Assembly (NCBI RefSeq): GCF_947493735.1
Contig: NZ_CANLSL010000007.1
Location: forward strand, 1,820-65,819
Length of the DNA stretch: 64,000 nucleotides
DNA from: an uncultured Acinetobacter sp.
GTDB lineage: Bacteria > Pseudomonadota > Gammaproteobacteria > Pseudomonadales > Moraxellaceae
Reading direction: 5' to 3'
Shown here: positions 1 through 64,000 of the stretch, one piece after another
How the letters are laid out: every line of letters starts with the position of its first letter
How positions within the stretch are numbered: the stretch's first letter is position 1
Made by a program: the position numbers and the translations under genes
The notes under the pieces: model-generated
The model's database searches: none
Seen by the model: the letters and a program-made list of their open reading frames with translations, nothing else
What the model was told of the DNA's origin: nothing

Positions 1-2
1 AT

Positions 3-458
3 GTTGGTTGGCTTATGGGTGTTGAAGAAAAATGGTTAATTAACAAAGAATCAGAAGCTTGGCGGATGATCTATTGGTTGCAATTTTCCCATCCTGCTTC
101 TGATGAGTCGAGTGCCGCTTTGGGCGCAAGTTTGTCCAAAGAGCCGTTCTTTCGTGAATATCGCCACTTCCGCCCATTACAACAGAAGTTGGCATATCGA
201 CAACATTTGGAAATTACCCAATTTTTCATTGGTAAAAAACGTATGCAAAGCCTCGGTCTGCGTACTCGCCCTGCATCGTGGTTTGCCTATTATCTCATCA
301 TGCGCAATTTGATTTTATATACTGGCGCAAAGCGTAGTCCAAAACTCAATCAATATTTACAAAATCAAGGGCGCCGTATGCAGAAGATGGGGCTTTCACT
401 CTATCAAAGCCCTAACAATAAAAACCCAAGCAAACAACTGGCGAGCATGCATCAATAG
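3..458 (+). CDS. C-terminal fragment of an unidentified protein; the frame is open to the left window edge
   Basis: The reading frame is open from base 3 and stops at 456-458. I recognise no family motif. Confidence 0.4.
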   Translation, partial: VGWLMGVEEKWLINKESEAWRMIYWLQFSHPASDESSAALGASLSKEPFFREYRHFRPLQQKLAYRQHLEITQFFIGKKRMQSLGLRTRPASWFAYYLIMRNLILYTGAKRSPKLNQYLQNQGRRMQKMGLSLYQSPNNKNPSKQLASMHQ

Positions 459-506
459 ATGTATTGCTTGCCTAAGTTTGTAAAATCATTGTTTGTAAAA
501 TCGTTA

Positions 507-959
507 TTACACGCCCGAGTCTTTACTCCACACTAAAATTTTGGTGGTCGATTCCTGTACCACTTCATCATTTTGATTTTTGGTTTGGCTAAATAGCGTG
601 ATCACGCCTTGATTCGGTTTGGACTGTGAACGGCGTAACTCGGTAATTTCTGATTCGACATGAAGCACATCATTTGGGCGTGTCGGACGTTTCCACGACA
701 CCTCCCCACCAAAACCGACCAAACCACCTGCTACAGGAAAGCTCTCCACCCATAGACGCATAGTAATTGCCGCCGTCTGCCAACCACTTCCTGCTAAGCC
801 TCGAAATACAGGATGTGACAAAGCAGATTGTTCATCTAGATGAAACGGTTGCGGATCATATTCAGAGGCGAATTGTTTAATTTTTTCTTCAGTCAGCGCA
901 TATTCGCCACTTTGATATTTTTGACCGACTGCCAAATCTTCAAGATAAAGTTTTGTCAT
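507..959 (-). CDS. MaoC-like (R)-hydratase / hot-dog fold dehydratase
   Basis: 150 aa. The N-terminal 'EDLAVGQ...' and the 'DPQPFHLD' and 'GLAGSGWQTAA' segments are typical of MaoC dehydratase domain proteins. Confidence 0.8.
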   Translation of the reverse strand: MTKLYLEDLAVGQKYQSGEYALTEEKIKQFASEYDPQPFHLDEQSALSHPVFRGLAGSGWQTAAITMRLWVESFPVAGGLVGFGGEVSWKRPTRPNDVLHVESEITELRRSQSKPNQGVITLFSQTKNQNDEVVQESTTKILVWSKDSGV

Positions 960-1139
960 GATTTGCTCCTTTAATTGTTCTCATCATAGTAGAAAAATTC
1001 GCAGTATTCGACTTAAGTCGCTCAACTAAAATACAAATTGCTCAAAGTCTGAACAATTCGTAAATTTTCAATATTACCGTCATCAACCTGTCATTTGTGA
1101 TTGATATTTTGTGCCCTTATTTATTGGGGGTGGCGTTCC

Positions 1140-2015
1140 ATGATGAACATTCAAAGCAATTATAAACGTACAGAAGCAGGCACTCGTGAACTGACGCAAA
1201 GACAACTCAAAATCAATGCACGCACACGTACTTTATTGTTATTACTTGAAAAAGATGATATCAAACAACTGAGCATTGATGCTTCGAATAAAATTGCAAA
1301 TGCAGAAAACTTCCAAACTTTGCTCGATCTTGGTTTGATTTATGACACGACGATTCATCAACAGACAACTTTAATTGCTTCTAATGAAATCGCTGATCAT
1401 CAGGCAGAATCCATCTCGCAAACGCATTTCATAGATGATTTAGCAACTGAACCTTCAAATAATAATACTCAGCCAAAGTCTAATTTTTTATCTAAGGTAT
1501 CTCGCACGCTCTCTCAAGTGAATGAAGCCTTGCAGTCAGAAAAAGTTGAGCGAAAATTAGTTGTACAAGAAAGCACTGACAATCCACGCTTTGATACAAC
1601 ATTAAATCTTATAAAAGAAGAAACCGCTAAACAAACACTTGATGACACAAGAACAGCTAACTCTAAAGCACAATCTGCCAAAATCATTGAACCTGCTTCC
1701 CCATTCAAAGCACCGACGCCAATTCCGACAAAACCTGAACAGATCGCTGAAGAAAAACCAAGTGTAACGACGATTAGTTTCGAAGAAGTGAAAAATTTAA
1801 TGCAACAAACGCTTCAGCAGTATTGTGGATTGATGGCAAAAGCCTTGATCGTTGCGATAGGAAATGCAGAGAATACGCATCAACTGCGCCAATATCAAAG
1901 CAAATGGCTGACCTCATTATTCGAAACACGTATCGGTCGGCAACAGCTCAATGAGCTACTCAGTGTCATCAATGCCAGTTTGGAACACGTTGATCATAAT
2001 CAATTGGCAAGTTAA
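1140..2015 (+). CDS. Hypothetical protein with a low-complexity, Q/T/S/E-rich central region
   Basis: Long ORF. I moved the start from the TTG at 1101 to the in-frame ATG-ATG at 1140. No recognisable catalytic motif. Confidence 0.55.
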   Translation: MMNIQSNYKRTEAGTRELTQRQLKINARTRTLLLLLEKDDIKQLSIDASNKIANAENFQTLLDLGLIYDTTIHQQTTLIASNEIADHQAESISQTHFIDDLATEPSNNNTQPKSNFLSKVSRTLSQVNEALQSEKVERKLVVQESTDNPRFDTTLNLIKEETAKQTLDDTRTANSKAQSAKIIEPASPFKAPTPIPTKPEQIAEEKPSVTTISFEEVKNLMQQTLQQYCGLMAKALIVAIGNAENTHQLRQYQSKWLTSLFETRIGRQQLNELLSVINASLEHVDHNQLAS

Positions 2016-2069
2016 GCAATTGATTTTAACTCCCTCTTATTCTTGAATAAAAAAAGCTTAAGCCGAAGC

Positions 2070-2321
2070 TTAAACTTTTTTGCGAACCAAATTATAAATC
2101 ACTAATACGATTACAGCACCGATCACCGATACAATAAATCCAGCGGCTTCATTGGCGGAATACCAACCGAGCATCCGACCACCGTAAGTCGCCAACAATG
2201 AGCCACCAATACCGAGTAAGGTCGTGACAATAAATCCAGCTTTATCATCACCTGGATGTAGCGCACGAGCGATTAGACCCGCAATAAAGCCCACAATAAT
2301 AGCCCAAATCAGTGAAAGCAT
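2070..2321 (-). CDS. GlsB/YeaQ/YmgE family (transglycosylase-associated) small membrane protein
   Basis: 83 aa with three glycine-rich transmembrane segments ('IIVGFIAGLIARAL', 'LLGIGGSLLATYGG', 'GFIVSVIGAVIVLVIY'). Confidence 0.8.
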   Translation of the reverse strand: MLSLIWAIIVGFIAGLIARALHPGDDKAGFIVTTLLGIGGSLLATYGGRMLGWYSANEAAGFIVSVIGAVIVLVIYNLVRKKV

Positions 2322-2422
2322 AATGCCTCTCCTTTGTCTTTGTTTTAGTTATTATTTATCGACAAAATGCGAGAATATATAGTGACTTTATGCGCTTTAT
2401 GTTGTGATATTGTGCGCAGAAA

Positions 2423-2962
2423 TCACTCAATACCGAGCACGTGACCAATATACGGCAGATGGCGATATTTCTGTGCATAGTCTAAGCCGTAGCCCACAAT
2501 AAACTTATCAGGTATTTCAAAGCCCACATATTTCACAGGAATGTATATCACTCGGCGAGATGGTTTGGAAATGAGAGTACAAATCTCAATACTATGCGGC
2601 GTACGCGTTTGCAGTATTTCAACAACTTTGCTTAGGGTATAGCCTGAGTCAATAATATCTTCGACGATCAACACATCTTTACCAGCGATCTGACCATCTA
2701 AGTCCTTAAGAATTTTTACATCATGAGTTGATGAAGTGCCACTACCGTAGCTTGATGCAGTCATAAAATCGAGCTCATGTGGAATCTCAATCTGACGGCA
2801 CAAATCCGCCATAAAGATGATACTGCCACGTAATAGACCAATCAAAACCAGTTCTTTTTTATTCTGTTGATAGTCTTGATTGATTTGCGCTGCAAGTTCG
2901 TAGATGCGTTCACGAATCTCGTCTGCCGAGATCATGACTTCCATTTGAGTAACTTGTGACAT
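2423..2962 (-). CDS. hpt: Hypoxanthine phosphoribosyltransferase
   Basis: 179 aa with the PRPP-binding motif '[14 protein letters not shown]' and the '[13 protein letters not shown]' segment typical of Hpt. Confidence 0.9.
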
Positions 2963-3255
2963 GAAGTGTTTGCCATACAGATGTAAAGCAGTTTATTTTA
3001 ACTAAACTTCTTTGCAAAATCTAACCCTATCTTTGTAGCACGCTATATAAAAGCTGGGCACTTGTTCTAATGTCCACAGCACTTTATCGTGCATTTTGGC
3101 TTCCATTTTCTGTTTTCTAGGGGCTGTGAATGTCCGTAAACTTCACTGTACATTCAGTGTGCTTTTGTAATAGCTGATTTATGCGACGTATTTTTCGCTT
3201 AGAATGGCATCTGAGCTTATATCCAAATTACAACTCCAAAATTTTCCAAAAACCA

Positions 3256-4452
3256 ATGATGAAAAGGTTTGATATGTCTATTCTAAATACGGCGATTCTA
3301 AATATGAGAACTCTAAATACGAAGGTTTTAAAAAAATTTTCGCCGATCACGCTACTCAGTGCAACCGTACTGAGTGCAATTTTCATAAGCGCATGCCAAC
3401 CCTCAAATGAACCAAATCAAAAGACCGCAAATGATACAAAAACGAATGAGCTAAAAAATACCGTACAGGCAAAACAAGTAGATAAAGCTTGCTTAAGTTT
3501 AAGCACATCTATGCAAGCGATTAACCATGAAAGTAAAGTCGAATCCTTAGAAAAGGTCAATCAATTGCTCAAATACTGCGTAAGCCAAGTCGATAATGCA
3601 CAACAACTCAAATGGATTGATGAAACAACGTCAATGTACGACCGCTTCTTTGCACATGAGCTCACCGATTCCAAGCAAATGGCGGCATTTGATGAATATG
3701 GACTCAGTATTTTAGAAGCGAAGCAAGGTGATGCACTTGATCAGACAGTGGTTAAAGGCGATCCAAACATTTTTAAAACACTATCGCCTCGTGATCAATA
3801 TTTGATGAATCAACAAGATAAAGCTTATATTGAGCTACATTATCAAGGCGAAGGCATGTTCCAATATCGTCGTAGTCCTGCGTATCTCAAAACCATTTTC
3901 GGTGAAGCACTTCCTGAAGATCAGCGTGTCTTCGTTACCCGTATGGCGCAAGATAATGAAGCGCTGATTTTCAATGATGCCGCCATTGCGATCTCGTGGG
4001 CAGAAATGGTCGATCGTGCTTTGTTTTGGGAAAATTATCTTCAGAAGTATCCAAAAAGCCATTTTAAAGCAGATGCAAAGAAACTCTTTGAAGAATACCA
4101 ATATTTCATTTTCTTTGGATCGGACAACACGCCTGTATCTGATGAGTTTGCACCTGACACATGGATTGATGAAAACGCTTTAGGACATATCAAAGCCCTT
4201 GCCAAATGCCAAGATACTGCGCTCGCAGAGCCTGCAAAAAAATTCCTCACGTTCATCAAGACACCTGTAAATGAGCGTATGAAAAAGTATCCTGTCGAGC
4301 CAAAAGACCGAGATGGTTATGAAAAAAGTTCTTATACAATCGCTCGTGAACAACTCCGCAAAGTGTTGAATTTGTCTGATCCGTGGGACAGTAGCAGTGA
4401 TAGCTATCGTGACTGTCATGCGGATGGAATTTGTGTGATGTGGCAACAGTAA
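3256..4452 (+). CDS. Putative lipoprotein of unknown function; start uncertain (candidates 3256, 3274, 3304)
   Basis: Signal peptide plus lipobox '...LLSATVLSAIFISAC'. Long uninterrupted ORF. The upstream part of the 3181 ORF is probably not translated. Confidence 0.6.
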   Translation: MMKRFDMSILNTAILNMRTLNTKVLKKFSPITLLSATVLSAIFISACQPSNEPNQKTANDTKTNELKNTVQAKQVDKACLSLSTSMQAINHESKVESLEKVNQLLKYCVSQVDNAQQLKWIDETTSMYDRFFAHELTDSKQMAAFDEYGLSILEAKQGDALDQTVVKGDPNIFKTLSPRDQYLMNQQDKAYIELHYQGEGMFQYRRSPAYLKTIFGEALPEDQRVFVTRMAQDNEALIFNDAAIAISWAEMVDRALFWENYLQKYPKSHFKADAKKLFEEYQYFIFFGSDNTPVSDEFAPDTWIDENALGHIKALAKCQDTALAEPAKKFLTFIKTPVNERMKKYPVEPKDRDGYEKSSYTIAREQLRKVLNLSDPWDSSSDSYRDCHADGICVMWQQ

Positions 4453-4539
4453 GTCTAGTCAATATTTTGACCAATGATTGACTCCTTGGCGACAAAATAG
4501 CCAAGCAAAATTTTGAAATTCTGTTAATCTTTTAGCATT

Positions 4540-4668
4540 GCTTGACGGAGCGCGAGTAAGCACTCGCTGAGATCCGATAAAATCGTTTGCTGATTTTTTT
4601 CCATCAAACGATTTTGAGTCGGAGTACCGTTGAACCTGATCAGGTTAAGACCTGCGTAGGAATCAAGC
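4540..4668 (+). promoter_or_regulatory. TPP (THI-box) riboswitch in the thiC leader
   Basis: P1 arms are GCTTGA (4540-4545) and TCAAGC (4663-4668). The conserved 'CTGAGA' and 'ACCGTTGAACCTGATCAGGTTAAGACCTGCGTAGGAA' closely match the THI-element core seen upstream of thiC in E. coli. Confidence 0.85.
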
Positions 4669-4766
4669 CTGCTAATACACTGAAAATATACGATAAATTT
4701 CTTTATCATCATCTCATTTTCTATACCTGTTTTAGTTCTGCTTGATTCGTGATTGTTCTGCCATAG

Positions 4767-6671
<1,905 letters not shown>

Positions 6672-6734
6672 TCTTTTTAACCTTGCAAGCTAGGCTGATT
6701 AAGTTACAGAATTTAATTAGCCTGTTTGCCAACG

Positions 6735-7367
6735 ATGACAAATATTTTTTCATACCAACCACAATTTGATCACTGCGATGTTGACGTCTTGGACAGACAA
6801 CAATGTTATCGTGGCTTCGTGCATGTTGAAAAATTACAAATTCGTCATCGCCTATTTGCCAATCAAGACTTTGGGAGTGTAATTCACAGAGAGCTCGTTC
6901 GTCGCCGTGAAGCTGCAGGTGTTTTGGTACATGATCCTGCATTGAAAAAGTTTCTTTTGATTGAGCAGTTTCGAGCAGGTGCTTTAAATGCTACACAAAG
7001 TCCGTGGCAATTGGAAATTATTGCAGGGCTGATTGATGATGGCGAAGATCCCCAAACCTGTTTAAAACGTGAAGCGCTCGAAGAAGCAAACTGTCAGATT
7101 GAAAATTTAAAACAATTGTATCGCTATCACCCTTCGACAGGTGCAAGCGATGAAATCTATAATCTATATGTTGCAACAGCTGATCTCAGTCAAGCTGGCG
7201 GGGTGCACGGTCAAGTCGATGAAGGCGAAGATATTAAAGTGCATGTGTTCGACTACGCTCAGCTCGATGGATTGATGCAGAGTCCTTATTTGAGTAATGC
7301 CTCACTAATTATTGGGCTACAATGGTTTCAACATCATTTATATCAACAACAATCAAAAAACAATTGA
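6735..7367 (+). CDS. nudF: ADP-ribose pyrophosphatase (Nudix hydrolase)
   Basis: Nudix box 'GLIDDGEDPQTCLKREALEEANC'. Adjacent to cpdA, as in the E. coli nudF-cpdA arrangement. Start placed at the ATG at 6735. Confidence 0.8.
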   Translation: MTNIFSYQPQFDHCDVDVLDRQQCYRGFVHVEKLQIRHRLFANQDFGSVIHRELVRRREAAGVLVHDPALKKFLLIEQFRAGALNATQSPWQLEIIAGLIDDGEDPQTCLKREALEEANCQIENLKQLYRYHPSTGASDEIYNLYVATADLSQAGGVHGQVDEGEDIKVHVFDYAQLDGLMQSPYLSNASLIIGLQWFQHHLYQQQSKNN

Positions 7368-7380
7368 TGGGAGAACTATA

Positions 7381-8196
7381 ATGAACCACGCCATCAAATC
7401 AGAACATTTTTCAGACCAATCACCTGTTCGACTATTGCAGATTAGTGATTGTCACCTTATGGCTGAGGCCGATCGTGAGTTTGCAGGCATTGCTCCATAT
7501 CAATCTTTACAAGCTGTCTTATCGCACGCACAAAAAAACGTTGTTTTTGATTATGTGATTAATACCGGTGACATTGCACAGCAGTCATTGCCAGAAACCT
7601 ATCAGCTATATCAAGATTCTCTGAAGAAATTGGAGCGACCACACTATTGGATTCGCGGCAATCATGATGAGAGCAAACATTTCCCATCATTAAGTGACAA
7701 TGATCAACCCACAGTCATTGATCTTGGTGCGTGGTGCATGATTTTGATCAATAGTCAGGTCGATCAAAAAGTTTGGGGGCTGATTTCTGATCATGATCTC
7801 ATTCAACTTGATCGGCTACTGACACAACATCAACATCAATATGCCATTATCGCACTGCATCACAATACCTTCGATGTGGGATGCGAATGGCTTGCGCCAC
7901 ATCGCCTACAAAATAGTGAACAGCTCCTTGCTTGTTTGAATGCACACGACCATGTGCGGTTGGTCATCTCAGGACATGTTCATCAAGACTTTAGCTATCA
8001 ACACAGGCAGATGACTTTTTTATCCTGCCCTTCAACGAGTATTCAGTTTAAGCCGAAGCAAATCGAGTTTTGTTTAGATCAAGTTGCACCGGGTTATCGA
8101 TTGATCGAACTACATGCCAATGGTCATTTTGACAGTGTGGTTCATCGTGTTGAAGATGCCGTTGGTCACGTTGATTTTTCATTAAAATCATATTAA
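7381..8196 (+). CDS. cpdA: 3',5'-cyclic-nucleotide phosphodiesterase (metallophosphoesterase)
   Basis: Metallophosphoesterase motifs 'ISDCH', 'NTGDIAQ', 'RGNHD' and 'SGHVH'. Start set at the ATG at 7381 (MNHAIK). Confidence 0.8.
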   Translation: MNHAIKSEHFSDQSPVRLLQISDCHLMAEADREFAGIAPYQSLQAVLSHAQKNVVFDYVINTGDIAQQSLPETYQLYQDSLKKLERPHYWIRGNHDESKHFPSLSDNDQPTVIDLGAWCMILINSQVDQKVWGLISDHDLIQLDRLLTQHQHQYAIIALHHNTFDVGCEWLAPHRLQNSEQLLACLNAHDHVRLVISGHVHQDFSYQHRQMTFLSCPSTSIQFKPKQIEFCLDQVAPGYRLIELHANGHFDSVVHRVEDAVGHVDFSLKSY

Positions 8197-8384
8197 TTCA
8201 ATAACTTAATTATCAATATTATACTTTGGCATATTTATACACGTTTTGACACTTTCATCTTCAGTGAAAAATCTATATGATGTGCGCCCGAGTAATAAAC
8301 AGGCAAGTAGTAGACAAAAGCACTTGCTTTTTACCTCACTTTTTGCGTATAGATATACACTAGTTCGATGAGGAATGCCCCAAA

Positions 8385-8915
8385 ATGGCAAATCAAGATA
8401 AATCACAACTGGAAGATGTAAAAGACGTGGCTACAGCAGAAAAACCAGCAACCAAACGCACCCGTAAGCCCAAAGCTAAAACTGTAGACATGGGTACCAC
8501 AGCCAGCTTATTCGGTTTTGCACCGTATCAACAAAAGAAAAACGAAGAATATATGTCCGATGGACAATTAGAGCATTTTCGTAAAATCCTTGAAGCATGG
8601 AAGTCTGAACTGATGTCAGAAGTCGATCGTACTTTGACTTCAATGCAAGACGAGTCGAGCTCACTTCCTGATGTCAACGATCGTGCAACTCAAGAAGAAG
8701 AGTTTGCCATTGAGCTTCGTACCCGTGATCGTGAACGCAAATTGATTCGTAAAATTGAGCAATCACTTCAAGCGATTCAAGATGAAGACTATGGCTTTTG
8801 TGAAACCTGCGGTATTGAGATCGGTCTACGTCGCCTAGAAGCTCGTCCAACTGCAACTTTATGTATCGACTGCAAAACACTTGCAGAGATCAAAGAGAAG
8901 CAAAATAACGGTTAA
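8385..8915 (+). CDS. dksA: RNA polymerase-binding transcription factor DksA
   Basis: 176 aa with a coiled-coil region and the C4 zinc finger 'CETCGIEIGLRRLEARPTATLCIDCK'. Confidence 0.93.
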   Translation: MANQDKSQLEDVKDVATAEKPATKRTRKPKAKTVDMGTTASLFGFAPYQQKKNEEYMSDGQLEHFRKILEAWKSELMSEVDRTLTSMQDESSSLPDVNDRATQEEEFAIELRTRDRERKLIRKIEQSLQAIQDEDYGFCETCGIEIGLRRLEARPTATLCIDCKTLAEIKEKQNNG

Positions 8916-8929
8916 TACTGTGTCTGTAG

Positions 8930-8977
8930 CTCCCTCCTTGCGAAGCGATGCTTCTCATCCTTTACAAAAGGAGGGGG
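8930..8977 (+). promoter_or_regulatory. Hairpin between dksA and gluQ that pairs with the gluQ Shine-Dalgarno sequence
   Basis: CTCCCTCCTT (8930-8939) pairs with AAGGAGGGGG (8968-8977), giving 10 bp with one G-U. The right arm is the RBS for the ATG at 8986. There is an inner hairpin GAAGC-GAT-GCTTC. Confidence 0.5.
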
Positions 8978-8985
8978 GTAACAGG

Positions 8986-9849
8986 ATGGATTATGTGGGT
9001 CGGTTTGCGCCATCGCCAACTGGTCCTTTGCATTTCGGCTCGCTGATCACGGCATTGGCGAGCTACTGTGAAGCCAGGTTCCATCAAGGACAATGGCTGG
9101 TTCGTATCGAAGATACCGACATTCCCCGTATTTATCCCGATAGCGAACAGCATATCCTGCGTTGTATTGACGCTTTCGAATTTGTCCCTGACGGTGACTT
9201 TCTCTTTCAAAAAGATCGTTTTGAAATTTATCAAGATGTCTTAGTACAACTGAAAGCTCAACACGATATTTACGCCTGTCAATGTACCCGAAAGATGCTC
9301 GGTAGCAATGCGATCTATGCAGGGACATGCCGAGATTTAAACTTAGACTTTGCCAATCAAGCCATCCGTCTAAAAGTGAACGATGAACCCATCTGCTTTG
9401 ATGATCCCCTACAAAGTCGGCAATGTAGCAACTTAGCAGAAGATTTAGGTGATTTCGTGCTGAAACGTCGTGATGGCATTATCAGCTATCAACTGGCTGT
9501 GGTGGTGGATGATTATTTGCAAGGCGTGACCCATGTAGTACGAGGAGCGGATTTACTGGACAATACCGCACGTCAAATTTGGCTTGGTCGTTGTTTAGGC
9601 TATCCTGAGCTTAATTATTTACATCTACCTTTAGCGATGAACGCCGATGGTCGCAAGCTATCTAAACAAAACTTTGCACAAGCACTTGATCCAAACAATG
9701 CCTCTGAGTTGCTCTCACAGGCTGCTCAGGCTTTAAATCAATCACCGCTTGATCTTGACCGTCCATCAACCATGCTTGCGCAAGCAGTGGCACAATGGCA
9801 ACGTGAACGCATTCCACAAAGCACAATATTGTCGCAGATTTATCAATAG
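8986..9849 (+). CDS. gluQ: tRNA glutamyl-Q(34) synthetase
   Basis: 'GRFAPSPTGPLHFGSL' (HIGH-like motif) and the C-terminal 'KLSKQ' motif. It lies immediately downstream of dksA, as in E. coli. Start at the ATG at 8986, preceded by AAGGAGGGGGG. Confidence 0.9.
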   Translation: MDYVGRFAPSPTGPLHFGSLITALASYCEARFHQGQWLVRIEDTDIPRIYPDSEQHILRCIDAFEFVPDGDFLFQKDRFEIYQDVLVQLKAQHDIYACQCTRKMLGSNAIYAGTCRDLNLDFANQAIRLKVNDEPICFDDPLQSRQCSNLAEDLGDFVLKRRDGIISYQLAVVVDDYLQGVTHVVRGADLLDNTARQIWLGRCLGYPELNYLHLPLAMNADGRKLSKQNFAQALDPNNASELLSQAAQALNQSPLDLDRPSTMLAQAVAQWQRERIPQSTILSQIYQ

Positions 9850-9932
9850 TTTTTGTCTATTAAGCCTTGTTTTATCTACAGCGCATAAAAAAGCAGGGAT
9901 TAACCCTGCTTAGAACTTCTAAATTTCAACAA

Positions 9933-11138
9933 TTAAGTATCTGTCCGAAGCTCAGCTTTATTTTTCGTATCTTTGTCAATACGGAACATCACCCCGATCA
10001 TAAAGGCACACATCAACAATGACGAGCCGCCATAACTAATAAATGGCAAGGTCAATCCTTTGGTTGGGATCAAGCCCATATTCATCCCTGCATTGACGCA
10101 GATTTGTAGGAGGAAAATCACCGAAATACCGTATGCCAAATACCCACTGCGATAATGTCCATTGGCAAGCGCACGATGACCAATGCGCATACAGCTTGCA
10201 AGCATCAAGAATGACAAACAGAAAATAATGCTAATGCCAAAGAAACCAAGCTCTTCACCAGTCACCGCAAGCATAAAGTCGGTATGTGCCTCAGGCAAGT
10301 AAGCAAGCTTCTGCACGCTATGCCCAAGCCCTGTACCAAACCATTCACCTCGACCAAAGGCAATCAAACTCTGCGCTAGTTGATAACCATCACCTTGCGG
10401 ATCTTGCCACGGATCGCTAAACGACATCAAACGACGATAACGATACGGCTCAATCACGATAAACATCGCAAGCAATGCCACCACCACGCCAAACAGCACC
10501 ATAAAGGCTCTCGTCGGCGCGCCTGCCAAAAAGAACATGGTAAACATGGTCATGATGATCACTGCCGATGCTCCAAGATCGGGCTCGAACATGATCAAAC
10601 CAACGGTCGTTCCGACAGGAATACACAACCGAACAAAACTGGCAAAACTCTCACGCACCTCACCACCACGACGTACCACATAGTCTGCAGTAAACACAGT
10701 CATGGCAAATTTGGCGAATTCCGATGGCTGAAAGGTAAAGCCTGCAAAGCTCAGCCAACGTGTTGACCCATTGACATCTCGCCCCACTGCGAGCACCAAA
10801 CCTAATAGGATCAGCGTTAATATCCACAACAGCACTGGTGCTTTACCAAACCAATTTTTCAGTTGGAAATTATAGGCAGCAATTCCTGCGACAAAAGCGA
10901 GGACAATGTACAACGCATGACGATGGACATAATGAAACGGATTTTCGTGTAGCTGTTCGGCAAATGGCATCGACGCCGACGCTACCATCACCGTACCGAT
11001 ACACAGCAAACTGAGCACACAAAACAATAAGGTATTGCGTGCAGTCACTTCCGCAGGTAAAAAAGCCAGCAGGCGATTAAACCCGAGATCAATGCGATGT
11101 TGCATCCATTGCAATTTTGGATAGATAAAATCTTTCAT
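9933..11138 (-). CDS. ftsW: Peptidoglycan glycosyltransferase FtsW (SEDS family)
   Basis: 401-aa polytopic SEDS protein directly downstream of murD. Confidence 0.85.
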   Translation of the reverse strand: MKDFIYPKLQWMQHRIDLGFNRLLAFLPAEVTARNTLLFCVLSLLCIGTVMVASASMPFAEQLHENPFHYVHRHALYIVLAFVAGIAAYNFQLKNWFGKAPVLLWILTLILLGLVLAVGRDVNGSTRWLSFAGFTFQPSEFAKFAMTVFTADYVVRRGGEVRESFASFVRLCIPVGTTVGLIMFEPDLGASAVIIMTMFTMFFLAGAPTRAFMVLFGVVVALLAMFIVIEPYRYRRLMSFSDPWQDPQGDGYQLAQSLIAFGRGEWFGTGLGHSVQKLAYLPEAHTDFMLAVTGEELGFFGISIIFCLSFLMLASCMRIGHRALANGHYRSGYLAYGISVIFLLQICVNAGMNMGLIPTKGLTLPFISYGGSSLLMCAFMIGVMFRIDKDTKNKAELRTDT

Positions 11139-11186
11139 AGCGACTTTTTATTTCACTTGGTTATTTCATTGCGCTTCATTTCAATT

Positions 11187-12596
<1,410 letters not shown>

Positions 12597-12732
12597 TTAG
12601 ATACGATTTTTTCGGGGTGTTTTGTATATCATTATTTGATTTGTCTTCTAAAATTAATCTTTAGGTTTTTGTCTTATAATTTTGGTTTCTCATTTGGGCT
12701 TCAAATGTAAAAAGCTTTTTATCTGCATCATC

Positions 12733-12768
12733 CAAAAAATCTAGCCCATTTCCACAAGCTAGATTTTT
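12733..12768 (-). terminator. Intrinsic terminator downstream of acs
   Basis: Stem AAATCTAGC/GCTAGATTT followed by a T-run on the minus strand. Confidence 0.6.
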
Positions 12769-12794
12769 ATTTACAGCCAGTTCAAGTCTAACTC

Positions 12795-14738
12795 TTACTT
12801 CTGCCCATGCACCGTAATGATCAACTGCTCGACCACTTGCGGTTCAGCCAACGTCGATGTATCGCCGATACTGTCTTGTTCATTGGCAACGATCTTACGC
12901 AAGATACGACGCATGATCTTACCCGAGCGCGTTTTTGGTAGTGACGGTGCCCAGTGTAGCGCATCAGGACTGGCTACAGGCCCCATCACTTTACGTACCC
13001 ATTGCACCAATTCTTTACGCAGTTCTTCGCTCTCATCGACACCCGCTTGTAAGGTCACGAATGTACAGATACCTTGCCCTTTGATTTCGTGAGGCATACC
13101 GACCACCGCAGCTTCGGCAACCGCTTCATGCAGTACCAATGCACTTTCGATCTCTGCTGTACCAAGGCGATGACCCGATACATTTAATACATCATCGACA
13201 CGTCCAGTGATCCAGTAGTAACCATCTTCGTCACGACGGGAACCGTCACCTGTGAAATAGTTCCCTGGGAATGTAGAGAAGTAGGCTTCGAGGAAACGCT
13301 CATGATCACCCCAAATATCACGCATCTGACCCGGCCATGAGTCTTGAATGACGAGATTCCCCTCTGCTGCACCTTCAACCAGTTTACCTTCACCATCAAC
13401 GAGTGCAGGTTTTACTCCAAAGAACGGCTTGGTCGCCGAACCCGGTTTGAGATCAATCGCACCCGGTAATGGCGCAATCAAAATTCCGCCTGTTTCTGTC
13501 TGCCACCATGTATCGACGATCGGACAACGTCCTTCACCGACCACTTCATAATACCAATTCCACGCTTCAGGGTTGATCGGCTCACCGACTGAACCGAGCA
13601 GACGCAAGCTACTGCGATTACTTTCACGCACATAGGCATCACCCTCACGCATCATGGCACGAATCGCCGTTGGTGCGGTGTAGAGTATCGACACTTTGTG
13701 TTTATCGACCACATGACCGATCCGTGCCCACGATGGATATTGTGGTACACCTTCGAACATCACCGTGGTTGTTCCATTGGCAAGTGGTCCATAAATCAAG
13801 TAAGAATGTCCTGTAATCCAACCAATATCTGCAGTACACCAATACACATCATCTTGCTTCACATCGAAGACTTCTTTGAATGTACTGGTCGCATAGACAA
13901 GATAACCACCAGTAGTATGCAATACGCCTTTTGGCTTACCAGTTGAGCCTGAGGTGTAGAGAATAAATAACGGATCTTCCGCTTTCATTGGCTCAGGTGG
14001 ACAATCTGCATTCACTTCCATGATTTCAAGGTGATACCACAGATCACGGCCTTCTTTCATGTCGATTGGGTTGGCATTGCGATAAACCACGATGACATTT
14101 TCTACGCTTTCCGTCCCTGCGATCTCAAGTGCCGCATCGACATTTTCTTTGAGTGGTAACAGCTTGCCACCACGTAAGCCTGAGTCTGCCGTGATGACCA
14201 ATTTTGCTTGTGAATCTTCAATACGACTCGCTAATGAATCAGGTGAGAAACCACCGAATACCACGCAATGCACCGCACCAATACGTGCGCAGGCGAGCAT
14301 TGCTACAGCTGCTTCTGTCACCATTGGCATATAGAGCACCACACGGTCACCTTTGCCAATCCCACGCTTTTTCAAGACATTGGCAAAACGGCAGACTTCA
14401 TCGTGCAATTCTTTAAACGATACGATCTTATGACGAGATGGATGGTCACCTTCCCAAATGATCGCAGGTTTGTGTGGATGTTCTTTGAGATGACGATCAA
14501 GACAGTTGGCAGCGACATTCAACTCACCATCGGCAAACCATTCAATTTTAAAATTATCTCGATCAAAATTGGTGTCTTTGACTTTTGTAAAGGGTTTAAT
14601 CCAGTCAATGATTTTTGCCTGCTCCGCCCAAAATGCGTCGGGATCGTCGATCGACTGCTGATAACGTGCTTCATATTCTTTGAGATTGGTACGTGCAGTT
14701 GTGGCAAATTGCTCTGGCACTGGATAGAGTTCATTCAT
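12795..14738 (-). CDS. acs: Acetyl-CoA synthetase
   Basis: 647 aa. AMP-binding motif '[11 protein letters not shown]' and the C-terminal '[16 protein letters not shown]'. Confidence 0.97.
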
Positions 14739-15120
14739 GTGGCTGTTTCCCTTAGCTTCCTAATGTCCGATGGCGTTATTCTATTTGTATGATAATTTCA
14801 CGTTTGATTGACATGAATTATGTACATAAGCGGGAGCATGACAAATATCGCAACGCACATCAAATGATGTTTATTCTGAACTTAGTAAATCTTGCTTTGC
14901 ATGGCTGAACAATCATGCTTTGGTCTAAAACTGTCAATCTTCGATAAAAATAACAATGATAAAATTTATTGCAAACTATTGATTTAAATTGTATTTATAA
15001 AAAATTAGCTTTAACGATTTTTAAAATTTTACACGACCAAAGTCTAGAGCTTTGATCGTGCTTACTGTGAATTTTTTTCAAAAAGTATTGCAAAAGTTTA
15101 CGAGTGATTCACTAATGAGC

Positions 15121-16482
15121 TTAGCCTTTTATGACTTGAATCAACTTTTGATGCAATCCACCAAAGCCACCATTAGACATGATCACCACTGCATCGCCTG
15201 ATTGCGCTTCATTTTTTACACGTTCAATGATTTGATCAAGCGATTGACTGACCTGTGCAGAGTTGCTTGATGCTTCGACCACAGGTTGTAGATCCCAATC
15301 CAAACCCTCAGGTTGATACCAAATCACCTCATCGGCAACACGTGCCGAGTGCGCAAGTCCTGCTTTATGACTACCCATACGCATGGTATTCGAGCGTGGT
15401 TCAATGATTGCCCACAAACGACGTTCGCCTAGACGTTTGCGTGCGCCATCCAGTGTAGTTTCAATCGCTGTTGGGTGATGGGCAAAGTCGTCATAAACCT
15501 CAATACCGTTGATGGTATCAAGTAGCTCCATACGACGCTTCACCCCACCAAAGTTCGATAATGCTTCACAAGCTTGGTGGATACTTACACCCACATGCTC
15601 CGCTGCAGCGATGGTTGCCAGTGCATTTGCCACGCTATGCTGACCTGTCATCGACCATTGTACTTCACCTTTTTCAATGCCGAAATGCAAGACTTTGAAA
15701 TGACTACCATCCGCCGAGATCAATTCTGCGGAGAGTTCAACTTGATCTTCGACCGCAAAACCTGTACGTGTCACAGGTGTCCAACAGCCCATGTCTAAGA
15801 CTTCGTCAATATGGGTTTCAGTGATGGGTGCAATGATGCGACCTGTACTTGGAATGGTGCGTACCAGATGATGAAATTGTTTTTGAATCGCTGCCAAATC
15901 ATCAAAAATATCGGCATGGTCAAATTCAAGATTATTTAGAATCGCTGTGCGTGGGTGATAATGTACAAACTTAGAACGCTTATCAAAGAATGCAGAATCA
16001 TATTCATCTGCTTCAACCACAAAATATTTGTCACCCAATCGAGCACTTTCACTAAAACCGAGTGGTACACCACCGATTAAGAAACCTGGATTGAGTCCTG
16101 CTTGATCAAGTACCCAAGCAAGCATGGTCGTCGTTGTAGTTTTACCATGAGTCCCTGCAACACCAAGTACGTGTTTATCTTTGAGCACATGATCAGCTAA
16201 GAACTGAGGCCCTGAAGTATAAGCAAGCCCTTCATCGAGCATGTACTCCACCGCATCAATCCCACGCTTCATTGCATTGCCGACGATAACCAAATCAGGA
16301 TGTGGCTGTAAATGACTCCGATCGTAGCCCTGCATTAATGCGATGCCTGCATTTTCGAGTTGGGTAGACATTGGTGGATAGACGTTTTGATCACTACCCG
16401 TCACCGTATGTCCTAGCTCACGCGCCAATAATGCCAATGAACCCATGAATGTGCCACAAATACCCAAAATATGCAGATGCAT
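15121..16482 (-). CDS. mpl: UDP-N-acetylmuramate:L-alanyl-gamma-D-glutamyl-meso-DAP ligase (murein peptide ligase)
   Basis: 'MHLHILGICGTFMGSLA' N-terminus and '[12 protein letters not shown]' P-loop. A MurC paralogue lacking dcw context. Start at the ATG at 16482. Confidence 0.9.
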   Translation of the reverse strand: MHLHILGICGTFMGSLALLARELGHTVTGSDQNVYPPMSTQLENAGIALMQGYDRSHLQPHPDLVIVGNAMKRGIDAVEYMLDEGLAYTSGPQFLADHVLKDKHVLGVAGTHGKTTTTTMLAWVLDQAGLNPGFLIGGVPLGFSESARLGDKYFVVEADEYDSAFFDKRSKFVHYHPRTAILNNLEFDHADIFDDLAAIQKQFHHLVRTIPSTGRIIAPITETHIDEVLDMGCWTPVTRTGFAVEDQVELSAELISADGSHFKVLHFGIEKGEVQWSMTGQHSVANALATIAAAEHVGVSIHQACEALSNFGGVKRRMELLDTINGIEVYDDFAHHPTAIETTLDGARKRLGERRLWAIIEPRSNTMRMGSHKAGLAHSARVADEVIWYQPEGLDWDLQPVVEASSNSAQVSQSLDQIIERVKNEAQSGDAVVIMSNGGFGGLHQKLIQVIKG

Positions 16483-16716
16483 CTGTACTACTCTCTTCTC
16501 TCTTGCTATCGCTATACGTTGCAAACGGTTGCGACGCATTGTTTTTAATTCGCATAGCAAGATAGCAAGGCTCATCCGGAAAAGATAGTGATTTTTATTG
16601 TCAGATCAATGTCTGTGTTTACTGGATAAAAATGATGATGATTTGAAGACTTTTAATAGAGATGATGTGATATTTCGACATACACTAGCTAGGAAAAATT
16701 TTTAGAGTCATTTTGA

Positions 16717-17070
16717 ATGTCTATCACAGCTTGGGCTTTTGTATTTTTAGCCATTTCCAATTGTTTTATGACGTTGGCATGGTACGGTCATCTCAAATTT
16801 TTACACGATGCACCCATTTGGCAAGCGATCTTATTCGGCTGGGCGATTGCACTGCTTGAATACAGTTTTATGATTCCTGCAACTCGTTGGCTCGATGCAC
16901 AGTATTGGTCACTTGGTCAGATGAAAATCAGCCAAGAAGTCATGACGTTGATCGTGTTTGTGCCCTTTATGATTTACCTGTTTAAACAACCCTTCAAAAT
17001 GGATTATCTCTGGGCAGCATTGTGCTTATTGGCGTGTGTGTATTTTGTATTTCGCAGTCAAAATGCGTAG
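16717..17070 (+). CDS. Small DMT-superfamily membrane protein (DUF486-like)
   Basis: 117 aa, four predicted transmembrane helices, N-terminal 'FMTLAWYGHLKF' motif. Confidence 0.65.
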   Translation: MSITAWAFVFLAISNCFMTLAWYGHLKFLHDAPIWQAILFGWAIALLEYSFMIPATRWLDAQYWSLGQMKISQEVMTLIVFVPFMIYLFKQPFKMDYLWAALCLLACVYFVFRSQNA

Positions 17071-17170
17071 AGTTGTTATATTTTTTTTGATTTAATCATT
17101 TTAACTCCTTTTAATTTAATCTTTTTAACAACATTGGCATTCGCATAATAAATTTGAGGACGGCATAACC

Positions 17171-18718
17171 ATGAAATATTCAGTTTTAAGCATCTGCATC
17201 ATCGGTGCTATTGCACAGCAAAGTTGGGCTTTGACATTGAAAGATGCACCGATTCAACATGTGACGGTTTATCCTAATGGTGCTTTGGTCGAGCGAAACA
17301 TTCCTGTGCGTGCGGGTGAGCGTTTGATTGAACTGGAAGGATTGCCTGCCAACTTCGATGTGTCTGCGATCAAAGTACAAGGGCAAAATGTCGATATTGG
17401 CGCAGTGACCAGTGTCGATAGCGCATTGGATAAACCTGCAGGACGTGAATCTTCTGCGCTTAAAAATGAAATCAAACAACTGGAAAGCGACATCGCCAAA
17501 CTGAATGCCAAAATCCAAGCCGCAGAATTACAAAACACCTTTTTAGGCAATATCAAACAAGGCAATGCGTTGACGGTACGCCAACAGGCTTATGATGCTT
17601 ATCTCACCATTTCCACAGCAAGCCAAGAGAAAAAAGAACTTGAACAACGCCTACAAGAGCTTAATCAAGATTTAAACCAGATTGGCGATCATCGTTTTAA
17701 TCAGCGCACGCTACAGCTTCATGTCAATGCACCGTCTTCAGGCGTGATTCAAATTGCTTATCAAGTGCCTTATGCGACGTGGCGACCAAGTTATAAAGCT
17801 GAGCTAAATAGTGTGACGAAACAAGTCACGCTCACACGTATGGCGATGATTGCGCAAAAAACAGGTGAAGATTGGGACAATGTAAAATTGACACTATCGA
17901 CCAATACGCCACAAGGTCGTATTGAACAAATCCAACCCAATCCGTGGTGGGTTAACTATTATGAACCTCGTAATGAGCCTATGTATGAACCTGCACCTGT
18001 TGCGATGGAAGTAGCCGCATTACAAGCAAGATCGAGTGCTGATGCGATGGGTGCCAAGCGTGTGGAAGAACCTCGTTTTCCTCAGTTTGAGCAAGTGCAG
18101 CAAACCTATAGCACACAATTTACCACCTCGACACGTGCCTCTGTGCCAAGCAGTAAACAGCAAATTTCACTACCACTCGATCAACAATCTTATGCCGCAA
18201 AACTCAGTACATGGGTGATTCCACAACAACAGCACCGAGCCTATTTGACTGCCGAGATTCCACGTGTCACAGGTGACTGGCCAAGTGGTGAAATCAAACT
18301 CTATCGTGATGGCGACTATATCGGTCAACGTCAGTGGCAAAACCCAAGTGCAGAGCAAATGCACTTTAACTTTGGTGAAGATGAGCAAGTCTTGGTCAAA
18401 GTCTTAAATGATCGACGTGATCAAGATCAAACAGGTGCATTTAGCAAACAAACTGTAGAAGTCTTATCGAAACAATATCAAATCCAAAACCGTCATACAC
18501 AAGCGATTGATTTGCTCGTCTTTGAAAGTGTACCGCAGAGCCAAAATGATGCGCTCAAAGTTGAACATCAGTTTAGCCATGCACCGACAGCAACAGAATG
18601 GCAAGGGCAAAAAAATATCTACCAATGGCAACAGCCACTGGGTGCAAACCAAACGTGGCAACTGGATTTGAAATATCAGTTTAAATATCCAAAAGAAGGT
18701 TACGCATCAGGTTTCTAA
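17171..18718 (+). CDS. Secreted DUF4139/DUF4140-like protein (MuiA-like family); function unknown
   Basis: Signal peptide 'MKYSVLSICIIGAIAQQSWA'. The N-terminal 'VTVYPNGALVERN...' segment, a coiled-coil segment and a beta-rich C-terminus match this family from memory. Confidence 0.6.
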   Translation: MKYSVLSICIIGAIAQQSWALTLKDAPIQHVTVYPNGALVERNIPVRAGERLIELEGLPANFDVSAIKVQGQNVDIGAVTSVDSALDKPAGRESSALKNEIKQLESDIAKLNAKIQAAELQNTFLGNIKQGNALTVRQQAYDAYLTISTASQEKKELEQRLQELNQDLNQIGDHRFNQRTLQLHVNAPSSGVIQIAYQVPYATWRPSYKAELNSVTKQVTLTRMAMIAQKTGEDWDNVKLTLSTNTPQGRIEQIQPNPWWVNYYEPRNEPMYEPAPVAMEVAALQARSSADAMGAKRVEEPRFPQFEQVQQTYSTQFTTSTRASVPSSKQQISLPLDQQSYAAKLSTWVIPQQQHRAYLTAEIPRVTGDWPSGEIKLYRDGDYIGQRQWQNPSAEQMHFNFGEDEQVLVKVLNDRRDQDQTGAFSKQTVEVLSKQYQIQNRHTQAIDLLVFESVPQSQNDALKVEHQFSHAPTATEWQGQKNIYQWQQPLGANQTWQLDLKYQFKYPKEGYASGF

Positions 18719-19076
18719 TCTGTCTTGTAATTTGCCTTTTTTAATCCTACCCAGCCCTCCTTTTTCAAAGGAGGGAGTATTTCGATATTCAATACAGTGT
18801 TGAATTCAATGGTATTCCCCTCTTTTTCAAAGATGAGAAACATTGTTTCGCAAGGGGGAAATTTATCAAACAGTGGTCCTGAAATTTCACTTAACTGATC
18901 AGCATTACGCTTTTAAGTAGGTTTTCAATCAAGGGATTTTAGCGTTTGCTATCAATGTTTAGTATCAATGCTTCGTCATCATGAAAATAAGCATGTAAAA
19001 AGCTTGCGTGATAGCGAATTTTTGCGCATAGTAAAATGAAATCAACCCGATGTGAATTTTTACTGAGGATCGTCTA

Positions 19077-19427
19077 ATGCCCTACTATCATCTCATCATT
19101 GAAGCCAAAGAAAACTTAGGAAAGAACGATGAAGAGCGTGACATTTGCGTATTTGACATCACTGATATTCAGTCCATCATTCCGACGATTATTCGTCCGT
19201 ATTTGACACAAGATGCACTGATTCTTGATGATGAAGAGATTCCTTTCGAAGACATTGATCTGTTTGCGATTAAACAGACTATTTTACCGATTGAACATTT
19301 GATCGAAGAAGAACAAAAACTCCTACCATCGAATACCGATGTCACCATCACTGCTTATGAAATCTTTAATGATCGTGATCTGTGCCAAGATGTCACACAA
19401 GTCATACTTGATGTATTAGATCAATAA
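19077..19427 (+). CDS. Hypothetical highly acidic 116-aa protein
   Basis: Clean ORF with the ATG preceded by 'GAGGA', followed by a bidirectional terminator. No recognisable domain. Confidence 0.5.
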   Translation: MPYYHLIIEAKENLGKNDEERDICVFDITDIQSIIPTIIRPYLTQDALILDDEEIPFEDIDLFAIKQTILPIEHLIEEEQKLLPSNTDVTITAYEIFNDRDLCQDVTQVILDVLDQ

Positions 19428-19464
19428 ACCTTTGGATCAACAAAGCCACCGCAGAAATTCAATG

Positions 19465-19496
19465 TAAAAAAATACTCGCTTTTGCGAGTATTTTTT
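19465..19496. terminator. Bidirectional intrinsic terminator between convergent genes
   Basis: AAAAAAATACTCGC-TTTT-GCGAGTATTTTTT: a perfect stem flanked by an A-run and a T-run. Confidence 0.7.
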
Positions 19497-19511
19497 CAGC
19501 TATCAAATCGC

Positions 19512-20219
19512 TTATTTCAACTGAATACTACCATTGGCAATCACGGTAATTTCACTATTCCCTGCTTCAACATTTTGACTTTCAATGCTATCTGCTTTGA
19601 ATGATGCGGCACGTGACTCATAGATCGGCATTGGACGGTTTGCATTGGCATTGAGTTGTAGATTCACCAACTCATAATTCGATGCGCCCCAAGGTACAAG
19701 TAAAAGCTTGGCACGTTGTTGAAATGCTTTTGACGCATCGATATACAGCTCACTTTCGACTTTGTTGCGCTGTTCCGCAGACACCTCAAAATTGATATTG
19801 CCGAGTTGCATGCTTTCTTGCAATTTTGCGATCAATTCACTGGTTTGTTTAAAGTCTTGGCTGTTTAAAATCACTTCCGCACGACCACGCCAGTTCACCA
19901 ATTGTTGTTTATCGTTATAAACAGGATAGGTATTTTGACCACCTGTTTTGATCTCAACTTTTGGATAACTTTTCGCTGTGTTGATTGCTTGATTGACGAT
20001 GCTATTGATCTTATTGGCAAGCGTGGCTGCATCTTTTTCATTCAGCTCAGTATAGAGCGTGGCTTGCATTTCATCATTCGCAACGGAGCGGGTTGCTTCC
20101 GCTTGTAGATTGATAATGCGATGCTCAGGCGCATCCGCAAGTGTATTTTGCGCCATCAGTACACAGCTTAATCCTGTAGCAAGCATGGCAAAGGTTTTCG
20201 CAAATTCTGATTTCAACAT
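19512..20219 (-). CDS. SIMPL-domain (DUF541, YggE-like) periplasmic protein
   Basis: Signal peptide 'MLKSEFAKTFAMLATGLSCVLMAQNTLA'. The rest resembles the DUF541 family. Start moved to the ATG at 20219. Confidence 0.7.
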   Translation of the reverse strand: MLKSEFAKTFAMLATGLSCVLMAQNTLADAPEHRIINLQAEATRSVANDEMQATLYTELNEKDAATLANKINSIVNQAINTAKSYPKVEIKTGGQNTYPVYNDKQQLVNWRGRAEVILNSQDFKQTSELIAKLQESMQLGNINFEVSAEQRNKVESELYIDASKAFQQRAKLLLVPWGASNYELVNLQLNANANRPMPIYESRAASFKADSIESQNVEAGNSEITVIANGSIQLK

Positions 20220-20409
20220 GTTATTTCTCCAAAGAATTCTGTCATTTTTATACCGTTTAAAATAATGCCTTGCGTCGCCATGCTTCACCAGTTGGATTTT
20301 GTTAAGCCGATCAGCAATCATGAATATAATGCGTGCCTTGTGTAACCTGTCTTATGTAACCTGTCTTGTGTAACCCATTTGGTTTAAACCATGTTGTATC
20401 AATCAGCAT

Positions 20410-20425
20410 CGTTTCACGTGGAACA
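20410..20425. promoter_or_regulatory. parS-like ParB binding site
   Basis: CGTTTCACGTGGAACA matches 15/16 positions of the parS palindrome TGTTNCACGTGAAACA. Intergenic. Confidence 0.75.
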
Positions 20426-20533
20426 TATACGTCATTGCTTCCGAAGCAAAATTTCATCAATGCAAACTATCGCTTAACCAATCATCACTTCATAAAGTGT
20501 ATCTAAAATTCACATTTTATAAACTGAAAGACG

Positions 20534-21553
20534 TTGCTACTTCAGGCACACTATTCTTTATTTTATTTGGAACATGTTGTGAGTAATGAATCTACAGCTT
20601 CAGAAACAGCCAAACAGGCTGGTCATGTTTTGCTTGAAGCAGGACAAAAAACCACGGCTAAAGTCATTGAAGAATCACAAAAATACAGTGACAGCTATGC
20701 CATCGTGAATAAGTTCATCGCTGCCTTTTGGGAGCGTGTGCCATATATCATTATCGGGCTTATTGTTTTCTGTATTTTCTTATTGCTTACACGTCTATTC
20801 AAATATTTTATTCGTAACGCATTATTAAAACGCTCTAATACTCGTCAAAACCTTGTCATGGTATTGAACCGTGTCGGTAGTGTGGTGATTATTTCTCTCG
20901 GCTTTTTGGTTGCATTGGTGATCATTATTCCTGGCTTTTCACCGGGTCAGTTGATCGGTGCACTCGGTATCGGCTCCGTAGCTATCGGTTTTGCTTTTAA
21001 AGATATTTTCCAAAACTTATTGTCAGGGATTTTGATCTTACTTGGCGAACCGTTCCGTATCGGTGATGACATTATCGTCGAAGGTTTGGAAGGTACAGTT
21101 GAAGACATTCAGATTCGTGCGACTTTTTTGCGTTCATATGATGGTCGTCGTTTGGTGATTCCAAATGCCACAGTTTATACCAGTCCGATCACGGTCAACA
21201 CTGCGTATAATCGTCGTCGCTGTGAGTTTGTGGTGGGTATTGGCTATGATGATGATATTGATAAGGCAAAAGGCATTATCAATCGTATCTTGGACAATAA
21301 TGCCAATGTACTCGGCAATCCTGCACACACGGTCACTGTGACGGCATTGGCTGACTTCTCTGTAAATCTTACCGTGCGTTGGTGGATTGATCTGAAAGAA
21401 ACCAATATTCTCGCTTCCGCTAGTGAGATTCAGGCGGAAGTGAAACAAGCCTTCAACCGTGAAGGTGTGAATATTCCGTATCCAATCCAAGAAATGAAAG
21501 TGTCTGCTCAAGCACTTGCGCTCTCCAATCAAAAGAATTTAAGCGCAGAATAA
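20534..21553 (+). CDS. MscS-family mechanosensitive ion channel; start uncertain
   Basis: 'GALGIGSVAIGFAFKDIFQNLLSGILILLGEPFRIGDDI' is the MscS pore-helix/beta-domain signature. The listed start is a TTG. Confidence 0.85.
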   Translation: MLLQAHYSLFYLEHVVSNESTASETAKQAGHVLLEAGQKTTAKVIEESQKYSDSYAIVNKFIAAFWERVPYIIIGLIVFCIFLLLTRLFKYFIRNALLKRSNTRQNLVMVLNRVGSVVIISLGFLVALVIIIPGFSPGQLIGALGIGSVAIGFAFKDIFQNLLSGILILLGEPFRIGDDIIVEGLEGTVEDIQIRATFLRSYDGRRLVIPNATVYTSPITVNTAYNRRRCEFVVGIGYDDDIDKAKGIINRILDNNANVLGNPAHTVTVTALADFSVNLTVRWWIDLKETNILASASEIQAEVKQAFNREGVNIPYPIQEMKVSAQALALSNQKNLSAE

Positions 21554-22243
21554 TCGCCCGAGAATATTCGACACAGCGGTTTCAGTGCGTAAAATACGGT
21601 TGCCAACATGATGAATGTGGCAGCCGTTTTCTTTGAGCAAATCAATCTCATAGGGAATGAATCCGCCTTCTGGGCCAATCATCAGTTGACATGGCTGATT
21701 GAAATCAATCGGCATCGTGTCCGTTGTATATGGATGCGCTACAAAGGTTGGTTGGCTATGATTCCAAACCGATAAACGATCTTCAACAAAAGGCTTAAAG
21801 CGCTTTTCGAGAAGAATAGATGGTGCAATCACATCCCCCGCTTGTTCGAGTCCAAGCTGAATATAATGATCTAATTGATCGAGAAACGGCGTTTGCCAAT
21901 AGCTTTTATCGACCCGATAGCTATGCAATAACACGATTTTTTCTACGCCCAAAGTCACACTATCCATGATCAAGCGTCTAAGTACTTTCGGGCGAGGCAA
22001 TGCTAAGATCAAGTTCACGGGTAATTTATTAGGAATGGATTGTTGTTCGACTGGTGTCACAATAATTTGATTAGATTGAATTTCAACCACTTCTGCAAGA
22101 TAACGTGCTTGATTGATCACGCCAACTTTGATTTGATCACCAATTTTAATGTCTAAATGTTGCTTTAAATGGCTAACTTGCCGTACATCATTGATTTGCC
22201 AAATTTTTTCATCGGTTTGTTCAGGCAATAAGACTAAATTCAT
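21539..22243 (-). CDS. rsmE: 16S rRNA (uracil1498-N3)-methyltransferase
   Basis: 234 aa. C-terminal 'IGPEGGF...E' and 'LGNRILRTETA' motifs of RsmE. Its start overlaps the waaA stop (ATGA). Confidence 0.88.
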   Translation of the reverse strand: MNLVLLPEQTDEKIWQINDVRQVSHLKQHLDIKIGDQIKVGVINQARYLAEVVEIQSNQIIVTPVEQQSIPNKLPVNLILALPRPKVLRRLIMDSVTLGVEKIVLLHSYRVDKSYWQTPFLDQLDHYIQLGLEQAGDVIAPSILLEKRFKPFVEDRLSVWNHSQPTFVAHPYTTDTMPIDFNQPCQLMIGPEGGFIPYEIDLLKENGCHIHHVGNRILRTETAVSNILGRLFCA

Positions 22244-23586
22244 AATCCCGACTCAGCTGTGATACTTTCAGCGTTGCGATGTGTTGCATTTAGATAGCGA
22301 TCAATTAAGGCAATGTGTCGCTCAACTGCGCCTTGATTGGCATGTAAAATTTGCCGTGCCTGATCCACTTGTTGTTGACGGCGTGACGGATCATGAATTA
22401 AATCCATCATTTGCTCAACAGCGTGTTTAGCATCTGATGCGACAAGCACAGCAGCATGACTAACAAATTCATCGACGATCGTTTGAAAGTTAAAATAATT
22501 CTTCCCTAAAACCGTTGCCACATCGGTTGCGATCGGCTCAAGAATATTATGTCCACCACCAGGTTCATTCAGCGAACCACCGACATAGGCGACCTGCGCC
22601 AATGCAAACCACAACCACATCTCCCCCATCGAATCCGCCAAATAGACTTGGGTTGAAGCATCAATGGCTTGATGTAAACTACGACGTCGCACGCTCAGAT
22701 CAAGGCTTTTAATCGCATCAAAGACTTCTTGAAAACGCTCAGGATGACGTGGCACCACAATACATAAAAGTTGCGGATTCTGCTGTAAATGCGGTTTTAA
22801 TGCGTTGAGTAATTGCGCTTCTTCAGGCGCATGGGTACTGGCAAGCACGATGATGTGTCGATGGTTTAATGACCAGTCTTGTTTGAGTTGGTTTGCTTGC
22901 TGGAGAAACTGCTCAGGCATGCTCATATCAAATTTGACATTGCCTAATACCTCGATTTGCTCGTTCGATTTTCCCAAATCTTCAAAGCGTTGTTTGCTCG
23001 CTTGATCTTGTGATGCGATAAAATCTAATTGTTGCAACATCGGTGCGGTCAGTCGCTTGAACTTGGTATAGCCTTTGGCTGATTTTTCCGATAAACGTGC
23101 ATTTACTAAAAGCTGTGGAATATGTCGTTGATGTACGCACGCCAATAGATTTGGCCACAGCTCGGTTTCCATCAACAATAAAATCCGTGGCTGATATTGT
23201 GCAATAAATTGTTCGATCAAATCACGTTGATCAACAGGCAAAAATACCGCTTGGAATAACTCAGGATAGTGTCCTAAAAATAATGACTTGGCACGAGCCT
23301 GCCCTGTACGTGTGGTATTGGTGACCAGTACCGCTTGCCCAAGTTTGAGATAATGCGCAATCAACGGCTGTGCTGCATTGGTTTCACCCACCGATACCGC
23401 ATGAAACCAAATGACGTTTTGATTCTTCGCTGTTTGAAATTTGCCAAAACGCTCCCGCACCTCATCCTGATAATTCACCAAATGCCCCGAGCGTTTTTTC
23501 ACCCGTGAGCGATACAATGGCTTGATACAACTTAAAAGCAAGTTATACCAAAATGGGGGGAATTGAGTCTGTTCAGTCATCGGCAA
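22240..23586 (-). CDS. waaA: 3-deoxy-D-manno-octulosonic acid (Kdo) transferase
   Basis: 448 aa with the 'WFHAVSVGETNAAQPLI' motif characteristic of KdtA/WaaA. Confidence 0.9.
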   Translation of the reverse strand: MPMTEQTQFPPFWYNLLLSCIKPLYRSRVKKRSGHLVNYQDEVRERFGKFQTAKNQNVIWFHAVSVGETNAAQPLIAHYLKLGQAVLVTNTTRTGQARAKSLFLGHYPELFQAVFLPVDQRDLIEQFIAQYQPRILLLMETELWPNLLACVHQRHIPQLLVNARLSEKSAKGYTKFKRLTAPMLQQLDFIASQDQASKQRFEDLGKSNEQIEVLGNVKFDMSMPEQFLQQANQLKQDWSLNHRHIIVLASTHAPEEAQLLNALKPHLQQNPQLLCIVVPRHPERFQEVFDAIKSLDLSVRRRSLHQAIDASTQVYLADSMGEMWLWFALAQVAYVGGSLNEPGGGHNILEPIATDVATVLGKNYFNFQTIVDEFVSHAAVLVASDAKHAVEQMMDLIHDPSRRQQQVDQARQILHANQGAVERHIALIDRYLNATHRNAESITAESGL

Positions 23587-23656
23587 AATGGCTTTGATAA
23601 TTCTAAAATGTCTTGCGCATTATGCGTGAAATTCAGGGCTTTTTCACCTGTACGCT

Positions 23657-24271
23657 TTATTTGTTCTTTGTTAATGCAGGTATCCGACAGTCTGTATAAT
23701 CGGCAGGTTTTGGAATTTTCGGCAGAATAATATCTATACCGGGTAAAATGCCTTGTTTGTCTTTCCACTCTGCATCGGCTGACGGCACACGCTCACCACA
23801 CACCGCAACGATATTTCGACGATAGCTTTCATCCAAACCAACTTTGTCCGAGCCAATCATCATCAAGCCATTTGGTCCGAAAATCGGGGTAAAGACATAA
23901 CCGCCATGTTCAATATGGATGTCCTTAATCGGCACATTCAGCGTGGCACGATAAGCTTTATTGGTCATCAACTCGATCCACTGCGCAGACACTTGCCACT
24001 GCCCATCTCGACCGACGTCTTTTGGTGGTGAAAGCAAACTATTTCCTGCCCCGCCTCCATTACGCTCCGACATGGATTGATCTGCTGCACCTGCAATGAG
24101 CATTGGTGGCGTTTCTGCCAATGGCATTTCCATCGCATAGTGAGTCAAAATCACAGGAGTATTTTCATAGCTGTTAAAGCCTAAACCTAGATACAGCAGA
24201 TCGTGTGTTATGGTACAGGCACTGAGTAAAGTACAAGTGGCAAGCAAACTGATGGCTTTTTCCATTTTCAC
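23657..24271 (-). CDS. Putative lipoprotein of unknown function
   Basis: Lipobox 'LLATCTLLSAC'. 204 aa. No family recognised with confidence. Confidence 0.55.
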   Translation of the reverse strand: MKMEKAISLLATCTLLSACTITHDLLYLGLGFNSYENTPVILTHYAMEMPLAETPPMLIAGAADQSMSERNGGGAGNSLLSPPKDVGRDGQWQVSAQWIELMTNKAYRATLNVPIKDIHIEHGGYVFTPIFGPNGLMMIGSDKVGLDESYRRNIVAVCGERVPSADAEWKDKQGILPGIDIILPKIPKPADYTDCRIPALTKNK

Positions 24272-24328
24272 CGCTCCCTTTTTATTATTCTCTGCTTGAT
24301 GACATGATACAGTATAGCCATATCTCGA

Positions 24329-24344
24329 CGTTTCACGTGAAACA
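24329..24344. promoter_or_regulatory. parS-like ParB binding site
   Basis: CGTTTCACGTGAAACA matches 15/16 positions of TGTTNCACGTGAAACA. Intergenic. Confidence 0.75.
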
Positions 24345-24423
24345 TTTAGTAAGTGTGCAATAAAAACTCACCACCAAGATTGCCTTGATGATGAGCTTTT
24401 TAGATAAAAATCATAAGTAACAA

Positions 24424-25488
24424 TTAAGCGTCTGCTTTTTGCAGTGCAGGATAGTCGGTATAACCTTCCGCAGTACGTCCGTACAAGGTTTCTGGATTAA
24501 CTTGATTCAACGGTGCATTCTCAAGTAAACGCTGGTAAAGATCAGGATTAGCGATATAGGCTAAACCAAATGCCACTGCATCAGCTTTGTCCTCAGCAAG
24601 GATTTGTTTTGCAGATTCAGCGGTGAGCTTTTCATTGGCGATCCAAACACCTTTAAACTTGGCACGAAGCTCTGGACTCAAGCTATCTTCAGCTTGATAT
24701 TCACGAGCAAAGATAAATGCGATGCCACGTTGGCTGAGTTGTTCTACGACATAGCCAAAAGTTTCACTTGGGTTGGCATCACCCATGTCGTGCGCATCCA
24801 TACGTGGTGCAAGATGTACACCGACTCGACCTGCACCCCATACTTCGATAAAGGTATCAACCACTTCTAACAATAAACGCGCACGATTTTCGATCGCACC
24901 GCCATATTCATCATCACGCAGATTGGTTGAGCTTTGTAAGAATTGATCAATCAAATAACCGTTGGCAGCATGTAGTTCTACGCCATCGAAGCCTGCTTGT
25001 TTGGCAAGTGCTGCGGCATTTTTATAGTCTTGTACAATGCTTTTGATTTCATCGATCGACAATGGACGTGGCGTTTCATATGGACGTTTCGGACGAAGCA
25101 AACTGACATGACCATCAGCTTGCACTGCACTTGCAGATACAGGTGTTTCATCATTTAATAAGTCTGAATGAGAAATACGTCCCACATGCCATAGCTGAGC
25201 AAAAATTTTTGAACCTTGCTCATGTACTGCATCGACGACTTTTTTCCAGCCTGCGACTTGTTCTGCATTATATAAGCCAGGGGTGTGTTCATAGCCGACT
25301 GCCGTTGGACTGATTACAATCGCTTCGGTGAGCATCAATCCTGCATTGGCACGTTGCCGATAATATTCGACGTTCAGATCATTCGGGACACGAATCTCGC
25401 CAGAACGTGTACGTGTCATTGGTGAAAGCACCAAACGATTTGAAATCTCTACATCACCAACTTGTAACGGTGTATTTAACTCAGCCAT
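24424..25488 (-). CDS. Old Yellow Enzyme family NADH:flavin oxidoreductase (N-ethylmaleimide reductase-like)
   Basis: 354 aa with OYE motifs 'LSPMTR', 'FAQLWHVGR' and 'GFDGVELHAANGYLIDQF'. Confidence 0.88.
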   Translation of the reverse strand: MAELNTPLQVGDVEISNRLVLSPMTRTRSGEIRVPNDLNVEYYRQRANAGLMLTEAIVISPTAVGYEHTPGLYNAEQVAGWKKVVDAVHEQGSKIFAQLWHVGRISHSDLLNDETPVSASAVQADGHVSLLRPKRPYETPRPLSIDEIKSIVQDYKNAAALAKQAGFDGVELHAANGYLIDQFLQSSTNLRDDEYGGAIENRARLLLEVVDTFIEVWGAGRVGVHLAPRMDAHDMGDANPSETFGYVVEQLSQRGIAFIFAREYQAEDSLSPELRAKFKGVWIANEKLTAESAKQILAEDKADAVAFGLAYIANPDLYQRLLENAPLNQVNPETLYGRTAEGYTDYPALQKADA

Positions 25489-25507
25489 TTTGACCTCACA
25501 TGACGAC

Positions 25508-25810
25508 TTACAATGCGTCTTTTAAATATGCGATATATTGCTGAATTAAGTCTTCATTACGAGTGAAGTATGACCATTGTCCACGTTTATGCACAGTGAT
25601 CAGACCTGCTTGTTGTAACACCGAGAGATGATTGGACATGGTCGATTGCGACACACCACCAAGGCGTTCGATATGCCCTGCGCACATACTGCCTGGCACA
25701 ATACAGTCGTGCAATTCTACAGGGAGATACTGCTCTGGGGCACGTAACCACTGTAAAATCTGCCGACGAACTGGGTTTGCCAACGCCTTAAATATTGCCT
25801 CGGTATCCAT
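25508..25810 (-). CDS. ArsR/SmtB-family transcriptional regulator
   Basis: 100 aa with a winged helix-turn-helix ('ALANPVRRQILQWL', 'SQSTMSNHLSVLQQAGLI'). Immediately upstream of the OYE reductase. Confidence 0.85.
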   Translation of the reverse strand: MDTEAIFKALANPVRRQILQWLRAPEQYLPVELHDCIVPGSMCAGHIERLGGVSQSTMSNHLSVLQQAGLITVHKRGQWSYFTRNEDLIQQYIAYLKDAL

Positions 25811-25966
25811 AAATCTCTATCAATGATCGAAATGAATCAATTAATTCAGCACCTGAATACACTATATCGTAATTTTTCGATATTTAAATCTATTTTTTAC
25901 GATATAAATTCAAGATACTGAATTTATTTAATATTTAATTTGTAAAATGGATTTTACACAGATTGT

Positions 25967-27062
25967 TTACAATCCTTGCTTTAAACTCGCTTCAATAAAT
26001 TTATCCAAATCACCATCTAATACCGCTTTGGTATTTGAAGTTTCAATATTGGTGCGCAAATCTTTGATGCGTGAATCATCCAACACATAAGAGCGAATCT
26101 GACTACCCCAACCGATGTCTGACTTTGTATCTTCGAGCGCTTGCGCTGCTTCATTCCGCTTTTTCATCTCTAATTCATAGAGTTTCGCACGAAGCTGTTT
26201 CCACGCTGCATCACGGTTGGCATGTTGTGAACGCTGGTTTTGACACGCCACCACAATACCTGTTGGCGCATGAGTCAGACGCACTGCAGAATCGGTTTTG
26301 TTAATGTGCTGACCACCTGCACCCGAGGCACGATAGGTATCAGTCCGCACATCGGCTGGATTAATATCGATCTCAATATTGTCATCAATCTCAGGCGAAA
26401 CAAATACCGCAGAGAATGAAGTATGACGGTTATTATTACTGTCAAATGGTGACTTACGCACTAGACGATGCACACCAGACTCAGTACGCAACCAACCATA
26501 GGCAAACTCACCATCGACACGAATGGTTGCCGACTTAATCCCTGCCACATCGCCGTCTGATACTTCCATCAAATCAGCTTTGAAGCCGTGACGTTCGATC
26601 CAGCGCATATACATCCGAAGTAGCATCGATGCCCAATCCTGCGCCTCTGTACCACCTGAACCTGATTGAATCTCAACGAAACACGGATTCGGATCCATCG
26701 GATTGCTAAACATGCGTTGGAATTCTAATTTTTCTAAGGCTTGTTCTGCGGTATCAAGTTCTGCAGTGACATCTTCGAGCAGGCTTTCATCTTCTGCTTC
26801 TACTGCCAAATCAAGCATCGCCTGCGCATCGACCAACTGCTCAGCGAGCTGATCTAAGACACCGACACTATTTTCCAATGCGCCTTTTTCTTTGGCGATC
26901 GCTTGCGCACGCGCTTGATCATTCCAAATCGCAGGATCTTCTAATTCACGCAACACTTCTTCTAAGCGTTCTTTCTTCAGATCGTAGTCAAAGATACCCC
27001 CGTAACATATCACCACGATCGGTCAAATCTTTTAATCGAAGTACAAAAGGATTAATTTCCAT
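25967..27062 (-). CDS. prfB: Peptide chain release factor 2, requiring a programmed +1 frameshift
   Basis: Frame 0 reads [27 protein letters not shown] (27062-26988). The +1 frame continues '[12 protein letters not shown]...[16 protein letters not shown]' down to 25967. The total of about 364 aa matches RF2. Confidence 0.95.
26987..27001 (-). promoter_or_regulatory. RF2 autoregulatory +1 frameshift site
   Basis: The minus strand reads GGGGG TAT CTT TGA C: an internal SD-like GGGGG plus the slippery CTT-TGA-C, as in E. coli prfB. Confidence 0.9.
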
Positions 27063-27470
27063 AACTTAAACTGTCACAACACAAAAAAATTAGCGCATAT
27101 TTTAGCACATTACTTATCCAAGCTCATCATGCGAGATCGTGTATTAAAATAGGAAATTCACATTTAAAAAATTTCATTAAAAATGCAAATATTTCAAAAA
27201 TCGTATCAAAGTTTGTCCATAAAAATTGAAACTATTGATGAATATTTCATCAACAAAAGCATGGTATACATAGCATAACAATTCATTGATGAATCTTTAC
27301 ATTATTATTATATCAATATTTTCAATTAGTTATAATTTAATATTTCAACATTGTTACAGAAGTTACTACTTACCTTACACGACTTAACCAAGTAGATTTG
27401 ACGAGATAAAAATAACTCTTAAACTAGAAAATGTAACAAAAAATGTGAATTCCAAAATTTGGAGGATATT

Positions 27471-28256
27471 ATGAATAAGTTAACTCTTGCTACTGCCATT
27501 CTTGCAGCATCTACTTCTCTTGCGATGATCAATGCCAATGCATATCAATTTGAAGTTGGTGCAGGCGCAGGCTATCTTGACCCTGACAATGGCGACTCTG
27601 GTAGCCAATTTGATTTGGGCGGTACGTACTACTTCAATCCAGTTCAAGACAAAAATGCACCGCTTGCAGAAGCAGCTTTTGTAAACCGTGCAAGTAATGT
27701 GTCTGCTGGCGCAACTTTCCAAGATCAAGGTGAATCTGAGCACAACCGTTATGGCGCTGGTGTAGAATATTATGTGCCAAATTCTGACTTCTATGTTGGT
27801 GCTAACATCGCTCAAAATACATTTGAATATGATGATGTAGATTCTGATAACGATTTGACAACTTATGGCGTTGAAGTTGGTTACTTACCAGTACCAAACT
27901 TGTTGATCGCTGCAGGTGTCAAAGGTTATGAAGATGACCGTGACAACGATGGTGTAGATCCTACACTTCGTGCGAAATATGTCACTCAACTTGGCGATAA
28001 CGCTGTAAATCTTGAAGCGGGTGCATCTTTCGGTGACTTAGAAGAATTTAACCTTGCTGCCGATTACTTCATCGACAATACCTTTAGTATAGGTGCAGAT
28101 TACTATAGCAATGATCTAACTGATAACAGTGAATTCGGTATCAATGCACGTAAATTTATTTCACAACAAACTAGTCTTGAAGGTCGTGTAGGCTTTGGCG
28201 ATACTGGTGACAGTGACTATAATACATTTGGTATCGCTGCGAAACACCGTTTCTAA
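27471..28256 (+). CDS. Putative outer-membrane beta-barrel (porin-like) protein
   Basis: Signal peptide 'MNKLTLATAILAASTSLAMINANA', alternating beta-strand pattern, Gly/Asp/Tyr-rich, C-terminal '...AAKHRF' (terminal Phe). RBS GGAGGA. Confidence 0.7.
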   Translation: MNKLTLATAILAASTSLAMINANAYQFEVGAGAGYLDPDNGDSGSQFDLGGTYYFNPVQDKNAPLAEAAFVNRASNVSAGATFQDQGESEHNRYGAGVEYYVPNSDFYVGANIAQNTFEYDDVDSDNDLTTYGVEVGYLPVPNLLIAAGVKGYEDDRDNDGVDPTLRAKYVTQLGDNAVNLEAGASFGDLEEFNLAADYFIDNTFSIGADYYSNDLTDNSEFGINARKFISQQTSLEGRVGFGDTGDSDYNTFGIAAKHRF

Positions 28257-28282
28257 GCTTTAGCTGATTGTATTAATCACAA

Positions 28283-28309
28283 AAAACCGCTCTGATGAGC
28301 GGTTTTTTT
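28283..28309 (+). terminator. Intrinsic terminator after the porin-like gene
   Basis: AAAAAACCGCTC-TGAT-GAGCGGTTTTTTT. Confidence 0.8.
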
Positions 28310-28387
28310 ACGTCGATCGAATAATCAAAAACCCCCCAAGATGACTCTCAGGGATTTGTTAAAACGATTCACTGCGTCACGAGAACA

Positions 28388-28597
28388 TCAATCATCAAAA
28401 TCAAAACTGAGTTGTTCTTGATCGACATGCTGTTTGATGCGTTGCCTTAGAAATGGAAGTACATGCTGTCCAACATAACGCAATTCACGTCCATGCAAAC
28501 TAGCAATATCCTTCATTCGATCAAACTGCAAACACAGTTGTTTAAAGTCATGATCTGTTAAGGCTTCATTTACATTAAATTTTCTCATTTTCGACAT
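28388..28597 (-). CDS. Hypothetical 69-aa protein
   Basis: ATG preceded by GGAGA with about 7-nt spacing. No recognisable family. Lies in the non-coding-rich tract downstream of mnmE. Confidence 0.45.
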   Translation of the reverse strand: MSKMRKFNVNEALTDHDFKQLCLQFDRMKDIASLHGRELRYVGQHVLPFLRQRIKQHVDQEQLSFDFDD

Positions 28598-29368
28598 TTA
28601 AACATTCTCCGTATAATGAGATGCCTAAACACAAACGGAAAGATTTTTAGTAATTTTTAAAAGAATACAAAGCGACTTAAAAACAAACTTATCAATGAGA
28701 TAAGCATTCAATTGGTTCAATCCATAATAGAATTTGTTCAATATATCGAACATTTCTTTTTGACATTGAACCATTGGTTCACTATAGTTTCAGCTATAAG
28801 GTAATTATTGCGACGTATCGCAAGATATTGCCTAATATTGCAAAAAAGTGTTTTTAAGTCGCTTACAATTACTAAGTCCTCTTAGATTTGTGCCACTGAC
28901 GGCGGTTTAAAAGCATTTTTGACATGTAGTAACTAGTAATTACTTATGTCACCTAAAAGAGCTAGTGTACTAGTAATACATTGGCTCTTTTCTTTTGTAT
29001 TCACTGACTAGTATGTACTTGATTACTACAATACTGTACTGTGAACACGTTTGCTAATCTAAGCACGCCCACAAAATAAAAGCCAGCCAAAATTTATTAC
29101 ATTTATATCTAGCGCGACTGCTCTTGTCTTTATGATCTATTTATCACTATGTGCAGTTATATTAAGTTCAATCACTAAGTCTTTGGATTTATTATATCTT
29201 TTATTTAAACAAAAGGATAACCTATTAATTTAATTGAATAATTTTGTACCTTCGGTACATAAACTAAACTATTGTTAATAAATGTAAGCATATAATTTCA
29301 CTGCTTTTTACATTTAAAATTTGATTGAAAAAGATCAGGTTCGGCTCACAAATAACTCAATTTTTTTA

Positions 29369-30748
29369 TCATTTCCCAATACAGAACGATCCAAAGATTT
29401 TCCCAAGCAAATCATCTGCGCTAAATTCGCCTGTAATCTCGCCTAAGGCGTTTTGAGCAAGTCTGAGCGACTCCGCCACCAATTCACCTGCATGATAGTC
29501 TACAAGCTGTTCTCTTGCTTCTGCGAGATAGATTTGCGTGCGTTGCATGGCATCTAAGTGTCGTGTCCGTGCGATAAAGCTATCTTCTTCAGGTTGAAAG
29601 CCTGCATATTGGGTAATCACTTCGATCAAGTCATCAATACCAAGCTGTTGCTTCGCTGATAAGATTACACGTTTATAGCCGTCCAAACTGTCAACTTGTG
29701 GTGTCGCAGTGCTTAAATCACTTTTATTGGCAATCAGGATGAGATGCTTCGGATTCATATATTCCGCAAAGAATTGCTGCGCTAATGCAATCGGTTGTTG
29801 CTCTGCACTCATGTCATAGACAAATAAACGTAAATCCGCCTGCGCAATCTCTTTGTAGGCACGGCGAATGCCCTCTTGCTCCACCACATCACCTGTATCA
29901 CGCAGTCCTGCGGTATCAGTCAGAGTGATTGGTAAACCATTTAAGCTGATTTTTTCATGTAATACATCACGTGTCGTTCCTGCAATATCGGTGACAATCG
30001 CTCGATCATTTCCTGCTAAGGCATTGAGTAGACTTGATTTTCCTGCATTCGGCTTACCTGCGATCACCACTTGCAAACCTTCACGAAGCAATTGCCCTTG
30101 TTTGGCGGACAGTTGCACCTGTTTCACTGAAGATTGCACGTCTTCAAGCAATGCCAAAATTTTTCCATCTGCAAGAAAATCAATTTCTTCTTCAGGAAAA
30201 TCAATTGCCGCTTCCACGTGTAAACGCAGATGAATGAGTTTTTCTAAGACCTCATTGACTCGTAGTGAAAAAGCACCTTGTAATGAGCGCACCGCAGAAC
30301 GTGCCGCCGCCTGTGAAGTCGCATCAATCAAATCGGCTATGGCTTCGGCTTGGACCAAATCCATTTTGCCATTTTCAAAAGCACGCATGGAAAATTCGCC
30401 AGCTTTGGCAGCCGTTGCACCAAGCGACAAAACCCGAGCAAGCAAGGTGTTGAGAATGACTACACCACCATGCCCTTGAATCTCAACCACATCTTCCCCT
30501 GTGAATGAAGATGGATTGGCAAAGCATAGAATCAAACCTTCATCAAGCACTTCCCCTGTTTCATCAAAAAACTGACGAAATCCAGCCATACGCAGTTCAG
30601 GCAATTTTTTCTGCGTCAGTGCCTCAGCGATTTGAAAAGATTTTGAGCCTGATAAACGAATCAGCCCGACACCGCCACGCCCCGATGGTGTTGCTATCGC
30701 TGCAATCGTTGGTTGAGTGGCTTGAATTGGCGTGTTGGATTGGCTCAT
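29369..30748 (-). CDS. mnmE: tRNA modification GTPase MnmE (TrmE/ThdF)
   Basis: 459 aa. G-domain 'GKPNAGKSSLLNAL' and 'DTAGLR', plus the C-terminal 'FCIGK'. Confidence 0.96.
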   Translation of the reverse strand: MSQSNTPIQATQPTIAAIATPSGRGGVGLIRLSGSKSFQIAEALTQKKLPELRMAGFRQFFDETGEVLDEGLILCFANPSSFTGEDVVEIQGHGGVVILNTLLARVLSLGATAAKAGEFSMRAFENGKMDLVQAEAIADLIDATSQAAARSAVRSLQGAFSLRVNEVLEKLIHLRLHVEAAIDFPEEEIDFLADGKILALLEDVQSSVKQVQLSAKQGQLLREGLQVVIAGKPNAGKSSLLNALAGNDRAIVTDIAGTTRDVLHEKISLNGLPITLTDTAGLRDTGDVVEQEGIRRAYKEIAQADLRLFVYDMSAEQQPIALAQQFFAEYMNPKHLILIANKSDLSTATPQVDSLDGYKRVILSAKQQLGIDDLIEVITQYAGFQPEEDSFIARTRHLDAMQRTQIYLAEAREQLVDYHAGELVAESLRLAQNALGEITGEFSADDLLGKIFGSFCIGK

Positions 30749-30821
30749 GGTGAGATTCGCTTGATTTACAACAAAATAAGTTAAATGATTTTTTCATGAA
30801 TTGGCATTGATAGCCAGCATT

Positions 30822-30851
30822 AAAAAACCGCCTAGAAATCCTAGACGGTTT
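30822..30851 (-). terminator. Probable intrinsic terminator after yidC
   Basis: Minus-strand stem AACCGTCTAG/CTAGGCGGTT (one mismatch) followed by TTTTAA. Confidence 0.55.
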
Positions 30852-30870
30852 ATGCGGTTTTAAAAACAGC

Positions 30871-32595
30871 TTATTTCGCCGCTGTGCTTAAACCTTGTTT
30901 TTCAGCACTCTTATTGATAAACCATTGCTGCGCAATAGTAATCAAGTTGTTGACGATCCAGTACAACACCAAACCTGCAGGGAAGAACAGCAAGAATACA
31001 GTGAAAATAATCGGCATCAAACGGAAGACTTTCGCTTGCATTGGATCGGTCGGTTGTGGGTTCAACATCTGTTGGAAATACATGGTTGCACCCATGATCA
31101 GTGGCAAAATAAACCACGGATCCATCGCCGATAAATCTTGAATCCACAACATCCACGGCGCATGACGCAGTTCCACACTTTCCATCAATACCCAATATAA
31201 GGCAAGGAAAATCGGCATTTGCATCAACAGCGGTAAACAGCCTGACAACGGATTGACCTGTTCACGTTTATACAGCGCCATCATCTCTTGTGAGAAGCGC
31301 ATACGATCATCGCCAAACTCTTCTTTCATGCGTTGCATTTCAGGAGCGATCACACGCATCTTCGCCATTGAACGATAGCTTTTTGCAGAAAGTGGCCACA
31401 AAATCAATTTGACTAAAATAGTCAATAAGACAATTGCCCAGCCCCAGTTACCCACGATGTTGTGGAAGAATTCCAAGCCCCAGAACAATAGTTTTGCAAT
31501 CGGCCACAACCAACCATAGTCTACAGTTTGGTTTAGACCAGTTGCCAATTCTTTGAGTTCAGATTGGATTTTTGGACCAGAATACAAAGTTGCGCTAATG
31601 TCATATTGTTTGCCCGCAGGGACATTCACCAATGGCGAGCGGAAACCAATGATATGAACATTATCACTATTACGTGATTCGAGCTGCGCTGTATAGCTCT
31701 TATCTGGTACCCAAGCCGATACAAAATAATGTTGAACAATTGCAACCCAAGCTTCTTTGGCTTGTAGATTCAATTTTTCTTCATTGAAATTGTCAAATTT
31801 CAGCTTGTTATAATGTTCTTCAGGCGTACCCCAAGCACCACCCAAGAAAGTACCTAAAGTGAAAATGCCTTGATCAGATTTACCCGGATCTGGTGCATCA
31901 TCACGTTTCAGCTGACCAAACATCTGACCTTGCCAGTTGCCTGCACTGCGGTTGACGATACGATGTGTCACCTGAATTGGATATTCACCTGAAGTAAATT
32001 TGAAGATTTTAAAAATTTCCACGCCATCAGCGGTTTTATACACCATCGGCACTTCAAGGACTTTTTGTGCTTTATCATCTTTGCTCGTGGTCGTTTGAGC
32101 TTCGTCGATGGTATAACTGGTTTTATCCACTTCATACATCGGACGACTACGGCTATCAGGACCATTTGCTCCAATCAAACCAGACTGTGCAACGAAGATA
32201 TTTTTATCACTATGCAACATCACAAAAGGTTGATCGCTGTCTTTGCTCTTGTCATGCGACAACAGCTCTAAACGCACAATATCACCACCTTTTGGATCAA
32301 TCCAGACATTGTACATATCTGTCGTAACAGTGACTAACTGTTGTGAATTGGTAGTCGTCGCTACTGGTGTATTTGCTTGTGCAGTGGTGGCTTGCGGAAT
32401 ATCCGTAGCCGTTGTTGTCGCTTGCGCTTGTCCAGATGGAATATCAGATGATGATGTATTTGCACTTTGTACTGCGACAGCTTGTTGTGCTGTTTCAGCC
32501 TGCGCACCACCATAATCTTTTTGCCATGCCAAGATGAGCAAATAAGCCGTCACAAACATGGCACCGAGAATCGCAAATCGAGCCCATTGTTGCAT
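30871..32595 (-). CDS. yidC: Membrane protein insertase YidC
   Basis: 574 aa with a large periplasmic domain and the conserved C-terminal transmembrane core ('LPLLMQMPIFLALY'). Canonical position after yidD. Confidence 0.96.
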   Translation of the reverse strand: MQQWARFAILGAMFVTAYLLILAWQKDYGGAQAETAQQAVAVQSANTSSSDIPSGQAQATTTATDIPQATTAQANTPVATTTNSQQLVTVTTDMYNVWIDPKGGDIVRLELLSHDKSKDSDQPFVMLHSDKNIFVAQSGLIGANGPDSRSRPMYEVDKTSYTIDEAQTTTSKDDKAQKVLEVPMVYKTADGVEIFKIFKFTSGEYPIQVTHRIVNRSAGNWQGQMFGQLKRDDAPDPGKSDQGIFTLGTFLGGAWGTPEEHYNKLKFDNFNEEKLNLQAKEAWVAIVQHYFVSAWVPDKSYTAQLESRNSDNVHIIGFRSPLVNVPAGKQYDISATLYSGPKIQSELKELATGLNQTVDYGWLWPIAKLLFWGLEFFHNIVGNWGWAIVLLTILVKLILWPLSAKSYRSMAKMRVIAPEMQRMKEEFGDDRMRFSQEMMALYKREQVNPLSGCLPLLMQMPIFLALYWVLMESVELRHAPWMLWIQDLSAMDPWFILPLIMGATMYFQQMLNPQPTDPMQAKVFRLMPIIFTVFLLFFPAGLVLYWIVNNLITIAQQWFINKSAEKQGLSTAAK

Positions 32596-32600
32596 AATGT

Positions 32601-32921
32601 TTACCCTAAATGATTAAAAGCAGTTGAATTTTTTTGACGTTCACGCAAGGGTACATAAACGTAAGAGATTTGAGAATCAGAAAGTTGCAACGAAATACAT
32701 CGCAATGGCTTTTTCGGTACAGGATCATAGCCATGACCGCCCCACGGGTGACATCGACAAATACGTTTGGCGCTATAATACACACCTTTTGTTGCACCAT
32801 GAAGTTGGATTGCTTCAATTGCATACTGAGAGCATGTTGGAATATAACGACAACGTGGTCCGAGTAATGGACTAATCGCAATTTGATAAAATCGGATACA
32901 CCAATGAAGAAATTTTTGCAT
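32601..32921 (-). CDS. yidD: Membrane protein insertion efficiency factor YidD
   Basis: '[23 protein letters not shown]...HGATKG...[17 protein letters not shown]' is the YidD signature. It carries a roughly 30-aa C-terminal extension. Confidence 0.9.
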
Positions 32922-32932
32922 TGGTTAATACT

Positions 32933-33364
32933 CTATTGATTCGAAACAGATGGAAACGAAACAGATGGAGTCGAAACAGGAAGTGGATAATTTTGGCGCC
33001 GATGTTTGGCAAATTGTTTAGATAACTTCTGCCATGCCAATTGTAATTGTTGATGCAAATCTGCATTAGGTATGTTCTCTATACCCACTTTGGGTAAGAC
33101 CACAATATCTAGACCTGCCAAATCTCGTTGATGCAAACGAAAACTTTCACGGCTAATACGCTTGACACGATTTCTTTCGTGCGCACGTCGAACTTTCTTT
33201 TTTGCAACCACCAAGCCAATACGTGCCGAAGCAGTAGATGGCTTTGCTGTTGCAAGGATCAAAAAGCTAGCCTGGTGAACTTTAAATAAAGTGTGATCAA
33301 ATACGCCTGAAAAATCTTTAGCGCACAATAATCGCTGATCTGCTCCAAAAGGATAACGTGCCAT
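32933..33364 (-). CDS. rnpA: Ribonuclease P protein component
   Basis: The basic '[22 protein letters not shown]' RNR motif. Position is directly after rpmH. Confidence 0.9.
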
Positions 33365-33459
33365 ACGACTTCACAATTTATTCAAATCGCTAGCTTTGAT
33401 CGAGCTTTAACAACTCATCAAGCAAAGCTTTAGTCAGCAGAAACAGTATAATGCAAAGA

Positions 33460-33594
33460 TTATACTGTTAAGCTGTGACGACCTTTTGCACGACGACGAG
33501 CAAGCACTTGACGACCAGCTTTAGTAGCCATACGAGCGCGGAAACCGTGAACACGTTTACGTTTCAATTCACTTGGTTGGAATGTACGTTTCAT
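33460..33594 (-). CDS. rpmH: 50S ribosomal protein L34
   Basis: Hand translation of the minus strand gives [44 protein letters not shown] (44 aa). It is too short to appear in the ORF track. Confidence 0.93.
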
Positions 33595-34125
33595 GTCGAA
33601 ACTCCAAATCAATGTTCTATATTAAAGGTGCGCAATTTTATGCATCTCAACGCCAACTGTCAATGCAAAAAATACAAATTTGGGATAAGTTTTCCACAAA
33701 CCGATGTGTTTTTTTGAATTTAAATTCAAAAAATTTAACTATAAAGCTTAAGCATTGATTTTTAAATTCAAAACGGCAATCAAATCTTATCGCTATTTGT
33801 ACTCTTTTTTACAATGCACGATTGCTGAAATGCACACCGTTATTGATCTAATAAGCAAAATGTAAGACATGTGTAAGTAATATTGAAAAATAAAGTTTGA
33901 GCTTTTTAAAATTCAAAAGTTGAGTCATTGATCTGCGATTTTCAAAGTCCTTCACTAAAGTCTAAGTTTTAAACTATAGAAGTTAAAACACACATTTTAC
34001 TTTATTTAATAAATATAAATCAATAATTTATAAAGTTTCCCATTTTATTTCCTGCTTTTAACAACTACGATAACTAAGTCATTCTCAGTTTCGATAGTGC
34101 AGTTGTTCACAATACAATGCAGATC

Positions 34126-34170
34126 TAAATTTAAATTTATAAATTTAAATTTTAAATTTATTATTATTAA
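34126..34170. repeat. Candidate DNA-unwinding element: 45 bp of 100% A/T with AAATTTAAATTT-type repeats
   Basis: TAAATTTAAATTTATAAATTTAAATTTTAAATTTATTATTATTAA, read directly from the sequence. Confidence 0.6.
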
Positions 34171-34260
34171 GTAGCGTTTTTCCTGTGGAATGTGAATTTA
34201 TATTTATTTTATTCAATAAGATATCTTGTGTATAACTATGTTTATCTAAAAATAGTAAAT

Positions 34261-34354
34261 TGTGGATAAGTTTTTGTGTTATTTTATCCACAGGTTGAGG
34301 AAATAGTTATCCACATTGTGATTTATGAATTTAAATTTATCTAATTGTGGATAA
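34261..34354. promoter_or_regulatory. Cluster of four perfect DnaA boxes
   Basis: TGTGGATAA at 34261-34269, TTATCCACA at 34284-34292, TTATCCACA at 34307-34315, TGTGGATAA at 34346-34354. Confidence 0.9.
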
Positions 34355-34485
34355 TTTATGCGTTCGCACCGATTGACTTATGACAGCGTGATTGAACTTG
34401 GTTAGAATGGCGACCCCGCTAAATAGAAGTCGGGCATTGGTCGTTTTTTGAATTTAAAAAGATAGTTAGGGATTGGGAGACATTA

Positions 34486-35856
34486 ATGCTTTGGGCAGAA
34501 TGTTTAGAACGCTTAAGAAAGCATGTGTCTGATAACCACTTCACCATGTGGATTCGACCACTTGAGGCAGAAGAACACTCAGATTGCTTAAAACTGTATG
34601 TGCCAAGCCCATATTGGAAGAGTCATATTGAAAGGGATTATCATGAAATCATTTCGATCATGGCTGAACAAATCTCAGAAGGACGTGTGCGTCAAGTAGA
34701 AGTGTTGGTGGGATCTAGTCCTGGTAAAGATATTTTAACCAAGCAAGAAACACCTGCGACCACAACTTCTGCATTACAAAGTCCGCCAGTTATTCCAAAA
34801 GCAACATCAAATGACACAGCAAAACCAGCTAAAGTTCGTCAGCTTAATCCTGCATTGAACTTTAATTTATTTGTTGAAGGTCGTTCCAACCAAATGGCGG
34901 CAGATGCTTGTCGTAAAGTCCTCACTAAGTTGGGTGCGGATGATCACAATCCATTATTCTTATATGGACCGACTGGCTTGGGTAAAACGCATTTGATGCA
35001 AGCAGTAGGTAATGCGTTATTGCAACTAAAACCGAATGCAAAAGTGATGTACATGACTGCGGAAAGTTTTGTACAGGATTTTGTCAGTGCCTTACAACGT
35101 AAAAAAATTGAAGAATTTAAGAAAAATTGTCGATCGCTAGATTTGATGCTCGTCGATGATATCCATCTATTGGCAGGCAAAGAAGCGAGCTTACAAGAAT
35201 TTTTCTATACATTTAATGCCTTACTTGATGAATCTAAACAGATTATTCTCACCTCAGATCGCTATCCTAAAGAGTTAACTGAGCTTGATCCACGTCTGGT
35301 TTCACGGTTTTCTTGGGGTTTATCAGTCGGTGTAGAACCACCAGATATTGAAACACGGACCGAAATTTTGCTGAAAAAAGCAGAAAGTAGTGAGATTGAT
35401 TTACCACGCAATTGTGCTTTGTTTATTGCGCAACAAGTGGTAGCGAATGTACGTGAGCTTGAAGGTGCGTTAAACCGTGTGGTGGCAACGGCACGTTTTC
35501 GTGGTTCAGCGATTGATTTGGAAGTGGTACGTGAGTCGCTCAAAGATGTACTTGCAATCCGTGCACGGAATATCAGTGTTGAAAATATTCAAAAAGTGGT
35601 CTGTGAATATTTCCGTATTCCACTCAAAGAATTGACAGGTCCAAAGCGGAGTCGAATTTATGCACGACCTCGTCAGATGGCGATGGGTTTAGCACGTGAA
35701 CTCACAGGTGATAGTTATCCTGAAATTGGCATGGCATTTGGTGGACGTGACCATAGTACGGTGATGCATGCCTGCGAAAAAGTACAAAGTCTGCGCAATG
35801 AAGACCCAAGCTTTAATGATGACTATAAAAACCTACATCGCTTACTACAAAGTTAA
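34486..35856 (+). CDS. dnaA: Chromosomal replication initiator protein DnaA
   Basis: 456 aa. AAA+ 'LFLYGPTGLGKTHL', 'LMLVDDIH', and the C-terminal DNA-binding 'GGRDHSTVMHA'. Confidence 0.98.
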   Translation: MLWAECLERLRKHVSDNHFTMWIRPLEAEEHSDCLKLYVPSPYWKSHIERDYHEIISIMAEQISEGRVRQVEVLVGSSPGKDILTKQETPATTTSALQSPPVIPKATSNDTAKPAKVRQLNPALNFNLFVEGRSNQMAADACRKVLTKLGADDHNPLFLYGPTGLGKTHLMQAVGNALLQLKPNAKVMYMTAESFVQDFVSALQRKKIEEFKKNCRSLDLMLVDDIHLLAGKEASLQEFFYTFNALLDESKQIILTSDRYPKELTELDPRLVSRFSWGLSVGVEPPDIETRTEILLKKAESSEIDLPRNCALFIAQQVVANVRELEGALNRVVATARFRGSAIDLEVVRESLKDVLAIRARNISVENIQKVVCEYFRIPLKELTGPKRSRIYARPRQMAMGLARELTGDSYPEIGMAFGGRDHSTVMHACEKVQSLRNEDPSFNDDYKNLHRLLQS

Positions 35857-36069
35857 ATTAGTAATTTTAATTTATATTTAAAATTCAAATAATTATCTTT
35901 ATGAAAAGTGGTAATTTATTGTATTTCATCAGTTAAAATGCAATAAATTATCAATTGTCAATTGTCCTTGAATATGCTTAGATTGAGCATTCATTTCTAT
36001 CAACTCGCATCAAACATTATTAAACGTTCGATATTGATTAAACATTGCTGAAAATTTGGATTTTGACTC

Positions 36070-37224
36070 ATGACTAGCCTGCACTTAAAGATAGCGAAAG
36101 AAACATTATTAAATGTACTTACCCATGTGATGGGGGCTGTTGAGCGTCGTCATACCATGAATATTTTGTCCAATATCAAAATCCAAGTGAACGAATCAGA
36201 ATTAACAATCACAGGGTCAGATCTTGAAGTGGAGCTGGTGGCGAGTACTGCGTTAGAAGCTGGTGCATGTATCCAAGCGGGTGAAAGTACAGTACCTGCA
36301 CGTAAGCTGATGGATATTTGTAAATCTTTACCGAATTCTGCTTTGCTTGATTTGCAAGTGACCGATGATCAGCGTTGTGTATTGGTGTCTGGTCAGAGCC
36401 GTTTTGTGCTCGGCACTTTGCCTGCAGAAGATTATCCATTGCTCAACAATGAATCGACACAAGGTACTGAAGTACAAGTGTCGCAAGTGGCGTTAAAGCA
36501 TTTGTTTGAAAAAACATCTTTTGCCATGGCGGTGCAAGATGTACGTTTTTATTTGACAGGTACTCTGCTAGAAATCGAACAGAATCAGTTACGCGCAGTG
36601 ACGACAGATGGGCACCGTTTGGCATTGTCTGAAGCGACTGCAACATCGAATACAAATGAAGTGCAACAAGCGATTGTACCTCGTAAAGCGGTGGGCGAAT
36701 TACAACGTCTGTTAACAGTGGAAGATTTACCTTTAACGATTTTGATTGGTCGTGAACTGCTGAATGTGACGATTGAACAGCCAAGCAAAGGCAATGAATC
36801 AGCAATCGTAGTACGTTTCACTACCAAGTTAATCGATGGAAAATTCCCTGATTATCGCCGTGTGATTCCAAAAGGTGGCGATAAAATTGCAACGCTGGCA
36901 CATGATGCATTTAAGCAAACCTTGCAACGTGTGGCGATTTTAAGTAATGAAAAATTACGTGGGGTGTTTTTAACTTTTAATGCAGATGTACTTCAGCTCA
37001 AAGCCAATAACCCAGAGCAAGATGAAGCCGTTGAAGATTTTGCCATGCAGTATCAAGGCGATACCTTAGAAATGTCATTTAATGCGCAATATTTACTCGA
37101 TGTGGTGAATGTATTGGATGGCGATGATGTGCAAATGCAAATGTCTGAATCCAATCAATCAGTATTGATTCAAGATCCAAATCAGCCTGCGCAAACTTAT
37201 GTCGTGATGCCAATGCGAGTCTAA
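36070..37224 (+). CDS. dnaN: DNA polymerase III beta sliding clamp
   Basis: 384 aa with the characteristic '[12 protein letters not shown]...[15 protein letters not shown]' N-terminus and 'YVVMPMRV' C-terminus. Confidence 0.96.
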
Positions 37225-37231
37225 TCGCCTA

Positions 37232-38311
37232 ATGCTGTTGCAAAAACTGCGTATCGAACGACTTCGAAATATCCAAACGGTTGCAATGCACGACTTGCAA
37301 CCGTTTAATATTTTTTATGGCGCAAATGGTTCAGGTAAAACCTCAATTCTCGAAGCGATTCATTTGCTTGCCACAGGGCGCTCTTTTCGTACCCATATTC
37401 CAAAACACTATATCCAATATCATCAAGCGGACACCATGATCTATGCGCAGTCACGGGAGTATCGTATTGGCTTACAAAAACTCAGTAGTGGCGAACAGAC
37501 CATGCGGGTCAATGGCGATAGTGTGGCAACACAAGGTCAAATGGCAAAATTACTCCCTGTGCAAGTGATCGAGCCACAGAGTACAGACATTATCGATCAT
37601 GGTGCAAAACCTCGCCGACAAATGTTAGATTGGCTCATGTTTCACGTGGAACCAGATTTTTTTGCGTTGTGGCAGAACTATGCAAGAGCGTTGAAACAAC
37701 GTAATAGCCTACTCAAAAGCTACCCTGTCAGCCGTGAACAAGTGAAAACTTGGGATCAATTGCTTGCGAATTCAGGTGAGCAGATTCATTTATTACGTGA
37801 ATTGATCGTTAGCCAATGGCAAGAGGATGTGCAAGCAGAGCTGAAATTACTCTTGCCAGATTTTGAGATTGAATTGGAATATGTGGCAGGATTTTCGACA
37901 GATCTAGGTTTGTCTGAACATTTGGCGCAAAGCCTGCAAAAAGATATTGATCGACGCACTACGAATTATGGTGTACATCGTGCTGATTTACGCTTTAAAA
38001 CGCCAATTGGCGATGCCGAGGAAGTGTTGTCACGAGGACAAAAAAAGCTACTTATCGTGGCGCTGAAACTGGCGCAAATCGCCCTTTTAAATCGCTCAAA
38101 TAAGGAAACTGTGGTATTATTGGATGATCTAACCGCAGAGCTCGATACGCAGGCACAACAACGATTAATACGCCGTTTGCATCAATTAGGTAGTCAGGTT
38201 TTCCTCACCACTTTAGATCAACAAGCCGTTAAACACTATATGGATGACATCCAGTTGCCGTATCAGTTGTATTGTGTCGAATCTGGGCAAGTGCGTTCGG
38301 TTTCAATCTAA
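37232..38311 (+). CDS. recF: DNA replication and repair protein RecF
   Basis: Walker A '[14 protein letters not shown]', signature 'SRGQKKLL' and 'VLLDDL'. Confidence 0.95.
37638..37653. promoter_or_regulatory. parS-like 16-mer inside recF
   Basis: TGTTTCACGTGGAACC matches 15/16 positions of the parS palindrome. It encodes the RecF peptide M-F-H-V-E-P, so coding constraint may contribute. Confidence 0.5.
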
Positions 38312-38356
38312 ACCAATCTTATGCGATGTCGATCTATTGAAACCTTTTGGCAATGA

Positions 38357-40903
<2,547 letters not shown>

Positions 40904-41037
40904 TATGAATTGTAATATCGGAAATTTTCACTTTTAGTTGCAACATGCTAAATTAAAAGTGTCAAAAACAAAGCGTCGAAACGTCAGTTTTGGCGCTTTT
41001 TTCATGGAGAACTGAAATAGTTAAAAAGGAAATAAAT

Positions 41038-41331
41038 ATGGATATTCAACAACAAGACGATGGCAAACATGGTCTATTTCAAGCTCTAGATAATGATAAC
41101 GGCAAAGAAAAGCTCGCTGGAGAAATGACATATACATCGGCTGTCGAAGAAATGTTTATCATTGATCACGATGTGTTAGAAGATTATCGTGGACAAGGTA
41201 TCGGTCGTCAGCTTTTAGATGCAGTAGTCGCCTTCGCTCGATGAAAAAACTTAAAAATCATTCCTTTATGCCCTTATGCAAAATCTGTATTCGATAAAGA
41301 TCCAAGTATTGCCGATGTGCTTAGAAATTAA
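41038..41331 (+). pseudogene. YjdJ-type small GNAT N-acetyltransferase interrupted by an in-frame TGA (codon 69)
   Basis: '...RGQGIGRQLLDAVVAFAR' then TGA (41242-41244), then the same frame continues 'KNLKIIPLCPYAKSVFDKDPSIADVLRN*'. This matches the conserved C-terminus of E. coli YjdJ-like proteins ('KIIPLCPFAK'). Confidence 0.7.
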
Positions 41332-41512
41332 TACTATATTTATCAAAAACTTAAATGTAGTGTAATGAATGACTTTCGTTCGTCGGAAAGCCTTTCATTT
41401 TACTTTCACTTTAAAAAGTTTTGTGAGATTCTAATCCAATTCAAAATTTCGGAGTAGATTTTGAATCTTTAAAAAATGGACTTTTTGAAGCTGCTTTAGA
41501 CAATTTCTAAAG

Positions 41513-41631
41513 TTGTGCACAAACTTGTCCACAGCTTAATCTATTGAATTAATAATGAAAAATAATATTTACACTAAAGGGTTATCCACAAATTTAAATT
41601 TATTCGCTAGACCTTATACTTTCTTTCCACA
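41513..41631 (+). promoter_or_regulatory. Second cluster of DnaA-box-like sequences upstream of purE
   Basis: TTGTGCACA (41513), TTGTCCACA (41525), perfect TTATCCACA (41582-41590) and CTTTCCACA (41623), all in the same orientation. The perfect box is followed by AAATTTAAATTTAT, the motif seen in oriC. Confidence 0.55.
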
Positions 41632-41785
41632 GACTTTTTAAATTTAAACGTCGTATTTCAATTTTGGTTTCGATATGAAAATCGCTATAATATGCGGTTT
41701 CTTCTTTTCTCTTTTAGTTTGGTCGTTTGAATCTCATGTTTTGACCATTCTGAATTTTTACTTTACGTCATCACTTAGCGGAACT

Positions 41786-42307
41786 ATGCCAATGAATGCG
41801 GTCAACACTATCGATGCTCAGCCTTTAGTTGGAATTATTATGGGCTCTCAATCTGATTGGGCGACACTTGAGCACACTGCGAATATGTTGCAACAGCTCA
41901 ATGTGCCTTTTGAGGCGGAAGTGGTGTCTGCGCATCGTACCCCAGATCGCTTGTTTGAATATGCTGAAACAGCACGTGAGCGTGGTATTCAAGTGATTAT
42001 TGCAGGTGCGGGCGGTGCAGCGCATTTACCGGGGATGTGTGCTGCAAAAACAGATCTACCAGTACTCGGTGTGCCGGTGAAATCGTCTATTTTAAATGGT
42101 GTGGACTCTCTGCTTTCTATCGTACAAATGCCTGCAGGTATTGCTGTAGGTACTTTAGCGATTGGTCCTGCAGGTGCGACCAATGCAGCGATCATGGCGG
42201 CGCAAATTGTCGGTTTACAGCGTGCGGATATTGCTCAAAATGTCGCAGATTTCCGCAGTGCCCAAACAGCGAAAGTAGAGAACAATAACATCCCAGGTCA
42301 GGTTTAA
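41786..42307 (+). CDS. purE: N5-carboxyaminoimidazole ribonucleotide mutase
   Basis: '[11 protein letters not shown]', 'SAHRTPD' and '[14 protein letters not shown]'. The start is trimmed from the hydrophobic 41675 extension to the ATG at 41786. Confidence 0.93.
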
Positions 42308-42317
42308 GGTCGAGATC

Positions 42318-43448
42318 ATGTCAAAAATGAAGATTGGTATTTTTGGTGGTGGTCAGCTTGGTCGCATGATGGCGCAAGCCGCTTTGCCTTTGAATATTCA
42401 ATGTACTTTTTTCGAAGCCAGTACAGATTGCCCTTCTGCAATTTTGGGTCAAGTGATTTCTAGCCAAGAAGAAAATGGTTTAGAAAAATTCATGCAAAGT
42501 GCTGATGTATTTAGTTTGGAGTTTGAAAATACACCACTTACAGATGTTGATCAGCTCGTCCAATCTAAGAAAATTTATCCACCACGTCAGGCTTTGGCGA
42601 TTGCGCAAAATCGTTTGTTGGAGAAATCTTTATTTGATGAGTTAGACATTCCAGTTGCACCGTATCGTGCGGTAGATAGTTTAGAGAGTTTACAGCAAGC
42701 CGTAAGCGATTTAGGTTTGCCGATTGTGCTCAAAACCGCAACAGGTGGCTACGATGGTAAAGGTCAATTTGTCCTCAAAAATGAAGCGCAGATTGATGAA
42801 GCATGGGCTGAACTTGGTGCAGCTAAATCATTAATTGCAGAAAGTTTTGTGCAGTTCAACCGTGAAGTGTCGATCATTGCGGTGCGTGGTCAAGACGGTG
42901 AAGTACGGACATGGGATCTGGCAGAAAACCATCATCATCATGGCATTTTGTCGCATTCGATCATCCCTGCGCCGAATAGCTTACATTTACAACCGATCGC
43001 TGAAGACTATATCACTCGTCTACTCAATCATTTGGACTATGTTGGTGTACTGACCCTTGAGCTGTTTGTCACTGAACAAGGCATGTTTGCCAATGAAATG
43101 GCGCCACGAGTTCATAATTCGGGACATTGGTCGATTGAAGGTGCGGTATGCTCACAATTTGAAAATCATATTCGTGCAGTAGCAGGCTTACCACTCGGGT
43201 CAACCAAAACGATCCGACCAACGGTGATGGTGAATATTATTTCACAGCATCCAAAGACAGCACTCATTCTCGCTTTAGACAGTGCGCATCTACATCTTTA
43301 TGACAAATCTGAAAGAGAAGGCCGAAAGCTAGGACACATCACGCTTATGCCGAATTCGAGTGATGAATTGACTGCACTTTGTCGGAAATTAGCGGTAATT
43401 TTACCTGAACCATTGGCACTTGATGCGGCAATGCAGATACAGTTTTAA
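42318..43448 (+). CDS. purK: N5-carboxyaminoimidazole ribonucleotide synthase
   Basis: ATP-grasp protein 'GIFGGGQLGRMM...' following purE. Confidence 0.93.
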   Translation: MSKMKIGIFGGGQLGRMMAQAALPLNIQCTFFEASTDCPSAILGQVISSQEENGLEKFMQSADVFSLEFENTPLTDVDQLVQSKKIYPPRQALAIAQNRLLEKSLFDELDIPVAPYRAVDSLESLQQAVSDLGLPIVLKTATGGYDGKGQFVLKNEAQIDEAWAELGAAKSLIAESFVQFNREVSIIAVRGQDGEVRTWDLAENHHHHGILSHSIIPAPNSLHLQPIAEDYITRLLNHLDYVGVLTLELFVTEQGMFANEMAPRVHNSGHWSIEGAVCSQFENHIRAVAGLPLGSTKTIRPTVMVNIISQHPKTALILALDSAHLHLYDKSEREGRKLGHITLMPNSSDELTALCRKLAVILPEPLALDAAMQIQF

Positions 43449-43560
43449 TTCAGAATGAATTAAAAAAATGTGAACTACTTAAAAATATTTTTATTCTTTG
43501 TATTGTAAATCCCTTTTTTTTCGATATAATGGATAGCGTAAAATCCCTTTTTGGTTTTAT

Positions 43561-43592
43561 ACGGTAACACACCCCTGTTGCCGTTTTTTTTT
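43561..43592 (+). terminator. Strong intrinsic terminator (8-bp stem, T9)
   Basis: ACGGTAAC-ACACCCCT-GTTGCCGT followed by TTTTTTTT. Confidence 0.8.
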
Positions 43593-43658
43593 GCCTAAAA
43601 TTTGGCTTTTAAATCGCTGAATCGTGTAAAAGCGATTAAGCATTAAAATGCAGTCATG

Positions 43659-43674
43659 TGTTCCACGTGAAACA
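43659..43674. promoter_or_regulatory. Consensus parS site
   Basis: TGTTCCACGTGAAACA is identical to the canonical Spo0J/ParB parS 16-mer. It lies between the convergent purK and pepD. Confidence 0.85.
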
Positions 43675-43680
43675 ATTCTT

Positions 43681-45156
43681 TTAAAACGGTTGCTTTGAAG
43701 GCACAGATGCCAATGCAGATTTGAGCAACTGCCAACACTTTTCAACGGTTTCAATATTTACCCTTTCTCCAGGTGCATGTGCGCCACGGATATCAGGACC
43801 AAAAGATACCATTTCTAGATGCGGATAATGCTCTGCAATGATGCCACACTCCAATCCTGCATGAATCACTTTACGTTTTGCTTCGATGCCAAATACATCT
43901 CGGTAGGCTTGTTGCAAGCAGGCTAAAGCTTTGGAACTTGGATTTGGTGTCCACCCTGAAACAAGTGGTGCTAAAGTCGCTTGAAGATTATGGTTGATAA
44001 AGTGCTGTTGAATTCGCTCCGCTAATGCGCCTGCATCAGAATTCACCAAAGAGCGCACCATAATAGATGCTTTAATTGCATTCTGATCTATAGACACCAC
44101 ACCGATATTATTCGAGGTTTCAACAATATCAGGAATAGTTTGGCTAAATTTGCTCACACCATATGGGCAATTGGCTAAAGCTTGGAGCCATTGATTCTGT
44201 TGTTTTTCTTCTAAAATGTATTGATGATTTTGCGTAGATTTCTGAATTTGGATATGCAAATCACCATCAATGTGTTGTAGTTTCTCTCGCCATTTGCATT
44301 CCGTATTGAATATAGCCTGTTGTAAGTTTTCAAATTGATTGATTGGAATCGCAATAGTTGCAGAGGCTTCTCTTGCAATGGCATTACGTGCTGTGCCGCC
44401 TTGCATAGAGATTAAATGACCGTCTAGATTGTGCAGGTATTCTGATAAAAATTTCGCCAAAATCACATTGGCATTACCACGACCTTCATGGATATCTAGC
44501 CCAGAATGTCCGCCTTTGAGTCCGAAGATTTGCAAATCATAAAATGCTAAATTTGGTGGTGCTTCGATAAGCTGAGCAGTTTGATTGACCTGAACATCCT
44601 GACTGCCCGCACAGCCTAAATACAATTCACCCCATTGTTCGGTATCAATATTGATCAGCCATTGGCCGTTTAAAATATTTGGCGATAAAAATCGTGCGCC
44701 ACTCATGCCTGCTTCTTCATCAACGGTGAGTAAAACCTCAATTGGTCCATGTGCAAAATCGTCTGACTCAAGCACAGCCAAAGACAGCGCGACACCAATG
44801 CCATTATCCGCACCTAAGGTGGTATGTTTTGCAATGAGCCAACCCTCTTCGATCACTGGTTGGATCGGATCGTGTAGGAAGTCATGCACTGTATCTCGAT
44901 TGACTTGTGTGACCATATCGAGATGACCTTGCAGAATGACAGGAATCGCATTTTCCATACCTTCGCTTGCAGGTTTTCGAATGACGAGATTACCGATGTC
45001 ATCGACTTCCGCTTCCAAGCCTCGTTGTATTGCCCACTGTTGAAGATAATCACGTATCATCTGCTCATGCTTTGATGGGCGTGGAATTGTGCATAAGGTT
45101 TGAAAGTGTCGCCAAACGATTTGTGGTGTAAGTAAGCCAATTTCAACAGTAGGCAT
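43681..45156 (-). CDS. pepD: Aminoacyl-histidine (Xaa-His) dipeptidase, M20 family
   Basis: 491 aa with 'LQGHLDMV', 'LGADNGIG' and 'TVDEEAGM' M20C motifs. Confidence 0.9.
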   Translation of the reverse strand: MPTVEIGLLTPQIVWRHFQTLCTIPRPSKHEQMIRDYLQQWAIQRGLEAEVDDIGNLVIRKPASEGMENAIPVILQGHLDMVTQVNRDTVHDFLHDPIQPVIEEGWLIAKHTTLGADNGIGVALSLAVLESDDFAHGPIEVLLTVDEEAGMSGARFLSPNILNGQWLINIDTEQWGELYLGCAGSQDVQVNQTAQLIEAPPNLAFYDLQIFGLKGGHSGLDIHEGRGNANVILAKFLSEYLHNLDGHLISMQGGTARNAIAREASATIAIPINQFENLQQAIFNTECKWREKLQHIDGDLHIQIQKSTQNHQYILEEKQQNQWLQALANCPYGVSKFSQTIPDIVETSNNIGVVSIDQNAIKASIMVRSLVNSDAGALAERIQQHFINHNLQATLAPLVSGWTPNPSSKALACLQQAYRDVFGIEAKRKVIHAGLECGIIAEHYPHLEMVSFGPDIRGAHAPGERVNIETVEKCWQLLKSALASVPSKQPF

Positions 45157-45232
45157 GATGGGTCATCTAAGAGTTTTGGTGTATGTATCATATGTCAAAT
45201 CGGCAATAGGTTATGCAACTATTTTTAAACTT

Positions 45233-45250
45233 TGTACGAAATGACGTACA
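45233..45250. promoter_or_regulatory. GacA/UvrY-box-like palindrome upstream of the candidate sRNA
   Basis: TGTACG-AAATGA-CGTACA is a perfect 6-N6-6 palindrome with the same architecture as TGTAAG-N6-CTTACA. Its centre is about 65 bp upstream of the inferred start, and a TATAAAAT -10-like element sits at 45293-45300. Confidence 0.4.
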
Positions 45251-45304
45251 ACTTTTGGCGTAGATGTAGGCTTTCTGTAAGTGGATAAAGTTTATAAAAT
45301 GATC

Positions 45305-45497
45305 ACATCATCAGACAGGATGTCTGTGATAAAAAAGCTTGCTGTGAAGCAACAGAGTAAATGGATTACTCATCAATAAGTGAAATAGAAACAGGACGTT
45401 TCTTGATAATAGTGCTGTGAAGCACCAAGCGAAAGGACATTCGCACTAATCACAAGCAACTCAAAAAAAGCCTTAAGGTTCGTCTTAAGGCTTTTTT
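45305..45497 (+). ncRNA. Candidate Rsm/Csr-family CsrA-sequestering small RNA (about 190 nt)
   Basis: Four hairpins expose GGA in their loops: 45312-45326 (AGGAU), 45355-45371 (AUGGA), 45387-45403 (AGGAC) and 45429-45444 (AGGACA). Two GUGA-tetraloop hairpins sit between them (45339-45352, 45412-45425). A rho-independent terminator ends the unit. Confidence 0.5.
45463..45497. terminator. Bidirectional intrinsic terminator (ends the sRNA candidate on the plus strand and aceF on the minus strand)
   Basis: AAAAAAA-GCCTTAAG-GTTCGT-CTTAAGGC-TTTTTT. Confidence 0.8.
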
Positions 45498-45541
45498 CTT
45501 ATCGGATGGAAAAACAGTTTAAGTTTTCTATGTTGGTCGAA

Positions 45542-47206
45542 TTACAACAATATTGAACGAATATCTTGCAATAACTTGGTCAATTTATGGGTAAATCTTG
45601 CGGCATCTGCACCATTAATCACACGATGATCATAAGACAGTGACAATGGTAGCATCAGCTTCGGTTGGAACTGCTGTCCATCCCAAACAGGTTGCATGGT
45701 CGCAGGTGAAATCCCGAGAATCGCAACTTGTGGCCAATTCACCAGTGGCGTAAATGCCGTACCACCGATACTCCCTAGACTGGTGATGGTGAAGTTAGCA
45801 CCTTGTAAGTCTTTCGGTGCGAGCTTCTTATCACGTGCTTTTTGGCTGAGTTCAGCCAGTTCTGTGGCAATTTGCGAAATTGATTTTCGATCAGGGTTAC
45901 GTAGTACAGGCACGGTCAAACCATTCTCTGTAGCGACTGCAATACCCATATGAATTTCATTGCGTATCAGCACCGATTTTTGATCATCCGCAAGATGACT
46001 GGCAAAATAAGGCTCTTGCTTGAGCAAATGCGCCACCGCTTTTGCGATAAAAGCCAAAATTGTTAGGCTTGTTCCACGATTCTTAAAGTCAGCTTTAAGC
46101 TCATTCCGCCATGCTTCCAGTGCAGTAATATCTGCAAGATCGAACTGTGTCACTTGCGGAATAAAGTTGTTTAAAGACAGCTGTGGTACGGATACTTGTT
46201 GCAAGCGAGTCATTGCTTTGACTTCAGCTCCACCATACGCATCAAAACTTGGTAGTTTTGGTAGACTAGAGGCTTGTGCTACACCATTAGTACCTACTGA
46301 CGATGTATTTAAACGACCTTTGACATAAGCATAAACATCTTCTTTCAAGATACGGTCATTTGAACCAGTAGCTTTGACTTGGCTGAGCACGACGCCGAGT
46401 TGACGCGCCATTTGACGTACCGCAGGTCCTGCATAGACTTTGGCATTGGCTTCGATTTCAGCATCAGTGAGTTTTGCTCTGCTGGTACCTTGTTCAGTAC
46501 TAGATGACGTTGTTGTTGCAGATTCAGCCTGTGGTTTTTCAGCGGAAGTCGTTTGCGCTTTTACTTCAGAGGGCTTTTGCGCTTCTGTTGTGGTCGCACT
46601 CTCGCAACTTTGTGCGCCCGCACCTGATGTTAATTTCAATGTCAACATCAATACGCCTTCTTTCACCATGTCGCCAGTTTTAACAGCGATAGAGAGCACT
46701 TCACCGCTGGCAGTACTTGGCACTTCGACAGTGGCTTTATCCGACTCCACCACGATAATGCTATCGTCTTCGGCAATGACATCGCCGACTTTGACCAACA
46801 CTTCGGCAACAGAGGCTTTCTCCACGCCAATATCAGGCACTTTTAGTTCGATTTCACGACTTTCAGATGGTGCTTGTGCTTGAGGTGCATCTTCTACTTT
46901 TGCATCGCCAGTTGATGGTGCTTCAGTTTCTGGTGTTGCTTCAGCTTTAGTTGCAGATTCTTCGCTTGCATCAGATGACTCTCCAGCTTCCAATTCGATC
47001 AATAGTGTGCCTTCTTTCACGGTATCACCGATATTGACCGAAATGGATTTTACCGTACCGCTGGCAGTGCTCGGTACTTCGACCGAGGCTTTGTCAGATT
47101 CTAAAACCAAAATGCTGTCATTTTCAGCAATTTGGTCACCGACTTTGACTAAAATCTCGGTGACTTGGGCTTGATCTACACCAATATCAGGAGTAATGAT
47201 TTGCAT
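45542..47206 (-). CDS. aceF: Pyruvate dehydrogenase E2 (dihydrolipoyllysine-residue acetyltransferase), two lipoyl domains
   Basis: Two 'ESDKA(S/T)VEVPS' lipoyl-attachment motifs, Ala/Pro/Thr linkers, and the catalytic 'SYDHRVINGADAARF'. Confidence 0.95.
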   Translation of the reverse strand: MQIITPDIGVDQAQVTEILVKVGDQIAENDSILVLESDKASVEVPSTASGTVKSISVNIGDTVKEGTLLIELEAGESSDASEESATKAEATPETEAPSTGDAKVEDAPQAQAPSESREIELKVPDIGVEKASVAEVLVKVGDVIAEDDSIIVVESDKATVEVPSTASGEVLSIAVKTGDMVKEGVLMLTLKLTSGAGAQSCESATTTEAQKPSEVKAQTTSAEKPQAESATTTSSSTEQGTSRAKLTDAEIEANAKVYAGPAVRQMARQLGVVLSQVKATGSNDRILKEDVYAYVKGRLNTSSVGTNGVAQASSLPKLPSFDAYGGAEVKAMTRLQQVSVPQLSLNNFIPQVTQFDLADITALEAWRNELKADFKNRGTSLTILAFIAKAVAHLLKQEPYFASHLADDQKSVLIRNEIHMGIAVATENGLTVPVLRNPDRKSISQIATELAELSQKARDKKLAPKDLQGANFTITSLGSIGGTAFTPLVNWPQVAILGISPATMQPVWDGQQFQPKLMLPLSLSYDHRVINGADAARFTHKLTKLLQDIRSILL

Positions 47207-47208
47207 GA

Positions 47209-49923
47209 TTATTTCTCCTCTGTTGATGTTGGTTCAACATATTCAGCAACGGGTTTGATTTCAGCGTGATCTTGAGGTTGCCAAGCAATCGGACGATCTA
47301 CGTCAATTTCAAAACTGGTAATCGCATCTTTAACCAAACGATTATCCACTTCACCTTCGTCAGCAAGCTGTTTTAGCGTAGCAACAACGATATGTGCTGC
47401 ATCCACTTCGAAGTAGCTACGCAACTTTTCTCGGGTATCTGAGCGACCGTAGCCGTCTGTACCGAGGGTGGCATAAGGACGATTGTCAGGTAAATATGGA
47501 CGAATCTGCTCGCTATACATGCGCATATGGTCTGTAGTTGCAACCACAGTGCCTTGATATGGGCGTAATTGCTGAGAAAGCCAGCATTCTTTCGGCTCGT
47601 CACTCAGCGGATGATTGCGATTGTATTCTTCACACGCCATACCTTCTCGAGCCAGCTCGTTAAAGCTGGTGACGCTCCAGACATTGCTGTGGATTTGGTA
47701 TTCTTCACGTAGAATTTTTGCGGCTTTGATCACTTCACGCAGGATCACACCTGAGCCAAGTAATTGCACAGTGGCTTGATCGTCTTTTTCAAATAGGTAG
47801 ATACCACGACGAATGCCCTCTTCAACGCCCTCAGGCATCGCAGGATGCTCGTAATTTTCATTCATGACGGTGAGGTAGTAGAACACACGCTCTTGGTCTT
47901 GATACATGCGTTTTAAGCCATCATGTACGATCACCGCAAGTTCATAGCCAAAACATGGATCATATGCCACGCAGTTTGGAATGGTCGCAGCCAAGATGTG
48001 AGAATGACCATCTTGGTGTTGCAAGCCTTCGCCATTCAATGTGGTACGTCCAGCGGTTGCACCGAGCAAGAAACCTTGTGCCTGTGCATCACCCGCTGCC
48101 CATGCTAAATCACCAATGCGTTGGAAACCAAACATCGAGTAATACATGTACATTGGGATCATTGGCAGGTCATTGGTCGAGTAACTGGTCGCCAAAGCAG
48201 TCCATGCGCTCATTGCGCCTGCTTCGTTGATGCCTTCTTGTAGCATGTGACCGTCTTTGGCCTCACGGTAGTTCATCAACTGTTCATTGTCTTCAGGGGT
48301 GTAATGCTGACCATTGACCGCATAAATCCCGAGCTGACGGAACATACCTTCCAGACCAAAAGTACGTGCTTCATCAGGCACGATCGGTACCACACGATCT
48401 TTAATGGCTTTTTCTTTAAGCAAGGCAGAAATTAAGCGCACCATCATCATGGTGGTGGACAATTCTTTTTCACCGCTACCTTTAAGCACGGCGTCAAATA
48501 CGCTCAGCTCAGGAATAGGAAGCGTTTCACTTTCTTTACGACGTGCTGGTAAATAACCACCCAAAGCCTCACGGCGGGCTTTCATGTACTTCAATTCAGG
48601 TGAATTTTCTGCAGGACGGAAGAATGGCAGCTCTTGAAGTTGTTCATCGCTAAATGGCAAATTGAAGCGATCACGGAAGTATTTTAGCGATTCAACAGGC
48701 AGTTTTTTTATTTGGTGCGTTTTATTAATACTTTCTGCTTCATGAGAAAGCCCATAACCTTTAACGGTTTTTGCCAAAATCACCGTTGGCTGACCATTGC
48801 CTTGAATCGCAGCGGCGTAAGCGGCATAGACTTTATATGGATCGTGACCACCACGATTCAGTGCGTCAATGTCTTGATCACTGAGATGTTCAACCAGTTT
48901 TTTCGCTTCAGGATATTTACCAAAGAAGTTTTCACGAGCATAGCCACCGCCTTTGACTTGTAGGCGTTGATAATCGCCATCAACCGCTTCTTCCATGACG
49001 GCTTTTAACGCACCTGAATCATCTTTATTCAGCAATGGATCCCAATGACGTCCCCAAATCACTTTGATCACACGCCAACCAGCACCACGGAAAATCGACT
49101 CCAGTTCTTGAATGATTTTGCCATTACCACGCACAGGACCATCGAGGCGCTGTAAGTTACAATTAATGACCCAGATGAGGTTATCCAAGCCCTCACGACC
49201 TGCCAGTGAAATCGCACCGAGGCTTTCAGGCTCGTCCATTTCACCATCGCCGAGATATGCCCAAACTTTACGATCTTCCTCTTTGATTAAGCCACGATTC
49301 ATCAAATACTTTTGAATATGCGCTTGATAAATCGACATGATTGGACCAAGACCCATGGATACCGTTGGGAATTGCCAATATTCAGGCATGAGATACGGAT
49401 GCGGGTAACTTGACAGGCCATTGCCATCCACTTCACGGCGGAAGTTTTCCAGTTGATTTTCGGTCAAACGCCCTTCTAAAAAGGAACGTGCATAAATCCC
49501 TGGTGCAGAGTGACCTTGATAATAAATCATGTCGCCACCAAAGTTGTCGCTATTTGCTCTGAAAAAATGGTTAAAACCAACATCATACAATGTTGCACTG
49601 GATGCAAAAGTCGCCAAATGTCCGCCGAGATCATCGACTTTATTGGCACGAAGTACCATAGCCAAGGCATTCCATCGAATCAGTGCACGAATACGGCGCT
49701 CCATATCAGGATCACCCGGCATCGCAGGTTCTTCACTGACAGAAATGGTATTTAAGTAAGGCGTGTTTAGGCGTTGAATTGGGACATGTTTAGCGATGGC
49801 ACGTTGATATAATGTTTTTAAAATAAAAGCAGCACGTTCAGTGCCCATATGTTCGATCACCGAATCAAACGCATCCTGCCATTCTTTTGTTTCCAACGCA
49901 TCCTTGTCACCATAAAAAGTCAT
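47209..49923 (-). CDS. aceE: Pyruvate dehydrogenase E1 component
   Basis: 904-aa homodimeric-type E1 with the ThDP motif 'GDGEMDEPES'. Directly upstream of aceF. Confidence 0.97.
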   Translation of the reverse strand: MTFYGDKDALETKEWQDAFDSVIEHMGTERAAFILKTLYQRAIAKHVPIQRLNTPYLNTISVSEEPAMPGDPDMERRIRALIRWNALAMVLRANKVDDLGGHLATFASSATLYDVGFNHFFRANSDNFGGDMIYYQGHSAPGIYARSFLEGRLTENQLENFRREVDGNGLSSYPHPYLMPEYWQFPTVSMGLGPIMSIYQAHIQKYLMNRGLIKEEDRKVWAYLGDGEMDEPESLGAISLAGREGLDNLIWVINCNLQRLDGPVRGNGKIIQELESIFRGAGWRVIKVIWGRHWDPLLNKDDSGALKAVMEEAVDGDYQRLQVKGGGYARENFFGKYPEAKKLVEHLSDQDIDALNRGGHDPYKVYAAYAAAIQGNGQPTVILAKTVKGYGLSHEAESINKTHQIKKLPVESLKYFRDRFNLPFSDEQLQELPFFRPAENSPELKYMKARREALGGYLPARRKESETLPIPELSVFDAVLKGSGEKELSTTMMMVRLISALLKEKAIKDRVVPIVPDEARTFGLEGMFRQLGIYAVNGQHYTPEDNEQLMNYREAKDGHMLQEGINEAGAMSAWTALATSYSTNDLPMIPMYMYYSMFGFQRIGDLAWAAGDAQAQGFLLGATAGRTTLNGEGLQHQDGHSHILAATIPNCVAYDPCFGYELAVIVHDGLKRMYQDQERVFYYLTVMNENYEHPAMPEGVEEGIRRGIYLFEKDDQATVQLLGSGVILREVIKAAKILREEYQIHSNVWSVTSFNELAREGMACEEYNRNHPLSDEPKECWLSQQLRPYQGTVVATTDHMRMYSEQIRPYLPDNRPYATLGTDGYGRSDTREKLRSYFEVDAAHIVVATLKQLADEGEVDNRLVKDAITSFEIDVDRPIAWQPQDHAEIKPVAEYVEPTSTEEK

Positions 49924-50275
49924 TTTTCCACCTATCCTATTCTACGTGCCTGATTTATCTTTCCATAAATCATTGTGATTGTCCTTAGTTCTCAGACTAA
50001 ATGACGACGTACATAGCATATCGGCTTTATCGTATTACCATGTGGCAAAAGACGACGCTTAACAAATATTCACAGAAAGCGGTCAAAAGTTCGCAAAAGC
50101 CATGCAAAGTGCATCATGAAAAAGAATAATATTTTAGCGTATTATATTTTTAACGACGAATAAGGCATTGCACACATCTTTATCATTAATATTGAAGAAA
50201 AGCATAGTAAGGGCATGATTTTCTATAAATGTTTTGATAAAGATTAAAGGTTAGTTAATGGTTAAGTAGTATATA

Positions 50276-50309
50276 AAACGCAAAAAACGCTCAATGGATG
50301 ATTGAGCGT
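50276..50309 (-). terminator. Intrinsic terminator after the M23 peptidase gene
   Basis: Stem ACGCTCAAT/ATTGAGCGT followed by TTTTTTG on the minus strand. Confidence 0.6.
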
Positions 50310-50334
50310 TTGGAATAACGGAGAATTTTTTGCG

Positions 50335-50979
50335 TTATGGCAATAATGCTAAGTATGTTGAAGGGTTTTGACGTTTATCGTTTTTAACCACTTCAAAGTG
50401 TAAATGTGGACCTGTACAACGACCTGTACAGCCAACATTAGCAATATGATCGCCAGCATTGACATAATCGCCAACTTTTGCGATTAGGCGTGATGCGTGC
50501 GCATAGCGTGTCTTATATCCGTTACTATGATCAACTTCAACATAATAGCCATAACCACTGCCCCAACCTGATTTAGTAACGACACCAGCACCACTTGCAT
50601 AAATTGCAGTACCAGTCGGTGCAGAAAAGTCGATGCCAGAATGTTGGCGTGTTGTACCCAACAAAGAACGCATACCATAGTTTGAGCTGACACGTGCATC
50701 AGGAACAGGATGAGCTGTCATCCAAGTCCCTGTTGAAGCGCTTGCATATTTGCTCAAAGAGGCGTTATTAAATTCAACCGATGTTTGAGACGCAGACGCC
50801 AAAGTTGCATTGCTAATGGTTTGTTCATCTTGTGAATAAGAACCTTTCCCGAGCGTACGAGAAAGTTGTTCTAAACGATCCATCGACTCGATGCTGTTTA
50901 AAGACTGATAGTCGGCAAAAGCGACAGACATTGCAGAACTAGCGAACGACAACGCAAGTAAAAAACGACGAATGTGCAT
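50335..50979 (-). CDS. M23-family metallopeptidase
   Basis: 'HSGIDFSAPTGTAIYA' and 'GCTGRCTGPHLHFEV' M23 zinc motifs, plus a signal peptide. Start set at the ATG at 50979. Confidence 0.85.
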   Translation of the reverse strand: MHIRRFLLALSFASSAMSVAFADYQSLNSIESMDRLEQLSRTLGKGSYSQDEQTISNATLASASQTSVEFNNASLSKYASASTGTWMTAHPVPDARVSSNYGMRSLLGTTRQHSGIDFSAPTGTAIYASGAGVVTKSGWGSGYGYYVEVDHSNGYKTRYAHASRLIAKVGDYVNAGDHIANVGCTGRCTGPHLHFEVVKNDKRQNPSTYLALLP

Positions 50980-51077
50980 AAATAAAAACCTCGAATTCCA
51001 GATCATCATGAAGAGGACTTGCGAATAAATTTTTCGGGACTAACATATAACGATCAATCATCGTAGATGATCAGTCT

Positions 51078-51530
51078 ATGCAACAGTCCAAAACATTATT
51101 TCAAGGGCTTCGTCAGCCATCTTCACAACGTGTCGGAAATTTTACATTTCTACAAAAGCAAGTTGAGGCTTGGCAACAACTTACAAAATTAATTCAACCT
51201 TTATTACCCCTTGAGGGCTCGTGGCAGGTTGTATGTTATCAGCATGGCACGCTTATTATTGCAGGTGACAATCAAGCTTTGATTAGTCAAGTGCGCTATT
51301 TGCAAAGCCAATATATTCGGAATCTAAAAGCAATCCCAGCTCTAGTCGATGTGCAACAAATCAAAATAGTTATGCAATCAGTTTCACAACCACCTAGTAG
51401 CAAAAAATATACACGAAAGAAACGATTGTCAAATCAAATTCAAGAAGAGATACAACAAGCAGCTCGAATCGTGAAGGATGCCAAGCTTAGCGAAGCTTTA
51501 ATACGTTTGGCAAGTCAAGATCAGGAGTGA
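51078..51530 (+). CDS. DUF721-like protein (possible DciA-type helicase operator)
   Basis: 150 aa. The central 'WQVVCYQHGTLIIAGDNQALISQVRYLQSQYIRNL' resembles the DUF721 core. It neighbours lpxC and an M23 peptidase, as in pseudomonads (from memory). Confidence 0.55.
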   Translation: MQQSKTLFQGLRQPSSQRVGNFTFLQKQVEAWQQLTKLIQPLLPLEGSWQVVCYQHGTLIIAGDNQALISQVRYLQSQYIRNLKAIPALVDVQQIKIVMQSVSQPPSSKKYTRKKRLSNQIQEEIQQAARIVKDAKLSEALIRLASQDQE

Positions 51531-51625
51531 AATGTTACGAAACCATGAAATAAGAGCAAAATCAATATAATAAAAGTCTTTGTCAAATGTAATATTATAA
51601 CATTTAATTCAATGCTGACAGTTAT

Positions 51626-52528
51626 TTAGCCAATCGGGACATATTTTATTGGGCATTGTTCTTGGTTACAAAAAGTTACAATTTCAAAGCTACTTGGATC
51701 TGCTTGAATGGCACGTAAAAGCTTGTTATTGAGCAAATGTCCTGACTTAAACGCATCAAATCGAGCGATAATTTGGTGACCAAGTAAGTATAAATCGCCA
51801 ATCGCATCTAAGATTTTGTGGCGAACAAATTCATCGGAATAACGTAGACCACCTTCATTTACGACGCCATTTTCATCAAGACCGATGGCATTCTCAAGAT
51901 TGGCACCTAAGGCTAAATTATTCGCTTGGAGTTGTTCTAAGTCTTTCATGAAGCCAAAAGTACGTGCTTCACTGATTTCAGCAACGAAATTTTCTGTAGA
52001 AAATTCGATTGAAGAAGATTGATGGCGTTTATCAAAGGCAGGATGATCAAAATCAATGGTAAAGTTAAGCTTAAAACCATCGTATGGGCGAAATGATGCG
52101 GTTTTATCGTCAGTTTGAACGTGTATTTCTTTTTTAATTTTGATAAATTTTTTGGCGTGTTCTTGCTCCGTGAGTTCACCTTGAAGTAATAAATAGATAA
52201 AAGGCCCTGCACTACCATCCATGATGGGAATCTCGGCAGCGTCGATTTCGATAATGAGGTTATCTATACCCAGTGCGGCAATCGCACTCATGACATGTTC
52301 AACGGTGCCGACTTTGACCTTACCTTTCACCAAGTTTGAGCACATAAAGGCTTCTTGGATCAGCATGGCTTCGGCAGGAATTTCAACCACTGGGTCGAGA
52401 TCGATGCGACGAAAGACAATTCCTGTATCACATTCGCTCGGTAAAAAGTTGATTTTGACTTTTTTTCCGCTATGTAACCCGATACCGCTCGCACGAACGA
52501 CTCGGCGGATTGATCTTTGTTTAAACAT
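51626..52528 (-). CDS. lpxC: UDP-3-O-acyl-N-acetylglucosamine deacetylase
   Basis: 300 aa. '[10 protein letters not shown]', '[16 protein letters not shown]' and '[14 protein letters not shown]'. Confidence 0.96.
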
Positions 52529-52579
52529 ATTTACTTACAAGATGAGCAATTGTAACTAAGGTAGCACAAAATAGAATGT

Positions 52580-52620
52580 AAAAAAACATAAGGATCATTG
52601 CTGTAGACAATGATCCTTAT
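52580..52620 (-). terminator. Intrinsic terminator between ftsZ and lpxC
   Basis: 13-bp perfect stem ATAAGGATCATTG/CAATGATCCTTAT followed by a T7 run on the minus strand. Confidence 0.65.
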
Positions 52621-52632
52621 GCCGAATACAGG

Positions 52633-53835
52633 TTATTTGCGTTGTTGTTTTTGCAAGTAGTCTTGAATGCTCATTGGCGCTGGACGAGGTGAACCCGAAC
52701 TTTGTTGGGTTGATGCTGCATGATCATTATTAGCAGCAGGATTACTCTGTGCTTGACGACTGATTGCAGGAACATCTTCTTCTTCAGTTGTGCTTTGAGC
52801 AGGTTGATTTGAGCGTTGTGTGGTTGTTTTTGGCGTTGATGAAATGTCATCATTATTACGTGTCAAACCTGTTGCCACCACGGTGACACGGATCTCGTCA
52901 CGTGCATCTGGATCAATTGCTGTACCGTAGAATAATTGCACTTCGTCTTCATCGACGATTTGCGCGACATAATCGGCAATCGTTTCAGCTTCACGTAAAG
53001 AAACGTCTTCACCGCCAGTGATGTTGATCAACACCCCTTTGGCATCGCTGATATTAACTTTATCAAGGAGCGGGCTACGAATCGCCATTTCAGCAGCTTG
53101 TTCAGCACGCTTTTCACCACGACCAATCCCTGTACCCATCATGGCATAGCCACGTGTGCTCATGGCAGTTTTTAAATCGGCAAAGTCAAGGTTAATCAGA
53201 CCAGGATTAACCACAAGGTCGAAGATACTGCGTACCGCATTGAGCAATACATCATCGGCTTTCTTGTAGGCATCCTTCATCGAGATATCGCCATACACAT
53301 CTAACAAACGAGAGTTTGGAATGATGATCAGCGAATCAACATGTTTTTCTAATTCTTCAATACCCAGCTCAGCCGCTTTGATACGACGGCGTCCTTCAAA
53401 ACGGAAGGGAGTAGTGACTACGCCAACAGTGAGCAAACCCATTTCTTTGGCAATCTCAGCAACGACTGGCGCACCACCTGTTCCTGTACCACCGCCCATA
53501 CCTGCGGTGACGAAGACCATGTCTGTACCTTCAAGATGTTGACGAATCGCATCACGAGTTTCTTCGGCAGCAGTACGACCAATTTCTGGGTTGGCACCAG
53601 CGCCAAGACCACGGGTGCTTTGTTCGCCGAGTTGCACTTTGTTTGGTGCAGACATGCGATCTAGCGCTTGTTTATCTGTATTAGCACAGATAAATTTCAC
53701 CCCTGCGATTTTTTGTTCGACCATATTTTGAACGGCGTTACCACCACCACCGCCAACCCCAAAAACGGTGAAGCGTGCTTGTCCGTAACTGTCCATTTCG
53801 TCATCATCTATATATGTAATTGAATTTGTAGGCAT
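52633..53835 (-). CDS. ftsZ: Cell division protein FtsZ
   Basis: Tubulin signature '[13 protein letters not shown]' and the conserved C-terminal peptide 'IQDYLQKQ'. Confidence 0.98.
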
Positions 53836-54016
53836 GACCTTCCGACTTCCAAAATTGTGTTATAGCAGTCACTTATGCCCGTATACTGCCTGAAATAAAA
53901 GCTAAATATTAGCACGCTGTTTTCAGTTTGTAATATCTCATACTCAATTTATTACAAACAAAAAAATTTCCTTACCAAAGCACTGTTTTTTGTGCAAAAA
54001 AAGCCCAACGACTTTT

Positions 54017-55276
54017 TTAGAAAAAGTTTTTCAAATTTGAGAGTAAGTCGTTGCTACTGTTGACCATTCTCTTCCAAATTGAAGATGTATTTTGATTTTC
54101 ATCAATGACGCTTTCTTGTGCTTCGCTTTGGCTAAACATCAGTAATCCACTCGCCGTGGTATAAATGGATCGACGTAACGCTGCTAGAAGTTCATCTTTA
54201 CTATACACCTGCAATGGCGGATTACCGAGATGGGCAGATACGCCAAGCTTACGACGTGCATGACTGACTGCACCTTCGATTTGGCTAGCGTCACCTGTCA
54301 AGACCACGCCATGATAAAGATTGGCAAGCGCCCCATTGGTATTGAGCTCTTGATAGACACGATCAAAGATCTCATCGTAACGCGCTTTGATAATGTCTGC
54401 GAGTTCGATACGGCTAATGGTTTGAGGGCCATCAATACCTTGTACTTGGATCATATGATCTGGCTTGATCGCGCTATGATCAACACAACCATGCAAATGT
54501 TTAATTCGCTCGGCTTCGTCAGTTGTCAACTGTAGTACAGCTGCAATATCACGAGTAACGTGTTCTCCACCTAGAGGTAATGTGCTTGCAAAAGCGAGAT
54601 GCCCACCGAGATAGACTGCAATATTGGTCGTCCCTGCACCGATATCAATGAGGCAGACGCCATACTCTTTTTCATCTTTGAGTAAGCTTGCTTCAGCGGT
54701 TGCAAGGGCTGAAATGACCATCTTTTCCACACCAATACCTGCACTTTTCAATGCTTTATCAAGGTTTTGCATGGTGCTAATCGGGAGCATCATCAGTTGA
54801 TAATGACCCGTTAAAGTTTGCCCAGTAAACCCGATAGGATTGTGCACCCATTCGTCAGTATCATCAACGGCAAAGCCAAGTGGCACAGCACTGGCAAGAT
54901 AATAATCTGGAATGAGATGATTGGTTTTGGCAAGCTCTAAAGCACGTACCACTTCATTGGTGCTAATCGAGCCATCTGCACTGGTAATTGCTGTGCGTCC
55001 AGAAGCATAGAAGCTACGTAGGTCGGTACTAGGAATAGACACCCAAGCACTATTGATACGGCATTCAGCTTGGTCTTCGGCTTCTTGCACGGCATTTTTA
55101 ATCGCAGAAACGACTTTATCAAGGCTGACAATTTTGCCTTTACTCATGCCACGATTGCGAGCATGTGACATCCCGATGACTTCGATTTTGTCTGGTGCGT
55201 GAACCTTGCCGATCAACACCGTCACTTTATGTGTTCCAATATCTATGGCCACAACTGATGGCACAGCTTCACTCAT
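54017..55276 (-). CDS. ftsA: Cell division protein FtsA
   Basis: 419-aa actin-fold protein ('VVAIDIGTHKV', 'CLIDIGAGTTNIAV') between ftsQ and ftsZ. Confidence 0.96.
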   Translation of the reverse strand: MSEAVPSVVAIDIGTHKVTVLIGKVHAPDKIEVIGMSHARNRGMSKGKIVSLDKVVSAIKNAVQEAEDQAECRINSAWVSIPSTDLRSFYASGRTAITSADGSISTNEVVRALELAKTNHLIPDYYLASAVPLGFAVDDTDEWVHNPIGFTGQTLTGHYQLMMLPISTMQNLDKALKSAGIGVEKMVISALATAEASLLKDEKEYGVCLIDIGAGTTNIAVYLGGHLAFASTLPLGGEHVTRDIAAVLQLTTDEAERIKHLHGCVDHSAIKPDHMIQVQGIDGPQTISRIELADIIKARYDEIFDRVYQELNTNGALANLYHGVVLTGDASQIEGAVSHARRKLGVSAHLGNPPLQVYSKDELLAALRRSIYTTASGLLMFSQSEAQESVIDENQNTSSIWKRMVNSSNDLLSNLKNFF

Positions 55277-55366
55277 TGTTCATTACCATTATGACTTTTA
55301 TTATACGGTTGCGATGCAGATTGCTTGGCGCAGACCGTATGCTTCATCTGTTAAAAAAATGCCCTA

Positions 55367-56218
55367 TTATGGGCTTGATTGGGTTTGCTCCGCAACAGTT
55401 ACACCAGGTGTTGGAATGACAAACTGTCCATTATGAATATTGACAGGTTGAGCATTCTTCCACTGTACAGCGAGACCGTTGCGATATCTTAAATCTATCC
55501 CAGCGATATTGTCCCAAACTAAACCTAAATCTGTTTTAGCAATTTCGCTTAATCTTTGTAACTTGCCCATCGTCTGATCTTGATCAACAATCAAACGCAT
55601 ACCGTTATCAAACTGCATAAACCACGTCATACGCTCTGTCAGATATAGCTCTTTAAGACGCATGTTCATTGGGCTAAACATTTGATTGATATCACGATAC
55701 TTGGTCATCATCATGCGTGATTGCGAGTTCGGACCATGTAATAATGGCAAGTTGCGGTGATCAAAACCTTGTACAGGTTTAAATACCACACCATCATCAC
55801 TCAAATAACGACCTGTACCCCACCGTGCAACCGCATGCCGTGGTGTGACACGCAAAACGATTGCATTTGGCCACGCACGGGATACCACTACACGATCGAC
55901 CCAAGACAAACCTAAGGCATGATCACGAATCTGTTCAAGATCTGTGGTGAAATAACCGCTCGCTGTATCGGCTTTGATATGTTTAATCAACGCTTTTTGC
56001 GCAGGTGCACTGACACCAACCACATCGACATGATCGATTCCTGCATGCATAAAACGCTGATACAACGCATAACCACCAAAGACAAACACCAAGATGGCAA
56101 ATATCAATAATAGCCAACTTCCCCACGACAACAACTTCTCACCAAGACTTGGTGGCTTGTCATGTATTGAGGTGGTCGCTGCTTGACGACGTCGCAGGGA
56201 CAAGGGAAGTTGTGCCAT
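55367..56218 (-). CDS. ftsQ: Cell division protein FtsQ
   Basis: Single N-terminal transmembrane segment plus POTRA-like region, in the canonical position between ddl and ftsA. Confidence 0.88.
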   Translation of the reverse strand: MAQLPLSLRRRQAATTSIHDKPPSLGEKLLSWGSWLLLIFAILVFVFGGYALYQRFMHAGIDHVDVVGVSAPAQKALIKHIKADTASGYFTTDLEQIRDHALGLSWVDRVVVSRAWPNAIVLRVTPRHAVARWGTGRYLSDDGVVFKPVQGFDHRNLPLLHGPNSQSRMMMTKYRDINQMFSPMNMRLKELYLTERMTWFMQFDNGMRLIVDQDQTMGKLQRLSEIAKTDLGLVWDNIAGIDLRYRNGLAVQWKNAQPVNIHNGQFVIPTPGVTVAEQTQSSP

Positions 56219-56228
56219 CTTAAATGTT

Positions 56229-57149
56229 TTAGCCCAAAGTCTGCTCTAAAATTGTCAAACAGAGTTGATCGAAATTGAGTCCAATCGCTTGTGCTGCTTT
56301 CGGTACAAGTGAGTGATCTGTCATACCTGGAACGGTATTCACTTCAAGTAACCAAAAATTTCCTTGCTCATCACGCATGGCATCAATACGCCCCCAACCT
56401 GATGCACCAACGGCTTGAAAAGCACGCAGTGCCAATTCTTTCAAATGCTTTTCGTCAGCATCAGAAAGTCCTGATGGAATGCCATATTGGGTATCGTTAC
56501 GTTTATATTTTGCTTCATAGTCGTAGAACGCCACATCTTTCGGCGGTTCTAAGCGAATCACAGGTAAAGCTTCACCATTTAAAATGACCACAGTATATTC
56601 TGAGCCTGTGATCCATTGCTCCGCCATGACGATCGAATCGTGCGTAGTTGCTTTAGATAATGCCGTAGAAAATTCTTCGGCTTTCTCCACTTTACTCATG
56701 CCGATGCTTGAGCCTTCGTGTACAGGCTTGATGATCAGTGGTAGACCAAGCTTATCAATCACTTCATTGAAGTTGGTATCTGCTGTGATCAAACGATATG
56801 GCGCAGTTGGCAATTCGCTACCTTGCCAAATTTGTTTGGTTTTCACCTTATCCATGCCGATTGCAGAGCCTTGCACAGGTGTTCCAGTGTACGGAATATT
56901 GAGCCAGTCCAATACGCCTTGAATTTGACCATCTTCACCGCCACGACCATGCAAAAGGATAAATGCACGATCATACGCTGTAAGCTCTGTCACAGGACGA
57001 GTAAGCGGGTCAAAAGCTTCCGCATTGACACCACTACGTAGTAAGGCATCGAGGACAGATTGTCCACTATTGAGTGACACTTGGCGTTCCGCAGATTTTC
57101 CACCGAGTAATACCGCAACTTTTCCAAATTTATCTTGCACCTGTGACAC
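56229..57149 (-). CDS. ddl: D-alanine--D-alanine ligase
   Basis: 306-aa ATP-grasp protein ('FILLHGRGGEDG', 'LEVNTVPGMT'). Confidence 0.95.
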   Translation of the reverse strand: MSQVQDKFGKVAVLLGGKSAERQVSLNSGQSVLDALLRSGVNAEAFDPLTRPVTELTAYDRAFILLHGRGGEDGQIQGVLDWLNIPYTGTPVQGSAIGMDKVKTKQIWQGSELPTAPYRLITADTNFNEVIDKLGLPLIIKPVHEGSSIGMSKVEKAEEFSTALSKATTHDSIVMAEQWITGSEYTVVILNGEALPVIRLEPPKDVAFYDYEAKYKRNDTQYGIPSGLSDADEKHLKELALRAFQAVGASGWGRIDAMRDEQGNFWLLEVNTVPGMTDHSLVPKAAQAIGLNFDQLCLTILEQTLG

Positions 57150-57262
57150 GGTGAATTCCTTATTTCAAACAACTAAAATTTTAAAAACTTGCTCAATGAA
57201 CTAGGTAAAGTTTTACTCAGTCAATTGAGTTGAAATCTCATATAAAACGCAAATCAAAACAT

Positions 57263-58717
57263 TTATGCGTTGAGGTAGAGTCCATTTTGCGCCAATTCAA
57301 CCGAAACTGCGCCAACATTACCTGCACCTTGTGTTAATAACAGATCATTTGCTTGTAACAAATTCTTTAATACGCTCGGTAATTGACCATCAACAGGGTC
57401 GATGATAATCGGTTCAACTTGTCCACGCAAACGAATTGCCCGTGCAAGACTGCGACTATCTGCACCGACGATTGGTTTTTCTCCCGCAGGATACACTTCC
57501 ATCAACAGTAGCGCATCGACTTGTGACAGCACATCAACAAAGTCATCAAAACAATCACGTGTACGGCTAAAACGATGCGGTTGGAATAATAGCACTAAGC
57601 GACGATCAGGATGGCTTTGGCGAGCTGCTTTGATGGTCGCTTCGACTTCTTTTGGATGGTGTCCATAGTCGTCAACCAGTTTTACTGTACCATTGTCTTT
57701 GGCATATTCGCCTTGGACTTGGAAGCGACGACCTACGCCATTGAAACCTTCTAATGCACGAGCAATCGCTGCGTCTGACACACCTTCATCAGTGGCGACA
57801 CCAATCGCTGCCAAAGCATTAAGTATATTGTGCATGCCGGGCTGATTAATGGTGAGGCGCAGTGGCTCACGATCTTTACGCAGTACGGTAAAGTGAGATT
57901 GCATACCGTCTTGCTCAACATCTATGGCACGAATGTCATTATCTTCTTCAAAACCATACGTCAGCACAGGACGACCGATACGAGGCATGATTTCACGGAT
58001 ATTGGCATCATCGCCACAGACCACGGCTAAACCGTAAAAGGGTAGTTTATGTAAAAATTGAATAAAAGTATCTTTTAAAGTGTCAAAGCTACCGCCATAG
58101 GTGTCCATATGGTCGGCATCGATATTGGTCACAATCGCTGCCATCGGCTCAAGATAGAGAAAAGAGGCATCAGATTCGTCTGCTTCGGCAACGATATAAC
58201 GACTTGCACCAAGTGCTGCGTTGACTCCAGTACGATTCAGCAAACCGCCGATCACATAGGTTGGATCAAGGTTTTCTTCAGCAAGCATACAGGTCAGAAG
58301 ACTGGTCGTTGTGGTTTTACCATGTGTCCCTGCGACCGCAATGCCGTGACGATAGCGCATGAGTTCACCGAGCATTTCAGCACGGCGTACCACAGGGATA
58401 CGATGCTCATTTGCGGTTTGAATTTCAGGATTTTCTAGATCAATCGCCGTGGATACCACTAAGACATTGGCGCCATCAATATTACTTGCTTGATGCCCGA
58501 TAAAGACTTCGATGCCATTTTTTTCAAGCTGCGCAGTCGTTTTTGAGGCTTTAATATCTGAGCCAGACACTTTATAGCCTTGGTTTTTCAAAACCTCAGC
58601 AATACCACACATGCCTGCACCGCCAATCCCTACAAAGTGAATATGCTTGATACGGCGCATTTCAGGGATTTTAATCAGTTGTTTGGCTTCTGTTGCGGTG
58701 AATGTGGTATCTGACAT
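57263..58717 (-). CDS. murC: UDP-N-acetylmuramate--L-alanine ligase
   Basis: '[18 protein letters not shown]' and '[13 protein letters not shown]'. Confidence 0.96.
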
Positions 58718-58777
58718 AGTTTTTCTCTAAAAAATCGTTTTCTAAATCGTTTGTTGAATTCGCTTGGGTAAGTGGCT

Positions 58778-59893
58778 TTATAAGCTTTCAACAAGTTCAG
58801 CAACATGTGCTGTCGCTTGGCTTTGCGCTTGTTGTCGAGCCTTGCTTGCCATAGTTAAAAGAACATCTCTCGACATTAATGGCGCAAGCAATTGCTGTAA
58901 ACTTTCAGCAGTCATCGTTGCTTGAGGGCAAATTTGTGCTGCACCAACATCTGCCAAGTAATGTGCATTTGCGGTTTGATGATCATCTACCGCAGACGGC
59001 AAAGGAATAAAAATCGCCGCCACACCTGCGGTTGCCACTTCGGTCACCGTGAGCGCACCCGCACGACAAATGATTAAATCAGCTTGGCTGTAGGCAAGTG
59101 CCATATCTTCAATAAATGGTAAAACTTGGACTGCAAAGCCATCAACTTTTTGCAGGGCCTCATAGCGTTGCTCGGTAGATTCAAGTTGTTGTTGACCGCA
59201 TTGATGACGCACTTGCATCGGTAAATTCAACCCAGTCAGTGCAGCAGGAATATGTTCATTCAATGCTTGTGCACCAAGTGAGCCACCAACAATGAGAATT
59301 TGTAAGGCTCGCTGTTCTGCATCACGTTGTTGATAGCGTTGCTCAGGCGCAGGAATCTGACAAATCTCCTGACGTACAGGATTGCCAGTAGTGATCAACT
59401 TTGAAGATTCTCGAAACGCCTTCGGAAACGCCTGACACACGGTTTTTGCAATCCGTGCAAGCTGTGTATTGGTAAAGCCTGCAACCGCATTTTGCTCGTG
59501 GATTAATACAGGAATACCAAGTATTCGCGCAGCCAATCCGCCTGGTCCGGACACATAACCGCCAAAACCTGCTACCGCATCAATTTTTAATGATTTCATA
59601 ATCCGCATTGCTGCGATCGTTGCGCCAAGTATTTTAAATGGTGCTTTTAGTTTGCGAACAATACCATTACCACGCACACCTTGAATGTCGATTTGATGAA
59701 TTGGAATATCATGTTGTTTTAATAGACGATTTTCCATGCCGTTTGGTGTGGCAAGCCAAGAGATTTGATGATCACGTTGCTGTAATGCTTTGGCAACTGC
59801 AAGCGCAGGGAAGACATGACCGCCAGTGCCCGCTGCCATCATCATAATGCGTCGACTAGGTTTTGATTGTGGATTTGAATGCTCAGAAGTCAC
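58778..59893 (-). CDS. murG: Undecaprenyldiphospho-muramoylpentapeptide beta-N-acetylglucosaminyltransferase
   Basis: 'MMAAGTGGHVFPALAVA' G-loop and 'ICRAGALTVTE'. Confidence 0.95.
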   Translation of the reverse strand: MTSEHSNPQSKPSRRIMMMAAGTGGHVFPALAVAKALQQRDHQISWLATPNGMENRLLKQHDIPIHQIDIQGVRGNGIVRKLKAPFKILGATIAAMRIMKSLKIDAVAGFGGYVSGPGGLAARILGIPVLIHEQNAVAGFTNTQLARIAKTVCQAFPKAFRESSKLITTGNPVRQEICQIPAPEQRYQQRDAEQRALQILIVGGSLGAQALNEHIPAALTGLNLPMQVRHQCGQQQLESTEQRYEALQKVDGFAVQVLPFIEDMALAYSQADLIICRAGALTVTEVATAGVAAIFIPLPSAVDDHQTANAHYLADVGAAQICPQATMTAESLQQLLAPLMSRDVLLTMASKARQQAQSQATAHVAELVESL

Positions 59894-59971
59894 GATAGGG
59901 CTTAAATGATTAAATGTGGATTAAACGAATTATTGTAATCTCAATGCGAGTGAACGCAAGCGAAATATTGC

Positions 59972-59992
59972 GCTGTGACAAATTGTCACAGC
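59972..59992. repeat. Perfect 9-bp-arm palindrome upstream of murG
   Basis: GCTGTGACA-AAT-TGTCACAGC, read directly. It contains TGTGA-N7-TCACA, which is one base longer than a CRP/Vfr-type spacing. Confidence 0.6.
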
Positions 59993-59997
59993 ACAAT

Positions 59998-60140
59998 TTT
60001 GGAAGTCTTGAAAAAAGCGCCTACGTAGGCAAACTTCTGCGTTGCTACTTGCTCGCAATCCTCATGTACAAGACGTACACTACGGTTGCTGTGCGAGGTG
60101 CGCCTTGAAATTTACGCTACTCGCTCGCTTTTTCCAAACC
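59998..60140. repeat. REP-like structured non-coding element
   Basis: Inverted ends (CTTGAAAAAAGCG ... CGCTTTTTCCAA), the internal palindrome CCTACGTAGG, direct repeats GCTACTTGCTCGC and GCTACTCGCTCGC, and a CTCGCA ... TGCGAG stem. Confidence 0.3.
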
Positions 60141-60159
60141 ACCAATAAAGGTACTCAGT

Positions 60160-61506
60160 TTACTTCATCAAGCTTTCAGCACGAAGCGCCGTCAAAATAC
60201 GCTGACCTGCACGACCAGTTGTCGGCAGTCCAAGACGTTGTTGTTCTATGCGAATTGCTTGACGACTTTTATCACCGATCAAGCCATCCACATCACCAAT
60301 AGCATGACCACGTTGAAGTAATAAGGTTTGGATTTCACGACGTTCTGCACGAGAGGTGCCTGCGTCATCGGTTGGCCACGAAGCTTGGATGCCCGATTTA
60401 CCTTGTAAGCGATCTGAGAGCATGGCAATGGCGAGGGCATAGCTTTCAGCAGCATTATAGCTATACAGTGCATCGAAGTTTTTAAAGACTAAGAATTTCG
60501 GACCATTCTCACCAGCAGGCGCAAGTAAACCTGCTTGGCTTGAACCACTTAAATTGCCTTGAATCACTTGAGAGCCATCAATACGTGTGACACCTTTAGC
60601 AACCCAATAGCTGAGAGACTTTTTATTACGACGACCTTCACCGCCAACATAATAGCCATCAGGCACACTCACCTCAAAGCCCCACGGCATGCCCGATTGC
60701 CAACCTGCTTTATCTAGAAAGTTTGCAGTGGAAGCGAGCGCATCAGGAACGCTTGATACTAAGTCACGACGACCATCACCATCAAAATCAACTGCTAAAC
60801 GATCATAAGTCGAAGGCATAAATTGGGTATGACCAAATGCGCCTGCCCATGAACCTTTCAGTTGATCTTCGGTGAGATCGCCACGTTGTAAGATTTTCAA
60901 AGTCGTGAAAAACTCACCACGAAAATACGACTGACGACGACCTTCACAGCTGAGCGTACCCAGTGCTTGTAAAAGCGGATATTTTCCTGAAATATTGCCA
61001 TAGTTACTTTCTACACCCCATACCGCAGCAATGGTTTCGGCAGGTACGCCATATTGTGTCGATGCACGATTCAGTGCGCTACGATGTTGTGCCATATTTT
61101 TTTGTCCATCATCGACACGTTCTTGATCAACCAATCCTGACAAATAATCCCAAATATCGGTGCTAAACTCAGGTTGATAATTTAACTTATCAATTACCGA
61201 ATAGTCAGGCGTAAGAGATTGGGTATAGCGGTCATAAGTTGCACCTGATACACCTTTGGCAATGGCACTTGAGCGTAAGTCGGCAAGACAGCTTTGGAAG
61301 TTGTTAGCTGCTTGATATTGTTGTGATTGATAGTTTCCAGAAGTGGTGTTTGAACTTGATGAAATCATTGTTGAAGTGTTATTTCCATTAATCGGTACTG
61401 GCTGTCCATTAATGGTGAGCCCAGCATGCGCACTACCACTTAGAATAGCGACACCCGCCACGACAATATTTAATCTTGATAATGCAAAACGCATAGTAAA
61501 CCTCAA
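60160..61506 (-). CDS. Lytic murein transglycosylase (MltB/SltB family) with a C-terminal peptidoglycan-binding domain
   Basis: Signal peptide, 'VWGVESNYG' catalytic-Glu motif, 'GAFGHTQFMPSTY', and the C-terminal 'LLLQRGHAIGDVDGLIGDKSRQAI' PG_binding_1-like repeat. Confidence 0.85.
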   Translation of the reverse strand: MRFTMRFALSRLNIVVAGVAILSGSAHAGLTINGQPVPINGNNTSTMISSSSNTTSGNYQSQQYQAANNFQSCLADLRSSAIAKGVSGATYDRYTQSLTPDYSVIDKLNYQPEFSTDIWDYLSGLVDQERVDDGQKNMAQHRSALNRASTQYGVPAETIAAVWGVESNYGNISGKYPLLQALGTLSCEGRRQSYFRGEFFTTLKILQRGDLTEDQLKGSWAGAFGHTQFMPSTYDRLAVDFDGDGRRDLVSSVPDALASTANFLDKAGWQSGMPWGFEVSVPDGYYVGGEGRRNKKSLSYWVAKGVTRIDGSQVIQGNLSGSSQAGLLAPAGENGPKFLVFKNFDALYSYNAAESYALAIAMLSDRLQGKSGIQASWPTDDAGTSRAERREIQTLLLQRGHAIGDVDGLIGDKSRQAIRIEQQRLGLPTTGRAGQRILTALRAESLMK

Positions 61507-61706
61507 AAATTATTTTTAAATTTCATTGACCTTAACATGATTCTTTCGGTAATTCAGAGTGGATTGCGTAAAGGAGTTTTGCATTGTCTTCATTTTGACT
61601 CCTTTTTTCATTGTCTAAGAAATAACGGTCTCATTACAAAAATTAGAATTTCTATATGCAAATCGCAATCAACAGTGCAATTTTAATTGAAATTTGTTTA
61701 TAATAG

Positions 61707-63200
<1,494 letters not shown>

Positions 63201-63256
63201 GATAATGATTTAAAAAGATCTGTTGAACAGATATTGTTTTTGAATCGTGAATATTG

Positions 63257-63287
63257 AAAACAGTCATCTACAGATGGCTGTTTTTTA
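63257..63287 (+). terminator. Intrinsic terminator after guaB
   Basis: ACAGTCATC-TACA-GATGGCTGT (one G-U) followed by TTTTTT. Confidence 0.7.
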
Positions 63288-63340
63288 TTGTAAGATAGAG
63301 CAAATTTGTTCTACGCAAAAAATGATATAAGAGATTATTG

Positions 63341-64000
63341 ATGAGTTATTTTGGCACGGATGGAATACGTGGACAGTTTGGTCAAACACCAATTACCCCA
63401 GAGTTTGCTTTAAGGCTTGGTTTTGCCGCTGGATCTGTGCTTAAACGCATTTTTCCAAAGAAAAAGCCAATTGTGGTGATGGGTAAAGATACAAGGCTGT
63501 CAGGCTATATCTTGGAATCTGCATTACAAGCAGGATTAAATTCGGCGGGCGTATACGTACATTTGCTTGGTCCATTGCCGACTCCTGCGATTGCCCATCT
63601 TACTCGTGCGCTACATGCCAATGCAGGGATTGTAATTTCGGCATCACATAATCCTTATTTTGATAATGGTATTAAGTTTTTTTCCAATGAAGGAAAAAAG
63701 CTTGCAGATGAAATCCAAGAACAAATCAATCAAGAGCTTGAAAAAGACATTTTCATCCAAGAACCTAATCAGTTAGGTAAAAGCTTTCGTGTCGATGATG
63801 CGCAAGGGCGCTATATCGAGTTTTGTAAATCAACCTTCCCATATCATCTGAATTTGCAAGACTTTACCATCGTCATGGATTGCGCCAATGGTGCAGCCTA
63901 TAGCGTTGGCCCCGCGGTATTTCGTGAACTTGGTGCAAAAGTCATTAGCATTTTTGATCAACCGAATGGCACCAATATTAATGAGCAGTGTGGTTCGACC
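63341..64000 (+). CDS. glmM: Phosphoglucosamine mutase, 5' part (runs off the right window edge)
   Basis: Hand translation gives '[14 protein letters not shown]...' and the active-site '[16 protein letters not shown]'. The frame is open to base 64000. Not in the ORF track because there is no stop in the window. Confidence 0.9.

Follow-up and report, generated by a model that had tools for sequence, protein, structure and literature searches.

A conserved small RNA gene between pepD and aceF in Acinetobacter, with the features of a GacA-activated CsrA sponge

The spacer between pepD and aceF in the Acinetobacter DNA analysed here (64 kb in all, referred to below as the window) most probably contains a stand-alone gene for a CsrA sponge RNA of the Csr/Rsm type that is activated by GacA. 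The architecture of the element is conserved, its stems covary, its promoter geometry is fixed, and among related genomes it has moved as a unit.

The spacer (45157-45541) is 385 bp long and has pepD on one side and aceF on the other; aceE lies beyond aceF and purEK occupies the other flank of the locus. An earlier note on this DNA had described a compact module on the plus strand of the spacer, and all of its elements were found in their places. The features are as follows.

43681-45156, minus strand: pepD, aminoacyl-histidine dipeptidase (NCBIfam)
45233-45250, no strand: GacA/UvrY-type palindrome TGTACGAAATGACGTACA (TGTACG-N6-CGTACA), perfect, 18 bp
45293-45300, plus strand: -10 element TATAAAAT, with the predicted hexamer TAAAAT at 45295-45300
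45305-45497, plus strand: predicted small RNA of about 193 nt, its start placed from the invariant ACATCA and its end from the U-run
45307-45330, plus strand: hairpin 1, outer AUCA/UGAU and inner CAGAC-AGGAU-GUCUG (45312-45326), GGA at 45318-45320
45340-45351, plus strand: hairpin 2, UGCU-GUGA-AGCA, a GNRA tetraloop without GGA
45355-45371, plus strand: hairpin 3, GAGUAA-AUGGA-UUACUC, GGA at 45363-45365
45387-45403, plus strand: hairpin 4, AGAAAC-AGGAC-GUUUCU, GGA at 45394-45396
45412-45425, plus strand: hairpin 5, GUGCU-GUGA-AGCAC, a GNRA tetraloop and duplicate of hairpin 2 (z = -5.3)
45429-45444, plus strand: hairpin 6, GCGAA-AGGACA-UUCGC, GGA at 45435-45437 (z = -4.7)
45463-45497, both strands: two-way intrinsic terminator, made up of A7, GCCUUAAG, a loop, CUUAAGGC and U6, with a 14-bp hairpin
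45542-47206, minus strand: aceF, pyruvate dehydrogenase E2 subunit (NCBIfam)

The four stem-loops that had been drawn with GGA in the loop were present both in the minimum-energy fold and when each was folded singly, so that all four GGA motifs (three AGGA/ARGGA and one UGGA, in AUGGA) are exposed in predicted hairpin loops, 31-45 nt apart. The two GUGA-tetraloop hairpins reported between them were also recovered, and folding of 45305-45500 (196 nt) returned every named hairpin with a z-score of -5.6. An internal duplication, which the earlier note had put at about 75 nt, was seen as two halves of about 70 nt that align to each other; the duplicated unit consists of a GGA hairpin, a GNRA hairpin, a second GGA hairpin and then a single-stranded, AUCA-rich tail. 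To see how often such hairpins cluster, GGA-loop hairpins were counted in 160-nt windows over both strands of the 64 kb. Of 3194 windows, 3039 contained none, 145 contained one, eight contained two and two contained three, and both of the latter fell at this locus on the plus strand.

The predicted RNA ends in a rho-independent terminator as strong as had been claimed, whose 14-bp hairpin (-16.9 kcal/mol) runs into U6. Read on the minus strand the same hairpin has an energy of -21.7 kcal/mol and lies 45 nt past the aceF stop codon, and it is predicted to close the small RNA in one direction and aceF in the other. A simple terminator scanner reported no terminator at the locus, probably because the A-tract and the U-tract pair and so hide the T-run.

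The only match above the Rfam gathering threshold in the window was a TPP riboswitch on the plus strand at 4536-4679 (60.7 bits), which is separate from the locus. The AceF protein encoded beside the RNA has 554 aa, with two biotin/lipoyl-type stretches (NCBIfam, Pfam), and is 657-682 aa long in A. baylyi, A. variabilis, A. indicus and other mainstream Acinetobacter, which suggests that one lipoyl domain is missing from AceF of the window clade.

The window derives from an Acinetobacter near A. sedimenti and A. marinus. Homologues were collected with the flanking genes. A scan with pepD, limited to one genome per species, returned six loci, with pepD identities of 97% for A. sedimenti, 96% and 92% for two metagenome-assembled genomes (MAGs), 83% for A. 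marinus and about 64% for A. puyangensis and A. populi; an exact look-up with the pepD product of the window found no identical protein record. Relatives of aceF and of an epimerase gene gave additional metagenomic and genomic contigs, and the final set comprised ten distinct versions of the element from five Acinetobacter lineages. All four GGA triplets were invariant in all ten sequences. A covariance model built from the set scored all the homologues at 124-187 bits, and a search with it over the window and 21 loci (337 kb) revealed no second copy or paralogue. When public metagenomes were scanned for CAGGANGTTTC-N(5-18)-TGCTGNGAAGCA, nine matches were obtained, of which two were real and both of these duplicated a Red Sea MAG already in the set. 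As this exact-motif scan found the present clade only, homologues in mainstream Acinetobacter, if there are any, must differ in those motifs. No match was obtained by blastn against plasmids.

The earlier note had asked whether the GGA loops and their stems are kept in related genomes. They are, in the ten homologues, and with compensatory changes in the stems. The named structure comprises seven helices and 47 pairs; when counted on a nine-sequence alignment, 96.9% of the pair cells were paired, and sliding the 3' partners by 1-3 columns reduced this value to 40-47%. Six pairs had changes on both sides that preserved pairing, and the resulting covariation score was reached by none of 500 shuffles. 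Two of these pairs lie in hairpin 1 (C-G to G-C and A-U to G-C) and two in the terminator stem, where the changes are in A. populi and A. puyangensis, so that the terminator is itself conserved with compensation. The stem of hairpin 2 was invariant in all ten sequences, hairpin 5 was conserved in all of them, and the stem of hairpin 4 was fully paired throughout, with A-U replaced by G-U in two. In A. marinus the stem of hairpin 6 is rearranged and its GGA is still exposed. Most stem pairs do not vary at all, so the evidence of covariation comes from a small number of events in what are effectively five lineages.

Hairpin 3 showed a different kind of change. The window clade has the stem GAGUAA/UUACUC, A. 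marinus has GAG/CUC, A. populi and A. puyangensis have GUGAA/UUCAC, and locus L032 has GCGA/UCGC. All four form local hairpins that place GGA in the loop, and as the replacement stems pair in another register, the change escapes the alignment. RNAalifold recovered hairpins 1, 2, 4, 5 and 6 independently and offered for hairpin 3 a different solution, in which GAUUA pairs at long range with UAAUC (45446-45450). In a comparison of the six closest sequences, variation was seen in 14 of the 64 columns in linkers and in three of the 129 in hairpins (Fisher p = 1.9e-5), which is the pattern that would be expected of selection acting on the hairpins.

Two further details of the RNA body were noted. 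The GNRA hairpins (UGCU-GNGA-AGCA, 45340-45351 and 45412-45425) are nearly identical to each other and their stems are invariant in the ten homologues, and the N of the GNGA loop is U in both copies in the window clade, A. marinus and L032, and A in both copies in A. populi and A. puyangensis. The A. puyangensis homologue (locus L005, around 165-195, minus strand) carries a 30-nt insertion, GCUUGUUGAUAAGCUUUAUUGAUAAUAAAG, between hairpins 1 and 2, which folds into an extra hairpin resembling a degenerate third copy of the GNRA hairpin.

The palindrome upstream of the RNA has the 6-N6-6 layout of the GacA/UvrY box, as the earlier note had proposed, and most relatives carry the canonical TGTAAG-N6-CTTACA at the equivalent position. 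The exact palindrome occurs once in the 64-kb window, where about 0.004 occurrences would be expected by chance (12 fixed bases; our own arithmetic), and the box pattern, when sought in other Acinetobacter loci (about 150 kb), was found only upstream of homologues of the small RNA. The palindrome is predicted to be an upstream activating site of the GacA/UvrY type, positioned at about -74 to -57. The -10-like element that had been placed about 45 bp downstream was seen at a distance of exactly 44 nt, and a TAnnnT hexamer lies exactly 44 nt past the box in all five lineages, the intervening sequence having diverged. In each lineage the hexamer is followed after 4 nt by the invariant (A/C)CATCA that opens the conserved RNA block, and the distance from box to RNA start is 54 nt in all the homologues. 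The -35 element is poor, consisting of a conserved T-rich patch, and probably because of this weakness a consensus promoter scan found no full sigma-70 promoter at the locus. A weak -35 fits an activator-dependent promoter. Elsewhere in the window, a second palindrome, TGTACAACGACCTGTACA (TGTACA-N6-TGTACA), was seen at 50413-50430, about 490 nt upstream of the aceE start codon and inside or beside a 224-aa minus-strand ORF (50335-51009); it matches the box pattern with two mismatches, which is within chance expectation.

Small RNAs that antagonise CsrA have been recognised by a set of criteria comprising an intergenic location, richness in A(R)GGA, an intrinsic terminator, GGA in loops and a conserved UvrY/GacA-type upstream site, the last being a hallmark of Csr/Rsm sponge genes (Kulkarni et al., 2006). 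The element lies within the pepD-aceF spacer, exposes its GGA motifs in loops, ends in an intrinsic terminator and is preceded by an 18-bp box that is kept in relatives at a fixed distance from the RNA start, so the comparison with Rsm and Csr sponges drawn in the earlier note holds for site, terminator, loops and location. Its closest counterparts in function and architecture are RsmX, RsmY and RsmZ of Pseudomonas and RsmY and RsmZ of Legionella. These RNAs, which are about 110-190 nt long, also carry GGA in the loops of short hairpins and end in an intrinsic terminator, and their genes have an 18-bp palindrome of the TGTAAG-N6-CTTACA type before a promoter with a weak -35. The present RNA differs from them in that its four GGA motifs alternate with two invariant GNRA hairpins, in its clear two-unit tandem duplication and in having no match to the Rfam Rsm models. 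CsrB and CsrC of Enterobacteria and Vibrio share with it the proposed action, titration of CsrA by GGA loops, and the class of activator, UvrY/GacA, which binds a similar palindrome; the RNA did not match their Rfam models, and CsrB and CsrC are longer, at about 245-420 nt, with 9-22 GGA sites.

A search with the Rfam models for RsmX, RsmY, PrrB_RsmZ, CsrB and CsrC had been suggested as a check, and here the outcome went against expectation. None matched, either at the gathering threshold over the whole window or at E <=10 with the spacer and two divergent homologues, and at permissive thresholds the window locus and two homologues gave terminator-like noise only. Also counting against a sponge are the low density of GGA motifs, the one such motif (AUGGA) that falls outside AGGA/ARGGA, the departure of the window box from consensus in both half-sites, and the lack of a homologue at the pepD or aceF loci searched in A. 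calcoaceticus, A. junii, A. baylyi and A. terrae. Sponge RNAs have been proposed within the genus: rsmX, rsmY and rsmZ were predicted in A. baylyi ADP1 (Kulkarni et al., 2006), and CsrB, CsrC and CsrD are given as CsrA sponges of A. baumannii AB5075 (Singh et al., 2025, as cited in PMC13516227 and PMC13643297). They share with the present RNA the genus, the proposed function and the GacSA-CsrA context; if related to it, they have diverged. ADP1 rsmZ lies between two genes in a left-right-left orientation, as does this locus, which we regard as a lead only.

On the reading that we prefer, a phosphorylated response regulator of the GacS/GacA (BarA/UvrY) type would bind the palindrome, and bound GacA would activate a sigma-70 promoter with a good -10 and a poor -35. 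The product would be the plus-strand RNA of about 193 nt, presenting its four GGA triplets in the loops of short hairpins. The 31-45 nt between them is within the range that one CsrA dimer can bridge; a dimer bridging two GGA sites would give about two dimers per RNA, and CsrA held off its mRNA targets in this way would no longer repress their translation. Transcription, the exact 5' end, dependence on GacA, and the binding and stoichiometry of CsrA are all predicted from sequence. According to the literature gacA, gacS and csrA are present in the genus Acinetobacter, and genetics links GacS/GacA with CsrA in A. baylyi and A. baumannii. The 64-kb window contains no csrA-like ORF and gacA also lies outside it, so the presence of both genes in this genome is assumed from the genus.

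The leader of aceE within the window also drew attention. The 75 nt before the aceE start codon (49924-50000, minus strand) contain four GGA motifs, one in a hairpin loop (AUUUAU-GGAAAG-AUAAAU) and one overlapping the Shine-Dalgarno region, and a segment of the leader, AAGGACAAUCACAA, is similar to AAGGACAUUCGCACUAAUCACAA of the small RNA. The aceE leader could be a CsrA target site; its fold has a z-score of -1.3, which is not significant.

The arrangement of the hairpins allows the main proposal to be extended. To our knowledge no role has been described for GNRA hairpins in Csr/Rsm sponges, and here, strictly conserved, they are interleaved one-to-one with GGA hairpins in the duplicated unit. 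The RNA might be a composite regulator rather than a plain sponge. It would then belong to a distinct Rsm-like family of basal Acinetobacter, non-homologous to the curated Rsm/Csr families, with the GNRA hairpins as a second functional module. We consider this rather unlikely; were it so, the GNRA module might recruit a turnover factor or a second RNA-binding protein, or might fix the geometry of the CsrA sites through a tertiary contact.

A conserved small RNA need not sequester CsrA at all. It might act by base-pairing, with Hfq or another chaperone, through its single-stranded ACUAAUCACAA segments or its GNRA hairpins, the GGA loops then being incidental or secondary. The low density of GGA, four in 193 nt, would agree with this, the density in CsrB, RsmY and RsmZ being higher, as would the lack of a match to the Rfam Csr/Rsm models and the presence of an invariant pair of GNRA hairpins and of two (A)AUCA(C)AA segments that are single-stranded and conserved, none of which has a known part in a Csr sponge. 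Against a pairing RNA stand the four GGA triplets, which are invariant and always looped, even where the stems around them have been replaced, and the GacA-type box typical of Csr/Rsm sponge genes; the locus also holds the sole cluster of GGA-loop hairpins in the window. We regard this explanation as improbable.

The next question is whether there is a separate gene here at all, or only the minus-strand 3' UTR and terminator of aceF together with the promoter and leader of pepD, in which case the hairpins would function as terminators, attenuators or REP-like elements and pepD would have the palindrome as its operator. The minus strand folds at least as well as the plus strand (z = -6.6), so fold energy alone cannot decide between the strands; moreover the terminator is bidirectional and sits just past aceF, and the palindrome lies 77 nt upstream of the pepD start codon. 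The remaining sequence features fit the plus strand only. Seven of the pair cells hold G-U on the plus strand, where the minus strand would have A-C mismatches, and the loops contain GGA and GNRA in the plus-strand sequence as opposed to UCC and UNNC in that of the minus strand. It is on these loops and G-U cells, together with the -10 element and a box-to-(-10) spacing that is fixed relative to the plus-strand start, that the plus strand was assigned.

The genomic surroundings of the homologues bear on the same question. Within the window clade its neighbours are aceF and pepD, whereas in A. populi, A. puyangensis and L032 it adjoins an argA-linked epimerase gene. The A. populi copy is flanked by this NAD-dependent epimerase gene, which converges on it, and by an MFS transporter gene, which diverges from it, and pepD comes one gene later. 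Between the A. puyangensis copy and pepD there are two phosphorylase genes and a gene for a Tsx channel, and the epimerase gene is on the same contig; the L032 copy follows the epimerase gene, which is paired with argA. In these three, then, the module has no adjoining aceF, and pepD is separated from it by other genes or is absent from the locus. The conserved unit nevertheless runs from box to terminator in every lineage, and since it stays constant while its neighbours change, it should have no cis-acting role tied to pepD or aceF. Judged by this comparison, the module is apparently a self-contained gene and not a control region of either, and we consider a purely minus-strand origin very improbable. 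A dispersed repeat of the REP type is at odds with the single copy in the 337 kb searched, and a coding explanation was rejected, since no ORF in the RNA region exceeds 32 aa, as the earlier note had also implied, and indels among the homologues, which are not multiples of three, break the reading frame.

Homologues were sought at the corresponding positions in other species. There was none beside pepD in A. calcoaceticus, A. junii and Acinetobacter sp. Z1, none beside aceF in A. baylyi and A. terrae, and none beside the epimerase gene in A. marinus and two unclassified Acinetobacter. The spacer downstream of aceF in A. baylyi and A. terrae precedes a GDT1-family gene, and it contains (locus L021 11987-12324 in A. 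baylyi, L025 12008-12409 in A. terrae) a conserved structured leader of this GDT1/TerC-like membrane protein gene, which may be a manganese riboswitch and is not Csr-like. A. marinus belongs to the clade of the window, and at its epimerase locus (L030 4860-5066) GC-rich REP-like palindromes, for example CCCCTCTTTGAAAAGAGGGG and CTCCCTCCTTTGAAAAAGGAGGG, were found where other lineages carry the RNA, as would be expected if the RNA gene had moved to the aceF-pepD spacer in this clade.

The one feature in which the window departs from most of its relatives is the box. TGTAAG-N6-CTTACA is present in A. sedimenti, A. marinus, A. puyangensis and the MAGs; the left half-site alone is changed in the nearest relative (TGTACG..CTTACA) and the right half-site alone in A. 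populi and L032 (TGTAAG..CGTACA), and in the window both half-sites are off consensus, symmetrically (TGTACG/CGTACA). This might indicate that the RNA gene is real and is decaying or otherwise regulated in the window strain, with GacA control possibly lost. Against this, position 5 also varies in the relatives just named, where the RNA body is intact, and the RNA body of the window has no disabling change. Since the position varies in the left, the right or both halves across relatives, it appears to be tolerant, and enterobacterial UvrY sites also vary at positions 4-5. Decay of the gene or loss of its control seems to us very improbable. As an observation in its own right, the window and its relatives (L026, L001-L006 and L032) constitute a natural allelic series at position 5 of a GacA-type half-site.

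The earlier note had proposed that the locus, if real, is an unannotated global post-transcriptional regulator. Its conservation and its lack of a match among the Rfam models are clear; that its predicted RNA acts as a CsrA sponge is well supported by comparison and not proven. The regulator is of a known kind, present here as a copy invisible to Rfam in a little-studied Acinetobacter clade, and represents no new kind of system. The GacSA-Csr cascade governs carbon metabolism, desiccation tolerance, aromatic catabolism and virulence switching in Acinetobacter, and RNA antagonists are the least catalogued part of it. Annotation pipelines based on Rfam would miss this RNA, and the alignment and covariance model obtained here can be used to search other genomes for it. 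The box variants at position 5 are a useful natural allelic series, and the architecture of four sites in two units would make the RNA a convenient minimal model for the bridging of sites by the CsrA dimer.
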